A stretch of 64,000 bases of DNA from Haliotis cracherodii (Eukaryota). The translations under genes were made by a program, and so were the position numbers. Under the pieces are notes generated by a model, which was given only the letters and a program-made list of their open reading frames with translations, did not search any database and was not told the origin of the DNA. The stretch lies in the NCBI RefSeq assembly GCF_022045235.1, contig NW_027266270.1, positions 1,736,001 through 1,800,000 of the forward strand, given 5' to 3'. Positions 1 to 64,000 of the stretch are shown piece by piece (position 1 is the first letter of the stretch; every line of letters begins with the position of its first letter).

Positions 1-94
1 TAACTGGTACACAGTGGAAACATCTCTTCATAATGACATACTTCTGTATATTTTTCTATAGTTTGCATTTCTTGTAGCAGTGAGTATATTATCA

Positions 95-180
95 GTGAGT
101 GAGTGAGTGAGTGAGTGAGTGAGTGAGTGAGTGAGTGAGTGAGTGAGTGAGTGAGTGAGTGAGTGAGTGAGTGAGTGAGT
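95..180. repeat. (GAGT)n microsatellite, probably an expanded SINE tail
   Basis: ~21 perfect units followed by ttggtttaaagctgct, a SINE-tail-like sequence. Confidence 0.95.
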
Positions 181-575
181 TTGGTTTAAAGCTGCTCTGA
201 ACAGTACTTCAGTTATTGTGTCAGGTTCATGTTGGAAGGAAAGCCCTAAGTGATGCATGCCTTCATGATTACCACTGTGCAAACTTTTACAATAATTTAC
301 ACATAATCTGGGGCGAATGGGGATTCAAACTGATAGGTTTTCCGGCACAGCTAAGGGATGCAACTCTGCATTGTAAATAGTAGCACCTAGACGACTGTGC
401 CATCCTTGTCCGACCTACTGTCATCAAAAGACATGTCATTCAGTAATATATCAATAGTTCGTAGTGGATGAATTTATCCTTTAGTTTCATATTTTTCTCC
501 TTGAGATCATTTTACAGCCTGTGGTAAAATGTTCGAGTCCACTTGACCGAACAGGGGACAGATTTATATTGAGTA

Positions 576-725
576 TGGTTTTACGCTGCTTTTAGCAACA
601 CTCCAGCAATATCACGACGGGGGACACCAGAAACAGGCTTCACACATTGTATGCATGTTGGGAATCGAACTGGGGTCTTTGGCGTGATGAGCGAATGCTT
701 TATCCACTAGGCTACCCGACCTCCC
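576..725 (-). mobile_element. SINE family A
   Basis: Homologous to 14806-14969; flanking direct repeat cagatt(t/c)atattgagta. Confidence 0.88.
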
Positions 726-853
726 CAGATTCATATTGAGTACTTTTTAGTGTAATTAATAGGCTGAAAAAGCATTTGACAAAATTCGTGCATCAGACCA
801 GTGGCCAAAGTTGCCAACTGGTCTTACAACTTGGGAAATTGGGAAATACTTAC

Positions 854-1072
854 TCGACAGAATGCAGTGACAAGAGGCACCATGGCAGCGGCCACCCCAC
901 TTTCATCCAGGTTCGAGTCGTTCTGTAGAGCACAGTTGAGAAGCTTAACGACCAGGTCGAACTGCTGATTCTCCAGCATAGCCCGGTTAGACTGCACATG
1001 GTAGTTCAACTCTTGCGTCAGTGCCAGCCGTGCCACACGACTCTTCAGAGCTCGCAGCACCGCGGGGAATAT
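854..1072 (-). CDS. SBF2: SBF exon 15 (219 nt): [40 protein letters not shown]...PLVTAFCR
   Basis: cttcag/gtaagt, 73 codons. Confidence 0.94.
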
Positions 1073-4000
1073 CTGAAGGAGACAGTCACATGATATACGT
1101 GTGATCCAGGTACTCAATATTTACCCATCCTGTAACACACCTGTTTCCTGGGCTTTGAATCACCTTGGAAACAAGTCTGTCATTTTTTCTTAGGTTTTCA
1201 AAAACAGAATATGAATCAAAAGAAGAGAAATATATTGCAGAGTTCTAACTTAACCTGGGTCCTAGGCTACATGAAGTCCTAGCTCCAGCGGTGTTTACAG
1301 CTAGGCACTCCCTAAATCTTTCAATCTTTACACTTGTGACATGACATGGACACCTTGACTTGCATGGTTAATTGTGAACACTGTATTGGTGGAGTGAGTA
1401 GGACGGAGGAGTCCCACAATATCCCTGTAGAGTGGGCTTCACATAGTGTACCTTCATAGGAATCCAACAAACATAGCAGCCCCTTACAGGGTCCACTCTA
1501 GGAATTCTGACATGGGCCCTTTATGTCGACATTTCAAATATTCCATGGGTATGCCCATGCAGCACAATGTTAAAATGCCCCTTTGTATTTGAAAATGTGG
1601 GCCTTTTTTCAAATTTAGGGTCTGAAAGTGCAAGGCCCTACTCTAGAATTATCCCTGCCTCTAAGTTCTTTTTCTTGTTGGGGATCCAAGCAGCTCCTAA
1701 CATGAATACATTAGGAGCCAAACTTTATATTTGATAAAACAGATACTGTCGCCAGTTACGTTGACTTTTGGGTAGCCAAGTGACAAGCAGTAGACAAATG
1801 TAGGTCGCCAATCATAGATTTAAGCCGCATTGGCCACCAAAATAGTCGCTACTTAGAGGGCTGCATAGGCTTGACCAACTTCTTAACCATAGGGTACCCA
1901 GACTTCTAAATCTAATGATTAATTTTGGTTGTCATAGAAACTTACAATTCTTGCATCTGAGATCTTGTTTTCGAAGATGAAGTTGACACAGTTCCTGAGC
2001 ACCTCCAGCCTGCGCGCGTTGTTCTCCACCATCCTCTGCTTGTCTGCGAGAGCCGTGATCGGCATGCCCATCGGCACGATCCGACACTGGTGTGGACGAA
2101 CGTTGGCCAACCTGCAGGACCAATGTGGGGGAAGTGAGTTGGGTTACGTCACGACACTGGGCAGTGACATGGGGGAGGCAAACCCAAAGTGATGCGAGTC
2201 TCAGATGTATACTTCTTTGGTGAAATAAGTTTGAGTGAGTGAGTGAATGAATGAGCAGCATTAGAAATTGGCACTAGTCCTGTAGTCCTTGCCAAATTGC
2301 CCAATAGCTAAGGTATCATAAGGACTAGAAGAAATTTGCCATTTTTAAGGGTTTTGTTATATGTTATCCTTATAAGGACTAGTGGACTAAATATGTTAGT
2401 TTCTACCCCTGGTGAGTGATTAGCTTTTTATGCCACTCTCAGTAATTAACCACTAAGCTACCCACCAGACTGGAACAAGTTTGAAACAGTTAATGGGTTT
2501 TCCCATCACATGACCACGGCACTCACTTAGACTTAATACTGTGTTTGGCGAGGCCCTCGTCGATGATGTCCTGCACTGTGTTGGCGTTCAACATCTGGAA
2601 TGGTGGCTGGTGGATGCGGGCGTACGCTCCTTCTGTTGGCTTGGGGACCTTCTGGACGTACGGCTGGGGGTTGGGATTCTCCTGCATCAGCAACATGTAC
2701 ACAGGCTTACATACATCCCACCCCTGTCAGCAGACTGACACCTAAACCTTGTGAACTGCAGTGAGTGCACAGGAATAACAAGTTCTGATAATAAATACAT
2801 CATACATTAAATGTTTACGACAAAGTTGAACACAACCGATATCAGTTGGGTGCACATTCTGGGTGAAAGCATTTCATTCCAGGGCCCCATTCCACAAAGA
2901 AATCTAAGATGATCTTAACACCGATACTTGACCATGGACCAAACATAAAAGTAGCAATCAGATCCCTTTGTGAAACATAGACCTGGTTCTTGTATACAGT
3001 GATGGGCGTTTGAGAGTTAACAAGGATTAGGATTCCTGTGGTGGTGAGTGGGTTGGGTGAGTGCTTGTTGGGACATTCCAGCCATAGCAAGGAGGGAACA
3101 TCAAAGAAGGGCGTCACACATGGGTGGGTTGGGGCGAGGTTGTGAGTTTAGGACGGGAGAGATTGGGGGTGAGGATGTGGTTTAGGATGGGGAGAGGTTG
3201 GGGGTGAGGTTGTTGTTAAGGATTGGGAGAGGTTGGGGGCGATGTTGTGGTTAAGGATGGGGAGAGTTTGGGGTGAGGATGTGGTTTAGGATGGGGACAG
3301 GTTGCGGGTGAGGATGTGGTTTAAGATGGGGAGAGGTTGGGGGTGAGGTTGTGGTTAAGGATGGGGAGAGTTACGGGGCGAGGATGTGGTTTGAAAATTG
3401 TGTCATCCATCTCACATAAACAATTGTGATGAAATAAAGTCTTAATTTACCAAAACAGACTTATTATTATCAATCATGTCAATTGCCAAACACAGAGTAA
3501 TCCATGCATAAACGTGTCCCCACTCACCAGTGGCATGAAGTGTGTGGATTTCTTTGGGACTTTTTTTGCCTATTTGCTCAAAGTTACTTCTCTGATATTT
3601 ATCGATAATTGATCTGTATTGATAGCCAGCCCTTGTAAATATAGAGATCGCGGGACACTGTTGTGAGTTCTTACATGGAGATGCAGCTGGTGAGCCAGGT
3701 CCTTCACATGTTCCATCATCTTGTCGGGGTTCAGCCGCTCTTCCCGCAGGTGGTCTTGCATAGTGGCATACACCTGCACAGACACACACATCAGCTCAGG
3801 GAGAAACATGGTCATACTTATCATGCTGCACGTGGTCCTGGATACTGGTCTTGTCACTCTCAGCATTATTGGGTATGCTTTATCTGAGCAGCATTATTAC
3901 ACCAGTATGTTGCCTCTCTAAGCATTATTACACAGGTATGTTGCCTGCCTAAACATTATTACACAGGTATGTTGCCTCTCTAAGCATTATTACACCGGTA

Positions 4001-7000
4001 TGTTGCCTCTCTAAGCATTATTTACACAGGTATATTGCCTTTCTAAGCATTATTACACCGGTATGTTGCCTCTCAGCATTATTACACAGGTATGTTGCTT
4101 CTCTGAGCATTATTACATAGGTATGTTGCCTCTCTGAGCATTATTACATAGGTATGTTACCTCTCTAAGCATTTTTACACCGGTATGTTGCCTCTCTAAG
4201 CATTATTACACTGGTATGTTGCCTCTCTCAGCATTATTACAAAGGCATGTTGCCTCTCTAAGCATTATTAAACAGGTATGTTACCTCTCTAAGCATTATT
4301 ACACCGGTATGTTGCCTCTTTAAGCATTATTACACAGGCATGTTGCCTCTCTAAGCATTATAACACCTGTATGTTGCCTCTCTAAGCATTATTACACCGG
4401 TATCTTTCCTCTCTAAGCATTATTATACCGGTATGTTGCTTCATTATTACACCGGTATGTTGCCTTGTAAAGCAGTATTACACCAGCATGTTGCCTCGCT
4501 AAGCATTATTACACAGGTATGTTGCCTCGCAAAGCAGTATTACACCGGTATGTTGCCTCGCTAAGCATTATTACACCGGTATGTTGCTTCATTATTACAC
4601 CAGTGTTACAACATTAACAACATGCTTTCTGTTCTGCAATTCTTGAAGCTACCTACAATCCACATAGGAACAGTATAATGCATTATTTCAGATTCTCAAT
4701 CTCACTCTGAAGGTTCAATTTCTTGGAAATAAAAACTCTGTGAGGCTAGGATTTGACAAAATGATTCCAAACTGACGTACCTCATCAAAAATATCACAGA
4801 CTCTGTATGGCGGCCCCCTCTCAGCCACGAACGCACCGAAGCCCATCCCGTCCAGCACACGAAGGACAAAATCATCATCAACCATACCTCGCTGACCTAA
4901 AAAACTGGCCTGGAAAACACAACACACTTGTTAATGTGGGCATCATTAGTTGTTGGTCACGAAAAGACGTTTTTGCTGCTTTACATCACAGTCAGAGTTA
5001 GATATAATGAACTGTCCCCTGCCTTCAGAGTACAGCCAAGTGACATAGCCTGACCACCGGGCTCCCATAGTGGTGAGTCATGCAACTGAACAGACACTCC
5101 AAGCATGTATTGAGTGACTCCATGTTGTTTTACATTCAGTCTGCACTGTTCCAGCTGTGCCTCAGTGAGCTGACAAGGCAAACCAGTGGTTGACAGCGAG
5201 GTACAATGACGTGCAAGTAACTAGGTTAAACATTGTAACCATCCAAATCCCATTAATCAAGCACCCATTGGGTGAGGTGAACCTATTCTGTACCCTCTAC
5301 CCCCAGGGATTAATTTAACACCACACTCTGCAATATTCCAGCTATATGATGGCAGCCTGTCAATAATCGACTCTGGCCCGGACTATCCAGTGATTGAAAT
5401 CACAAGCATCATTCCACGCAATTGGGATACGATGACATGCATCTACCAAGTCAGTAAGCCTGACCACCCGATCCCGTTAGTCGCCTCTTACAACAAGCAG
5501 GGATCTTTACGGGTACCAAGGGATTAGTGATTGGTAAGGCCTCTTCATATTGTTTTTTTTTCACCATCAATATCTGTAACGAATGTACATGACACGTCGC
5601 TTACCTTATGAAATGTGATGAAAGGTTCGGGATGGATACGGATGATGGTGAGACAAGAACGATAACCAGTGAAGATATCGGCAAACATGCGGATGAACAC
5701 AGCCCGGATCTCCTTGTCCTGAAGGCAGAGTGGTCACAGAGTGAGTGAAGGGGTTTGGTCTGAACAGTATTTCAGATATATCTGTCACAGCCTGTCTGTT
5801 GTCTTCAGTGGTTGGCGCCATAACGGGCTTCCTAATGTTACATGAGCAGCAGCCACCAGGCAGCTCAACTTCTACAACTCAACAAGTCACTTACCAAGAA
5901 TGGCTAACACTTATATCTATAAAACCCTGATAAATATACATCAGGAAGAGGAAGTGAAACTGTTGATGCTTATTTGTCTGTGCCTGATATACGTTTCTTG
6001 ATGCATGTCACTGTTTTCTTTTAATGCCAAATCCTGATATTCTTCTATCAAGTCAACATTGTTCTTGTGTATAACTGTGTCAGTATTGAGTACAATACAC
6101 TGTCAACATTGTTCTTGTGTATAACTGTGTCAGTATTGAGTACAATACACTGTCAACATTGTTCTTGTGTATAACTGTGTCAGTATTGAGTACAATACAC
6201 TGTCAACATTGTTCTTGTGTATAACTGTGTCAGTATAAAGTACAACACACCGTCAACATTGTTCTTGTGTATAACTGTGTCAGTATTGAGTACAATACAC
6301 TGTCAACATTGTTCTTGTGTACAACTGTGTCAGTATTGAGTACAACACACCGTCAACATTGTTCTTGTGTATAACTGTGTCAGTATTGAGTACAATACAC
6401 TGTCAACATTGTTCTTGTGTATAACTGTGTCAGTATAAAGTACAACACACCGTCAACATTGTTCTTGTGTATAACTGTGTCAGTATTGAGTACAATACAC
6501 TGTCAACATTGTTCTTGTGTACAACTGTGTCAGTATTGAGTACAACACACCGTCAACATTGTTCTTGTGTACAACTGTGTCAGTATAAAGTACAACACAC
6601 CGTCAACATTGTTCTTGTGTATAACTGTGTCAGTATTGAGTACAATACACTGTCAACATTGTTCTTGTGTACAACTGTGTCAGTATCAAGTACAACACAC
6701 TGTCAACATTGTTCTTGTGTACAACTGTGTCAGTAGATACTTACTCTCTGAGTAGCAGGGGAGGGTTTCCGTGGTGATGGAGGAAATGCATAGTCAGCAC
6801 TCAGTAATTCTGTATTTTGAATCTACAACATGGAGATTATCAACATCAAAACAACACAGTCAACAAACACAGTCAGCATTCAGCAGTAGCCCAACAACAT
6901 GATGAAGGCCTGTAAATAATCAAGTCTGGGCCAGACAATCCAGTGACTGGTATAATGAGCAATGACTATGACAGTTAAAGGGGTACTCACCATGGTTAAA

Positions 7001-10000
7001 ACTCTCATGGTCCTGTTCAGTAGGGGATCAGAGAGACAGTTAAAGGGGTACTCACAACGGTTAAAGCTCTCATGGTCCTGTTCACTAGGGGGTCAGACAG
7101 ACAGTTAAAGCTCTCATAGTCCTGTTCAGTAGGGGATCAGAGACACAGTTAAAGGGGTACTCACAACGGTTAAAGCTCTCATGGTCCTGTTCAGTGAAGG
7201 GATCAGAGAGATAGTTAAAGGGGTACTCACCACGGTTAAAGCTTTCATGGTCCTGTTCAGTGAGGGATCAGAGAGATAGTTAAAGGGGTACTCACCACGG
7301 TTAAAGCTTTCATGGTCCTGTTCAGTGAGGGATCAGAGAGATAGTTAAAGGGGTACTCACCACGGTTAAAGCTTTCATGGTCCTGTTTACTTAGGGATCA
7401 GAGAGATAGTTAAAGGGGTACTCACCATGATTAAAGCTCTCATGGTCCTGTTCACTAGGGGATCAGAGAGATAGTTAAAGGGGTACTCACCATGGTTAAA
7501 CCTCTCATGGTCCTGTTCACTAGGGGATCAGAGAGATAGTTAAAGGGGTACTCACCATGGTTAAAGCTCTCATGGTCCTGTTCACTAGGGGATCAGAGAG
7601 ATAGTTAAAGGGGTACTCACCATGGTTAAAGCTCTCACGGTCCTGTTCACTAGGGGATCAGAGAGATAGTTAAAGGGGTACTCACCATGGTTAAAGCTCT
7701 CATGGTCCTGTTCAGTATGGGGTCCGGGATGCTGGGGATGCTGACACACTCTGGTATCCTCACACTGCCTCCGTCTAGGTCAACAATTATCACATCCAAC
7801 TGAAAGAATCCAAAATAAGTCATCAGTACTGTAAAGATAATTACAGAATAACACCAACAATAACAATAACTATCTGCTGCCTCAAATGACTTTGGCATTG
7901 AGCAAAAATCAAAACAGCAGCCTCAAACAAATAAGGAGACTTTTCTAAATGATCCTAAAGCATGCAGAGATGTATTCCTGAGTATGAAACTGTATTTGGG
8001 AGTCCTCATGATATATAAGTCAAGTTGAGTAATGGCCATTCTACTGCTCGTTTCAATCAGGAAAGAAAAGAGAAACTGATAGCACAGATATACCCGACTG
8101 AAACAAAGCTTTGGTGGCTTTTGGATCTACTTTATTTATGATAACAGAACAAAGATTTAATAAACTTCATAACCGATTCACTAAGAAGCAAAGGCATACA
8201 CAACCTCATTAAAACAAGATCCTCCAATATAAAGCAAAGATATACACAACCTCAATAAAACAAGATCCTCCACTATGATTGGTTGGTTGGTTGGTTGGTT
8301 TGTTGTTAAATGCAACACTCAGCAATATTTCAGCTATATGACGGCAGTCTGTAAATAATTGAGTCTGGACCAGACAATCCAGTGATTGACATCATGAGCA
8401 TCGATCCACGCAATTTGGAACGATGACATGCATCAACCAAGTCAGCGAGCCTGACCACCTGATCCCGTTAGTCGCCTTTTACGACAAGCAGTCACCTTTT
8501 ACGGCAAGCATGGGTTGCTGAAGACCTATTCGACCCCGGAATCTTCACGGGTCTCTCCAATATGAAGCAAAGATATACACAACCTCATTAAAACAAGATA
8601 CTCCAATATGAAGCAAAGATATACACAACCTCATTAAAACAAGATACTCCAATATAAAGCAAAGGTATACACAACCTCATTAAAATAAGATACTCCAATA
8701 TGAAGCAAAGATATACACAACCTCATTAAAACAAGATACTCCAATATAAAGCAAAGGTATACACAACCTCATTAAAACAAGATACTCCAATATAAAGCAA
8801 AGGTATACACAACCTCATTAAAATAAGATACTCCAATATGAAGCAAAGATATACACAACCTCATTAAAACAAGATCCTCCAATATGAAGCAAAGGTATAC
8901 ACAACCTCATTAAACTTAGATACTCCAATGTGATACCTCTCTGCATGAAGATCTGAGGACGATTCCTTTGGGGGGCGTGTCAGGTGAGTTTTCTAATCAG
9001 ATTGTCAGTGTTGAGGCTTTTAAATTCTTTGTGTCTGATTCCTGTATCTTGCAAAAGAGCCAAATTGACCAGCTCATAATGAGTGGATATTCTTTTGTAC
9101 ACATTAAAACTTCCAAATCGAGGTGCTAAAGAAATGAAGCCAAATGGTCTTAGAAAGCTGATATAAAGAGCCAACACATCCTTCATTTAAACTGGGCAGT
9201 AAAAGAAAGTTAATCTGACACAACTCCCAGGGAGGGTCCTGAGATCTTCAAGCAGAGAGGTATGGTATTAGAGTAACAGGTCTGATTATAGTGACATTGT
9301 ACATAATCAAAACAAAGCCACTAAAAAATGACACAAAATATTAGTTACTTGAAAACAAAAGCATAATATCATCATTCAGTCAAGTGAACCCTTCACAACT
9401 CCACAGGAAGCAATAATTCCTCATTCACTCAGGGGAACCCTTAACAACTTCACAGGAAGCAATGATTCATCGGTCAGTCAGTCAAGGGAACCCTTCACAA
9501 CTCCACAGGAAGCAATGATTCATCATTCAGTCAGTCAGTCAGTCAAGTGAACCCTTCACAACTGCACAGGAAGCAATGATTCATCATTCACTAAGGGGAA
9601 CCCTTCACAACTCCACAGGAAGCAATGATTCATCATTCAGTGAAGTGAACCCTTCACAACTCCACAGGAAGCAATGATTCATCATTCAGTCAGTCAGTCA
9701 TCAAGTGAACCCTTCACAACTGCACAGGAAGCAATGATTCATCATTCACTAAGGGGAACCCTTCACAACTCCACAGGAAGCAATGATTCATCATTCAGTC
9801 AAGTGAACCCTTCACAACTCCACAGGAAGCAATGATTCATCATTCAGTCAAGTGAACCCTTCACACCTGCACAGGAAGCAATGATTCATCATTCACTCAG
9901 GGGAACCCTTCACAACCCCACAGGAAGCAATGATTCATCTTTCAGTCAAGGGAACCCTTCACAACTTCACAGGCAGCAATGATTCATCATTCACTCAGGG

Positions 10001-10824
10001 GAACCCTTCACAACTCCACAGGAAGCAGTGATTCATCATTCACTCAGGGGAACCCTTCACAACTCCACAGGAAGCAATGATTCATCATTCAGTCAAGGGA
10101 AACCTTCACAACTCCACAGGGAGCAATGATTCATCATTCAGTCAGGGGAACCCTTCACAACTCCACAGGAAGCAGTGATTCATCATTCACTCAGGGGAAC
10201 CCTTCACAACGCCACAGGAAGCAATGATTCATCATTCACTCAGGGGAACCCTTCACAACTCCACAGGAAGCAGTGATTCATCATTCAGTCAAGGGACCCC
10301 TTCACAACTTCACAGGCAACAATGATTCATCATTCAGTCTAGGGAAACCTTCACAACTCCACAGGGAGCAATGATTCATCATTCACTCAGGGGAACCCTT
10401 CACAACTCCACAGGAAGCAGTGATTCATTATTTGACCAAGTCTTGAACTCATGCATAATATTTGGAAATTGTTTTGTGGGGTTGCAGGCACTGTCTGAAA
10501 ACAGCATCTGTTATGCACGTGCAGTGACCAGTACTGAAGCCGCAAATTAAACAGAGCAACAAGTCATGGAGGAGAGGAACTCATCAAAATTTGGGTGATC
10601 ATAATCAGAAGCATTGTAAATAAAGTCAAGAAACATCCGTGTAATGACAAAGAGTGGTGCAAATAATTTTGATAACATTACAAATGATACTTGGTAAGAC
10701 TTTGAAAAAAAAAAAAAAAATATAAAATGATAATAAAAAATCAGAAATGATATCATAATTCATCCATTAATAAGATTATCAATATCATATTAATCATATT
10801 TGAAAAAAAAACAACCATTAAATA

Positions 10825-10863
<39 letters not shown>

Positions 10864-21525: not shown

Positions 21526-22187
21526 AGGCAGAAAACCTGCTCCTTCACTGGCACTAACGGACACAGACACCATGATGGTACAAGATGAGGAGATCAGAGG
21601 GCAGAAAACCTCCTCCTTCACTGGCACTAACGGACCCAGGCACCATGATGGTACAAGATGAGGAGATCAGAGGGCAGAAAACCTCCTCCTTCACTGGCAC
21701 TAACGGACACCATGATGGTACAAGACGAGGAGATCAAAGGGTAGAAAACCTCCTCCTTCACTGGCACTAACGGACACAGGCACCATGATGGTGCAAGACG
21801 AGGAGATCAAAGGGCAGAAAACCTCCTCCTTCACTGGCACTAACGGACCCAGGCACCATGACGGTACAAGATGAGGAGATCAAAGGGCAGAAAACCTCCT
21901 CCTTCACTGGCACTAAAGGACCCAGGCACCATGATGGTGCAAGACGAGGAGATCAAAGGGCAGAAAACCTCCTCCTTCACTGGCACTAACGGACCCAGGC
22001 ACCATGATGGTGCAAGACGAGGAGATCAAAGGGCAGAAAACCTCCTCCTTCACTGGCACTAACGGACCCAGGCACCATGATGGTTCAAGATGAGGAGATC
22101 AAAGGGCAGAAAACCTCCTCCTTCACTGGCACTAACGGACACAGGCACCATGATGGTACAAGACGAGGAGATCAAAGGGCAGAAAAC
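21526..22187. repeat. 73-bp minisatellite
   Basis: cagaaaacctcctccttcactggcactaacggacccaggcaccatgatgg..., ~9 copies. Confidence 0.94.
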
Positions 22188-23824
22188 GCTGTGTGTGACT
22201 TCACGTTTGATGGAATCACATTGTCACAGAATTCACCCTCGTTATTAACGTCAAAGCACCTTGAATGCAGCATGGGTTTACACTGTTTTCAGCAACATTC
22301 ATGCTGCATCACGCTGGGCCCAACAAGAGAAGGTCTTCTTCCACTTCAGAGCAGCCAATGCTTCTTTACCCACAAGGCCAACTCACCTCATTCACATCAA
22401 GTTAATGTTTGAACAATAAACTTGTTCCACAGCCTGGAATCAGGGAGAAGGTTTATGCCTTATGTGGCAGTATTGCAGCCGTTTGATGGTGGGGAACATT
22501 AAGGATGGCGGCTGCAAGTCACATCAACAACATTAAAAGCTAATGCTTTAACTACTAGCTTTTCCACCTTGCAAAGCCTGTAGCCTGTGCAGTTGTCTCC
22601 AGGACAAATGGCAGTTAGGTAAGGAAAACAGCCATTTGAACAATTACACAAATCCAAGGTATTTGGGACATTGAAAATCAAGTATAGAACAGCCTTACAT
22701 TGACAATCAGGAAAATCTAAAAGTTTTGCACATCTAATGGTGTCAGTGGTGGGGGCAAAATTGTGCGATAAGTAAGCAGGAAGCTGGATGTCCGGTTGCG
22801 GGAATTAGCATCATGACACAGCCACTGCACAAATCAAACAAGAAAATAATCATTTTGGGGAAATATAGATAACAGTGCCAAGAGAAAGAAAACTCTAAAT
22901 GGGACAATGACACACCCATTATGGATGTATCTAACAAGGAGGAGGAGGAAGGTGGGATGCCAACTGTTACAAATATTCAATCGATCACTGATGAAGAGTG
23001 TATACTAAAGAGAGTCAGGTTAAGCATGTATGTTTGGAGTTATTTGTAACTCATCAGCTTTAATAGCGTGACTCCAGCAATATAGCTTTCCTTGACCCAA
23101 AGTGAGTGAATCACGGTTGGCTGAAGTTTCAGTCAGTTGTATCAACCCTCTGACTTTGATGGTTAGATTAAAATGGACTTGAGTACCTGTTTATCAAAAC
23201 CTAACAAACTCGTTTAAGGTAAATTGACTAGGCACGATGAGCTTTTCAATTTGAATCTATCGGTATTCAAGTTAGTTTTTCACACCATCCCCACTGTGGA
23301 CTGTTATCTCAAGACATGATTTGTTTGTTTGTTGCTTAATACTGCACACAGCAATATTCCAGCTAATATGATGGTGGCCTGTAAATAATGGAGTCTGGAC
23401 AAAGGTACCGTGATACGTATCGGATCACACAGTTGGTGTATCGGCCCAGCCTAAGACCTCACCCTGGAATCTCACTTGACATAGCTTCTAGATGTAGGTG
23501 TTGAGTACACACTGGTGAACAAGTAATTTACCTGTTTTGAGCAAAAGGTTTTGACACACTTTCACACATCCACCAATTAACATCCTTTAATCTTATCTCT
23601 TTGTGAAAACAAAACTTCAGCATTCCACAGGAATGTGTCATGTTTCATAGTGGAGGTGCAATATGCACTATATTCACATGCTATCATGCTGACTTCCTGG
23701 CACAGAGTTTATGAACATGTGATACTGGAAAAGATGAAAACCATTTTGTGACACTGATGCTTAGTTGGTAAACACAGTCCATGAACTGTTTTACACAACA
23801 CTCTTCTATCTCCTAAAGAAGAAG

Positions 23825-23991
23825 GGGGCGGTCGGGTAGCCCAGTGGTTAAAGTGTTCGCTCGTCACGCCGAAGACCCGGGTTCGATTCCCGACATGGGT
23901 ACAATGTGTGAAGCCCATTTCTGGTGTCCCCCACCGTGATATTGCTGGAATATTGCTAAAAGCGGCGTAAAACCATACTCACTCACTCACT
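23825..23991 (+). mobile_element. tRNA-derived SINE family A, full length (~167 bp)
   Basis: A box TAGCCCAGTGG, B box GGTTCGATTCC, GTC anticodon-like loop, (ACTC)n tail; 12-bp TSD ctaaagaagaag. Confidence 0.92.
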
Positions 23992-25716
23992 CTAAAGAAG
24001 AAGAAAGACTTATTTCTGTCATCCTGTCTTTTGACGTGCTCTTTGCATACTACTCAAAAAATGTTAAGGATCTTTCATATTACTATAGTTAGTCTGCCAT
24101 GTCATGACAGAATCGGGGGTCCTTAACATTTTTCAGTAGTATATAATCCAGATAATTTTTTATTAAATTAAATGCATTAAGAAAACAACCAGCAGCCATA
24201 GATTTTCACTAGTCTTGGACTAATGGACTATTGGCCACGTCTAACCCTGGCTTAGACACTGTTAGTTTCTGGTGGCCCAGCTCAAAGAATCATTCGTTTA
24301 TCAGCCATTCTGACCCTCCAATCAAACATGGAGATTTATTCTGACTTTTTTGTAAAATCGGATTGTAAATATTGAAACCAACAGTCACAGGACTGGCAAA
24401 GAACTACAAATCAGAGCAATCCTTAAAAAAAAAAATGCGCATAAAATCAATATTTTCTCTCTTCAGTAGGAAAACACAAGAAACATTCTGCAGTTTCAAG
24501 TAGACATCTTTCAAGCTTAACAGACTGAATCAAAGAAATCCCCTACGGTGCTCCAGAGCAAGACAATTAACTTTCATGCCACAAGGGTATATACACAGAC
24601 TGAGTGGGGTCTAGAGTTTAAATGCTGTACCTGAAACAGTCCCATGTAGCTGAAGGAAGATTAATAGAATCCAAGCATGAACTGTGGATCTGCATGCAAA
24701 AGAGGAATGGCCACATGACCATGGGCACTCCAAAAAAGTGAGTCTGGTCTGGAGGTTAAAGCCTTCTCCAAACTTCAAACAATGGGGATAAATGGAAGGT
24801 GAGTTGAATTTTCAACAGTATTTCTATTACATCAAGCGTGTCAGCTTCATGGTTGGGGGGACAATCGGAAGTGTGCCATGTCTTTGATGAATCCCATGAA
24901 CATGGGTATGGTGCTGACAAACCAAGAATCAAAGATAAACAGGGCAAATCTGGGATTCAAACCCATGACAGGATTCCGTAGTGCCCAAGTGACGCAACTC
25001 ATCACAGAGGCAGCTGCGATGACTCAGGGAAGCCTGTGCCCTCGGAAAATGGAAAGACTCAAAGGCATCAAACTGTGGCTCTGAGGCATTTAATCCAGCA
25101 ATCGGAACACTGGAGGCTGAACCAACAGCGCTAACCTGTACTGCAAGTATGTGGTTTGCCTGGCAGGAACCTGATTAGGCATTGCCAGCAGAGTAGGTGA
25201 AGGCAGCTCGCAGGTTGAAATTGGAAGGTGTGAGTGGTAAATGGATTGGCAACATGGCCTGTGTGGCTTGTATCTGGTCAGTGTAGACGGCTGTGATGGA
25301 GATGGAGGGAGGGTGGAAGGAGGGGAAGCGGTGTGGGTGGCGGGGGGGGGGGGCACGGGGAGGGGTTGAGGAGATTTGACAGAGAGTAAAGTTAACAGAT
25401 ATGTGATGATCTGTGCTAGGGAGCTGCCAGGCAGAGAAAATCAATGTACTTTCCATGCTGTGTTTGCTCATTGAAGTCTCCTTGTTCAATCTGAATATTG
25501 CCCTGGTCTATAGCGCTTGCGTGAGGTAAGATTGCAAGAGCGTTTGGAACTGAATGTATAGAACAGACAACAAAGAGGAGGACTCTGGTGATTTGTTTAT
25601 CACGAAGGTTTTACATTCTTTACATCTTAGCTGAAATTAATCATGAACAATAAGGACTGACATATTGTTTGTCAGACTGGAAATTTATCATCTTGTAAAT
25701 ACACATTTCGATAACA

Positions 25717-26213
25717 CAGAGCTCCAGATAAGCTTTTGGTGTTGTGGATATTTTACCCATGCATTTTAAATCATTGGGTATCAGTAATTTTATTTTTATT
25801 TTATTTCTGTTACCCACTAGTTTTTACACATGTGGGTATTTAAGTAAAGTATTTGAAAACACTATTCATCTAGTCCCTGCAAACTGGTGTCATGTGGGTT
25901 CGAGAGCTTTATAGGACGATACCACGATACTTCCACTAGAAAGTGTGATGGCAAATGATCATGATGTAATTATCATCGTGGAGTTTGGCAAGGTTGACGG
26001 AATGCCTGTTTATGATTTCAAAATAAGTTGCTGATTTGCTAATTGAATACGCAGGGTTACTTCACAATATTTTGATGATACTCACAAGTTTTATTTTTGT
26101 AGCGTATCTGTAATGTTCGTTGCGTATTTGATACGCTTGGATTTTATTTTACTGCGTATTTCTGCATTTCTGATGCTTATTTTACGCAGATACGAAGCTT
26201 ATCTGGAGCTCTG
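25717..26213. mobile_element. ~497-bp MITE with perfect 19-bp TIR (end fragment also at ~47345-47418)
   Basis: cagagctccagataagctt...aagcttatctggagctctg; flanks ataaca/ttaaca. Confidence 0.82.
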
Positions 26214-26647
26214 TTAACATACAAGGTTTCAAGCTTGTATGATTGGTTGATATGGGACTGGTTTGACACTACAGCTTCAGTGAGTGGACAGTACTGATAT
26301 TAGCAGTCAGAGCCAAAACGTTTGAGTCTACCAGCCTGAAAGTGTATTCTGACACAAGTTTCAGTATATTTTAGTGTCAGCTTATGTACAAGAATAATCT
26401 GATCTTACTAGACCAGAAGAAATTGTTCTAGACTCAGGCTTTATAATAGTGGGTGTGTGGGTGTGTGGGTGTGTGGATGCTTTGGTGAGTGGGTGACTGG
26501 GTGGGTGACTGGGTGGGTGACTGGGTGGGTGACTGGGTGCTTGAGTGAGTGCTGTCCGTAGCAATGCTTTAGCAATTTCACTTGAGGAAGAATGAACCTA
26601 GATATTCAGCGTTTTGCTATCGCACAACTTGGTTGGAAGGAGGGGGG

Positions 26648-26800
26648 GGTATGGAGTTACGCTGCTTTTAGCAATATTACAGCAATAACATTACAGAGGA
26701 CCCCAAACAAATTTCACACATTGTGTTCATGTTGGTAATCAAACCTGACCCATTGCCTTGACGAGCAAGTGCTTCACCCACTAGGCTATTCCACTGCCCG
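26648..26800 (-). mobile_element. SINE family A, degraded (further fragments near 10990, 36560, 42706, 54611, 55653)
   Basis: gcttttagcaatatt...cacacattgt...ccactaggcta motifs retained. Confidence 0.7.
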
Positions 26801-28959
26801 TATGGATATGGATTGAGTGTGGAATGGACTGGGGCTTACTTCCAACATTGGTGTGGATCATTGGTTACATGATCTGCAATGGCTTGTCCGACCCCAGACA
26901 AGTTGTATAATGTCGGGATCCAGCCAAGATATTGCCGACCACATCATAAAACACAGATAGCAGCTATTTCCGATGCAATGTTTGATTCTCTCAAGCAAAC
27001 AAAAAACTGATAAAAGGAACAATTATGAAAGCTATCTTTCTGATTATGCAGTCGCTGAAAACTCATGAATTTGATTGATACTCTGAAGACCCACAGACAC
27101 ACACTGCTTAAAGTGCTTTTGAAATTATTGACATCTGTCATGTCCGCTCAAACCGATGAGGAAAGATCAGGAAATGGTGGGGAATGAAAGGGATGCGAGA
27201 GGATGGATTGGCCAGAACTGGGCAAAATCACATGTATGTGTGGGTGTTTGGAGGGGGTCAGTGGGAGGACGTCAGGCGTCAGGGGGAGAGGAATATCTTC
27301 GTCTGATCTCATAGCAAAATCAATGGATGCTCTCTTCTGTTGGTGTTTACTGAAGAAAAGGGCAAACTGTTAAGTGTCTCAACCAATACTTGCAAGACAA
27401 AAATCTGAGGTCCCAAGTCTGCTGTTTAAATGTGGTTCAATTCTATGCATGTCGATCTTTATTGATGTAAAAGGAACAAATAACATTGCTACTGGTCTTC
27501 AAACAAATATAAATCAAAATCAAAGAGCATAGATTTTTGGGAATCAGAAAATCAATTTGGAAGTTCAATTTCATAGAAGCATTGTTTTTCAATACTTTTT
27601 AACCTTTCAGAAGCATCTTCGAACACTCTGCCTAATTTATTTGACGAGATGTGAAGAGAAGAAACCTATTAAGTAGCAAAAGTTCAGCGATGGAAGATGT
27701 ATGGAATGGAGAGACAATATGAAGATATGAGAAAAGTCTTCAATAATAAATAACCCATTGATTCTCAAAGCATAATGAAACACCGGCAACTTCCAATTCT
27801 ACCTACAAAGTGTTTGTTGTTTATCCAGCACTCAGCAATATTCCCATTACATGTATATGGTGGCGGCCTGTAAATAACCAAGAACCAGACAATCCAGTGA
27901 TTGATATTAGGAGGAACGTTGTCAGCATAGGATGATGATATGCAGTCCACCAAATCACCTAGACTTGAGCACCTGACTTGATTCCTTCCTCCAACAATAA
28001 GAAGCTGGTACCTAATCTAACCTACAACATGAAATCAATGCTAAACCTATCCTTCGAAAGACATACTTAGAATACTTAGAAATACCCTGTCTCCAATGGT
28101 CATGCTGATCATGCAACTTGCCGACAACAAATACTCACAAAGTCACACAGCGTGTGTCCTGTTTTAATATCCAGTTTAATATACAGTACTTTTGCCTTTC
28201 ACTTCACAAGCTAATGTACACAACTACTCCATGAAGTTTCAGTAAAACAAATCATCAGACTCTGGGCATATCACTTCGATGCAAAACAATATTCCCAAAC
28301 TGCAAAAACCCAAATTCAAGCACCTGCCATGTAACCTCCCAGAAGACAGAGAATACAAATCTTGCTAATTCACTACACCCTTTCACCAACCCGCCCCCCC
28401 CCCCCCCCCCCCCCCCCTGATACCCACACCATGCTCCATCTGATCAATAGTACAAAGTCTCCCAGGCAGTAAACAGGAATAAACCATAGCAGGATTATCA
28501 CCCAGATAGGCCAACAAACCACAGAATAAGTACAACACTGTTCAACAGTAACACTACCAAGTTAATCTGTGTAAACCCAGATTTAGAGCAAGTCACTATC
28601 TGGTTGGAACATTGCCCTCTGCCCTCCATAGTAAACAGGCGTTGATACAATCTACCCTGATCCCACAAATACACACACAAGCCTTTGTACAGGTTATTAG
28701 CCAATGTTGATATAATTTCCCAGGCGGTTCATAAAACAGGTATATACCACAGATGAGGCTTGGCATCAAATAGAATCATTAAGGTCTGTCAATGACATAG
28801 AGCGGTCTTTCCTCAGTGCTTTCTCGTTACATGGACGGTTGTGATTCAAGGAGTTCCTGAAAGTTAATGCTACTGATGGACTGAGGAGCTGTCAGATGCC
28901 GTTGAGGACATCTGTTTGTTATGTAACCTATCTGTCCATGCAACTCTTGCAAGATTATT

Positions 28960-29130
28960 GTGAGTGAGTAAGTGAGTATGGTTTTATACTGCTTTTAGCA
29001 ATATTCCAGCAATATCATGGCGGGGGACACCGGAAATGGGCTTCACACATTGTACCCATGTCGGGAATCGAACCTGGGTCTTCGGCGTGACGAGCGAATG
29101 CTTTAACCCCTAGGCTACCCGACCGCCCCC
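28960..29130 (-). mobile_element. SINE family A (no obvious TSD)
   Basis: Near-identical to other copies; its 5' end abuts a duplicated 93-bp segment. Confidence 0.9.
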
Positions 29131-29840
29131 TTTCATTAATTGGTCATCAGAGCAACTGTATTCTAAAATCACTGAAACCGATACAGCTTGATTTGGGCAC
29201 ATTTGACAGTAATCTAGGATAACCTTGCCATCCCTATTTATCTACAAAGAAACACTATACAATGTGATTATCAACAGTTCCTCCTGTAGACATAATAGGA
29301 GTTTAAAATATTCAACTTCTTGCAGTTCAATGAGGGAATAAGGTTTGGTATCAGTTTCAGCTAAATCACTGCAATATCACTTCAGGACACTGCAATTGAT
29401 TTAATAAGTTTACCCAAATTCTGTAACTTGAACCCAGATCTTCTACATAATGAGCAACACTTTAACAAGGGCTTCACCTTACTGACCTACTGAACCTTTA
29501 ATAGATTCAAATTACCAGGGCATATCAGATATGGCAAATCAGGAGTGAAATCATACCGCAAAGTGGTGTTGATCTAGAATACAAATACATGCTAAAAGCG
29601 GCATAGCTCTATCATCTGTTTGTTCATGAACTACTTAAGGACTATTTTAAGCCACACATTTCCTGGTGCACGTTAAAACTGCAGTCATTAACACAATACA
29701 AGGAAATCACAAGCTAAACCTGGATCAGTGCAATGCTCTTGTGTTAAGATTTAACCTGATTACATAATGGCAGTGTGGGAGACCAGGGCCAGTGGCTATG
29801 GGGGTCAGGGAGGTCAGACTGACTGTACAAGGCTTGAGAT

Positions 29841-30647
29841 TAGGGCTATCAGTGCTGCGAGGGCTCCCTTGGAAGGGCCAGCAGTGGTGTGAGGGCTTCC
29901 TTGGAAGGGCCAGCAGTGGTGTGAGGGCCCCCTGGGTAGGGCTATCAGTGCTGCGAGGGCTCCCTTGGAAGGGCCAGCAGTGGGGTGAGGGCTCCCTTGG
30001 AAGGGCCAGCAGTGGTGTGAGGGCTCCCTGGGTAGGGCCAGCAGTGGTGTGAGGGCCCCCTTGGAAGGGCCAGCAGTGGTGTGAGGGCTCCCTTGGAAGG
30101 GCCAGCAGTGGTGTGAGGGCCCCTGGGTAGGGCTATCAGTGCTGCGAGGGCTCCCTTGGAAGGGCCAGCAGTGCTGTGAGGGCTCCCTGGGTAGGACCAG
30201 CAGTGGTGTGAGGGCCCCCTTGGAAGGGCCAGCAGTGGTGTGAGGGCCCCCTGGGTAGGGCCAGCAGTGGTGTGAGGGCCCCCTGGGTAGGGCCAGCAGT
30301 GGTGTGAGGGCTCCCTTGGAAGGGCCAGCAGTGGTGTGAGGGCCCCCTTGGTAGGGCCAGCAGTGGTGTGAGGGCCCCCTGGGTAGGGCCAGCAGTGGTG
30401 TGAGGGCTCCCTTGGAAGGGCCAGCAGTGGTGTGAGGGCCCCCTGGGTAGGGCCAGCAGTGCTGTGAGGGCTCCCTGGGTAGGGCCAGCAGTGGTGTGAG
30501 GGCCCCTGGGTAGGGCCAGCAGTGGTGTGAGGGCCCCTGGGTAGGGCCAGCAGTGGTGTGAGGGCTCCCTGGGTAGGGCCAGCAGTGGTGTGAGGGCCCC
30601 TGAGTAGGGCCAGCAGTGGTGTGAGGGCCCCCTGGGTAGGGCCAGCA
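29841..30647. repeat. GC-rich ~32-bp minisatellite
   Basis: ccagcagtggtgtgagggccccctgggtaggg, ~25 copies. Confidence 0.95.
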
Positions 30648-31439
30648 ATGTTGAATGTCAGCATCTCCAGCATGTTTACTCTCCGATTAGCTGCATTATC
30701 CTGTGACCCAGTGATCCCGTAATGGATCGGGATTAACCTTCAACCACTCAATTATATTTTGTCTGAGTCCGTAGTGCTTGTTTTTACAGACTTCGGACAC
30801 AGAACTCATCCAACAGACATAACAAAGGGTTTTCTTGTGTGGACAGCCACTAATGAATTAACAGTATCAATGAGCCATGTTCTTAGGATATACTTAATCA
30901 TGTTTGTGAGCACTACAAGAGTGTGAGGATTAATCCTGGCAAGTCAGCAAATACCTGACTCCTTCTTGGAGGCCTGTAGTGTTTACATAGGTACAAGCAT
31001 AGCATCGCCTGGTAGTCTTACGATCAATCTATCTTAATGGGCAGGATAGGCTTGTTGAGGGTTTGAATCCGACCACTGCTCTGACAATGGTTCTTGCTCT
31101 GTCAGATTTCACCCATACCGCAGATTTCACCACATAGTCACACATCTGGGTTTTTATCTCACACTGAACTGGCATGCTATAAACTGTTCAAAGCACCCTA
31201 ATCACCCACTCTTATCTTGCTCACAGACCCTAGAGCATAGCTTCAATAAAACGATCATCCCCTTTCCTCTCAGCCTCTACTTATCTCCTTCTCTTCTCTA
31301 TAAGCTCATTCTCATCCCCTTCTCATCTCTAGCAGCCTAATACTCATCCCCTTTTCAGCTGAAGAAAATAAGAGACTTGCCTCAGGGTTCCATGATACAT
31401 AAGGTGCACTGGTTCAATTCTTTAATTTGTTATGCAATG

Positions 31440-33518
31440 TCAGCTATCGGCCATGATCACAATGAAGCTTACAGTGCAGTACCTATTCAAAAAGATCACT
31501 TGCAATGTCGGCCATCGGCCATGATCACAATGAAGCTTACAGTGCAGTACCTATTCAAAAAGATCACTTGCAGTGGAGGCCATCGGCCATGATCACAATG
31601 AAGCTTACAGTGCAGTACCTACTCATAAAGATCACTTGCAGTGGAGGCCATCGGCCGGGATCACAATGAAGCTTACAGTGCAGTACCTACTCATAAAGAT
31701 CACTTGCAGTGTAGGCCATCGGCCATGATCACAATGAAGCTTACAGTGCAGTACCTACTCATAAAGATCACTTGCAGTGGAGGCCATGATCACAATGAAG
31801 CTTACAGTGCAGTACCTACTCATAAAGATCACTTGCAGTGTAGGCTATCGGCCATGATCACAATGAAGCTTACAGTGCAGTACCTACTCATAAAGATCAC
31901 TTGCAGTGGAGGCTATCGGCCATGATCACAATGAAGCTTACAGTGCAGTACCTACTCATAAAGATCACTTGCAGTGGAGGCCATCGGCCATGATCACAAT
32001 GAAGCTTACAGTGCAGTACCTACTCATAAAGATCACTTGCAGTGGAGGCCATTGGCCATGATCACAATGAAGCTTACAGTGCAGTACCTACTCATAAAGA
32101 TCACTTGCAGTGGAGGCCATCGGCCATGATCACAATGAAGCTTACAGTGCAGTACCTACTCATAAAGATCACTTGCAGTGGAGGCTATCGGCCATGATCA
32201 CAATAAAGCTTACAGTGCAGTACCTACTCATAAAGATCACTTGCAATGTCGGCCATCGGCCATGATCACAATGAAGCTTACAGTGCAGTACCTACTCATA
32301 AAGATCACTTGCAGTGGAGGCCATGATCACAATGAAGCTTACAGTGCAGTACCTATTCAAAAAGATCACTTGCAATGTAGGCCATCGGCCATGATCACAA
32401 TGAAGCTTACAGTGCAGTACCTACTCATAAAGATCACTTGCAGTGGAGGCCATCGGCCATGATCACAATGAAGCTTACAGTGCAGTACCTACTCATAAAG
32501 ATCACTTGCAGTGGAGGCCATGATCACAATGAAGCTTACAGTGCAGTACCTATTCAAAAAGATCACTTGCAATGTAGGCCATCAGCCATGATCACAATGA
32601 AGCTTACAGTGCAGTACCTACTCATAAAGATCACTTGCAGTGGAGGCCATCGGCCATGATCACAATGAAGCTTACAGTGCAGTACCTACTCATAAAGATC
32701 ACTTGCAGTGGAGGCCATCGGCCATGATCACAATGAAGCTTACAGTGCAGTACCTACTCATAAAGATCACTTGCAGTGGAGGCCATCGGCCATGATCACA
32801 ATGAAGCTTACAGTGCAGTACCTACTCATAAAGATCACTTGCAGTGGAGGCCATCGGCCATGATCACAATGAAGCTTACAGTGCAGTACCTACTCATAAA
32901 GATCACTTGCAGTGGAGGCTATCGGCCATGATCACAATAAAGCTTACAGTGCTGTACCTACTCATAAAGATCACTTGCAATGTCGGCCATCGGCCATGAT
33001 CACAATGAAGCTTATAGTGCTGTACCTACTCATAAAGATCACTTGCAGTGGAGGCCATGATCACAATGAAGCTTACAGTGCAGTACCTATTCAAAAAGAT
33101 CACTTGCAATGTAGGCCATCGGCCATGATCACAATGAAGCTTACAGTGCAGTACCTACTCATAAAGATCACTTGCAGTGGAGGCCATGATCACAATGAAG
33201 CTTACAGTGCAGTACCTATTCAAAAAGATCACTTGCAATGTAGGCCATCGGCCATGATCACAATGAAGCTTACAGTGCAGTACCTACTCATAAAGATCAC
33301 TTGCAGTGGAGGCCATCGGCCATGATCACAATGAAGCTTACAGTGCAGTACCTACTCATAAAGATCACTTGCAGTGGAGGCCATCGGCCATGATCACAAT
33401 GAAGCTTACAGTGCAGTACCTACTCATAAAGATCACTTGCAGTGGAGGCCATCGGCCATGATCACAATGAAGCTTACAGTGCAGTACCTACTCATAAAGA
33501 TCACTTGCAGTGGAGGCC
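31440..33518. repeat. 68/61-bp satellite, 2.1 kb
   Basis: ggccatgatcacaatgaagcttacagtgcagtacctactcataaagatcacttgcagtggaggccatc, ~31 copies. Confidence 0.96.
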
Positions 33519-33780
33519 TAAACTGCTGCTCCCAATGCAGGCGTGGAAATGATTAATATTTTAACTACTTTGCAAAAAATAATAGTCTAGAGTTGCATTT
33601 ATTTCTTCCAAGTGGTAACATTTTGAGAAGACTTCACTAGTCCTTCCTTGGTTAACTTGGTTGACTTGGTCCCTGGTGGACTTCTGTTAGCTTTAAACCC
33701 TGGAGAGATAATGATCTTCCCATGTAGTTACACGGAATTCAAAACCCACACACAATCAGAAGTCAGCCCTGCTTCCATCC

Positions 33781-33926
33781 ACCAGGAACCAGCATGCCTC
33801 CCTTGCCCATTCCCCTGTACAAGTGATATTACTTCAATATAAACAGAAACCAGGAACCAGCATGCCTCCCTAGCCCATTCCCCTGTACAGGGGATATTAC
33901 TTCAATATAAACAGAAACCAGGAACC
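33781..33926. repeat. 68-bp tandem duplication
   Basis: accaggaaccagcatgcctccc...taaacagaa x2 plus a third start. Confidence 0.9.
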
Positions 33927-35479
33927 GCCAATTAATTTGTATATGCGAGACTCGAGATCACCTGGATTACATGCTCCTCAAGCAGCATGGAGTATGAAGG
34001 TTGGCATGTACAACTGATCCCTAACCCTCCCATGTTCTTCTATGTACTGAAGGAGGCGTATAAATCAAGGTAAGTCGCCCACAATTAGAGCAGCAGTCTG
34101 ATACCCCTAGTGCGCCTGCACCAGGCATTACAACACAATCAATAGTTCATCGTGCATCTAGACAACAGGCGTGGAGCCATCTCAATCCATTAAAATAACT
34201 TGCTTATCCTGCAATGTCTGAGATCCATGTCACGAGGAAGATCTATGTTTCTCATATGATTAGTTCAGATGAACTACTTTTCTAAAGAGCAAATCTATGA
34301 TGAGACACACTCTTGGGCACATTTCTAAGTATTTAGTAAACATTTCTGAAATTCTAAACAAAGTTTGATACTATTTTTAAATTATCAACAGTATTTGAAA
34401 TGAATCATACAAGTGAGAGGTTCCTTGTCATACTGTTGAAGATTACATGACAGTGATCATTAAGTGCAGCATTGATTGAGCTGCACAGGTGCTTGTCTAA
34501 AGGTAGTGCACCAACTGCGCTATCATGCACCAGCACCAACACATCCGCCAACACATCACCAGCACAGATGACAGACAACCTATACTTAGCAGCATCTTGT
34601 TGCTATTGAGACCGTGGGCTAGCTCTGCATTCTGTATTTCTAGAGAGTCAGCACTGTTAATTGTTGGAGTATAAACATAATAAGTCAATTTATTAATTGC
34701 CATCAGTAAAAACTTGTCAGTTGTACCGGTAGTCATGTGAGGAATTTGATGTGGGATAAGGAAGAATGTAGTCAGTTATGTAAGATCAGCATTAGAAATT
34801 GGCACAAGTCCTGTAGTCCTCGCCAAACTGCCCAATAGTAAAGTTATCGTAAGGACCAGTAGAAATTTGTCATTTTCAAGGATTTTGCTATGTTATCATT
34901 ATGAGGACTAGTGGACTAAAAATGTTGGATTCTACCACTGATGATGATAACAGTGTCAACAAGATGAAAGAGCGAGGATGAGAGCGAGGCTTGACGAATA
35001 ATACTGCTGTACAGCACAGGAAAAAGGGTTCACACTGAGGAGCCTGCTTAACTTGAACAGACCACTTCAGAGACAAGAAGACTTAGTACAATGGCTTGCA
35101 ATACATATACTTCATAATTACATGTAAAAATAACCTGGGATGTTCTCGGGTCCTTGAGATGTGTAATGACATTATGCATCCTTATGTTTTCATACCAGGC
35201 AAGTCAAAGGGCGAGTTGTGTGAAATGCAGCTTGGAACAGCTTTTCAATTGGACTAAGATAATCCAGGGTTGGTTGGTTTATCGTTTAACGCTGCACTCA
35301 GCATAGTCTGTCTTACAGACCCTGATACAAATATATATCAAATACAGCCCATGAAAGTCTATAATGTTTGGCAAGTCTAGATCACTGCAGTGAGAGTCAC
35401 TGGGCTCCTTTTTATTATATTTTTATTAAGATAACTGAACAACTGTTTTTATGTACGATATGTTCATTTCAGAGACTAG

Positions 35480-35730
35480 ATTTTAGTCTACACTCAGCAA
35501 TATTCCAGCTATATGACGGAGGTCTGTAAATAATCGAGTCTGGACCAGACAATCCAGTGATTGATATCATGAGCATCGATCCACGCAATTGGGATTGATG
35601 ACATGCATCAACCAAGTCAGTGAGCCTGACCACCAGATCCTGTTGGTCGCCTTTTATGACAAGCATAGTCGCCTTTTACGGCAAGCATGGGTCGCTGAAG
35701 ACCTATTCTACTCCGGAATCTTCACTGGTC
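35480..35730 (-). mobile_element. SINE-like family B, followed by an older degenerate copy at ~35790-36010
   Basis: Homology to 8279-8552. Confidence 0.85.
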
Positions 35731-36771
35731 ACATAGTCCAGGGCGACACAGCATGTAGACTGTGTGTGCTGCGCCTGTCTGCCATCCTGTGTGCTTGCAA
35801 GTGTTTGATATTTGTCTAGCAAAATGATGGTGCTCTAAAAATAATGACGTCTGGATTGGACAATCCAGTGATATTATGAGCAACGATCCATGCCGTCGCA
35901 GTACGATGACATGCAACAAACCCAGTCACTGTGCCTTACCTATCAAGTTGCCTCTGTGACCACCAGTATGGGTTGCTGGGGACCAATTCTAACACAGAAT
36001 CTCCCGGGGACATGGCTATCTTGCTGACCAATTAGTGTTTGTAGTTAATGGGTGCTTGAGGATTGCTGCTAGGGCTGGGACCCCCGAATCATTAACTTTC
36101 ATTGGGGTTATGACAAGGACTTCTCAAGTTCAAACAGTGCCAAGGATCATAATCTGGCTAACTCAAGGATTCAAACCCATTGCGAAAGGAAGGGAACTGC
36201 ACATCAATTATAGCACCTTACGCTACTGGTGTTCCCACTGGGCAACTTACACCTTCCAGATATGACACACTCATCAAAGGTCTTGGCTTCTGCCCTGAAG
36301 CAGATATAGATGTATTTTAAGCTTGATGGATTTCATTATTGTCAGGTCAACCTAACCAAATTGTTTAGCTCCATACAGCAGTTTAACACTTTCAAAACAC
36401 AGTCTGTCACTGATATTCCAAATACCATATGCAAAGCAAGCACTTTAAGAGTGATCCTATTTCCTGTTTGTTACATTCACAAGTGTATAGCTATCATGTA
36501 GTTGGCTGTATAAGCCAATCAAGGTTCTGTACACCTAGCTCATCATGCTGGGGTGTTGAGAGAGTGAACTAGTTTGGTTTTACACCACTTTCAACAGTAT
36601 TCCAGTTATATCACAGCTTGTCAGCTTAATACGCAAGGAAAGCCCAAAGTGATGCAGGTCTCAGACGTTTACCACATTGGTAAAACCGGCACAAGCACGG
36701 GCTGCTGACAAACCTAGAAACCTCGAAACTGGGATACGCACCCACTGTCACAGGTTCCTGGCGTGCCTAAG

Positions 36772-36926
36772 CAGGGGTAGAAACGAACATATTCAGTCCA
36801 CTAGTCCTTATAATGATGACATTTAGCAAAACCCTTTAAAATGGCAAATATCTACTAGTCCTTATGATACCTTCACTATTGGGCAGTTTGGCAAGGACTA
36901 CAGGACTAGTGCCAATTTCTAACCCT
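36772..36926. mobile_element. ~155-bp MITE with CAG...CTG termini (copies at 2256-2411, 12630-12769, 34787-34940; fragments near 20635, 24190)
   Basis: TIR caggggtagaaa/tttctaaccctg; dispersed copies in both orientations; apparent 5-bp TSD; this copy interrupts a SINE-C fragment. Confidence 0.82.
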
Positions 36927-37134
36927 GTTAAGGGACGCAACTAGATGAGAGGAAGAGCCCATTGAGAAGCATGACATTGCAGTGCTAGAAACTAACATAT
37001 TAACAGAAACTAACATACTAACGCTGCACTGAGTGTTGGAAATAAAGGGGGATCCTGGAATCATTTGTTCCTGAAGTGTTGGAATCCTCATGTAACATGA
37101 TGAAAACATACTCCTCCACTGCAATGTACAGTGC

Positions 37135-37870
37135 TTGTTTGGAGTTTAATGTCACACCAAACAAATGTCAAGCTATATCACCAAGCCTGTAAGTAACCAA
37201 GCCTGGACCAGACAATCCAGTGACTGATACTAGAAGCAATGTCTGACTGTGTCATTTGTTTTTGTTTGTTTGTTGTTTAACACTGCACTAATCCAAATTC
37301 CAGCAATATGACAGTGGTCTGTAAATAATCAAGTTTGGACCAGACAATCCAGTGGTCGATATCATGAGCAGCGTTTGTTTGTTTGTAACGCCGCACTCAG
37401 CAATATTCCAGCTATATGACGGCGGTCTGTAAAATAATCGAGTCTGGACCAGACAATCCAGTGATTGACATCATGAGCATCGATCCACGCAATTGGGGTT
37501 GATGACATGTATCAACCAAGTCATGCAATTGAAATGTGATGACATGCATCAACCAAGTCAGCAAGACTGACAACCTGATCCCGATAGTCACCTCTTACGA
37601 CAAGCATAGTCGCCTTTTATGGCAAGTATGAGTTGCTGAAGGCCTTTTCTAAACCGGACTGCCGACAGTGTCCGAGTAAGAGAACCTGTCAAGCAAGTCA
37701 CAGAGTCTGACATCCAACTGTGTTGCCTCTTTCAACAAGTAATAGTCACGATAGCTGTTTGTTTGTTGTTTAACTCTGCACTCCACAATATCCCAGCATT
37801 ATGATGATGGCTTGTAAATAATCCAGAATAGACGAGAAAAAACAATGATTGATATTCAAGCAACATCACC
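37135..37870 (-). mobile_element. Cluster of family B copies and fragments, all co-oriented
   Basis: Repeated ggaccagacaatccagtga / cagcaatattcc motifs. Confidence 0.8.
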
Positions 37871-38985
37871 TGTCGTGACATGAAATCAACAAAATCAGCT
37901 TGTTGACAAGTGCAGCACAAGCGTAGGTTACAGAGTGTATTGTAAAGGCACCACGTTAAACTCCATTTATTTACTAATCACTTAATTTCACTTAACGAAT
38001 CATGGTCGACATACTTGTCCTACATAACCCGACGAGCTACCCGTGACCATGACAACCAATATCAACAATGCCTCCCCTCACAGCAGCAAGTTAATTGCTA
38101 AATTAACAAGCCCTGTCCTACAGCTAATTGTGTGTAATCCAGGTGGGTGTGTCTACTGTGACACAAGACCCATGCCTCAAGACCGTGTACCGTCACCCAC
38201 GTTTATACTGTACATGGGTCATGTACACTTAATTGAGTGGAATGAGGTCTTAATCACTGGGATACAAATTAAGTAAGATTAACTATACTTGAATTCTACA
38301 GAGTATTTCCTTAGACCCTGTTGTAAACAGTGTAGTTAACACAACGGAAATACAAAACTGTTTCTGGGTTGCTGGCGATCTATTAGCCGGAGGTTTATAT
38401 AATTATATATAGTTTTAAATATTCTTTCAAACCAGTCTTAATTCCAAATCTGTGATGTTACTAGTTATTTTACTGTCCTTTGATGACAGGGTTTTAGAAA
38501 AAATATATATGCATTACTCAGTCTGGTAAAAATATGGCTGAAATTTTGCCGATGCAGCTTAAAAACTCCCTCACCGACTGGCTTGTGTTGGGAGTCAGTT
38601 GAGACTTACCACATGGGAAGAAGTGTCCCAAGTAACCCAGTCTAGGGAGTCAAGAGTCTAACAAACTTCTTCTTGTCTCATGTATCTGCTAAAGGTATGT
38701 TACCTGAAGCAAGTATTTTGGGGAGGGCCTTACCAGTGTTCCCAGGGCTACTGAAGCTCTGTTGACATGGAGTGTTGAAAGCTTTCCGCAATGTTTTCCA
38801 ACACAAGTATGTACCTCATTTACAAAAGATAATTGTAGGTTGTTTCTGTACCGGGAATAAGAAGTTAATAGGGAACTCAGTATGATGTTGGGTGATGACA
38901 AAACAAAGTGGACAAACGCAGCATAACTGTTCAGATGTCCTCGTTGGTTTGTTCACCCATTGGTAATAATATCCATTAAGGTCAA

Positions 38986-39797
38986 TAGATGGATGGATTG
39001 GTGGATGGGGGGTGCATGGGTGCATGGATGGATGGGAGGCTGCATGGGTAGATGGATGGATAGATAGATGGTACTGGATGGGTGGATGGATTGGGGGTAC
39101 ATGGATGGATGGGTGGATGGATGGATGTATATATGGAAGGATGCATGAATGGATGGGAGGGTGCATGCATGGATGAATGGATAGATAGATGGTACTAGAT
39201 GGGTGGATGGATTGGGGGTACATGGATGGATGGGTGGATGGATGGATGTATATATGGAAGGATGCATGAATGGATGGACGGTGCATTGCATGGATGGGAG
39301 GGTGCATGCATGGATGAATGGATAGATGGATGGTACTACATGGGTGGATGGATGGATGGATTAGGGGTACATAGATGGATGGGTGGATGGATGGATGGAT
39401 ATATGGAAGGATGCATGAATGGATGGACGGTGCATTGCATAGATNNNNNNNNNNNNNNNNNNNNNNNNNNNNNNNNNNNNNNNNNNNNNNNNNNNNNNNN
39501 NNNNNNNNNNNNNNNNNNNNNNNNNNNNNNNNNNNNNNNNNNNNNNNNNNNNNNNNNNNNNNNNNNNNNNNNNNNNNNGATGGGAGGGTGCATTGCATAG
39601 ATTGGTGGGTGGATAGATAGATGGGAGTGTGGATGGGTGTGTGGATGGGTGTGTGGATTGATGGGTGGATGGATGGGAGGGTGGATGGGAGGGTGCATGG
39701 GCTGGAGGTTGGAGGGTGGGTGGATGAATGATAGATAGATGGACAGGAGGGTGGATAGATGGATGGATGGAAGGATGGATGGATGACAGATGGATAG
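38986..39797. repeat. Compound (GGAT)n-rich satellite containing an assembly gap (39445-39578)
   Basis: ggat/gggt/agat units with longer-period duplication; N run. Confidence 0.93.
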
Positions 39798-40005
39798 TGA
39801 ACAGCAAGGGTTACAGTTTTTATCACTGAGTCCGACAAGACAATGACCAGTGACCACATTACTGTAAAATTAAATATATAAGAGTGTTGTTGTTGAAGAA
39901 ATCTATGCACAAAATAAGTTCTTATGGATATTTTTAGGTACAGGGTATGTAAATGAACAGGACTGCGTATTCATGGTGGTAAAAAAATAAAGTGATCTCT
40001 CACTA

Positions 40006-40184
40006 CAGTGATCCCTCGCAACAACGATGACGACGACACCTTTGGGGTCCCAATAATTGATGAGTGTTTACATAAAGAGACGATGAACCGAGTGGTGGAG
40101 TTGCAGGGGGTAGATGACCAACAACAGTACATAGCCTCACCTCACACCCTGCATTTCAGTGTTTGAAAAGGGATTACGATACTG
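40006..40184. mobile_element. Tc1/mariner-type MITE (partial copy nested at ~61095-61146)
   Basis: TA-cagtgatccct...agggattacgatactg-TA; homologous 5' end inside the 60953 element. Confidence 0.6.
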
Positions 40185-41574
40185 TAGTTGTTTGTTATTC
40201 AATGGTAAATAAAAATTATCGAGTATTAGGCGCAGTAAAAAAGCTGGATTAACACAACTAGTTCTAATAAATTCTAGGGAGAATTAGACAGTCATCCACT
40301 CAACTGAAGCAATGCTGTATTTAAAATGATGTCTCTCGGCAAGTGGACAGTCATTGTTGTTCAATAGTATGCCTGTATGTAATTTCTAACCTACAGATTG
40401 ATTGCAAGTCATCAATATTCTGGCAAGTCCAGATTTCTTCAGTTTCCGTTTGAAAATGACGGGATTCCATTCATATGTATATTTAAAGACAATTTAACAA
40501 AATTATTTTTAAATATTTATTAAAAGAAAAAATGTAAGTCTATTGTCCACATTACCATTAATCAGCAGTGTCTGAAGTAAAGCAAGAAGGTCACAGGGTC
40601 CTGATGTTGGACATTGCAGATTTAGGGGCTGGAGGTCAATTAAGATTCAAATAATACAAACTTCAAGGACCTAAGAACCCCTATTAATTTCAAACAGTAT
40701 TACTGATTATTAATAAGGAACAGAAAGATCAAGTCATTTTCCTCGCAGCACAAGTAACCAACCCTAATGTTATCTTGTAATACATGTAGCTACACATTAC
40801 TGAGGTAATATTATCATCCCAAATATTAACATGCTAGATCATCACATGCAGCAATACAATATTGCAAATCAAAAATAATTCCATGTTGCCCTTTACATGA
40901 TATTCAGTGATTGCCTGAGCGTACGCTCATTACAATATCCATAGTGCTATGATTAATCAATGCTCATATTCTGTTCACTTCAAAGGTCACACCAACCTTC
41001 TGTACCCAAATTAACAGTATAACATGGATGACTTTTGACACTGAGTGTTCAACACGGCATCACAACCTGTCTCAATCACAGCTAACCATCTGTAAACACA
41101 TTAAACACGGGTCAGGTCATCTCTGACATAAGGTGCACAACGCAATTGCTGCTGCTATCACAAGCACTTTGACTGTGTACTTCCTGAACCTGGTAATATG
41201 CCTGCAAACATGGAGGGCTGGGGAAAAACCCGTGTTAAACACTGCGATGTGCAGCAAGTTCAAGTGTGTGATAAAAGCCATATTGCAAACTGGGATTACA
41301 TATACAGGCATTCTGGAGACAGATGGTATTAGAATAGTTTCATAATTTTATCAAGTTTTGATGTAACATTTTTCTGTATGATTACCAAATTTGTAAAAGA
41401 TCTTAACATGCTTAAGGACATTTTGGAAGATATCATCAATCAACGTCCTAGCAAATGACCTAATTTGAAACCTGATGATCTATATAGCTTGGTCTGAACT
41501 GAAATTAAGGTCACTGTGAGATTCAAGTACTATAGAAGGCTTTGAGGATCTGCTAAGTGTGGACCACAATGGGT

Positions 41575-41919
41575 TAGGGCTGGGACGATACACCAACTGA
41601 GAGATCACGATTTCTTGCTCACGATCCAATACATCATGATACTTGCACATGCTCTTATCGCTGAGGCATAAGCCACCTTTATCATAGACAGGATGGCCAA
41701 ATACCTGGCACACTAACAATTTACTATTGGCAATGTCAATTATGGCGCAATGGATGTAAATATTTACTATTTTCACAAGTAATTAGTGTTTGGTGTAACA
41801 TTTATTATAAAATACATTTAAGGTTAGAATCAATACTTTTTACTTAGTGTGCAATTGTGAATGATACTTGTATCGAGAAGTGAAAAATCGCGATCCATCG
41901 ACGCATCGTCCCACTACTT
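41575..41919. mobile_element. Non-autonomous hAT element
   Basis: TIR tagggctgggacgat; 8-bp TSD caatgggt/ctatgggt; inverted homologue at 52685-53066. Confidence 0.8.
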
Positions 41920-43278
41920 CTATGGGTTCTTGTTTGCAGCATATTGATATCAACCGGAGTGCTTCACTCATTGATCCTGTATCAGCCTGTGAGATACACA
42001 CAATGTGACACATGTGACCAGGGAGAACAGCGGGACTTTATGCCTCATTGTCTACGACTGTTATAGACCACTATCCCATCTCCAGCATTGAAGTAAATCT
42101 TATTTCACCATCCTAAGGGAAGCACTGAACAGTTGGACTTTCAGCCTGAGAGGGGTCCTTGTACACTGATGTGAAAAAGCTGAAGAATAAGAGGGGTCCC
42201 TGAAATCAGACACTCAGAAGCAAACATGGCCCCTTTAACATGTGTAAGTCCACTGAACATACATCTACTGGTAGACGAAATACGATCATACACCCTTAAT
42301 GTTTTGATGAGTTTAATACATAAGTGGTTTATACGAAATACGATGACACATCCTTATTGTTTCAATGGGCAAAATACATAAGTAGTTAATACTATAAGAG
42401 GGCACATCTTTAATGTTTCAATGTGCTTAATACATATGATTCATATTACAAAAACATATCACTGAGTGAAGTTATCTTACTTTCACTCCAATGGTAAACA
42501 AATGGTTATCTGATGGGCTCACAAAAAAAGCATGAAATACATGCTTCCAATTGTAACTATTCTTTTATTTATTTCCATCAGTATATAAACATCCAGAGTG
42601 CTACAGCTGTTGATAATACATAAAGATAATATTTCACAGATGAATTAAAGTTCCACAAACACTATCAATACAACACATTTGTTCCTCCCACCCCTGCCAG
42701 AGATGAGTGAGTGAGTGAGTGTGGTTTTATGCCGCTTAAAGCAATATTCCAAGAATATCACAGCAGGGGGAAAAGACAGAACATGTAATGCTGAGTGACA
42801 TACCATGCTCTCTCGAGACATGAGTGAACAGTGTGTGTAGTCAGTTTGGTGTTGAACGCCACACTCGGCAATAATGGAATCTGGATCAGGAATCCAGTGT
42901 TTAATATTGTGAGCAATGTTCCACACTATTGGGCAAAGACTGGCATGGTGCTGATGAATGAACACTTACAACAACTATAAGGAATGACTAAAACAAAGTG
43001 CTTCAAGACACAGATTGACTGAAGAGAACATATGTGAGTGAGTGAGCGAGTGGTTGCTGAGTAAGTGGTTGGGGGTTGAGTGAGCGGTTGAGTGAGCGGT
43101 TGTGTGAGTGAGTGAGTGAGCCCTGCCATATGACGTTAGAACATATATGAGCGTGCTAGGTAATAACCAACAAACATCTATCAGCCTTAATAGAGATAAG
43201 ATACAAAGACAACCAGGCTTCTGAGGATACCAACACCTAATTGGACTTGTAGCCTAGTGCACATTTCCATCCCTGAGA

Positions 43279-43473
43279 NNNNNNNNNNNNNNNNNNNNNN
43301 NNNNNNNNNNNNNNNNNNNNNNNNNNNNNNNNNNNNNNNNNNNNNNNNNNNNNNNNNNNNNNNNNNNNNNNNNNNNNNNNNNNNNNNNNNNNNNNNNNNN
43401 NNNNNNNNNNNNNNNNNNNNNNNNNNNNNNNNNNNNNNNNNNNNNNNNNNNNNNNNNNNNNNNNNNNNNNNNN
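43279..43473. other. Assembly gap
   Basis: Run of N. Confidence 1.
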
Positions 43474-44622
43474 TGCAAATGTAGACATGGTGTGAAGCTA
43501 TCTCCCAGGACAGATCATTATCTCATTGGCAGGCCGATCAATGCCACTTTTCTTCTGTCAGAATCAGTTCTGGATCTATCCATCACCTCAACTACTTCTA
43601 GTTCTATGCAGAACAGTGGGCTGGAGTGAGGAACTATACACTGGCAAACATGTCAGACTTGGTCCCTTCCTATGTTCATTTCAAACATGGTTTTCACAAC
43701 AACAAAACATCCTTAAATGATGAGTTTATCATAGTAATACCTTTTCCAGAAATTTATCAAACACTAGTCACCTGAGAACATCTGAAAGGAGAACAGATTA
43801 CTAAATCATCAGAGTATGTTTGTGTAATTTCACTGGTATCCATACTTATAAGTTATAAATAAAGAATGCACTATTCAAACCCTAACAAGAACCAAGTCAT
43901 TTAAAGTCTTTTACATCACCATTTCTGGATTTTGCAAGATTATGTCCAATCTAAAGCCTTTTCAAGGCATCCAAATGGAAGGCCCTTCCATCCTGAAAGT
44001 CCATACCCTGACAGGAACCTGTCAATGTATGGTAAGTAATGAATTCGGAGAATGCAGTTCCACCCTCACGTGCCTTCCTCCCCTTGTCCAGCCCTGCTAT
44101 AAATCTACTGTGTAAATTGCCTACACAGTTCCACGGCCCAATCAATTAACGGCCCCTGGTGTGTCAGCTGATGAATTGAAGGGCAACCAGAGATGGCCAG
44201 CCATTCATCTCAAGTGACCAGTTCCTGTTCCAGAAGGGGAAGAGTTCAAACACAACACCCTCCTGACAGTGCTCATCATCACGTTTTATGTAACTACGTA
44301 TGACATCCAGTCACATACTTGAAAACAATGACATAATCATGTGTTGAAGACAGCATTCAGTGATGATTAATTGATCTATTTGAAACTGGTTCAAAGCTTT
44401 GAACACTTGAGTGATCGTGGAAGCCAATTTTTCAATGATCAGATACAATGAATTATCATACCCCATCATCTATTAATATAAGGCTTGCTCCTTGTACATA
44501 TAACATCTCACACCATATTTGATCTAATAAGAGTGCTCTCCAGTGTGATGTATTATTATACTAGGTGTATGTTATGCTAAGCATAGTGAGATTTGAGGTC
44601 CACTTCCTCCTATACACTCATC

Positions 44623-45470
44623 ATGCTAATGTCCGCCTATGACTGCCTACCACTGCTAATGTCCGCCTATGACTGCCTACCACTGCTAATGTCCGCCTTT
44701 GACTGCCTACCACTGCTAATGTCCGCCTTTGACTGCCTACCACTGCTAATGTCCGCCTTTGACTGCCTACCACTGCTAATGTCCGCCTTTGACTGCTTAC
44801 CACTGCTTATGTCCGCCTTTGACTGCCTACCACTGCTAATGTCCGCCTATGACTGCCTACCACTGCTAATGTCCACCTATGACTGCCTACTGCTGCTAAT
44901 GTCCGCCTATGACTGCCTACCACTGCTTATGTCCGCCTATGACTGCTCATGTCTGCCTACCACTGCTCCTGACTGTCTATGACTGTTTTTGTCTGCTATC
45001 CCTGCTAATATCCGCCTACGACTGTTCATGTAGGCCTACGACTGATTATGTCCGCCTACGACTGCTCATGTCTGTTTACAACTGCTAATGTCTGCCTATG
45101 ACTGCTTATGTCTGCCTATGACCGCTCACGTCGGCCTACAACTGCTTATGTCCGCCTACGACTGCTCAGGTCTGTTTACAACTGCTAATGTCTGTCTATG
45201 ACTGCTTATGTCTGCCTATGACTGCTCATGTCTGTTTACAACTGCTAATGTCTGTCTATGACAGTTTTCATCCGCTATCCCTGCTAATGTCCGCCTACGA
45301 CTGCTAATGTCAGACAGACTGTTCATGTCGGCCTACCACTGCTTATGTCTGTCTGACTGCTAATGTCTGCCTACCACTGTTCATGTCTGCCTATCACTGT
45401 TTATGTCTGCCTGACTGCTAATGTCTGCCTACCACTGTTCATATATGTCTGTCTGTGACTGCTTATAACT
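44623..45470. repeat. 30-bp minisatellite grading into a degenerate 20-bp array
   Basis: gactgcctaccactgctaatgtccgcctat ~11 copies, then actgcttatgtctgcctatg-type units. Confidence 0.92.
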
Positions 45471-46549
45471 GCTGATCACTGCTTACAACGAAGACATTTG
45501 TCTTCCAATACATTCTCTAGTCAATCTACTTTCAATTGGTTCCAGCAAAACAGAGGCCGTAGAATACGGACCATGTGCTCTACTGGAAGGTGTCATTTGT
45601 TCTGGAACAGGCAGCGCTGTGGTAAATATTACCGGTAATCACATCAGGCTAACATTATTACATGTATTAGCTACCCAGTATGGTATGAAAGGGTGACAAA
45701 TACAAGAATCTTTTCATGATGTCAGAATTCTGAATAATGTTGGCTGCATTTCTTTCATTAATTGGTCATCAGGACAACTGTATTCTAAAATCACTGAAAC
45801 CGATACAGCTTGATTTGGGCACATTTGACAGTAATCTAAGATAACATATTTCTACAGTTGGCCGCCTTGCTCTAAGGGTGTAAATCACCACTTAAATCAG
45901 AGACATTTCTGATTCGAAGGCAATTCAATAACTACAAAACAAAAACTGGGGACATTTGTTCAACATCTTATTTGAACTATAGTACCTAGTGTGATGATTC
46001 AGCCATAAAACCTTTACAACCTGAAGTGATGATCAAATTAAAATACTTTCAGTTGATCCCTTGAGTGTTCTCCTAGAATAACACCATCAAATCAATGTTA
46101 GAGTCATGAGGTGTGCTCGGCCATTCAGAGAAATCTGTAATATTCAGCTGATCAATAATACTGCCAGCGGAACATAAGAGTGGATGGGGGTATTGGAGGG
46201 AGGATGGGTATGAGTGTTGGTGGGAGCGTGGGTGGGTGGGTGGGTGGGTGGGTGAGTGAGTGAATAAGCTGATGAAGTGGTCGAGTTTAGGTTGTTAGGC
46301 GGTTAGTGAGTGAGTGAGTTGGTAAACATGGTTTTACACATGCAATCAGGGATTTGTGTCACACGTCTGAGATGAACTTCAAAAGCGCCAAGGAATAAAT
46401 TTCTAGATTCTCAAATTTCAGACTGAGTTACACCTTCTAATCCATTCACGGTAGCATTCTTTCCATGATACGGAGTTGCTTGAAATCAGAGTGATTAGGG
46501 TCTACACTGCCCTAAACAGCATTATATCACAGTGTGTCAGCAGACTGTC

Positions 46550-46710
46550 AGAGGAAAGCCCACAGTGACACCTGTAATGCAGTGTGAATATGGTACAGTT
46601 GGTAGGGACCGGGATTCAAACACACAATCATAGGTTTCTGGTGTGCCCAAGGGACGCAACTCTGCACAGCGAATCGTGGCGCCTTAAACGACTGGGCCCC
46701 CCGTGCCCCC
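46550..46710 (-). mobile_element. Older tRNA-derived SINE family C (fragments also near 235-372, 2176, 21145, 24945, 36636, 49830)
   Basis: Minus strand GGCCCAGTCGTTTAAGGCG...GTTTGAATCCC A/B-box-like motifs; shared ggaaagccc.aagtgatgc and aagggacgcaact motifs. Confidence 0.6.
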
Positions 46711-46899
46711 TGAAAGGAGCTTAGAGACTTTCTTCACATTTTCAGATACTGCAGTATAACAGACTAGTAGTCATACTCATCGGGTATTAATACTTTTTCT
46801 TTGGATACTCAATATATGTTTACCCCTTGGAATATTTTAAACCAATGATCCATATGTTTAAAAATTCAGCATAAAGTGTTCGGTGCTGCCCCATACTGA

Positions 46900-47155
46900 A
46901 GCACATGTACCACATGTGGTGTCTCCTTCTGCAAGTGACTTTGTTCGAAATGTGCATCTGTTCACCCAGCAGTGAATGGGTACCTGGTAGGATGAGATGG
47001 TAATGTGACTATTTTACCTTCTACTAGCGCCTCACGGGCAACTTGGGTTGTACACTCCCCAGGGAGCTGAGAATGAAAATCGAGTGCTCACTAATCCATT
47101 GACTTGGTGAATGAAATCTGGCGCATTAGAAATGCACTTATTATTATTATTATTT
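46900..47155 (+). mobile_element. Deu/Nin- or CORE-like domain SINE fragment with (TTA)n tail
   Basis: gttcacccagcagtgaatgggtacc and ctccccagggagctgag motifs; gcgcattagaaatgcac(tta)n end. Confidence 0.6.
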
Positions 47156-48424
47156 GTTTCATGTGACTTCTCATTTGCATCTATATTCATGTACTGCCCC
47201 AAGTGTATCACCTCGTAAGTTAACAACAGCGACACCTAATTCATACAAAAAGAGCAGGACTTATTTCACACCTGTGTTTGAGCAGCAAATAACGATTGTA
47301 AGGACATACAGGCATGCAAGCCGAAAAGGAAAGATTAGGTAAGTAACTCCAAAGTAATTGGGTAATGGTGATTTTTTTGCGTATTTTACGTAGATACGCA
47401 GCTTATCAGGGGCTCTCAAGATCACCATGGCCCAACATCCAGACACAATGAAACAGTCGCAATGTTCAGGTCGACTAAAGCTACCTTCGAGAGTGGATTC
47501 CAGTCTGTGACTTAGTCACTAGTCAGAAGGCCGAGTCCCGTAATGTTTCTTTCTGCCTCACAAGCTCTGCTAATAAATAGTCCATATATTAACACTAAAA
47601 TCTACTGAAAAAGATGCCAAAAGACAAGTTCGGGTTAGTAGATTCGAAACCTTTTGGCAAAGACTGTGATACACATTTGCTATTTCTGTGCGAACCTACT
47701 CGTGCTCGAGATCGAGTGTTTACACACTTACCATCAAATATGTGTGGAGATGCAAGTTTCATAAGTACAGCAGGAGTCAGGCTCTTATGGTAACATTCTA
47801 AGGAAAGGGAAAGTGTTTGATACTTCAAGTAGTTATCCAGACAGATGGCAAGAAATACAGATGTAAGAGAAACACGGAGACGGTTTCCACCAAGTTCTCT
47901 CATGGTCTCAAATAAACCACAAACTGTCTCATATACTCGAACATTTATGCAGCCTGTGACTTCAGCCTCTCTTAGTCTGAAGCCCAGGATTAATACCCCG
48001 TTTTTGGTCAGCTGCACTCAGCTTATATTAGTTCAAAAGACACTAAAACCTGAAGAAAATGATGCAAAGAGACAATTTTGGGTTGAGACTAAAGAGGGTT
48101 TTAGCACCGATTGTTTAGATAAATAGTGTGGAGAGCCACTTAACCAAGATCATGTCTGCAAATAAAGATTCATTATTCAAACAAAAGTCTACAAACATCA
48201 ATATTTGTTTGTGTACAGAATTGACCTAGTTGAAGGTGAGAATGGCATGTGGTCCGCATCTAGGGCTCTTGCTCCACCGAGCAGGAGGAAGCTGGCAAAC
48301 ACAACATGCAGCCATCTATCTTGTAATGACAGCTCATACCAGGGTTATCTCCTGGCCATGATAATCTCACTACAGGTTGTCCACAACCTTGTACTCTTCA
48401 ATACAGTAGCCAAACCTGTGCATC

Positions 48425-49178
48425 AAGTATGGCCTTGGGAGGGAGAGATACAGAAGCATGGCCTTGGTAGGGAGAGATACAGAAGTATGGCCTTGGTAGG
48501 GAGAGATACAGAAGTATGGCCTTGGCAGGGAGAGATACAGAGATATGGCCTTGGCAGGGAGAGATACAGAAGTATGGCCTTGGCAGGGAGAGATACAGAG
48601 GCATGGCCTTGGCGGGGAGAGATACAGAGGCATGGCCTTGGCGGGGAGAGATACAGAGGCATGGCCTTGGTAGGGAGAGATACAGAGGCATGGCCTTGGT
48701 AGGGAGAGATACAGAGGCATGGCCTTGGTAGGGAGAGATACAGAGGCATGGCCTTGGTAGGGAGAGATACAGAGGCATGGCCTTGGTAGGGAGATATACA
48801 GAGGCATGGCCTTGGTAGGGAGAGTTACAGAAGTATGGCCTTGGGAGGGAGAGATACAGAGGCATGGCCTTGGTAGGGAAAGATACAGAGGCATGGCCTT
48901 GGTAGGGAGATATACAGAGGCATGGCCTTGGTAGGAAGAGTTACAGAAGTATGGCCTTGGTAGGGAGAGATACAGAGGCATGGCCTTGGTAGGGAGAGTT
49001 ACAGAAGTATGGCCTTGGGAGGGAGAGATACAGAGGCATGGCCTTGGTAGGGAAAGATACAGAGGCATGGCCTTGGTAGGGAGAGTTACAGAAGTATGGC
49101 CTTGGTAGGGAGAGATACAGAGGCATGGCCTTGGCAGGGAGAGATACAGAGGCATGGCCTTGGTAGGGAGAGATACAG
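48425..49178. repeat. 29-bp minisatellite
   Basis: ggccttggtagggagagatacagaggcat, ~26 copies. Confidence 0.96.
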
Positions 49179-50057
49179 TAGAATGACCTCTCTACATGCT
49201 GTTGTGACACCTGCCTTCAGAAGAATTGAAAGAATTGAATAGGTACACATATAACTGACGTAAGCAAAATCTAATGTCTTTCTTAACTGAATTTAAGCTT
49301 TATTCGTTGTCACAAGGTGTTTGTTTCAAAAGCCAGACAAACCATTTCTGGTTTTGACACCATGAAAGAGATGATTTTCCATTTATTTCAAGTTTCCAGC
49401 TCCCTGAAATTGGCCAACAGTGGCAGTGTTTGATTTGGATTGTGGAGAGGGAAGATCAACATGCAGCCAGCATTCTTCAATCTGCAGTCAGTGGCAACAA
49501 ACAGATCATGGTTTACACATTTAACTGACTCTATGACTCACAAAGCGCATGCACAAACATGGAGCAGCACAAACCTTTGTGAGGGCAAGTTTCAATAGGG
49601 GCATGCTGCCTCAGTGTTGACCAACTCACATGTAACAAGTAGACACAATGCTGAATTAAAGTGGCTACAAAACATTCAAATTGTTAATTATCCAACTTCT
49701 ATCATAACTTTGGAGAATGGTAGAATTGGAATGATCGATCAGGCTTCAAATCACAATAACATGCCTGACTGTCACAACTGTCAAACCACAAAAGAACACA
49801 TTTTAGAAAGCACTTCTACCTTTGCAAGAGGGAGGAAAGCCCGAAGTGATGCAGGTCTCAGACATTTACCACTTTGATGAAACCCACATGTGTATGATGC
49901 CTAAAAACCTAGAAACATAATTGGTCCCCCATGTTAAAAGTAAAAACTTTAAGGGGTCCCCTTGATTCAAATATGATAGAACAAATCCTCAAAGGCACAA
50001 GGATCCCTTTTAATTTCAAACACTGCTAAAATCCCAGTACAATCAACACCCACTTCT

Positions 50058-50282
50058 GTTTGTTTGTTGTTAATGCTGCACTCAGCAATATTCCAGTCAT
50101 TTGACTGAGATCTGTAAATAATGGAATCTGGATCAGACAATCTAGTGATTGACATCATGAGCATCAGTCTATGCAATTTAGAGACGATGACATGCAACAA
50201 CCAAGTCAGAGAGCCTCATCACCTGATCACGTTAGTCGCATCTTACGACAAGTTGCTAAAGACCAATTCTAACCAGGAATCT
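50058..50282 (-). mobile_element. SINE-like family B
   Basis: Homology to full-length copies. Confidence 0.8.
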
Positions 50283-52684
50283 TCCAAATGTTAATAGATA
50301 GGGAAGGAGGCTTGAATCTACCAGTCTCGCTACCACTTACAAACAAACATAGAGAAAGGCATGGCATATTTTAAATGACAATGTTGATCACATGAATGAC
50401 AATGTTGATCTTGAATCTATACCAGAACTCCAACAAATGAGTAAATTAAGAATGAAAGTCAAATGGTCCTTCCCATAGCCCTAATGTTTAAATATAAATT
50501 TAAGGAGTCCATATATTCCAATACTATAGCAGCATACCTAAAGAACCCCTTGTGGAACCCCCTAGTTTCAAATACTCATATTTCATTCATCCCAAATGTT
50601 TCGAATATTTGTTACTATCATTGCATATAGTGACATGCAGAAAGACTTGATTGTGTGTATTTACTAATCTCATACAGTTTGTGTAAATCATGTAAACTAG
50701 CCCTGGCATCAAGTAATCACAGCATATTTCTGTCCTGTTTACAGCAGGTGCCTGTCACAGTCCATTAGACAGCAGGTCCATTTAGTTCAGATGGAAGATT
50801 TTTCAAGGAAATACAATATGTTCGTCTACTACCGTGACTACTGGCTAAGCACCAGATTGTTTATAGCTATATGATACTGCTTTGTGTCAAGCTTGGCAAT
50901 GTCTCCTGACAGTTTTATTAATAGAACAAGATCCTTTCAGATGCTTTTCACTGAACTGCACTGGAGGAGAAGCGTGTGATGATGCCCCAGGATGCCAGAG
51001 ACTCCTTCCAACCAATATGTCTCCAGCATCCTGTCACTACACCACTCACACCACCACCCAAGGCCAGCACATACAACTAGGCTCGTATTTTAGGGTGACT
51101 ACGGCAGGACTTCAGAGAGCTGGCAACTTGTTACTGACCCTGCTCAGTGTAGCTGCAATCTTGCTTCCTCAAATCAAGAATCATTCATGGCCATGTGCAA
51201 GGAATTAGCAGTCGACATGTTCTTGTGTGAAACAGGACTCAAAGAGCCAGTTTTGTGCATGTCTTATAAACAATCCTCTACAGTATCTCAAAGCATTCTT
51301 GTACAAGTTTTCATGTTGAAATACACACACATGCTTTAAAAAGAGTTAGATGATAATGATGAAAATGTGGCTACCATTATCTGAGAACATACTCCTACTG
51401 GAGGCTACAGGAGGTCGGCCAATATTTGTTTAGTGATTCGCTGGAGATCTTGAAAACATTCTAAAACTCTTAATCTGTTTTGAAGCAGGGACTTGTAATA
51501 AGCAGTATACAAGCCCCTGAATCCTTTCAACATGTACTGTTGTCTCATTAGGTACTAGAAATTCCCAAACCATAATCGGCCTACAGAAATCACTTTCTGT
51601 CTACAACAACTGTTTGACAGCATCAGTCCCACAACCAACTCTACTGAGAGGACTAGGGTTCTGCTTGATGGATTTAATCTATCAATCCATAGATCTCCAA
51701 GATTGATTCATTATTCAAATTGTTAAAACATCAGTCTTGGCCACTAGTCTTAGGTAAGTGAAACGTTTTAAGGAGATAAGTGAAAACTTTCAAGGAGATG
51801 TGAAGTGAAAAGTGTTAAGGACCTGTAAACAGTTTTCTCCCAGAATGCTATACAGTTACATAAACCACTGGTGTCTAACCCTATCTAGAACATGAAGAAT
51901 ACACTGTCCAGGTGACAGATCAGGTATGTGTCCTTAAAACAATGATCAACCTCTTAGTTTCTCTTGTAGATTCCACAGTATACGTTTAAAAAACACAATC
52001 ACTCGATCTCTTCAATACTCATCCCCTTCTCAGCTCCAGCAGCCAATACTGAGGCATCCTGTTTTCAAATCCAAATAAAGATATTTGAGGTTTCCTTAAC
52101 AATCTAGGGTTTCTTTGTAGAACTATTCTTAATTAACCTCATCCATAATATTATTTCAGGGGCTATGTACTATCACTTCACAAGACTTGCCCTGTTGGGA
52201 AGAATGGCCATGATATTCTCAATGATTCCAAGCCAGCTAAGAGTGTGTTACACTCTCACATCTTTGTAAGTCTCACATTTCAGACAAGCAGGTAACGGTG
52301 TAAGTAAAACAATGTTACAACTCTTGATACCAGTGTACTGCTTGTGGGCATGTGTATCTCATCATGTCCATCCTCTTCCAGTCTCCCAGCTACCCTTGTC
52401 TCCCCTACATTCAACACTACAGTAGACTAGTGTTTATTATGCTAGCAAAGCCGTACATCTGTAAAGCAAGCCGACCCTGAAGCTACACATACAGCCCTGT
52501 TTGTGCTGGGACCCTTGGAGGTCATTTATTACATGGTTGGAGATCCCTGCATCACCATCAGTGGAAACATTACGTCATTCAACAAACTGCTAACTGACCT
52601 ATGACAGCTCCCAACAACAGGTGCTTGGTATTTGTACATGTGCAAATTGGTACAGATTTATTCAGACAGAATACAGGTGGATAT

Positions 52685-53066
52685 TAGTGGTGGGATGATA
52701 CACTGATGCATCGTTGGATCTCGATATTTTACTTCCCGATACAAGTATCGATCACAGTTGCACACAAAGTAAAAAATATCAATTCAAACCTTAAATGTTT
52801 ACTTTAATGGTTGTTACACCAAACTTTAATTAATGGTGTAATTAATAGTGAAAATTAGTAGTGAAGAGGTAAATATTTTTATCTATAGCGCCATACTTGA
52901 TACTGCCAACTATCAATCGTTCAGTGTGCCAGGTAATTGACTATCCTCATGATCCTGTCTATGAAAAATATGGGTTACACACTGCAGATACGAGCACCTA
53001 TCAGATCGTGAACAAGGTATAGTGATACGTATCGGATTGCACAGTTGGTGTATCGTCCCAGCCCTA
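52685..53066. mobile_element. Non-autonomous hAT element (same family as 41575-41919, opposite orientation)
   Basis: Ends atcgtcccagcccta; 8-bp TSD gtggatat/gtcgatat. Confidence 0.82.
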
Positions 53067-56000
53067 GTCGATATGTTCCAAATATATCTTAACAGTTGAA
53101 TACATACTCCAACCAGACACCTATGGTTAACAGAGAATAATCACTGTATGAGCATGATCATGTTTGTCAAAAACAATATGAAACTCTATTGCATGTTTGT
53201 TTGTTTGTTGTTTAATGCCACACTCAGCAATATTCCAGCAATATGATGGCAGTCTGTAAATAATTGAGTCTGGTCGAGACAATCCAGTGATTGACATCAT
53301 GAGCATCTGGAAGTCTGTATATGCCAGTACCAGTGATACACCAATAACAACAGTGCTTTAGTTACAGCCTGAGATGGGATTTATCTACAAGGGAACAAGC
53401 AAATTGGTGGTTTTGCTTTACTTTCAGCAGCTTTCCATCTGTTACCTCGCTACTATCACCAACAAACACACTTCAAGAAACTCAACAATCAACTTTCCAA
53501 ATACTCTCAAATAATAAAACCATGTAGGCAAACTCCCAAAAACAAAATCTTAATATCACATGCAGCACCACATTAGCCAAGGACTGCCAAGGAGTCCGAG
53601 AGCATGTTTTCCTGATGATAAAAGCAATCTTGAAGCTAGAAGAACTGTGAACTGTTGACAATGTAGAGATCTCTCGTTCTACATTACCACAATTTATCCC
53701 AACCTTCCAGGTTAATTTTCTATCCATCAAAACTTTCTTTGTTTGTTGTTTAGTGTCCCACTCAGCAATATTCCAGTGATATGACAGTGGGTGGTAAGTA
53801 ATCAAGTGGGGACCAGACAAACCAGTTATTGATATTATGAGCAACATACCAAGCCAAGTCACAGACTCTAACCATTGCTCTATCAAGCCCCAACTTACAA
53901 CCAGCACAAGTAGCTTGGGATGTATTCTAACCCCGGTATCAACAGGCGTCAGAACCAGTGGTCTCTTCATCACAGAACCAGCAAATGTTACAGCTATCAT
54001 GACCCCCCCCCTCCCCTGCATCATCAGCTGATGCCAATCAAAGGATAAGGTATTGACCATACTTCTGGACACACCAAGACTATCTCTTCTGACAGAGGTA
54101 CACAAGTCAGTACAGATCGAGTTAGGGTGGAGAAAGGATGAAAAGTAGCATCCAGGCTGTCTCTATTACTGAGGAGGCTAAGGTTATATCTCATTATGTT
54201 GGGAATAATTCACCTTCACACTTCACTTGAAGCAGTTTTAGACAGATGTTCATCAAGCACAGCTATACATCTACATCACTTGTGAAGGGAACCTTCGGGA
54301 GTAAAATGTTGGGGATGTAGGGTTGCTTTGGGGGCACAGTATGTTAATTATTTCCATCCAATAGTTTTTGTTTTATTTCAGTGTTCAAAATGAATAAAAT
54401 CATGGTCCTTGAGGTTTGCCCCCAGTATCTGAATCCTATGAGGGAACCCTCAATCTTTCATTTTAAACATTTTGAAAACTGTAATATATTTTTTTTATTT
54501 TTCAAAAAACTGTTCAAGGCATCTGTGTGCGTGAGCTGTTGATGGAGGCGATACACATGAAGAATGCAGGTCATAATGGTTGGTCTGTATCTGGTGTACT
54601 TCATCAATAAAGTGAGTGAGTTTGGTTTTACTCCACTTTTAGCAATATTCCATCAATATCACGACATAGGCCACAGAAAAACCTGGACCTTAGGTGTGAT
54701 GAGCCAACACTTTAACCACCAGGCTACCCAAAGCCCTCCTCAAGTAATGAAAGAAAGGAACACTCAGACTGCTATTCTTTGTCAAGAGGTACTTGGGGAC
54801 AACACAATGATGTGAGGCGGGTTGTTTGTTTACATTGCGTGTTAGTTTAATGAGGGAGGCAAGTGAAGCAACAACATCCATTTAATGTGACATCTGCCAT
54901 ACCAGCTAAACATCATGCACCCAAGATACTTCTTTTTATACACAAACCCTGACACACTGACACACTTCACAGATACAAACTTAAGGTCACTGTTCACGCT
55001 CCTATAAATGATCTTATTGCTACTGTAAATATTATAGAAATATTAAAAAACAAAATGATCAGATGATGAAGCTCTTTAACGAAAACTGCTTTTTGATCTG
55101 AAGTTAATTATAAGCCTCTAACACCACCATTAAGTGTCATCTAAAGATATTTACGAAGATGTAAAGTATTAAATTAATTCAATCCTAGAGAATAAAATTG
55201 TCATTTAAAAGCAAAATTCACTTATAGTGATGAAACTTGTACACTCTCCTGGCAAAGTGCCATTTGTTCTTGTAAAACTGTCCTGGAATCCCACAGTTCT
55301 CCTTGTTGCTAGGCAACCCCTAACCACCATATTTTCACACAAAGCGCACCACGGTTCCCACTGCTAAGATATTACGATAAGCAAAACACAGTTCCTGAGA
55401 GGATGATGGAAAGAGAGAAACCCCGTATCTGAGTGGGACAAGTATGATGAGTGCGCCCATCACAGGTGAGGACTACAGAGGCTGACGACCTGTCCAGCAT
55501 CTGCTGGGGGCCAGGTAATACAGGTGTAACAACCTCCTGATCAGCTTTCTGTAAACGGGGATGACACCAACTGAAATCCTTCATGAATGAAAGAACTGTG
55601 AATATCACTTACTGGCAGAAAAAACTAAGGATGAAAGCTCTTGTGGTAAAAGAGTGAGTTTGGTTTTACGCCGCTTTTAGCAATATTCCAGCAATATCAC
55701 GGTGCCAGGAATCGAACCCGGGTCTTAGGCGAAAGCTCTTCTAACCCTATGTAATGACCAATGAGTAGTTCCACACTACACTACGGACACAATCTTGAAG
55801 GGCTGTCTTTATTCATGCACCGATTCGTAAAGATATAAATTTGAATGCTGCATTCAGCTCAGCTTCAGCTCAGTACCAATCACACTGCACATTTTCGTAA
55901 AACAAATGGCATTAGACATGTTTGGACATTTTCATGAATTATTCTTATGAGGCCATTATGTTCTATTTTATGACCAAATTCGCTAACAGAAATTGACCAT

Positions 56001-57459
56001 ATCTTAGATGACAATCCCCAGTAAAAACACACTGTCAACAGGTTTGCCATCTCCTTTCTTGAACAGATATTTGTGAAACACTGACACTGTAGTCAATGTT
56101 CTGTAAGCACTCAACTCTGGACTATTCTGTAAGTGCAAGACTCCTGACTTCCATTCAGTCTGAGACTTGCTTTTCTTATCAAAGGCTGGAAAGCTGGCAG
56201 CACGATTTAAAGTGAATCCAATAAGAGGGACAAAAATTCTGCAGAAAAACAAACGTGCCATATTAGCCTAAAGATGATCACCTGAGTCTAAAAACTGTAG
56301 ATTTTTAGGTCTGTGGAATAAAAAACACCTGTTCTGACTAGAAAGGTACTACGCTCTATTCCTGAAATAAATCAAGACTCCATTAGTCCTGTCTGAACCG
56401 CTAATGAATCTATCCGCCATGTTAATCATGTCCACATTGTGATATCATCAACGCAAGGATGGAAATTGCTTTTGATATCATCCTAGAATGGCAAGGCAAT
56501 TACCAAGTCATCACGGCAGCTATAACGTGTAATGTACAATTACTTACTTAATAGAAACTTTTTCTACAACAGCATGGATATGGGGTAATTTTATCCCCTT
56601 GATAGGCAAGTCTAGATATGTGGACAGTACTAAGTCTTTTATAGGGGGAACTTGTTCTTATTATTTACATAATCTAAAACTTATGATTTAAACTCAAAAA
56701 CTAATAATTAACGGGTGTTCTTTCGAGTAGTATATTTGTTCAAAAGTGTCACAGGGCCTCCCAAAGATGTTCGGAATTTATGTGTACTGAGTTCCTTCAG
56801 ATTCTTTGAACGTCACTTAACCATGTCCTAGGCGATAAACAGTTGTAATTTAGAAAGGAAAGTTATCACTAGCTTTGTATAATGGACTTTATCATAAGGT
56901 AAAGATATTTGTAAGTTATTTTTGCATGTTACTCTCAGAGTAACTACCAAACAGAACTCAGATCAAACACTGCAAAATGTTAATTCTAAGCACATTCTTT
57001 GGAGTTGCAGAAGAAGAAGGAGAAAAATATTCATTGTACATAAACACCCACAGGGGGCAGGGTACAAAACATGAACTGAAATTCCAACATTCCTTCACAA
57101 AGTATAACAGATATATTGTACCCCACCCATACGGAGACACCACCCAAATGGATTTAACAGTAACTTAACACTTGCTTCACCACCCTGCTGGCTGGTACAG
57201 AGAAAAGAAAAACTGGACTTTTAGAAGTTCACAACGTTGGAACATTTCTTCACTCAGAATCAGGTAAATCTATATCAAACTGTGTATTTGGAGAATTCCT
57301 ATAACAGATGACTGTGTATGGGCAGATGGAGGTCACCACTGTAACAAGAATCATGAGTCTCATTAAATCTCTCAAGTTGAAAGCAAAGGTTGTATTTCCA
57401 CCCCCTTCTTCAATCCACACATTTCTTCTCACCGTGTATCTCCATCCATTGGGACCACA

Positions 57460-58880
57460 TAATCCCCATCTTACATGTCTTAGGCAACAACCAACTGGCT
57501 TGAGACAACACATTCCCCATCTTAGGCAACAACCAACTGGCTTGAGACAACACATTCCCCATCTTAGGCAACAACCAACTGGCTTGAGACAACACATTCC
57601 CCATCTTAGGCAACAACCAATTGGCTTGAGACAACACATTCCCCATCTTAGGCAACAACCAATTGGCTTGAGACAACACATTCCCCATCTTAGGCAACAA
57701 CCAATTGGCTTGAACAACACATTCCCCATCTTAGGCAACAACCAATTGGCTTGAGACAACACATTCCCCATCACAGGCAACAACCGATTGGCTTGAGAAA
57801 ACACAGTCCCCATCTCAGGCAACAACCAATTGGCTTGAGACAACACATTCCCCATCTCAGGCAACAACCAATTGGCTTGAGACAAAACATTCCCCATCTC
57901 AGGCAACAACCAATTGGCTTGAGACAACACATTCCCCATCTCAGGCAACAACCAATTGGCTTGAGACAACACATTCCCCATCTTAGGCAACAACCAATTG
58001 GCTTGAGACAACATATTCCCCATCTTAGGCAACAACCAAATGGCTTGAGACAACACATTCCCCATCTTAGGCAACAACCAATTTACTTGAGACAACACAT
58101 TCCCCATCTTAGGCAACAACAAGTTGGCTTGAGACAACACATTCCCCATCTTAGGCAACAACCAATTGGCTTGAGACAACACATTCCCCATCTTAGGCAA
58201 CAACCAATTGGCTTGAGACAACATATTCCCCATCTTAGGCAACAACCAATTGGCTTGAGACAACACATTGCCCATCTTAGGCAACAACCAATTGGCTTGA
58301 GACAACACATTGCCCATCTTAGGCAACAACCAATTGGCTTGAGACAACATATTCTCCATCTTAGGCAACAACCAACTGGCTTGAGACGACACATTCCCCA
58401 TCTTAGGCAACAACCAATTGGCTTGAGACAACACATTCCCCATCTTAGGCAACAACCAATTGGCTTGAGACAACATATTCCCCATCTTAGGCAACAACCA
58501 ATTGGCTTGAGACAACACATTCCCCATCTTAGGCAACAACCAATTGGCTTGAGACAACATATTCCCCATCTTAGGCAACAACCAATTGGCTTGAGACAAC
58601 ATATTCCCTATCTTAGGCAACAACCAATTGTCTTGAGACAACATATTCCCCATCTTAGGAATCTCTTACTCACCACTCAACTGGCATTGGGAGCACCAAC
58701 ACCCTATCATAGAAATCTCTTAGTCACCAACCAGTGGGCATTGGGAGCACCTATTTTCCATCTTAGTATGATCTTTTACTCACGACTCAGTTGGCATTGG
58801 GAGCACTTGCACCCCATCCTAGAAATATCTTAGATACCTAACCAATTGACATTAGGAGCATGTATTCTTCATCATAGGCA
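57460..58880. repeat. 42-bp minisatellite (homogeneous to ~58660, degenerate after)
   Basis: cttaggcaacaaccaattggcttgagacaacacattccccat, ~28 copies plus decayed units. Confidence 0.96.
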
Positions 58881-59378
58881 CCACTAAGGAGAAAACAACA
58901 ACTATGCTTATTGTGCTGACAAACCTTGATATTTAATTAAGAGCAAATCTGAGATTCTTAGGATCATGGCACACTTAAGAGACTAATTCAGCCAAGAGAA
59001 CTGCTGCTAGTGTCTTAGATGACTGGGCCACCCGTGCCTGACTGAGCAGGTAGGAGGTGCCATCATGAGACTTCTACAAGAGAGCAGATTGAGACATATT
59101 GACAGCAGGGCTGTTCCCCTCCACCGACAAACCAACAATCAACAACACATACAGGCTGCTTCAAGTGATCTGTCTAGACAACTCCCCTACTTTATAGAGC
59201 TCCGACTTTTTTGTCTCTGGAAACAAGAATAGAAACATTAGATAGTTTCAGATTTGTTTCAATTCCGACTAATGTTACCATAATAATGGGAGAGCTGGTG
59301 CCAGTGGAGAATACAAAAGTAGTTCTGTCTGTGTAAGCCTAAATGTTGGGTTACTGCTTACCAAAAATGGTTTGAGAG

Positions 59379-59585
59379 GTAACCAACTGTTCCAGAGCTA
59401 ACCAACTGTTCCAGAGCTAACCAACTGTTCCAGAGCTAACCAACTATTCCAGAGCTAACCAACTGTTCCAGAGCTAACCAACTGTTCCAGAGCTAACCAA
59501 CTGTTACAGAGCTAACCAACTGTTCCAGAGCTAACCAACTATTCCAGAGCTAACTAACTGTTCCAGAATTAAACAACCAACTGCT
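59379..59585. repeat. 19-bp minisatellite
   Basis: gctaaccaactgttccaga, ~10 copies. Confidence 0.94.
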
Positions 59586-60952
59586 ATTACAGAGCATATA
59601 CATCAAGGCTGTCAAATGCTGGTGATGAACGTTTTCTCATCATCCCAACCTGCCCTGTTAACCACTGGTACAAAGACCTAATCCAGAATTTGGCCAGTTG
59701 GGCTTGCAAAACTAAAGCATGTGTATCCTGAATACTAGTCCTGGCTAATACGAAAGAAAGGTTTGAGACCATAACCACCAAAAGCCACAACCGCCTCCAT
59801 CAGCAGGGACTACTAACACCAGTTATACAGCCCAATATATCACCCTATTTGAACAAGCAGTTATTTCTCCTTGTGGTTCAATTCGTCAACTCCGACCTCG
59901 TTTGTACACAGAATCCTCCTCTAAGGAATGCCACATTGATCTATTTTCTCCCTACATTTGATTGACGGTAACAAAGACATATATCAAAAAGAGCAAAGTT
60001 ACCCAATGAAGCTTACATCACCATTTATCAAGGGAGCAAGCCTGCAGCACTAATAAAATATTCACAGTCATCATTGTTAACATCCAGCCCAAATCAATTT
60101 CCTTTTATGACTTGAATCACAACATCAACGCCTTGCACTCAACAACTTGATAGCAGTAAGTCCCTTATAAGCATGAGTGATCTCCTACCACATGGCCCCT
60201 CTGTTAGCCTCACAGCAGGAAAAGGTTCTATTTTTACCGAGGGTCAACTCTGCTTTACTACAGAGCAAACAAAACAAAAAGACCTGGGCAAATTTCTGTT
60301 CTCTGTGAGTACAGGTATGCCACGATATATATATGATTTCAGTTCTCTGTGAGTACATGGAATGCCACGATATACAATTTCTCCATCCCAGCTGGCCACA
60401 AATGTCATGGATTGTTATTGTGCTTTCACACACTGTTAATCGTTGGAAAGCTGATGAATAAACTACAGCGCCAGCAGGCCATGTGATGATACACGGGAGC
60501 AGTGTACTAGAAGCCCTTGATTCTGTGTCACTGTAATCATCAGGTGCATGTGTAGAATGGATGCAATACAGCATTACACTAAGTGGGTAATCAGTTTTAG
60601 GGAGAACCCCATTGTAGGACGTATTTCTTGACACTTTAGTAAATGGAAAATGTCAAACATTATATGCAGTTGTGTTGATACATTCAAGAAAGTGATTACA
60701 CACCAAAGCTCTTTTGAAATTATTTTTCCTTTAAGGAAATTGGTCTACTTGGCAAATCATCAATAAGAAACAAAATCTGCATGAACATGCAATGGGTTGC
60801 AACACAGAGTCATAAATCTGTGAGATGACAAAGCGTAGTAGCAATAGCTGCCTGTATGCCACTGGGCTACGCGTGCTCCTGGTGTCATTGTCAAACGCAC
60901 ACTCTCTTGTTGGAATACAGGATTTAGTGAGTCAGATGAAGTGAGATAATAT

Positions 60953-62209
60953 TAGAGTTGTGACGATTAATCGATATGTACACGATCTCTAGGTATCCAA
61001 TACGATATATCGATATGGTTTCTGTGTATAGATACAATAACGATACATTTCATTGAATAAATTAATCTGTTCTGAAACAAAATATTTACTCGTACAGTGG
61101 TCCCTCGCTACAACGCTACCAATGGGGTCCAAATAATTGGTAGGCGTTATAGACGAAGAGCCGTTTGACCAAGGCGGAGGCGGGGGAGCGCACTCGGCCA
61201 ATCTCACGATCTTCGCCTTGTCTCGCACATTGCAATGATACAAGTTGTTTACGGTTCATAGTGTAAAAAATATATCCATAATGTTTTTGCCGTTTGTTAT
61301 TATTTACAAGCCTTAACTGCCACATTCAATGTGAAGGTACTCTACTTACATGAAAATATCTATCGATAATGGTAGTAACAGACGCTATGAGTGAAGAGCC
61401 AATCACAATTCATTACGCAAGTACAGAGTGTTTTAGTGGCATTGATTGGTCATGTTGCTTAAAATACGGAAAACAAGAGTTTTGACCAGCACTAGAATTT
61501 ATTACATGTGCGCATTCATACACATTCATACAAATATAGATACACATTCATTGGATTGCCCACTAATTAAGAATATAAACTTCGCTTGTGGTTCTCTTTT
61601 ATTGCATGCATGCGCTTCTAAGATCAAAGGATGTTTAGTGTGAAAAGTTAACTAGCAGAACAATCGTATTTCCGGGACTTGCCGCGGATGTGTTCAAACA
61701 GATTATTAGAACTCCATTCAGCGATAAACAGTTGATTATGCAATGAGAAGCGTTATGTGCAAATAGACACCGAACAACAATACAATCATGTCTGTGTGAA
61801 ACTTTCATTATAAAAAGTGTACATAAATTCAGTGTGATGAAAATTATTTGAGTTTTACCCAATCATGGTTTAATGGCCAAGAAATATTTATTTTAATATG
61901 TGTGCCAAATTAGTAATTACACTGTGTGCCCAATTGATTTTTATTTTGTATTTTCCTAATTAAAAGTTTCAAATACAAAGTTTTTGAGATCTTTCTTTCA
62001 TCTAACTTCTTGAATTTAAGAACAAAATTACATGGATTACACAAAACGAAACTGCAGAATTTAGTTTAAAGATTTGATTTTCTTAAAAACAGGCATGTTC
62101 AGCAGTAAATTGTGTATCGTGATACATATCGAATCGAATCTAATTGAATCGTAAAGCAAATATCGCGATACGTATCGTATCGGTTTCAATGTGTATCGTC
62201 ACAACTCTA
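60953..62209. mobile_element. 1.26-kb non-autonomous hAT element
   Basis: Perfect 15-bp TIR tagagttgtgacgat; subterminal cgata/tatcg repeats; 8-bp TSD gataatat/gatactat; no transposase ORF. Confidence 0.85.
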
Positions 62210-63364
62210 GATACTATAATAAACATTTACTTCTATTTTCAAAGAATAACATAAGAATCCAACATTGGAAATTTTACCAAAAACTGCACTCAAACCATTT
62301 GGAAAAGAAAGAAACTATAGTGGAATAAGTAGGGTGTCACAGTTTACCAATATTAATTAATGCATCAATAAGATTCTCCAATGACACAATAGGCAATACA
62401 CTTCCGGGTTCCCTGTATTGATTCAATATTCAATCCTGTATCAAATCCTATTTTGACCCTGTATAGTTCCACACATGGACCCATTCATATTTAATTCATT
62501 AAATGTGGAGGGACACATCTAAGATATATCGCAAACATGGAATTTGCCATTTTACCTAAAAATACAAAATACTTATGACATTCAAGTTTTATCTGAAATA
62601 AAATATTCATTGAAATTAGACACTTTTATTTCAAATATGAGACAAGATTTCAGGAAGTCTCATGCCTTTTTAAGAGTGTTTATGCCCAAGGAAATACAAA
62701 GATTTACGCAAAATTTCCAGGAATTAAGTATCACAATACCTATCAAATCAGGAGAAAGTTTTTTCATGACATCCCAAGGATTAAGTTTCAATTGGTCATG
62801 TGTTGTTTTATAGTCTTCAATGTTGATTTGTTACCATGGTTACAGGACGACTTACGGTAACCACATTTCTACATGAATAGGTCTCTTTCCAACCCTCACC
62901 TACTGTCACACAAAAATATGTCTAGCAGGAGATTGCCAACATTTGTGAGGAACTTCAACATTATCAGTCTGTAAAGTGAGTTTCCTCCTGGGAAATCATC
63001 TGAAAGTTCTTCGTAATATCTTGTTGAAACTTTCTTGTTGAAACTTTCATACTGAAATTTCTCTTTCCATTTGATTTTTTTATTTTTACAACAAAACAAT
63101 CACTGCTCCTTACCATCATCAAGTATTTTTCCATTGAGAGTGTAGTGCTGATCACTTGGTTTGTGTTTGCCTTGTACAAGAGATTCCTTACATTGCCCAC
63201 TAATTGCAAACACTTGCAGCAATACGTTGTAGCTGCAAGCTACTGCTGGATGCTTTGTGGTTTCACCAGGCCCTGAATGTTGGAGCTCCATTCATCTGTC
63301 AAGTTTGCACATTGTGGGGGGTAGACCACAGCAGCCGGAGGTGGTTGGAGGCATGCTCCATTGC

Positions 63365-63646
63365 TTTGTTTGTTTGTTTGTTGTTGTTGTTTAACGGCGC
63401 ACTCAGCAATATTCCAGCTATATGATGGCGGTCTATAAATAATCGAGTCTGGACCAGACAATCCAGTGATTAATATCATGAGCATCGATCCACGCAAATG
63501 GGATCGATGACATGCATCAACAAAGGCAGCGAGCCTGACCACCCGACAACCCGATTCCATTAGTCACCTCTTACGACAAGCATAGTCACTTTTTACGGCA
63601 AGCATGAGTTGCTGAAGACCTATTCTACCCCGGAATCTTCACGGGT
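63365..63646 (-). mobile_element. SINE-like family B, full length
   Basis: Homologous to 8279-8552; TSD tgc(t/a)ccattgc. Confidence 0.88.
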
Positions 63647-64000
63647 GTGCACCATTGCCCTACATCACCTTCCTCACTTCACCAGCACAAATAGCAGGGA
63701 AATAACTAGTTTGTCCAGCACACAGCAGGGAAATAATTAGTTTATTCAGCACACAGCAGGGAAATAATAAGTCTAACCAGCACACATCTGTATAATCACA
63801 ACTTTCACTAAACACTGAAAGTGAGAGAGAGTAGGTTTAACTCTGCAATGAACAGTATTTCAGTTACTGTCATGGCAGGTCAAAGAGGCTTCAAAAGCAT
63901 GAAGTGATGAATGTGATTTTTAATACTATTCTCAAATGCACAGTTTTTAAATTCAAATCAGTTAATTTTCTAGGATGCTGAATGATCATCAACCAAAAAT

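Follow-up and report, generated by a model that had tools for sequence, protein, structure and literature searches.

A predicted tandem-pseudoknot RNA domain common to an abalone LP-SINE, its partner LINE and the 3' UTRs of RNA viruses

The goal of this analysis was to determine what forms the 5' end of a short retroposon on the minus strand of Haliotis cracherodii DNA, and what that end might do. The window (the whole stretch analysed, 64,000 nucleotides) had been given a preliminary description in which the element was read as SINE-like with a structured, ribozyme-like head instead of a tRNA head, and a self-cleaving RNA or an internal promoter was offered as its function. SINEs are defined by heads that carry a Pol III promoter, and LP-SINEs are the exception. 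The element does begin without a tRNA head, at G8553 beside its target-site duplication (TSD), and a second full copy begins at 63646–63647. The earlier reading that clear A and B boxes are lacking was also borne out: the head contains neither of the boxes by which a tRNA-headed Pol III SINE is recognized, and a single loose B-box-like word was found far downstream, in the body only. ARAGORN found no tRNA in the 64-kb window, and no Rfam 15 family matched the window, the element, or any of 12 homologous loci. The features are collected in Table 1.

Table 1. Window coordinates of the SINE copies and of the predicted elements of the head
Feature	Position	Strand	Remark
Full SINE copy, 276 nt	8278..8553	-	256 nt without the 20-nt duplication
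5' target-site duplication	8555..8564	-	Extra A at 8554; length ambiguous, inside 46-bp satellite
3' target-site duplication	8268..8277	-	
5' G (8553) and P1 5' strand	8548..8553	-	Predicted pairing with the P2 loop (pseudoknot A)
P2 5' strand, 7 nt	8540..8546	-	Preceded by 1-nt U linker at 8547
P1 3' strand	8534..8538	-	Basis: anchored pair count
Conserved AGAAUA loop, pseudoknot A	8527..8532	-	First base mutated to C in copy 8278–8553
P2 3' strand	8520..8526	-	84.8% of cells paired, two-sided changes at 5/7 pairs (16 non-viral heads)
P3 hairpin AGCA/UGCU	8507..8519	-	P5 5' strand (8514–8512) in its loop
Duplicated, mismatched first P4 hairpin and spacer	8486..8505	-	
Conserved P4 hairpin, 7-nt loop, then UAA	8468..8485	-	Invariance partly imposed by search pattern
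P5 3' strand, closes pseudoknot B	8464..8466	-	Basis: permutation test
LINE-derived 3' tail	8312..8337	-	25/26 nt identical, SINE copy L002 versus 3' end of LINE L279
(AACC)n microsatellite tail	8278..8310	-	
Second full copy	63364..63647	-	TSD, doubled hairpin, several broken pairs
Old diverged head	35932..36012	-	Model score 25.9 bits

Exact pattern matches across the whole genome gave 10,261 copies of a form with a doubled hairpin and 978 of a form with a single hairpin; these counts are lower bounds, and the SINE total exceeds 11,000 copies. Within the window the hairpin motif occurred 11 times, versus 0.05 expected, and a TSD was recovered in 29 of the 30 SINE copies examined. The copy at 8278–8553 carries the 20-nt hairpin duplication and one substitution in the conserved AGAAT, so that the single-module consensus previously quoted for 8461–8552 is not the sequence found there. 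In the old copy, the compensatory pair that had been noted is present, but another pair of the same stem is broken. Tandem duplications of the 5' half of the head or of the entire head were seen in other copies (window 19635–19760; L073). The SINE insertion splits a 46-bp satellite (8186–8276 and 8555–8933), and many further minisatellite arrays lie in the window, for example at 31433–33518 and 57449–58877.

The element fits the LP-SINEs, an assignment made from its head, length, TSDs, and tail. LP-SINEs are known from abalone, oysters, and periwinkle under the names Hdi_LP, Hmi_LP, Oco_LP, and Sgl_LP; they are 255–256 bp long, the Hdi_LP and Hmi_LP consensus being 255 bp (Matetovici et al. 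2016, PMC4758252). As in that description, the head is about 70 nt long and not of tRNA type, the length without the duplication is 256 nt, and TSDs and a microsatellite (tandem-repeat) tail are present; the head is LINE-derived rather than from tRNA or 5S RNA, its domain also occurring in the 5' UTRs of LINEs of the same genome. The published head of about 70 bp is common to the LINEs Nimb-17_LMi, I-3_DR, and RTE-9_CPB, three Repbase elements whose 5' ends carry the LP domain (PMC4758252). In Supplementary Figure S2 of that paper, the scallop block labelled "Nimb-17 homology" agrees with the head in its conserved bases and, as judged by eye, in its stems. The AATATA hexamer given in the paper was not found as such in copy 8278–8553. 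The head had been described before, in the text of that paper as a presumed LINE promoter, with mention of the L1Tc ribozyme parallel and with neither a structure, nor viruses, nor a named partner LINE (PMC4758252). The parts of a 2024 survey of bivalve SINEs that bear on the subject deal with tails and not with the LP head (PMC11481361). Structure, viral occurrence, or function of the head was reported nowhere in the full-text literature that we searched, a scope that excludes most subscription journals, Repbase, Dfam, and figures. We conclude that both the SINE family and the head had already been published, and that what appears to be new is the structure, the viral occurrence, and the functional reading: a covarying double pseudoknot, a partner LINE of I/Nimb type with a common head and tail, an upstream fold like the hepatitis delta virus (HDV) ribozyme, viral homologues, and the doubling of the hairpin.

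The first ~70–90 nt are predicted to form a conserved RNA domain of two tandem pseudoknots and a conserved hairpin with a 7-nt loop. In the model, pseudoknot A (P1 of 4–5 bp, a single U, P2 of 7 bp, and an AGAAUA loop) adjoins pseudoknot B (P3 and P5), with P4 in the loop of B. The evidence is comparative, because single-sequence folding gave no signal: it did no better than shuffles, with z values of −0.19 for the copy and −1.1 to +0.74 for the heads. Covariation was examined in a MAFFT alignment of 16 non-viral heads. Two-sided changes were found in P2 (Table 1) and at three of the four pairs of P3, which was found by RNAalifold and was paired in 82.8% of cells. The whole model scored 0.399, compared with 0.178 ± 0.023 for shuffled alignments, the shuffle ignoring relatedness among heads, and at most 0.128 for slid ones. 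Anchored pair counts for P1 were 61/64 in the non-viral heads (16 cases) and 23/28 in the viral heads (7 cases, among them L318, which is mis-registered for P1 at 1/4 and was kept in the count). Those for P2, whose register was fitted (shuffle p ≤ 0.033 in six of seven viral cases) and moved by hand in three non-viral rows, were 95/112 and 47/49; those for P3 were 55/64 and 26/28. P1 and P2 were proposed with the viral sequences already seen, and P3, which came from the non-viral rows only, is the sole clean held-out test. P5, which joins the P3 loop to the bases after the hairpin, scored 88 versus 72.6 ± 3.8 for permuted data (0 of 5000 permutations), and 68 versus 54.0 ± 3.5 after thinning to 18 sequences; it is missing (1 bp) in L032 and L036, two of the seven viral cases, and weak (2 bp) in three others.

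The P4 hairpin, GTCG/CGAC, showed no variation; having served as the search key, it carries no covariation evidence. Among 30 doubled copies, GTCG/CGAC was intact in none of the first hairpins and in 28 of the second. By its consensus, the 7-nt loop of P4 appears T-loop-like; a B-box reading of this loop was rejected because the tRNA C is not conserved, and a UUAG/CUAA pairing in the element's own sequence was rejected by eye because homologues do not keep it. Covariation thus backs a structured RNA, as had been proposed, with a fold other than the one drawn. The GAAGA/TCTTC stem stands and extends to the 7 bp of P2. The CCCGT/ACGGG enclosing stem failed: it was paired in 47.5% of cells, none of its pairs changed on both sides, and its anchored counts were 36/80 (non-viral) and 14/35 (viral). 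So did the GGGT/ACCC pseudoknot, with 41.7% paired for three of its four pairs and anchored counts of 28/64 and 11/28.

Other SINE families have a homologue of the head at their 5' end, LINEs have one in their 5' UTRs, and six RNA viruses have one in their 3' UTRs. A search of metagenome contigs with an 18-nt key gave at least 122 stretches, mostly from several SINE-like families. The same search of viral contigs gave nine loci, seven with the full fold and two with the hairpin only; L035 and L039 were dropped as matching in the hairpin alone, and L037 nearly duplicates L032. One looser viral scan (19 stretches) added a true case, L318, and other looser scans (44, 22, and 13 stretches) gave no new one. 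Six distinct RNA-virus contigs carry the full fold on the coding strand in the 3' UTR, at 4, 9, 22, 72, 99, and 196 nt past the last stop codon. Their identities include tombus-like RdRp, toti-like RdRp, and A21 capsid; L031, which had no Pfam hit, was classed by RdRp-like motifs and has a second, tandem, cut-off copy of the head at its 3' end. A model built from the 16 non-viral heads gave the viral cases 35–74 bits, compared with 25.9 bits for hairpin-only chance matches; the E-values of the viral cases are inflated, all having been found with the search key. The P2 loop was 12–13 nt long in all seven viral cases and in the abalone LINE. Since homologues occur both in RNA-virus 3' UTRs and in retroelements, the head most likely acts as RNA.

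Several other loci deserve mention. A full fold lies between two same-strand genes in a 212-kb DNA-virus contig (L033:2953–3030), with a gene for NAD-dependent ligase about 700 nt upstream. In L238:598–739 (minus strand), the loop of pseudoknot A holds a long inserted hairpin and every stem is preserved; what by eye is a broken endonuclease-like ORF lies downstream. In L098, L106, and L124 the head appears by eye to be fused upstream of a tRNA-like region, as in the reported scallop MESC SINEs. Prokaryote assemblies gave 21 matches. Six had the full motif, all in eukaryote-like repeat or LINE DNA (animal-type SINE/LINE DNA in L231, L234, L235, L238, L243, and L245), and were read as contamination, probably from host or reads; the other 15 were dropped as chance, and bacterial occurrence was rejected.

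In L245 the head lies upstream of a gag-like ORF, and the L245 ORF has many relatives in the abalone genome. Full LINE copies there are about 5.7–6.2 kb long, with TSDs, ORF1, and an ORF2 whose APE-RT-RNase H architecture leads us to infer a LINE of I/Nimb type. Its 3' end matches the SINE tail (Table 1), and the head was present in the 5' UTR of 28 of 30 LINE loci, with stems that differ in sequence but pair. The LINE head lies directly behind a 58-nt HDV-like fold (L247:831–888) with P1 of 7 bp (7/7 paired), P2 of 7 bp (7/7), P3 of 3 bp (3/3), a 7-nt L3 with CC, GG, and C in J4/2. This module scored 29 bits against Rfam RF02682 (E = 0.071), below the gathering score of 44; judged by sequence, it is a canonical-looking, compact candidate HDV-like ribozyme. 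It occupies the exact 5' end of I/Nimb-type LINEs (L247, L277–L280) and occurs in at least 565 copies in the genome, its 3' end being directly upstream of 565 of the 588 LINE heads. All 30 sampled LINE copies had the 5' end of this module, and 29 of them started at its G1. Our full-text literature search found no paper on an HDV-like ribozyme in Nimb elements.

The SINE copies begin elsewhere. Of the 30 best full-length SINE matches, the first base is the G itself in 24 (in nine of these it also belongs to the TSD); of the other six, three have an extra A, one has a T, one has five extra bases, and one is without a TSD. The 7 nt of flank in the query may bias toward the extra A. In four metagenome families the point where conservation begins has the same position relative to P2 (heads were readable in 32/40, 10/16, 9/13, and 7/7 instances), and 5' ends thus lie at the same fold position in five families, the abalone SINE included. 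For two more metagenome families 5' truncation was considered and rejected, because they have long, unstructured loop-A insertions instead (57–66 nt and 130–143 nt) and still start at P1; 10 of 14 and 7 of 12 rows were parsed, three of them to the wrong anchor. Terminal copies were mostly purine-initial (29/30, 22/32, 6/10, and 8/9), and those of the tRNA-fused family were not. LINE copies extend 58 nt beyond the 5' edge of the head.

The explanation that we prefer, with confidence a little short of even, is that the head stalls the host 5'-to-3' exonucleases Xrn1 or Xrn2 and so sets the 5' end of read-through RNA. An element without a promoter of its own would be read through in a host Pol II transcript; this RNA would be decapped or cut and trimmed from its 5' side, trimming would halt one base before the P1 strand, and the I/Nimb-type LINE from which the SINE has its 3' tail would then reverse-transcribe the protected RNA. 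A ribozyme-cut 5'-OH end is not a substrate for Xrn1. Shielding by a 5'-OH has been stated in the literature (PMC11331408). In the LINE, the upstream HDV-like ribozyme would free an RNA with a 5'-OH that stays untrimmed, and copies would retain both modules. In the RNA viruses, a block just past the last stop codon may shield the 3' end or give rise to a subgenomic non-coding RNA. We favor a passive block because it fits three facts, namely that the fold occurs in RNA viruses, that SINEs begin at its 5' edge, and that ribozyme-led LINEs do not; it alone predicts both the SINE and the LINE boundaries. What the data establish are the boundaries, the distribution, the covariation, the common tail, and the arrangement of HDV-like module and head; the steps above are proposed.

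The tandem copy in L031 also suits an exonuclease block, tandem exonuclease-resistant RNAs (xrRNAs) being described as common in flaviviruses (PMC13556198) and T-loop docking as forming part of a plant-virus xrRNA (PMC12397905). Several points count against it. Two successful families tolerate the long loop-A insertions, whereas solved xrRNA rings are given as 15–16 nt (PMC8374639, relevant section), and four known frameshift pseudoknots are reported to fail to stall Xrn1 (PMC10321173, relevant section). The block seems redundant in the LINE, where an HDV fold already lies upstream, and the HDV fold has itself been proposed to resist exonucleases (PMC11331408). Purine-initial copies look like transcription starts. 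Two of the seven viral cases lack P5, and the head does not conform to any known xrRNA class. Finally, the most successful abalone subfamily doubled its hairpin, a change more in keeping with a binding module than with a rigid fold.

Such a module is what the next explanation supposes: the invariant hairpin would bind a host factor (translation factor, ribosome, or stabilising protein) in place of a cap, so that uncapped LINE or virus RNA is translated and SINE RNA at ribosomes captures LINE protein. Tombus-like and toti-like groups have uncapped RNA, and tombusvirus 3' enhancers act by 5'–3' kissing. The head lies directly behind a ribozyme that would leave the RNA uncapped, and tombus-like and toti-like contigs carry it in their 3' UTRs; its loop bases are invariant, the doubled-hairpin form outnumbers the single form by about 10:1, and long loop insertions are tolerated. 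Cap-independent initiation has also been proposed for ribozyme-led LINEs (PMC6765202, relevant section). This reading can be combined with an exonuclease block. We think it unlikely: it does not by itself account for the common start of five SINE families at one fold position, and the head has no evident variable free loop for kissing.

A cut or a transcription start at the 5' edge, the functions first suggested for the head, is disfavored by the LINE: either would strip the HDV-like module from LINE copies, yet its 3' end is retained at 565 of the 588 heads. The six RNA viruses with the fold in their 3' UTRs weigh against both as well. If the head were a new self-cleaving ribozyme cutting just 5' of P1, the single-nucleotide, often purine 5' boundary, the invariant junction bases, the nested pseudoknots, and the position of the domain at the 5' ends of three Repbase LINEs, reported in the LP-SINE paper (PMC4758252), would be accounted for. 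Like the HDV-like ribozymes of R2 and of L1Tc/ingi (Pr77), the head is a 5'-terminal double pseudoknot at the 5' end of its element, with a hairpin, CUAA, and a closing strand; the strand order of pseudoknot B is that of HDV (P1-P2-P4-CUAA-P2). In the alignments, however, it lacks a 7-bp P1 from G1, P3 with a 7-nt L3, and P1.1, and in the LINE the HDV-like fold is a separate module upstream. An Rfam search of the SINE element at E ≤ 10 gave no ribozyme match, in line with the preliminary description, and neither the window nor the element nor any of the 12 homologous loci matched the Rfam models of hammerhead, twister, twister sister, pistol, or hatchet. In a virus, cleavage where the 3' UTR begins would split the genome. 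The purine is absent from most internal copies; these may be inactive, but their conservation would then need another function. We regard a new ribozyme as improbable.

An internal Pol II promoter, the "LINE promoter" of Matetovici et al. (2016), with the RNA fold secondary or dual as in L1Tc Pr77, would agree with the place of the head at the 5' terminus of many families, with a +1 base that is often a purine, and with the tolerance of differing distances from the 5' half to the invariant block; Pr77 provides a precedent (PMC3383444). RNA viruses have no DNA promoter, however; the 5' half covaries rather than keeping its sequence, and a start at the head would lose the HDV module from LINE copies. 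We give a promoter the same slight chance as a ribozyme. Its Pol III version is unlikely, with no A or B box in the head and runs of T5–T7 inside related families.

The head might instead be a site bound by LINE protein that fixes the 5' junction at integration, like the 5' pseudoknot of R2, whose protein binds a pseudoknot in its own 5' UTR (PMC6765202, relevant section). In favor of this, the head is common to the SINE and its partner LINE. The viruses, the use of the head by both Nimb and RTE LINEs (reported in PMC4758252), and the LINE copies reaching 58 nt further would all be unexplained, and we consider this very improbable. One master gene driven by a promoter outside it could account for the sharp start of one family, but not for the recurrence of that start in five.

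With respect to the exonuclease block, the head resembles viral xrRNAs (classes 1–3 and coremin; PMC8374639 and PMC12397905, in the parts that describe these) in being compact, pseudoknotted, and located close to where viral 3' UTRs begin, in its tandem copy in one virus, in the pairing of its 5'-terminal bases into a pseudoknot, and in its T-loop-like element. It has the architecture of no known xrRNA class. Unlike classes 1 and 2, it lacks a three-way junction, its supported stems forming tandem H-type pseudoknots, and its pseudoknot order differs from that of class 3; its loop A ranges from 12 to ~150 nt, it is found in retroelements, and its exonuclease resistance is only predicted. A 2021 review treats xrRNAs in cellular RNAs as unfound (PMC8374639). 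With more reserve than for the block itself, we suggest that the head may represent a new xrRNA class, the first in animal genomes, portable among I/Nimb and RTE LINEs, promoterless SINEs, and RNA viruses, and that the SINE 5' end may be made by host RNA decay and not by a promoter or ribozyme.

If the head works as RNA, retroposons would have, in addition to promoters and ribozymes, a third way of forming a 5' end. Natural variants from more than 20 lineages and a built-in control, the LINE with and without its HDV module, make the xrRNA question testable. Whatever its function, a structured RNA that retrotransposons have in common with RNA viruses, and that Rfam 15 lacks, merits curation.

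Two minor observations concern the partner LINE. A second SINE family, which is tRNA-headed, has the same LINE-type 3' tail (L278:6457–6613, L280:6886–7047, and L305). About 65 LINE heads in both orientations lie within 0.85 Mb at C2:20.90–21.75 Mb, possibly a silencing cluster or a centromeric region, and similar clusters of ORF1 matches were found on C6, C23, and C67.
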